Below, piece after piece: positions 1-64,000 of a DNA stretch of 64,000 nt. Each line of letters begins with the position of its first letter. Position 1 is the first letter of the stretch. The stretch comes from Magallana gigas (Eukaryota). The position numbers were made by a program, and so were the translations under genes. Location: NCBI RefSeq assembly GCF_963853765.1, contig NC_088855.1:35650001-35714000 (forward strand). The letters run 5' to 3'. A model generated the notes under the pieces. It saw only the letters and a list, made by a program, of their open reading frames with translations. It had not been told where the DNA came from and did not search any database.

Positions 1-153
1 TTTTTTTCGTTCTTAATATAATGTAACAATGAAAAAAAAATGTTTTTGAAATTAGTGGTAACACAAAGAAATTTGTAAAAATTTTGTTGGAGAGTTTGTT
101 AAGAAGTTTTTGTTAATTTGTTACTTTAATGTGTTGCAGACTCGTTTACATAC

Positions 154-2910
154 CATCTATATCTCCACAAAGGAGGTCTATGCTAGCCTCCATTGAGGCG
201 TGGTCATAACCAGTCAATAACATGTATTCATTGGCTCCTTCACAACTGTCAATTACGTTTCTCATGCATGAAAATAGTGTGTTCCTTACTCTGAAAAAAG
301 ATAATCATAAGTTACCTTGATTACGGATTTGACTGTCATTCAGTTCTTTTATAAATTCGGAAATTATCTTTTCAATATTGTGATTTTTATACAATTCAAG
401 TATTTTCGACTTTTTGTCTAACAAATTTTAAATATAACTGGTGTTTTTAAGTAGAAATTGGCACCGATTAGAATGCTTCCAATTNNNNNNNNNNNNNNNN
501 NNNNNNNNNNNNNNNNNNNNNNNNNNNNNNNNNNNNNNNNNNNNNNNNNNNNNNNNNNNNNNNNNNNNNNNNNNNNNNNNNNNNNNNNNNNNNNNNNNNN
601 NNNNNNNNNNNNNTTAACACCATCTTGACAAATAGATGCTACTCACCCACAAAATCTGGACGCTGCCTCTTTGTCTTTTCCAATAATGGCGCCTTTTATT
701 TCGGTTTCATTGGAGCCAAACATACTTGGACTAAGTCCAGCTTTGGTATAACATTGCTGCATGTTTGCGTCAAGCATGCGCATACAAGAGTTGGCTTGTG
801 GCAGCACACCTATAAAATACAGTAAATAAATTACAAAAATCAAACTTGACTACTTTTTAATTCTTAGACATATATACATGTAACTTCTAGTATTTATACT
901 TATACATATATCTGTATACTTTTATATTTAATTGTTCTTATCAGTTTTTGCACTTACGACCATTTAAACTACGGTATTTTCTGAGGATCAAAATAGAAAT
1001 TACCTGCACCACAAGCATTTTGCAAAGCCGTCAGTCTCCTGACTACTTGGTTCTCGGCAAAATTGAACTCTGCACTGTCTGTGCAAGGAGGCTTTCCGCG
1101 CATGTTCAGTGTGGGTGGAACGACGCATTGTATAATCTGTGCCCTTATTCTGAAAGGTAAAAATCATATTGTATATAGGAAAATTCTTTCACCAGCCGAG
1201 TTATTTTGAAAAAGGAAAAAGGTAAAATAAGTAAAACGTAGAAAGATGACATATCAACTAAATATGTGCAATCTATGACGACTTAATTTTTCATGTATTA
1301 CATCTACATGTTCATCTGTCATAAATTTTTTACGGCGTGTTGACCCATGGTCAGCGACGGGGGCTGATTGATGACATCAATTGAGTCAAGAGAGACTGAC
1401 TGTGGTCAGAAGCTTAGTATACATGTATATGTCAATACATGTATCTACCTATAGTGAATAAAATTTCGATATCGCGCAATTGCAATAATCTTGTTACAAA
1501 ATCATATACAAAGGAAAGAAAAAAGTCAAAATTTTAAGTGAATATGTATTCTAAAATGAAAAATTAAATGTTTGTCTTGCATTTTTAAAATTTAACAAAC
1601 TTCAAAGAAGCTTTTTAAACACCTTTTTTTAAAATAAGGTGGAGAAATTTACCTTAGAATAATATGTAGTTTCTCAAATCAACAGAAAACAAATTGATCA
1701 TGAAGAATAGCAATGATGCATAAGAAGCGTATAAGTCAAATAGGCGAAAAATACACAGTTTTTTTATTTTAGAAATATGATTTACTAAAAATGGTTTTCA
1801 GTAAATATGAGGAAAAACAGCATATCGGGCAAAGGACTATGTGCGGTATGGTCTAATATCTGCCCCCAATTTTAACCAATTTTTAAATAGTGTCGTATAA
1901 AAATAAAATCTTCATAAATCATTGTACAGAGGACGCCTATCACTTTAATCTTGATTTTAACCACCATTGCTCATTGGCTAGTTATCTATGACGTCAACTT
2001 TATGACCTTATTCCCGCAAATTTGCAAACGGAAGAAAATATTCTCATTTTTGCTTTAAATTTTGCATTTGGAAGTATAGAGCGCAGGTCTGCTCAAGTAA
2101 GATTTTAACATATGTTTCTCTTCAGATAATTATACACATTATACTAAAAAGTGGTACTTGAGCAAGCCTGCTAGGTTCACAAACCCAATACTTTGACTAC
2201 TAAGCTATCATGATTCTAAATCGATCGATACAATTTCACAAAACATTTATATCGTCATCTTGTGATGTAGTGTCTTAAAATAATCAATAACCCCTGATGT
2301 ACTGAGTTACCATAACAAATTCATAAACTAGTACTTCCAAAAGTAGATCAGAAACATGGATTTTCATTATGCGATATGATGATTAAATTTCGACCTTGAT
2401 TACAGCATTTAATGAAAATTCAAAAGACGCCTAGATAACACGCCAAAAATTTCGAATGTTTATGTCTTTATGTTACTGGAATGCTTACCCACAAAGGTTC
2501 TTCCTAAGGTCCATGATATTTGAATTGCTGGGTAATGGAGCAATAGTTCCATTGGTCAAAACAGCATCAATAGTCATCATTGGAAGTCCAGACCTCTGAA
2601 AGCAAGAGGCGCTGAGTTGTTGTACCTCTCGAACACACTGGCTAATGGGAGGTTGGGGAATAGGTTGTTGGCCATTGCAAAAATATGGACTACACAAAGC
2701 TATGAGAAATAATAATGAAAGTACAATGGAAGGGTGAAAAACGCTCCAAATTCGTTAAGAATGGTAATATTTGAAACGTGCTGATAATTTTTACAAATAC
2801 GATATTCTAAGTATAGCTTTCACCTGCATTAACAGTTTCTAAACAAAATTACTATATATCGTCGTACCTGTCATTAAAAGAAGTAGCCACATGGTGTCTC
2901 CTTGCCTCAT
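154..2910 (-). CDS. Gene A: secreted Cys-rich modular protein, paralog of gene B; 3' end runs off the left edge of the window
   Basis: Exons 2868-2910 (ATG at 2910 or 2892), 2489-2699, 1004-1149, 647-809 and 154-290 are all GT-AG and join in frame. The N-terminus MWLLLLMTALCSPYFCNG-QQP looks like a signal peptide. Modules show C-x10-C...C-x8-C spacing. KGAIIG and TGYDHASMEASIDLLC align with gene B KGAILG and TGFDLVSMERAVSILC. Confidence 0.85.
485..613. other. Assembly gap (129 N)
   Basis: Run of N inside a gene A intron. Confidence 1.
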
Positions 2911-4644
2911 ACCACTAATCCGACCAAAAACTGAAATGAACAAATGTGAAGAGTGTGCAGTCTTTAAGTAATTGAATTGATGATTAATACATGTGAATTA
3001 TTATATCGTAGAAATATTTAGCAGCAAGATGACCCAGCGTGCATTCCAACGATTCGTCATGGTGTCGCTCTCCATAGCCATGCATCACCGAATTCCGACA
3101 CCTCTGACTAGCTTTTACACTGCTTGTCACTGGGTAGACTTCATGTTTACTTTTAGTTGAATTGTTAATCTTGAATTAAAAGGATTTGTTAAATATGGCA
3201 GCAAATAAAGAAACGTGACTTAATTATAATCCCCCCCCCCTTTTTTTTTTTTTTTTTACATATCTGCATTCTATATATATATTTAAGTAAAGAGTGTTGA
3301 TATTTGCTGTAAAAGTCATCTCTTGCGTTATGGATATACCCGCAAGGCTTTAATAATGACTTATGTTTATAAGATTTTATGTACCCTGGGGACGTAATCA
3401 TTCTAATTTGTTTGCACTCATAACACTATAAAAGACACTTTTTGTTTGCTGCTTTTAAAGAACATTAGCAAATAGGAATCGTGTAAATGTCTGTTGAAAC
3501 AACAGAAAGATACATTTTCAAAATTTAATGAAATCATGAACAAATCGAATCTTCTACTAAAGTCGGTTAGAATATTTTAACAAACACGTAAAAAGAATTT
3601 CAATAAATCTAAAATCTGATGCTCTATATTATTTCCCTAAGCGTTCAACTGGGGTGCTAGGAAACTATATATGTAATGTAAAGTTGATCATCACTTCAAG
3701 CTTTTCTTTAAACCATGATTAAAATAGGACAAAAAATGGATCACAGACGTTGCTATGGATTAAGAGGCGTTGTAGTTCTAAAAAAGGGACTTATAGAAAG
3801 TGGTACCCAACACAAACTAGAATCAGTATGTGTTAAAAAAAATTGATACTCTAAATACACATCGAAAATAATGAATAATGCAGGCGTTTTACCCGATAAG
3901 GTCGTCCATATATTTTGGTTTTGCTACTCTCCTTTTGCTTCAAAATGACATATCATATACATTTCATGTTTTGTATCGAAATTGATTATGTAGAAACAAA
4001 GTAAGTATTAGTAGAAATCTGTTATCAGGTTTTTGTTATACCGTATTCGCATACTGTATTACATTACCTTTTTAAGAAGTCAAAATATCTACAATAACAA
4101 AGGAAACGCGCATGAATATTTAAATAGTCCACATTTATTTGTTTGTTTAGGTTCTTTTTCATTCATATCATTAGCGCTACTAAGATGTAGATATTCTTGC
4201 TATTATAATTCATCTGTCATTTAAAAAGATGTGCGTTATAAAAAAAATTGTTGATGTCCATTCTACTTTTTCATGTTTTTGCTCGTAGCTCACATTTTCA
4301 GGACTAATTTTTTCTTTGATGAAATGCATTCATATCAAATAGGGCACTGATGTGACTTCTTTGAAGTTCTTTCTCATATTCTTAGTAATCCCCATGAAGT
4401 ATATTTAATGAAACAATTTAATAATTTAGCTTACTGGTATATTGCTTCTAGCATCTTCTGGGATCAGATATTGTAGATTCCAAGAAACGAAAACAAGCCT
4501 TAGTTGTTCTGCATTTTCCATTTCGATTACCTTTTTAGCGGGAAAAAAATTGGAAACATGGAAATTGGAAATTATCTCTTTCAAATTAGAGCTAACTTTT
4601 TAAGATAAAAACTGATGTGTTCCCAAAATGTCTTGTTAAATCAA

Positions 4645-4756
4645 AGGCATCTGACGTTAAAAATATTTCTTTTTAAAGTAAAATAATTCCCTGCATATTT
4701 ATGGCACGAGAATTATTTCATTAATAAAAATAAATATTTTTTAACGTCAGATGCCT
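4645..4756. mobile_element. Short MITE-like element with ~24-bp terminal inverted repeats
   Basis: AGGCATCTGACGTTAAAAATATTT at 4645 and its near-perfect reverse complement ending at 4756. Confidence 0.6.
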
Positions 4757-5709
4757 GTGTGTGAAATGTAAAAAATATAACATTGTCTAGTAAATCACGT
4801 GTGTGGAATCAGTTTAAAACGTGCAAGTATATCACAACATGTTTATCGACCAAACATTATTTGTACAGCTTACTTCTTAATAGGAAAAGGGGGAGGGAAT
4901 ATATAAATAGATAATAGTTGTTTTGAGAGCTGTATTAGAAATAGATGTTTAATTATGAGTTACAGATTTACTTCTCAAAATTTCTTGTATTTATTCTCTG
5001 CACGAGAAAACGATAAACCATCTCGATAATTTATCAGCCTTCTAAATAATTTTGACAAAGGGGAGTAACTCTCACTAACACAGAAAAACTATAATTAACA
5101 GTAAGACTTTACATGATCTTTTTCTGGATCAAATTCTGTCCAAATACTAAATGCATGAAGATTTTTGCAGCTGCCATTCAGATAAAAATAAATAGATATA
5201 AAATAAATGTTTTTGATTTACTGTATTTATTCTACCTTACTCCAATTTAGAATACATGTTATGTATGTGTGAAAACTTTTGTAAATAAACTGTTGATAAA
5301 TAATACCGGTTGAGTTCTTCGTCGGTTTTTTCTACTTTCTCTTATTCTTATTCTGTTTTTTTTATTGAAGTGTTGCATAGAAATCAATTAAACATTCATA
5401 CCCAAGAAATGCAGATTTCATCACAATTAACGTAACACAAACTCAAACCAAATTCAAAGCAATGTGATTGATTTTGCAGACTACTATATATACATGTAGC
5501 TCAATCTTACCCCTACTCTCCCAAAGATTATGATGTAAAATACAATTTGTTAAACAAAAAAAAATTTCGTTGCTTGTTGGTTGTTTTTTGTTTTGTTTTT
5601 TCTTGCTTTTTTTTTTTGGTGAATAGAAATTTAATCGAAACTAGTACAGTCTATTGAAATAATCAAAAGTCCAATATAAAATAATTCTCATCTATTCACT
5701 TCACTTTAA

Positions 5710-6175
5710 AGGGGCATGGTCACGATTTTGATCAATTTTCCATTTTTCTGTTTTTATCATTTACGATGCTTTAGGAATACATTTCTAATGATCAAGTGAA
5801 ATTTGAGAGTCAGTCGTAGAAATATAAGAAAGATACAGGGATCACAATTCTGTCATGTTTTTGTTTACATAAGTTCAATATACCAGTAAAAAAGTTTTTT
5901 CAAGCTGATTTGTATATCTTCATTTTAAACATAAATAAACAATTTCAAACGTTTTACACATTCATATTTTTGTCTAAACTGGAATTTTTACTTTAACATT
6001 AAAAATGTAAACAAAAGCTTTGTTTACATATCGAAGAATTGTAAGCTCTGTAACTGGCTAATAATTCAATGAATGACACTCAAATTATTGTTGCCTATTA
6101 AAAATGCCTCACTGAAGCATTGTAAACATTAAAATCAGAAAAATAATTTTTGACAGAAATCGTGACCATGCCCCT
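5710..6175. mobile_element. Non-autonomous TIR DNA transposon, Kolobok-like (TTAA target)
   Basis: 19-bp TIRs AGGGGCATGGTCACGATTT / AAATCGTGACCATGCCCCT, flanked by TTAA (5706-5709) and CTAA. Purine-purine ends with a TTAA target fit Kolobok. No ORF. Confidence 0.75.
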
Positions 6176-7894
6176 CTAAAATGTCCTTTTAGTGTGCCAA
6201 ATGTAAAACAATATGTATTCTTTTTTCATTAAAAAAATTGTACATTGTAATTGTACATTCAGATTAATAAAAGAAAACAAAACCTGAATGAAATAAAACA
6301 AAAATGAAATACAAAACAATAAACATACCCACAAACAAGATTAGATGCATATTTCATTGCAAAAATAATTATATGTATTTTATTTAATTAAGATTCTGAA
6401 GCGAAATAATAAATATATGGAAAAAAAGATAGCATGAGATCTACTTCCAACAGTATTTGTGAATTATAGAGGGTGTTTATGTTCATTCCTTTGACAAACA
6501 CCGGGCGACTGATAGACGTGTCTCCCCGTGTATTACGATCTACCCAGCCCTACCTGCCCCGTCCTGACAGGTATGATGAATGAGTTACTTCCCTGTGACA
6601 TCATAGTTTACATAATTACATCCCGATCGTCACAGATACGACACGCCGTAATCCAATCAAATCACTCGCAAGAGCGTCTTACCTCGTTATCCAATCAAAT
6701 TCTGCGTAAGGATGATCTGGTTCATTCATCTTTTCTCTATCATAAGCGGGTACTGACGACCAATCATATACTTCTATTTCATGTTCATTAATTCGTTTAT
6801 TATATCTATATCATATATGTAATGCTGAAATCAGCCCAAAGGATACTATTTTACCAAATGTTGATTTAATCACTTTATCTTATATAGGACGGGTGGGTAA
6901 CTTAATCTAAAACAGGAACCTCTTCAAAATTGCCTATTCTAGCGTTTCGTAAGGATACATAAAAAAAACAGATCTAAAAACTACTATATTTCAACTAATT
7001 TGGGTAATTGTTTGCTTAGAGGGATGAGTTTAATATTTTTTTCGCGAGACCGCAAGTCTAAACTATTCACTCGAATTCGGAGCCCCTGAGACCCCCCCCC
7101 CCCCCATCCCAAAATCTCCCATGTTTTGAAGCAGGATATTCTGCAAAATGATGTCATCCACAAAAAAATGTCGGACATTTTTCCGATATGAACTTTTTGG
7201 ATTCTCACAGCGCATGTACTTGGCTTTTGTATTTGTTTCTTTTGTTTGTTTGTTATTTTAAAACACGTTTGCTTCTTGTGATTTATTTGCTCTATGGATA
7301 AGCTATTCAGTCTTTATTTATTTATACAGTTTGAGAAATGATAAGGAACATTATTTTTATAAATCATATTTTTATTAAAAATCAACAGGATCAGAATGAG
7401 CGCTCATTATGATCGGAAAACATATACATAAATTATTTCTTGCAAGAACACGCACACACATAAATACAAAACACACATAATACAAAAAGTGGATTCGTGG
7501 AATCATCACAGCATACAACGCACCCTTGGTCACCGAGCGGATGTCGACCGCAGTATAATTGCGTCATTTGTAGCTTTATACAGGATTTGCTTTATCACAT
7601 TTTCTTTTTCTTCTTTTTTTTTCTATAAGAATTTTTGAGACATTATTCCTCCCACAGATTTCCTCGGTCTGTATGACGTCATCAGATTATCTATATCTCA
7701 TTAAAGATTCCTCTAAAATAGCCTACTAGTATTCATATTCTAAAAGCTTTTTTCAGTTTTTTCAACCTTAATGCCATATTCAATATAAGCCAAAGTTAAT
7801 TGACTAAATCAGAAACACGAAAGGTTTCTTCATGACAGAATTTGGTATTTCGGTAATGGCATGTGATTTAGAGTAAATATCACTACAGTTTAAT

Positions 7895-10800
7895 CTATAA
7901 GAATACAAGAAGAGATAGACCTATGGTGACTAGTGTAGCTGAGATGTTAAATAGTCCACCAGCACTATTATTGCCTTCCTGTCCGCCTTGTACATTGGGT
8001 TTGTTATTGGTGATCGTATTCTGTGGTGAACCGCCGCTATTACGCACTCGGTTTGAGCGTGCGTAGTTGTTCACATTGCAGATCCGGTTGAAGTCGGCCC
8101 GCTTCAGCCCCTGACACCTGTCTTGGATAAGGTTACACTCAAACTCGGTCTTCAGGCCCACTGAGGCTGCGTCACAGGAACTCTTGACAGCCTTCAGGTC
8201 ACACTGAAGTTGTTCCAATCGGACGCTGCAAAAAAGATCAATGATCAATAAATAATCAGTAAATAGCTCCAGAGGTGTTCTTTTTTCGGAATATTATTAT
8301 TTTTAGTTGGGTTTCTTTTGCAGAATATAATGTGTGTCTTACCTGCAGAACTGTGTGTAGTAGGAAGACGATGTCTGACTGTTGGGGGTTAGATTTGTTA
8401 AATCTCCCATCTTCATCTCGGAATTTTTCTGACATTGGTTGATCTGTGATGTTGCACCACTTGCACAAGTAGAGAGTTTCTCATATCCTAAAATACAAAA
8501 CAATAAAAATATATTATAATGTTGTTTTTTTTCAAATCATTTCGATCTTCTGTTAATAAGTGTATCTTTTCTTATCGATCACATGTATAATCAAAAGATC
8601 TTACCATCCATGTTTTGGCAGAGGAGATCCAAAGCATCTTCCAGAAGGTCCTGTTGGTGTCCCCAGTACGCTAAGAGTTCGGAGGCTCCGGCACACCTGT
8701 CCAAGGTATCGCGCAGACATTTGAAAACGGATTGCCTATTCCTAAAATGACAAAAAGAACAATATTGTATATTGTAATCTCGGTAGTCAATGTTTTTTTT
8801 TCAAGGACTCAACTGAATCGTTAGTTGAAAAGATTTCTAAGATACTTACTGGCAAAAGTTTTGAGCTTGAGATCGGCTGCCTATCATGTTGCTACGGTCA
8901 TGTGTAACGTTGACGATGAAGGTCTCCGGATCGATGTTGTATGGGGCCAAACAGTTTCCAATGTTTACCTTCACATCGTCGACGCATGTATGTGGCTTTA
9001 CTCGAGCTGTAAAAAAAGTCGAAAAGTTTAACACCGTGTCTAGCATTATTTACTAAGCCTAGAATATAAATCATTGAGGTAATTCTGTGAAATAACAGTC
9101 AAAATACTCACAATCAGCTGGACAGACTTTGGAGATTTCGTCCTCGTTTACGTCGTGGCATCTGACAGGAAGCAAGTGGCACTCAAATTTGGTCTTAAGG
9201 GCAATAGCTCTGGGGTCGCAGGTTGGCCAGGCTTGGGAGTCACAGGTCACGTGATCAACACGGATTCTGCAATTTAAGAAATATAACACATTACACTCAA
9301 TGATAAGTCATTTAATGGTTCTTTATTAAGAATTTGTCTATTTTGAAATCAAAAAAGGTAAATATTGATCAAGTCACTTACTTGCAGAACTCGTTCAAAA
9401 ATCCATCTAAACTGATTCCTTTGGCCATCTGGTTTGCGGACATTTGAGTAATGTCGCGTCCCATGTTAGCGATACAGACTCGAGCTTTGTCACTGGGCTT
9501 AGCAAAACAATCGATTCCGGCGAGGTACTCTGGAATATCGTCACAAAGAATGCTCACAGCCCGTTCCATGGACACCAGATCAAATCCTGTCATTGCCATT
9601 GTCTGCTCGGCACCTGGACATTGGTGCATAACCTTCTTCATGCATGTGTAAAGTTCGCTCTTTTTGCTGGAAAAAGTTAAAAAGAATAAAGCTTTAATGG
9701 CATGTTTAGTAGAATGTCATGCTGTAATAATTTTTTAACATGTATTGTGTTGAAATTTAATTCTTTCATTCTTTTTTGCTATTAAAAAAAGTTATACCTG
9801 CAATATTTGTCAGCCATAGCTTTGTTGGTTCCAAGAATGGCTCCTTTGTGAGCGGTGATATTGGAAAAATATACAGCTGGGTCAAGACCGACCTGACCGA
9901 AGCATTTAGTGAACTGTTGTTGGAGGGTGAGCATACAGGCTCCGGGGACGGTGGTGTCGTGGCAGTAAGCCCCGACCGTGATGATAACGTTGGCGAAGGT
10001 TCCCTCCGAGATGAGCAGGTCTTTTCCTTTACATTGGTTCTTGATTACCACATTTTTACCACATTCTTCAAAACTATGGAAGTTGCTGTAATTTAAAAAA
10101 AGAAAAATGTCAAAATAAACATTGAATTGAAACTTTTCATTTGTGTTAAACGTTACTTAACTGGAATTTATGTAAAGAATTAAAATGGATTAATGCACTT
10201 ACTCGCAAATTGTTTTGTTAAGTTTCTGGATGTCCTGTCCTTCTGGGACCTGGCCTCGGGTCAGCAGAATCATGATGTCATTCAAAGGAGCGCCCATGGT
10301 GTCAATGGAACACTGGTTCAACTCTTCCTCGAACTTCTGGAGACAAGCACTGGGAGCCCTACCCGGACCGACAAGAGGCTGGCCCGTGCATACAGCCTGG
10401 TATGACGCCATCATGTTCTGGAGCGTCTGGCCGACCATGAATTGTTCCTGTTTTGTACATTCGTTGGCCAGTGATTGTAAACCACCTGATGCACAACCAA
10501 CGATGACCTGTTGTGTTGGTTTGCTGAAATACGATACAGATCTCAATTTTAATTTCTTATTCTTTTATAAATCGAAAAAAGCGACAACGATTGATTACGC
10601 TGTATTGTCTTTGAATTCTAGGTATCATTTGATGAAAACATTTGAAGCACTTACTTGCAGGTGCTGTCTCTAAGTTGTGGAAATGTCATCCCAGTTCCTT
10701 CGGTCTGGTTGGCCAACAGTTTGAAGTAGTTGTCATGATTGATTTTCTGCTGAGTCATGCAGGATTTGAAATTGTCGTCGAACCTTTTCAAACAAGGTGG

Positions 10801-12303
10801 CATTTCAGCTGTAGAAAAAATTACATTCATCAGTTGTGAAAGTAAAAATAGGTCTTATATTAATTGAAACAATTCCTTAGAACATATTATAATTGATCTT
10901 TATTCAATTCCAAAAGATTAGCTTACGTGTAACACCACACATGACGGCGATGGCTCTTCCGGTGGACTGAATGGTGGAGTCCATCATCATATTCTCGCGA
11001 TCACTGCACTGTACCTGGATGCTCTGGATGATGGGTTTCACGCATGCGTCAACCTTTTCTCGGTTTCTGTCAGAAAAAAAAATTGCACTGTTCAAATGTT
11101 GGTCAATTATACATGATCATCAAGAAATAAAATTCAATGATATAAAACTCGTTCCAAAATTTATTGAACATACCCGCAGACGACCGGCATCAGCTGTTGT
11201 CTGGATGTTCCTTGTGGCAGTGGTCCACTGGAACCGTTGGTAACCAGCGAGAAGATGACCTCCAGTTCAAAGTTTCCATTATCTTTGAAACACTTCCTGA
11301 AATTCTGGTCAAACATCTGTAGACATGGCGAGTTGAACTGGGATCCCTGTCCCTGTCCCTGTCCCTGTCCAGGCTGACCTTGTTGACCCTGGGCAGCAGC
11401 GCCACCTATCGTTATTCCTGTAAAACATTTAAAAAATGAATTTCATATGTTCTTTACGATGATCGAGTAAAATTCTTAGATTAATTCCAAATGTTTTTAC
11501 CCAAATTATATAATATAATTTTGAGTATATAGTAACTATGGCCATCTGAATTATGAATATTGAGAAAACTTGAATTGTTTAACTAATTCTCGGGTTGTTT
11601 TTTTGTGTGTGTTTTTTTAACATTTAGTATTTTATTTTGTCATAGTCATGATTGTACTTTGCTGAATATCTTAAGTAGATAGTTAACATAAGGCTAACAT
11701 CGGTGCATAAGATAGATTTATTATGGTCAGATCATCAATACGCGCTCGCTGGTGGGTGACAACTATGATTTGTCCGAAATAAAATGGACATAAAGCGCGC
11801 ATTGTTTGGCCATGCCTATGTTAACGGTGATTATTGCGATCATTAAGGACTCTCTTTCTCGTATCTAATACGGAAAAGGATAGCTTAATATGTTGATATT
11901 GTTGTAAAGATCTTCAGTAAAAGTAATTTGTTTCCAAGCACCCAAATATTTACTTGAAGTATTCTATACTTTTCTAGTTATATAAAATATATTGACATTA
12001 ATGAACACGGTTATATTTAAAATTTGATTTTACATTTTACTTCCCTTAATATTTTTCAGCTTTATTTTACTTTTCTATATCTTATTTTGATTTTTTTTTC
12101 TCTCTTTAAAAGAGACTGCTTTTCGATTCAAAAGAAATCGAGAATCGGTCACTTGCGGACATTTTCCAAATATTTAAGACATTTGAGGTTTAATCAAAAA
12201 TGAATTATTTTCAAAACTAAAGCTAATTTTTACATCAACCTGATACGTTTTTTTTGCATCAGAAATCACTATACTTACCTAAAAGTATGATAAATTTCCA
12301 CAT
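7895..12303 (-). CDS. Gene B: 793-aa secreted, probably GPI-anchored protein with seven Cys-rich helical modules (DUF19/CPG4-like at best; no confident family)
   Basis: Exons 12279-12303, 11174-11417, 10927-11066, 10655-10808, 10203-10523, 9798-10085, 9382-9666, 9112-9266, 8850-9006, 8605-8741, 8343-8487 and 7895-8225 total 2382 nt, all GT-AG and in frame. Signal peptide MWKFIILLGITIGGAAA. C-terminus has small residues (NNSAGG) then a hydrophobic tail (ISATLVTIGLSLLVFL*). AATAAA on the minus strand at 7371-7376. Confidence 0.9.
11345..11370 (-). repeat. Coding hexamer microsatellite (GGACAG)4 encoding a Gly-Gln tract
   Basis: Plus strand reads (CCCTGT)4; translates as GQGQGQGQ just after the signal peptide of gene B. 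Confidence 0.9.
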
Positions 12304-53730: not shown

Positions 53731-53954
53731 GCTGATTATTCTTTGTAAGAAAACATATACGAATCTATACAATCTTTGTAAAATATGTGTCAAATTGTGA
53801 AACAATCTTCTTCTTCACCGGAAGTTGTGTTATTGTATACTTTTCATAACTTCTCCACGTTGAAGAGCTCCACTTAACTTACACGACAACTTCCCTTTTT
53901 CATTCTCTTCATTCTTATTCTGAATAGTTTTGGGAAAGAAGTTTTGACTTCAGC
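53731..53954. promoter_or_regulatory. Bidirectional promoter shared by XRN1 and SPCS1
   Basis: Only 224 nt separate the divergent ATGs. Consensus ETS/GABP site ACCGGAAGT at 53817-53825. Locally CpG-rich. Confidence 0.8.
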
Positions 53955-54699
53955 ATGGACTTAATGCAGTTTCTACCTGAATCGTTTAAGAAGATTCCAT
54001 GCCACATGGTAGCGTTATAACGTTTATTCAATTTTAAATATTCTAATGTAAATGTCCTCCATATGTTAGCGTTTGAATTTCCTCGTAACAAGATTAACTT
54101 ATCTATTTTACCTTGATGTATAAGACATATTCTATGTATACATACGGTTAAGCAGCATACTGCATGAAACTATTTACAGGACTATGAGGGACAGAAGCGA
54201 GCAGAACAGCTATTTCAAGTCATCATCATTTTATTTGGGGTAAGTTGTGAAAGAGAAAATAATACAAAAAATGTCATTAGAAATTAATGGCTACAAATAA
54301 AGCAGATTTTTAAAGTTAAAATATGTTTAAATCAAAATTAAAATATATATTATTTTCATCATTGCAGGTTGTAGGGTTCATTTGGGGTTACATCTGTCAA
54401 CAGTTCTCACAGACCATGTACATCTTACTTGCTGGATTTGCACTATCATGCATTGTAAGTAAAACTCCAATCTGTAGTTCACAAAGAGAGCTTACTATTG
54501 TTTTTTTCTTAAAATTATTTATTCTATGTATATGTTCAAAATAAAAGAATGTTCCTTTGTTTAGTTGACTCTACCTCCTTGGCCAATGTTCAGACGAAAA
54601 CCCCTCCAGTGGCAGAAAGAAAGGCCAGAACCATCATCAGATCAAAAGGAGGCCAGTACTCCATCCCAGACTTCTCAGAAGTCAAAGAAAAAGAAGTAA
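53955..54699 (+). CDS. SPCS1: Signal peptidase complex subunit 1 (SPC12), 111 aa
   Basis: Exons 53955-54008, 54180-54239, 54368-54454 and 54565-54699. [29 protein letters not shown]...LTLPPWPMFRRKPLQW is the SPC12 signature. AATAAA at 55087. Confidence 0.95.
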
Positions 54700-57600
54700 A
54701 CTTGGACCAAAATCAATAGGTGTTGGTGTTGTTATGACGTGATATAATATTTGTGTATGTGAATCTGAGGTGACTGCAACTGTGTGAGGATTTTCAAGAC
54801 TATTCAACATCATTCTGCAACACGTTTAGTGTGCTGCAATTGATTATCTCATTTCAGAAAAAATCTCATCCCCTTTTATCTACTTTTAAATATTAATAAT
54901 GCAAATTGTCATTGAATCTGAAGATCATAATCACTGATGCATTTTAGGTAAAGAAATCATGGAGTCATTTGAATTCACTTCTTGAAATATATAGTGCAAT
55001 AGTTATACATGTACTATAAGGCTTTTTACATGTGAATACATGTATTTGTATATGAGAATGTTGACACTTGTCATTAAAGATATAAAAATAAATGTCTGAA
55101 TATGTAATTCTTTCTTTTGATTTTTATCTTTTCAACATCAACAGTGGATTCTCAGTGGCAAAATTTATTATTTTAAATACCACCAAACAAGCAAATAAGA
55201 GACAGTTGTAAGACATATTAGCTATTTTTTATATAAAGTCATGAAGGTAGGGGATTTCTGTCAACTTAGCTAGAAATTAAATTTTTTTATTACCCAGTAT
55301 TCCTGATGGAGAATATTTGAACATTATGACAAGTACCATTGGTACATGATCTGTTTATATATGTGAAACTTGATCTACTGGTAGTTACTAATTCTTTAAA
55401 ATGAATAGATAGATTCTAAATCCATGCAAAAGATCTTCCAAGTTATGTAACAAAGATGCCTAACGAGAGTGAAAATTTGTTTTGGAACTAAATAAGGTTG
55501 TGTCTTTAAATGCATGAATATACAAGTACACGCATGTAAAAATCTTAATCAATGAGCTTACATATGCTCCTCTTCAAACATTAAAAAAGAACAAACAATA
55601 AAGACCTTTTAACCATTTTTTATTAACAAAAAACAGTAACTATCAAATTTATTAAGAACCTGTCTTGTGTATAGGCAGTATATAATTCAATCAATGACAA
55701 ACCATCTATTAATATGAAACCTTGAAGTTTGTTTGGTTGTGATTTTTAGAATTAAGATTAACTAGACCAATACAATGTACCATAGTTTAAATAGCAAATA
55801 GAACATTTTTTAGTCATACTTAATTCAAAGGAAATTCAATTTTTCCAACCAAAAAAAAAGATGAAGAAACAACTGACTAGTATCAAGGTATTCTGACAAA
55901 CAAAAATACATAAAATGTAGCTTGATCATTGCACATTAGATTTGAATTGTTTAAACTATACATTAATCTAATTGAAAATCAATCTTTATTGGTCAAAATC
56001 GGTGAATCACAAAATGCATATTTACTCTGATGCTATGATATCAAAACTAAGTGTGTAAAGTCTGAAAAAACTTCATGTACATGTAACTTATCACATCCAC
56101 ACAAAAATCATGCATTCATTTATTTCCTCTCAAAAAAATTATATGTCTTCTTTTTCTCATAAAATGGCCATGCCTGTACACTTTTCAGTTACATCATTTT
56201 CTTATGGATTTTAGGGATTTATGGAACACCTCAGTGCTTTCCTTCCAAAGAAACGATATAAAAATTTGAGTTCAAACACTTTTACAGCTTATACATGTAA
56301 GCTTTAACTTCTGATCTCATAGTTACATGTTTAAAACCTGCTTGGCGGTTTTACTTTTTTTTACATAAAAAAAAAATGATTTTTGAAATGAGTTTTCTTA
56401 ATGCACATTATTGTACAAATTTACAATTTAATTATTCGCTCAACCACCTTGATATCTAAAGGTGTCCAATACCACCTTAAAATTCTTTACTACACAAGGA
56501 GCCATAGATAGCATTATACTGCTAGATAAAGAAATCAAGAAATAGAGAAACACAGACTGTTCAAACATATTTACAAATGTAGCAACCTTTAATTTATCAG
56601 AAATCTTCTGAATCAAATACAATCATTCTTTGCTTCACAAACAATAAAAAAAATTGGTACCGTACATGCCGTCTTAAAATGTCTATATATATCATGCATT
56701 TTCCATATACTCTGTAGTATAAATATATGCATTGCGACGATAAAAAAATAAGGAGATGATCAAGGATCTGATTTTTAATCAGACTGATTTACATTTCAGA
56801 TTGTTATGTAACTAAGATTAAATTAATTTATATGTACAACGTAATGAATATTATAATTATAGTGAATTCAAATTCAACTAAAACTCAAAAGCAATGGTAT
56901 ACATGAATATTTATATGGTATGTAGAACATGTATTTTTAATTTTAGGTGAAATCGCTAGATAACAACAATTATTTAAATTTACATTCACAAGTATACTGC
57001 TATCATTCAACAAATCTTACCATCATGAATTAATTTATATAAAATCAATTTGCAAACTGTAAAACTTTTGATGCAACAGATGCAATTTAAGCACTAAATT
57101 ACACTACACTTCAATCATCAATTTAAACCTTTCATGTACATTTAGTGTATATATGTATATGGTATATGTTTTCATTACCAATAAATATATATACTATTTC
57201 TACAATACCTGATTCTATCAAATTTTAACAAAGGTTCTGGGTTACTATATGTAAACTTGGAGAGAGGTTTGAACTGGGAACCACTGAATACATCGTCTTG
57301 TTGAAGTATGACAAATATAGAATTTTATTTACAATTATTTTAGCAGTAAATAACCCTAATCATTGAAAATGTTAATACACAGTATGAGAAACATAATTTT
57401 TTTCAGCTTGTGGGGTAGTAGAATGGTATTCAACAAATATGAACAACTGTAGTTAATTAATTTTTGATCAAAATTTTTTTCTACACCTACACTATCTATA
57501 TTATATAAAATATAAGCATTTACGTGTACTCATAATGAATGGAGTACAGTACCGGGTATTTCCTTTTTTTCTACAAGAAGTTTTTAAGAATTTTAACATC

Positions 57601-58505
57601 TTTATGTTTTACTATAAAATTGTTGTCAAACATAGTACATGTACCGGTAAATAATGGAATATATAAATTTGCAAAGTTGCTTTTTGACCTCGCATGCAGA
57701 CTTGCTTTGGCTATCATATACAATCATGTATTTGAACATATTTCACAGTCTAACAATAACTATTGCACCATATCAATCCCATTCAAACCATAAACATAAG
57801 ACATTTCTTGCAATGAATAAATACTCATCCAAACTCAGGCATGCATTGGACTCCCTGAAAATAAAAAAAAAAATAAAAATGTTAAGCTCCCGAAGAAGAC
57901 CATGCTGTCATGCAAAATTAAAGTACAAAAGGTTGCTTTTAATGAAAAAGGGAAGTAATCATTGTACAGGTAAATTAGAAATGAAGTATTTATGATCAAG
58001 AATATTGCATACATGCAAACGAATACCAGTAAATGAAATTCGAAAATCAGAACTCCTTTGCAAAAACTAAATAGCTAGAGTATGGTATGCACCAAATCAG
58101 TTTCAAAGGGTAATCTCAGATGCATTGGTTTTATTGCCAGTTTTACATAAATTTTTGAAAACTGTTCAAGATCACTTCACACCATGTATCCAAGGGCACT
58201 TTATGGGGGAAATTGTAGCCCAGCTGAACATAGGGAAGAAAAATGTGCCACCTCGAACAGGATTTTAAAGAGAGGTTTTCTAACCTTCACCTTTGAGTAA
58301 GAAAATTGGTTCAAGGTCATTTGCACATCTCATTATGTGTGACACACAAACAAAACTTAATATACACTGCTATTTGGCATTGTATTCAAAATATTTGAAC
58401 AGCCATGCTTCTTTCAACAAATACCTCACAGAGAAACCTCTTAATGTTCAAGATAATACGACCCATTGCATTTTATCCCAAATAATTGTCTAAAATTCAG
58501 CACAC

Positions 58506-60228
58506 CTATACATACATATACATGTATAAACATGTCAGAATGAATGACAAATGTTGGGACAATACATGCGAACTAGTCTTAGATAATGAAACCATATGGG
58601 GCATTGGGCTGGTCATATTACCTGGTATCGTAGACTTTTTCTCCTCTAGAATTCCAAACAATTTTTCTTTTGTTTTGTACCTTGATTCATCATAATCAAA
58701 AACTTGTCCGAGAATTATATTTAAAGCAGCCACATCATATTTGTGGCAGCCCCTGTACAGATATAAAGGTTTCCTGTCTGTGCACCCCGTGTTTGAGGCT
58801 CCTACAGGGTTTATACAGTCAGATGACAGCGCACATTTCACCCAAGGAAGCATCACTTTATTGTGCAGATTTTCACTGTTGTGCAGAATCAATTGGTTAG
58901 TATAGGCTGTCTCTAAGAAATAATACTGTTCTGCCGAAGCTTTGAAGTATTTATACATTTTATCGTACGTTATGGTTGAGACAGGATCTTTACTTGTCCA
59001 TGCGATGATTCCAGTTTCCTGTGCTCTCCTCAGTAGAGGTTTAATATCACCAGATATAAAACTGTAACCTGAAGGCTCAACCCATATCACAGTGCCATTA
59101 TCATTCAACAGTTTCTGAAAAATAAAATATATATATTCATAAACTAGTATTTTAACATCCATGCAAAAATAAAACATGTACTTTACATATACTTGTTATT
59201 GTACCGGTATATAAAAACAGATTTTTTTCACAAAACTACCATAAAAAGGTATACAAATATGTGAAAAATTATGATACAGTGAGTGAAAAAAAATGATTCA
59301 GTACAATACTTGTATTGTAAATAATTCATCTTCTTAAAAGGTTTAGTATCTGTGGTAATATCACAGATACTAAACCTTTTAAGAATATCTCACCTGTATG
59401 AGAATGGGTCTGTAGCTTGGAACAGAGAGATCTCGGAGATGAGATGGATATTCATCAAACTCAAACATTTTTAATGTACAGGATGAAGTCTTGTTGCAAT
59501 GAATACTCAACTGTTCAGAAAATAAAAAATACCATAATTATGCAAAATAGTCTCTTACTAATTTTTCAATGTATTTTAACGAAGCATACAATAGGAACTA
59601 ATGTTGCATGCATTTTTACACATATTTTTAACAAACTGTAAATAACCTTTTGTTTTTAAATATCTTTTTTTATAAATACAAAAGCCTAGGTATATTAATA
59701 AAATGTAAAGTTCCTTGTTCCCTTGCATACCTGTAAATGTTTCTGATAACTTATGCCAAGATCAAAAATGACAACAGGAACATCTGGTAGAAATTTGCTG
59801 GCTGACTTGACAAGAATTAGCGTTTTATCAAAAGATTTAGGAAGAGCTGGAATAGCAATGACAGGTCTGTTAATTGTTGCTTTAATCCTCTTCAATTCTT
59901 CCTCACTGTACTTCATCACCATCTCTGGGTCAGTTGGGTCAACATCAAATCCTAGCTTTCCGAGTAATTTTAAATCCACATGAAAATTTTCTTGGCTTGA
60001 GCTTCGAATGTTGCTGGGGATATTCTTGAAATTGTTGATCTGTTTATGGGTTTGTGCAACAATTGTGTTGAAATTAGGAGTGGGATTACTTAGCAACCAT
60101 AAGGACATTGATGTTGCTGCCAAGAAGGCTAGCATAATATAAAAGTTTTTGGTTTTCATCTGTTCCCTCAGACTAATGCTTTTCCACTTTTGGCACAGGT
60201 TCTGGAGAGCACTTAACAATTCTTGCAT
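58506..60228 (-). CDS. DUF1647-like type II membrane protein (putative glycosyltransferase-like), ~350-407 aa depending on start and 3' end
   Basis: Exons 59731-60228, 59394-59510 and 58506-59114; alternatively splicing from 58622 to 57835-57854. Signal anchor FYIMLAFLAATSMSLWLL. VVIFDLG, YRPILIQ and PWVKCAL..DCINP.G...GC........GCHKYDVAALNIILG resemble DUF1647 as I recall it. Probable start is MKTKNF at 60159 or 60228. Confidence 0.75.
59331..59385. repeat. Perfect 24-bp hairpin; inner 41 bp flanked by TTAA
   Basis: TTCTTAAAAGGTTTAGTATCTGTG-gtaatat-CACAGATACTAAACCTTTTAAGAA. Confidence 0.95.
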
Positions 60229-61773
60229 TACATGGATTCTGTGTTAGCCATAAATATAGAGACGGTGAGGAATGACAAAATGACTGCCCATTTCTCCATA
60301 TATACTGGATAGATTCTGGATATCTTACATTTTTGAAAATCTGCAAAGAAATAAGCCTGACTGTTTAATTATACATGTATCAACAGTGTAAAAAAAACAT
60401 GCACATGTGTCACTACACAATCAAAAGATTGTACACAAGGTGGAATATAGTTATTGATTAAGCTAGTCCGAAATATGTGACATTTTCATGGCTTTTTTAA
60501 TGATTTTTATGTGTCAATGACATGCCAGGAAAATGTCAGAACCAGTGCCATTACTAAAATTGGAAATTGCATCGAGGCGGCATTCTTGGCTCAATTTTAA
60601 ATATTTATGGGTTGAATCAAATTTTTCACTCACAGCTACATGTAGTTAATAAAACCACGATTTTACTGCCCACTAATATCACTTTACTGGGTCCTTACAT
60701 CCCATAAACAGACTGTGGAACACATTCTAACAAACTGTTGTGATTTTGTGCATTTTTGAATTCTTGCGAGAAAATAGGTCAACAACATTACTGCTTATCA
60801 GTGTGATTATCAAAATGTGCAATAAAATTACTGTGGAAACATTAAATTTTGTGGGGGCCAATTTTCATGGATGGTTTAAAATTTACAGGTTCTTGGGGAC
60901 GTAATTTCGTGTATTCTTATATATATATATCTGCAAAAGGGAATATGACGTTATTACAATGATTTTTCAATTAGTGGAGGATGTTATTTCCTGAATGAGA
61001 GGTACACATATCATTGAGTTTAAATATGTAGCTATTTAAAATTTAGCCCTAACTATGCCGCTTCCAGTCTGAGACGGTGAATTTCCAGCTTTCATAAAGG
61101 CACAGGTTCTAATGTTTTCCTGCCATATACAATATCCATTCGTTAAAAAAGCCAGGAAAACATAAGAAATTTTTTTATTAGCTCTAGGTTTAACGGTATT
61201 CTCTTTTGAGAGGTGGACAGGCATAGCCAGCTTCAATGGATGAAGACTATGTCTATCTACTTCTCCACAGACCTCACTGTATCATCGTAAACAAATCAAC
61301 CTTGGTTGTTTAAAAATCATCATTTCAATTCTTTTAGCAATAAGGTTTAACGAAGATATACTTGTTTCCTATCATATCGCGGGTTCTATGGTATCGCGGT
61401 ATTTCTGTTTACGTATGGTAGCACGCTGAAATATTGACATTTGTCGTCGGGATATTTTTAGACATAGTAAACAGAGGTACGCTGAACATCATTGAGGTAT
61501 ATAATAGAGGAAATTCACAATAATATTAGTTTCTGGAAATATTTCAGTATTGATAGATTTTTCGTCAAAATGATTTAACTACCGCGATATCATAAGGTCT
61601 GCTCATAATATTTGTTTTTTATGTCTCTGAGTGCAATAAATAATTATAGTGTTATTTGACTCTATCAAATGTTCTATTTCTTAACATTTCTAATTTCAAG
61701 GAAGGTATTGTTATAATGTTCAAAATATCTATGCATACATATAAAAAAACTAAAACAAATCTTACAGTTTTAC

Positions 61774-61907
61774 CTCGCAAAAATATCAACATTAATCGCA
61801 GATCCTCCGTCGTCTGAAACCGGATGTATGGTTTTAACAGTAAAGATTAAAAAGTCCCGACCGGAAAATCCCGATGGTCTAAGCAGACGATACCATAAAC
61901 AGATTGA
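61774..61907. promoter_or_regulatory. Bidirectional promoter and non-coding first exons for the DUF1647-like gene and CNTD1
   Basis: Minus-strand donor GAG|GTAAAA at 61774 and plus-strand donor TGA|GTAAGT at 61907. ETS-like ACCGGATGT (61819) and ACCGGAAAAT (61860). CpG-rich. Matching acceptors at 60341 (-) and 62039 (+). Confidence 0.6.
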
Positions 61908-62041
61908 GTAAGTCATCTATATATTAGGCCTACATTAAATACAACATACACACTGTCTGCTCTGATGAATTTTTTATTCACATGTCACTTAAAACAATAA
62001 ACCGAAGCTAATCCATTGCAGTTTTTACTCCTTTTTCAGCG

Positions 62042-62762
62042 ATGGAGAGAGATATATTTGCGTCTCCAATTGAACCTCTTTTTAATCATGAATTTGCAAT
62101 GGAAACGGAAATTTTACAAGATTGGCTGATAAATTTGGCGAAGAAAAATACTTTGTTTATCAACCAAGCACATTCAAAACAGGTATGTTGATTTAAAAAA
62201 TACACAGCTGACAGCTTTTCATTAGGCCTAGTGGGGAGCTGTCGAATGGATCCTAAAGAGCTGTGGACTGTTAGACCAGTTCAATTCTGGCGTCAGATGT
62301 AGCTCAGTTGATAGAGCATCAGCTGACAGTGACTTACCAAATACAGCAAAACACAAGGTTGAATGTTTCAGAGTATCAAAAATCTTAGCTGTGTAATTTG
62401 AATTGGTCTTGATACGTACTCTACTATAAACTGAAGTCCAGCACAAGGATCAGAACACAAAATTTGGCCATTTTCATATTGTTTTTTACATTCAGAGTTC
62501 TACTGTATTTGTTACATGTACATGTACATGTAGACCTGGTATTTAGATGATACTTAAGATCAATCGAGTTCTGATTTTATTGCTGTACAAGAGATTTATG
62601 CTTATTAAGTTAATATTAACACTGAATGTCCAAATTATGCTACTTTGAATTTTTTAAGGGATTGTTTAAGCAACTAAATGCTGTGGAAACCATTATGTAT
62701 GCAGCTGAAAAGCTGAAGATAGCCCTGGAGGCAAAATATCTGGCCATTGAGCTTTTTGACAG
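62042..62762 (+). CDS. CNTD1: Cyclin N-terminal domain-containing protein 1 (COSA-1 ortholog), 5' part; continues past the window
   Basis: Exons 62042-62182 and 62659-62762 give ...ETEILQDWLINLAKKN...KQGLFKQLNAVETIMYAAEKLKIALEAKYLAIELFDR. This parallels human CNTD1 (ETIEDALLHLAQQN...GRFREPQIVEFVFLLSEQW...SYQAVEILER) as I recall it. Confidence 0.78.
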
Positions 62763-62809
62763 GTAAGCAAGAATAGTAATAACTTTGTATAAATTATACA
62801 GAAATATAA

Positions 62810-63430
62810 TTATGGAAAATCCTTGTCTGTAGTATATCTTCTCACCCAATATTTTGGGTGAAAATATTAAAATTAAATATGCTGTGGGTGAGTCCAATCT
62901 GGCTCACCCACAGAGTGCCATTGGTCAAAGGGTGGTCAAAGGGTGGTCAAAGGGTGTGCAGTGACATTGAATGAAGTTTGAAGGTTAAGGGTCAAGGTCA
63001 TATTGGATCGTGCAAAAATTCTTTTTTTCAGAGCATATATACTTTCCACTTGGCCCTATTTGGTTCATACTTTACATAAACAGAGCTTTTGAGTAAAGGG
63101 TGTGCAGTGATCTTGAACCAAGTTTCAAGGTCAAATGTGAAGGTCAGAGCAGAACTATAAGAAAAATCCTTGTCTGGAGCATATCTTTTCTCCTTTTCAG
63201 GGGCTTTGGTATAATCTAGTCCATACTTCAGTCACAGAGTACACATGATCAAAGGTTGTGCAGTGACCTTGAATGTTGTTGTAGGTCAAGTGTCAAGGTC
63301 ATATTGGATCACGCTACATTCTTTTTTTAGAGCATATATATTGCTCTTCACTTGGCCCTATTTGGCTCCTTCTAACATTAACAGAGTTTGGGGGTTAAGG
63401 GTGTGCAGTGACTTTATGAAGGTCATAGCA
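62810..63430. repeat. Tandem ~150-bp satellite-like array with dimeric higher-order structure, in a CNTD1 intron
   Basis: GG(G/T)TGTGCAGTGA at 62952, 63098, 63254 and 63399 (spacings 146, 156, 145). Units 1 and 3 share GTCAAGGTCATATTGGATC and CACTTGGCCCTATTTGG. Confidence 0.85.
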
Positions 63431-64000
63431 AATCTTTTTAAAATCAGTTTTAGACCTTAGATTTTTTCCCATTTGCTTAATCTTAATTCCTCAGGTTGAA
63501 CAAAAATATACCTGTATGTAAGGGGTAATGAGACTGGATTAAAAGTTTTATGCCAGCTGGAAAATTTATAAGTTATAGTTTAAGGTCAAAGCAAAATTCT
63601 CTGAAATGCTTTTCATTCTAATGTCCATTATTGGGGTATTAAAGTGGGGCCCTTTGAGATGGTCACCATTTCCGTGTTGTCTAATTACGGGATCCTTACA
63701 TTTTAAAATTATGTATTGATTATTTTAAAAGTTTTCGGGGTTTATGAAAAAATGATCAATCATAATTTTCATTGATAAATACCCTTAGTAATAGAATAGC
63801 ATTATAAGTTAAAACTAATGATGGTTTATGGAGTTTTCTTTTTTTTACATCAAATATACCGGAACATGTTACTGGTAAATATCAGGGTTTTTTCAGGTTT
63901 TTGTACAATCACATTCGGGATTTGCGGGATCATGTCTTAAAATTACCAAAGAAAAAGCAAATGAAAGAATGGCAAAAGATCCAGGAAGGGGTGTCAAACC

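What the first reader, a model, noticed from the sequence alone, without database searches (positions are those of the whole stretch)
154..12303. Tandem paralogs of an uncharacterised modular Cys-rich surface/secreted protein family
Seen: two co-oriented genes share a signal peptide starting MW and the same ~100-aa module. Gene A begins with modules matching gene B modules 3 and 4 (KGAIIG vs KGAILG; TGYDHASMEASIDLLC vs TGFDLVSMERAVSILC). It lacks B's first two modules and the GQ tract, so the paralogs differ in module number and are strongly diverged. I cannot name the family with confidence. Inference: duplicated, divergent, disulfide-rich, glycosylated, lipid-anchored repeat proteins resemble invertebrate recognition, gamete-surface, mucus or shell-matrix families. 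This is the best candidate for an undescribed system here.
Basis: partly seen in the sequence, partly recalled or inferred. Interest (0 to 1): 0.75.

Follow-up and report, generated by a model that had tools for sequence, protein, structure and literature searches.

The report
Two conserved GPI-anchored DUF19-like oyster genes
The region holds two real, expressed Pacific-oyster genes for cell-surface, cysteine-rich helical proteins that are an ancient, slowly evolving bivalve gene pair and belong to a known protein superfamily (DUF19/CPG4/DUF1397) whose function has never been studied.

Summary
Two co-oriented minus-strand genes share a signal peptide and ~100-aa Cys-rich modules.

- **Gene B** (12303-7895): 12 exons, 793 aa. 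It is identical to Magallana gigas XP_034335858.2 (LOC105340196). Spliced RNA contigs from three studies confirm all 11 introns.
- **Gene A** (2892-154, then about 1.06 kb beyond the left edge): 7 exons, 367 aa. It is LOC105340197 and is identical to an ORF on 24 intron-less contigs.
- **The N gap** lies inside intron 4 of gene A and costs no coding sequence.

- There are two module types: 6-Cys "a" and 8-Cys "b". B = a-a-a-(ab)-(ab) and A = a-(ab).
- The family can be named. Evidence: DUF1397 Pfam hits near or above threshold; fold matches to proteins named DUF19 or CPG4; UniRef's name "DUF19 domain-containing" for orthologues.
- It is not a fast-evolving, expanding recognition family. The genome has exactly two genes. 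Each has orthologues across bivalves, including the protobranch Solemya. dN/dS against Saccostrea is about 0.05 or less.

Signal peptide and GPI-type tail are conserved throughout. No solved structure and no functional paper was found. Most likely these are non-enzymatic, GPI-tethered binding or scaffold glycoproteins of an epithelial surface coat; this is inferred. Interest is modest.

The parts
12279..12303 (-). Gene B exon 1: ATG and start of the signal peptide (MWKFIILL)
   Evidence: Model. The 11417/12279 junction is seen in spliced contigs of X1, X3 and X7.
11174..11417 (-). Gene B exon 2: end of the signal peptide, G/Q-rich tract, first half of module M1 (type a)
10927..11066 (-). Gene B exon 3: second half of M1
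10655..10808 (-). Gene B exon 4: first half of M2
10203..10523 (-). Gene B exon 5: second half of M2 plus first half of M3
9798..10085 (-). Gene B exon 6: second half of M3 plus first half of M4 (contains KGAILG)
9382..9666 (-). Gene B exon 7: second half of M4 (TGFDLVSMERAVSILC) plus first half of M5
   Evidence: This exon was the query of the representative search.
9112..9266 (-). Gene B exon 8: second half of M5 (8-Cys type b, motif IRVDH..C..AW..C)
8850..9006 (-). Gene B exon 9: first half of M6
8605..8741 (-). Gene B exon 10: second half of M6
8343..8487 (-). Gene B exon 11: first half of M7
7895..8225 (-). Gene B exon 12: second half of M7 (type b), N/G/S-rich stalk, GPI-type signal (small residues NSAGG, then a hydrophobic tail that ends the protein), stop codon. 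The 3'UTR continues below 7895.
   Evidence: RNA contigs cover 7700-8225.
2868..2910 (-). Gene A exon 1: ATG at 2892 (MWLLLL). RefSeq uses the in-frame upstream ATG at 2910 (MRQGDTMW...).
2489..2699 (-). Gene A exon 2: end of the signal peptide, short Q/P tract, first half of module A1 (type a)
   Evidence: The protein is identical to mRNA-derived P0092.
1004..1149 (-). Gene A exon 3: second half of A1
647..809 (-). Gene A exon 4: first half of A2 (KGAIIG)
485..613 (.). Assembly gap (N), inside intron 4 of gene A. No coding sequence is affected.
   Evidence: GT at 646-645 and AG at 292-291 on the minus strand. Exons 4 and 5 are joined without an indel in P0046, P0084 and P0092.
154..290 (-). 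Gene A exon 5: second half of A2 (TGYDHASMEASIDLLC). Its donor lies at 153-152. The gene continues left of the window: exon 6 at G000:C3:35649784-35649931 and exon 7, with the GPI-type tail, at 35648942-35649212.

Best explanation
**What it is (shown).** The window comes from the Magallana (Crassostrea) gigas reference genome. It carries an ancient head-to-tail gene pair, LOC105340196 (B, 793 aa) followed by LOC105340197 (A, 367 aa).
- Both encode an N-terminal signal peptide, an array of all-helical disulfide-rich modules, and a C-terminal GPI-attachment-type signal.
- There are two module types. Type 'a' has 6 Cys (C-x10-C-x28..37-C-x8-C-x7..13-C-x22..24-C). Type 'b' has 8 Cys.
- An a+b pair is predicted to fold as one compact helical domain of about 210 aa. 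This domain is the unit that resembles the DUF19/CPG4/DUF1397 domains of nematodes and arthropods.
- B = a-a-a-(ab)-(ab) and A = a-(ab). A is collinear with B modules 3-5.

**How it most likely works (inferred).**
- After ER import, disulfide formation and N-glycosylation, the C-terminal peptide is exchanged for a GPI anchor. The helical array is then displayed on the outer leaflet of the plasma membrane.
- The protein has no catalytic motif. It would act as a non-enzymatic binding or scaffold component of the cell-surface coat or apical extracellular matrix.
- It could be released by GPI cleavage.
- B, with three extra modules, would be the longer-reaching form; A would be the compact paralogue.
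For: **Gene models and expression.**

**Source genome.** XP_034335858.2 is identical to B. XP_011444437.3 shares its C-terminal 300 residues and the start of A's signal peptide with A and adds 6 residues at the N terminus. Both lie on a contig of 61,039,741 nt, the same length as G000:C3.

**Module classes.** hhalign on 15 orthologues.

**Fold.**
- AF2 model of A: pLDDT 83.9, all-alpha.
- The a+b unit alone: pLDDT 90.8, pTM 0.86.

**Superfamily link.**
- Pfam DUF1397 is the only family that recurs with its own passing stretches. It appears in 7 of 14 B-type proteins at E 5e-8 to 0.013. One is above the gathering score, and gene B itself is 1 bit below it.
- Foldseek against AFDB clusters gives mollusc 'DUF19 domain-containing' proteins at E 3e-15 to 1e-8. 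It then gives proteins of about 225 aa from nematodes (DUF19, CPG4), insects, Lingula and oyster. These match residues 135-350, the a+b unit, with probability 0.93-1.0.
- Language-model features point to the same three families.
- UniRef names orthologues 'DUF19 domain-containing'.

**Surface tethering.** Signal peptides, and hydrophobic C-termini preceded by small residues, are conserved in 24 orthologues.

**Conservation.**
- B orthologues of about 750-815 aa occur in oysters, scallops, mussels, arks, clams and Solemya. The unionid orthologues are about 995 aa.
- A-type proteins occur in bivalves and gastropods.
- Against Saccostrea: about 85% amino-acid identity, dN 0.09-0.10, dS saturated.

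**Matrix context of relatives (literature).**
- DUF1397 proteins appear in mosquito and Hermetia peritrophic-matrix proteomes (PMC5865745, PMC8035744).
- Knock-down of the DUF19 gene exc-17 deforms excretory canals (bioRxiv 10.1101/359653).
Against: - No functional datum exists for these genes or any mollusc orthologue.
- The tissue of expression is unknown here, because run metadata were coded.
- The GPI anchor is predicted from sequence only.
- Membership of DUF19 or CPG4 rests on predicted-fold similarity with modest TM-scores (0.41-0.57 by hit) and weak E-values for the non-mollusc hits. Pfam DUF19 and CPG4 gave no hit at E<=1 in the 30 proteins scanned.
- The relatives themselves have no known biochemical function, so 'binding or scaffold' is a default inference.
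- I could not inspect model coordinates, so neither disulfide pairing nor any cavity was checked.
Confidence: 0.55

Rival explanations
1. One reading: a lineage-specific, rapidly diverging recognition, gamete-surface, mucus or shell-matrix family. Copy number and module number would vary between individuals and species.
For: - The architecture (signal peptide, Cys-rich repeats, glycosylation, GPI) is common among such families.
- The two paralogues are only about 31% identical.
- A few amino-acid polymorphisms occur among public oyster transcripts.
Against: - The genome holds exactly two genes, even with a profile search.
- The seven-module architecture and length are conserved across bivalve orders.
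- A and B each form one clade that includes Solemya.
- dN is about 0.09 while dS is saturated.
Confidence: 0.07
2. A GPI-anchored co-receptor that captures a secreted protein ligand and presents it to a transmembrane signalling receptor. The logic is that of GFR-alpha/GAS1 or RGM, which are GPI-anchored, helical and Cys-rich.
For: - The overall design is the same: tandem helical disulfide-rich domains on a GPI anchor.
- Strong conservation and single-copy status fit a developmental signalling role.
- Recurrent sub-threshold Pfam RGM_N matches occur, most of them in module M6 (E 7e-5 to 0.06).
Against: - No GDNF/GAS1 Pfam hit was found.
- The RGM_N matches are short (about 30 aa) and below cut-off, and no stretch passes on its own.
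- No GFR-alpha, GAS1 or RGM structure appears among the best 50 Foldseek or VIA-align matches listed from the PDB.
- No candidate ligand or receptor is known.
Confidence: 0.15
3. A carrier or sensor for lipids or other hydrophobic small molecules. The helical domain would hold a ligand, and the protein could be shed into haemolymph or mucus, like the soluble insect 27-kDa haemolymph DUF1397 proteins.
For: - The closest Pfam family, DUF1397, includes abundant soluble haemolymph proteins (PMC4224417).
- Disulfide-locked all-helical domains are a frequent scaffold for lipid binding. This is general knowledge, not tested here.
Against: - No cavity could be examined because no coordinates were available.
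- No fold match to saposins, odorant-binding proteins or other lipid binders was found.
- The function of the insect proteins is itself unknown.
Confidence: 0.1
4. A proteoglycan core protein, like C. elegans CPG-4. It would carry chondroitin-type chains on the G/Q- and S/G/N-rich linkers and contribute to a hydrated surface gel.
For: - Fold and feature similarity to proteins named CPG4 domain-containing.
- Low-complexity G/Q and N/S/G tracts lie at both ends of B.
Against: - No Pfam CPG4 hit was found.
- Ser-Gly sites are few and were not examined for flanking acidic residues.
- Glycosaminoglycan attachment cannot be predicted reliably from sequence.
Confidence: 0.08

Closest known systems
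Pfam DUF1397 (PF07165), e.g. the insect 27-kDa haemolymph glycoprotein (Galleria P83632)
   Same: - It is the only Pfam family that recurs with its own passing stretches. It is above the gathering score in the Pinctada orthologue of B (32.9 bits) and 1 bit below it in gene B (24.7 against 25.7).
- The profile (207 positions) spans two consecutive modules, matching the two-module domain.
- Both are secreted, Cys-rich and of unknown function.
   Different: - The insect proteins are single-domain, soluble and about 230 aa.
- The oyster proteins have 3 or 7 modules and a GPI-type tail.
- Sequence similarity is marginal.
Pfam DUF19 (PF01579, T20D4.11-like domain) of nematodes
   Same: - UniRef names several mollusc orthologues 'DUF19 domain-containing protein'.
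- The predicted fold of the a+b unit matches AFDB clusters with that name at probability 1.0.
- Both are secreted, Cys-rich and helical.
   Different: - The current Pfam DUF19 model gives no hit at E<=1 in 30 family members.
- Nematode members are 140-220 aa and form an expanded family of 51 genes in C. elegans (PMC3534327).
- Here there are only two genes, both multi-domain and GPI-tailed.
CPG4 domain (PF15481), C. elegans chondroitin proteoglycan 4
   Same: Weak fold matches (probability 0.93-0.98, E 0.2-0.5) and the best language-model feature matches (0.84) for the a+b unit.
   Different: - No Pfam hit.
- Chondroitin attachment is unknown.
- The architecture differs.
Vertebrate GPI-anchored helical Cys-rich co-receptors (GFR-alpha/GAS1, RGM)
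   Same: The design principle is shared: signal peptide, tandem disulfide-rich helical domains and a GPI anchor.
   Different: No significant sequence or fold relation was found. This is an analogy only.

Membership tests
DUF1397 (PF07165) | Pfam HMM score at or above the gathering score (25.7 bits) | tested here: inconclusive
   - Gene B protein (P0057, 1 aa different): 24.7 bits, E 1.7e-5, just below the cut-off.
- Pinctada orthologue P0002: 32.9 bits, above it.
- 7 of 14 B-type and 2 of 12 A-type proteins hit at E<=0.1.
-.
DUF1397 (PF07165) | Single secreted domain of about 200 aa as the whole mature protein | tested here: not met
   A has 3 modules and B has 7, plus a GPI-type tail.
DUF19 (PF01579) | Match to the Pfam DUF19 model | tested here: not met
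   No DUF19 hit at E<=1 in 30 proteins scanned. The six-frame search of the genome found nothing, and its control genomes (none of which rang) did not validate it, so that blank is uninformative.
DUF19 (PF01579) | Same fold as proteins annotated DUF19 | tested here: met
   Foldseek against AFDB clusters:
- V4BAL8, E 3e-15.
- A0A3S1BTB2, E 1e-8.
- A0A2C9KX39, E 4e-5.
- A0A6A5FYS7, probability 1.0 but E 0.08.

All are predicted models and their names are automatic.
CPG4 (PF15481) | Pfam match or fold match, and chondroitin attachment | tested here: inconclusive
   No Pfam hit. Fold matches have probability 0.93-0.98 but E 0.23-0.52. Feature score is 0.84. Glycosaminoglycan attachment is not testable here.
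GPI-anchored proteins | N-terminal signal peptide, plus a C-terminal hydrophobic stretch that ends the protein and is preceded by small residues (omega-site region) | tested here: met
   B ends ...NNSAGG-LFNIS-ATLVTIGLSLLVFL. A ends ...KNSAS-QLST-VLASVVTLLSMILIL. Mean Kyte-Doolittle value of the last 15 residues is 2.2-2.8. The same layout occurs in 24 orthologues.
GPI-anchored proteins | Release by PI-PLC, or a lipid anchor shown chemically | not testable with these tools
   This needs a wet-lab experiment.
GDNF-receptor/GAS1 or RGM families | Pfam GDNF (PF02351) or RGM_N/RGM_C match, or a fold match to solved structures | tested here: not met
   - No GDNF hit.
- RGM_N is sub-threshold only (E 7e-5 to 0.06, no stretch passing).
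- No such chain appears among the best 50 PDB matches listed by either aligner.
-.

The most novel reading that the evidence does not exclude
These genes would be the membrane-tethered, multi-domain branch of a protostome-wide helical Cys-rich domain superfamily (DUF19/CPG4/DUF1397). No solved structure turned up here for that superfamily and no biochemical function is known for it. They would act as a conserved bivalve cell-surface receptor or co-receptor for a specific ligand. Because they are single-copy and slowly evolving, they could be the tractable entry point that finally assigns a function to the large secreted nematode and insect families (51 DUF19 genes in C. elegans alone).
Probability: 0.12. 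Interest if true: 0.6.

Novelty: new variant of a known kind. Interest (0 to 1): 0.3.

Why it matters
- Some literature still describes DUF19 as nematode-specific and DUF1397 as insect-specific, and both as of unknown function. This locus shows a conserved mollusc branch with a different architecture: tandem domains on a GPI anchor. It has been kept as a two-gene pair since the bivalve ancestor.
- That gives comparative anchors for the superfamily: a two-module structural unit, invariant Cys and Trp/Tyr positions, and a confident model.
- It also flags two abundant oyster surface proteins that nobody has studied.
- It is not a new kind of system, and nothing here points to an unusual mechanism.

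Tried and rejected
- **Pfam on single exons:** nothing at E<=5, because the domains are split by introns.
- **MAFFT alignment of half-module exon fragments:** the first-half fragments were misaligned, and a three-row exon profile (A3) would have lost half its columns. I dropped both and searched with one exon instead.
- **Solved-structure relatives:** the sequence profile against the PDB gave nothing below E 0.4. Foldseek against the PDB gave a best E of 0.25 for the whole A model and 0.88 for the a+b unit. VIA-align wide gave a best Z of 8.1 over 72 residues, which is only helical hairpins. I therefore claim no solved-fold relative.
- **AFDB Swiss-Prot and ESM-Atlas fold searches:** no meaningful match.
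- **Six-frame genome searches with Pfam DUF1397 and DUF19:** no hit, and no control genome rang either, so these are uninformative.
- **Profile search of the 5.8-billion-protein set with the a+b alignment:** molluscs only. The word prefilter probably prevents it reaching other phyla.
- **P0029 and P0031 from the representative search:** bacterial multi-domain proteins, treated as chance hits.
- **Synteny:** Solemya and Ruditapes loci within ±10 kb did not contain the partner gene. Adjacency is directly shown only for Saccostrea. Elsewhere the two genes are only known to share a contig.
- **dN/dS:** dS is saturated, so only an upper bound of about 0.05 is meaningful. A first run mixed paralogous HSPs and was redone with restricted ranges.
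- **One literature search** was wasted on prefix matching of 'DUF19'.
- **K1PB63:** I could not establish whether this 'DUF19 domain-containing protein' from the oyster digestive-tissue norovirus pull-down list (PMC10058639) is one of these genes.
Full report
**1. What is in the sequence**

The window is AT-rich eukaryotic DNA with short GT-AG introns. It maps to G000:C3:35650001-35714000 of a 564-Mb assembly. Both genes of the finding are on the minus strand.

Gene B:
- I assembled it by hand. It has 12 exons, all GT-AG, from the ATG at 12303 to the stop at 7897-7895, giving 793 aa.
- Contigs from three independent studies (X1, X3 and X7, the last recorded as RNA-Seq) skip exactly the 11 predicted introns, with CT..AC ends on the plus strand.
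- The translation is identical to XP_034335858.2 of Magallana gigas. That protein lies on a contig of 61,039,741 nt, the same length as C3.
- It differs by one residue from XP_011444436.1, LOC105340196.

Gene A:
- It starts at 2892. An in-frame ATG at 2910 is the one RefSeq uses.
- Five exons lie in the window. After fetching the sequence to the left, I found two more exons. The total is 7 exons and 367 aa.
- This protein is identical to P0092, an ORF found uninterrupted on 24 Logan contigs of 1.56 kb or less. At least four samples are listed.
- The genomic gene spans about 3.95 kb, so these contigs are spliced mRNA.
- XP_011444437.3 (LOC105340197) shares its C-terminal 300 residues and the start of the signal peptide with gene A and adds six residues at the N terminus.

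**2. The assembly gap**

- N 485-613 lies between exon 4 (809-647, donor GT at 646-645) and exon 5 (290-154, acceptor AG at 292-291).
- It is therefore inside intron 4 of gene A.
- The mRNA-derived and RefSeq proteins join the two exons with no insertion or deletion.
- No coding sequence depends on the gap. I did not try to fill it.

**3. Modules**

Cys spacing gives these patterns:
- A 6-Cys pattern: C-x10-C-x28..37-C-x8-C-x7..13-C-x22..24-C.
- An 8-Cys variant: ...C-x8-C-x7/8-C-x12-C-x6-C-x11..14-C.

B has seven modules and A has three. Most modules are split by an intron after the third Cys, with conserved phases. In B exons 5-7 the inter-module introns are missing.

Profile-profile comparison of module alignments cut from 15 B orthologues gave:

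| Pair | Probability | E-value |
|---|---|---|
| M1~M2~M3 | 97-98% | 1e-10 to 6e-14 |
| M1~M4 | 86% | |
| M4~M6 | 99.3% | 7e-21 |
| M5~M7 | 99.8% | 4e-28 |
| M5 or M7 against any 6-Cys module | below 2% | |

So there are two module types, and B = a-a-a-(ab)-(ab). A aligns collinearly to B modules 3-5, so A = a-(ab). 'One module repeated nine times' is not.

**4. Family size and age**

Copy number:
- Six-frame searches of the whole genome with two B exons, and with a 29-sequence profile of the a+b unit, find only exons of A and B.

Distribution:
- An exhaustive phmmer search of 1.84 billion representatives with B exon 7 found 45 proteins.
- All the named hits checked are molluscs, bivalves and gastropods. 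Two bacterial multi-domain proteins were also hit and were treated as chance.
- B orthologues of about 750-815 aa occur in oysters, scallops, mussels, arks, venerids and the protobranch Solemya. The unionid orthologues are about 995 aa.
- A-type three-module proteins of about 365 aa occur in bivalves and in Haliotis, Littorina, Lottia, Patella, Pomacea and Lymnaea.

Phylogeny:
- Bivalve A (SH-aLRT 98) and bivalve B (99) are each one clade.
- Together they are separated from all gastropod sequences (97).
- Both clades contain Solemya.
- The duplication therefore most simply dates to the bivalve stem. The root is not established.

Synteny and selection:
- In Saccostrea cucullata, B lies 4.7 kb upstream of A on the same strand, as it does here.
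- In Pinctada, Solemya and Ruditapes the two genes share a contig. Adjacency within 10 kb was not seen for Solemya or Ruditapes.
- Against Saccostrea, both genes are about 85% identical at protein level. dN is 0.09-0.10 and synonymous sites are saturated, so dN/dS is at most about 0.05.
- This is the profile of a constrained, single-copy gene pair, not an expanding recognition family.

**5. What family**

Sequence evidence:
- Full-length proteins give recurrent Pfam hits to DUF1397 (PF07165).
- Gene B's protein scores 24.7 bits (E 1.7e-5) against a cut-off of 25.7. The Pinctada orthologue scores 32.9 bits. Seven of 14 B-type proteins hit at E<=0.013.
- The matched profile region (positions about 32-187 of 207) always spans the second half of one module and the first half of the next. 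One DUF1397 domain therefore corresponds to two modules.
- DUF19 and CPG4 Pfam models give no hit.
- UniRef nevertheless names several orthologues 'DUF19 domain-containing protein'.

Structure evidence:
- The AF2 model of A, built with 32 aligned sequences, is all-helical (pLDDT 83.9).
- The a+b unit alone gives pLDDT 90.8 and pTM 0.86, which indicates one compact domain.
- Foldseek against AFDB clusters returns mollusc proteins named DUF19 first (E 3e-15 to 1e-8).
- It then returns proteins of about 225 aa from nematodes (DUF19, CPG4), insects, a brachiopod and oyster (K1PQZ1). These align to residues 135-350, the a+b unit. Probability is 0.93-1.0, but E-values are weak and TM by hit is 0.41-0.57.
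- Language-model feature searches point independently to CPG4, DUF19 and DUF1397 clusters at 0.76-0.84. These are leads only.
- No solved structure is related by sequence or fold.

I conclude that these genes belong to the DUF19/CPG4/DUF1397 superfamily. Direct membership of any single Pfam family is borderline (DUF1397) or not met (DUF19, CPG4).

**6. Topology**

- All 24 orthologues inspected have a hydrophobic N-terminal signal.
- All also have a hydrophobic C-terminus that ends the protein and is preceded by small residues (S, G, A, N). This is the GPI-attachment layout.
- B has 8 N-x-S/T sequons and A has 3.
- No transmembrane-plus-cytoplasmic tail and no catalytic motif was seen.

**7. 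Mechanism**

Shown: the proteins are secretory, disulfide-rich, helical and modular, carry a GPI-type signal, are expressed, and are under strong constraint.

Inferred: they are displayed on the outer leaflet as non-enzymatic binding or scaffold proteins of an epithelial surface coat or apical matrix, and may be shed.

The inference leans on what little is known of relatives:
- DUF1397 proteins occur in insect peritrophic-matrix proteomes, haemolymph and centipede venom (PMC5865745, PMC8035744, PMC4224417, PMC6878950).
- DUF19 is a large family of putative secreted proteins in C. elegans, and 14 of its 51 genes are induced by infection (PMC3534327).
- Knock-down of the DUF19 gene exc-17 deforms excretory canals (bioRxiv 10.1101/359653).

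Rivals that remain open are a co-receptor, a lipid carrier and a proteoglycan core.

**8. Novelty**

- No paper mentions LOC105340196 or LOC105340197, or the three bivalve B orthologue gene IDs searched.
- A 'DUF19 domain-containing protein' (K1PB63) appears once, in an oyster digestive-tissue pull-down list (PMC10058639). I could not link it to these genes.
- The superfamily is known, though only as DUFs. The mollusc multi-domain GPI-tethered architecture and its conservation are not described in the papers searched.
- I classify this as a new variant of a known kind, of modest interest.

**9. Earlier notes of this scan**

Notes s1-359020 and s1-359051 describe this same stretch and the same Cys pattern. 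They add no independent evidence.

Noticed in passing
window 5702-6183: A MITE-like element lies in the A-B intergenic region. It has 34-nt terminal inverted repeats (85% complementary, core GGGGCATGGTCACGATTT) enclosing a second 110-nt inverted repeat pair.
   Followed up: partly
window 4642-4759: A 33-nt inverted repeat with a 52-nt loop (82% complementary) in the intergenic region. It may be a small hairpin element.
   Followed up: no
L003 6638-8242, minus strand (G000:C3:35636638-35638242): The gene to the left of gene A is a long single-exon ORF of about 534 aa that looks like a rhodopsin-type GPCR. It has several hydrophobic segments and an NPIIY motif. It is unrelated to the finding.
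   Followed up: no
window 3231-3257, 7092-7107, 12827-12858: Long homopolymer junctions: C(10)T(17), C(16) and T(17)G(11). These are typical polymerase-slippage or assembly-prone sites in intergenic DNA.
   Followed up: no
window 20999-21565 (+): A 188-aa open stretch with coiled-coil-like composition, probably an exon of the neighbouring gene.
   Followed up: no
Gene B module M6 (P0057 residues ~572-615; window ~8605-8741): Sub-threshold Pfam RGM_N matches recur in B orthologues, most of them over M6 (E 7e-5 to 0.06, about 30 aa). They are probably Cys-pattern noise, but RGM is also a GPI-anchored helical protein.
   Followed up: partly
Cluster of P0046: Crassostrea virginica lists two A-type loci, LOC111134160 and LOC111137910, of about 375 aa. 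This is either a species-specific duplicate or an assembly haplotig.
   Followed up: no
AFDB cluster hit K1PQZ1: A 223-aa uncharacterised M. gigas protein matches the a+b unit at fold level (probability 1.0, TM by hit 0.49). Oysters therefore also have small, very distant members of the superfamily that the sequence searches of the genome did not detect.
   Followed up: no
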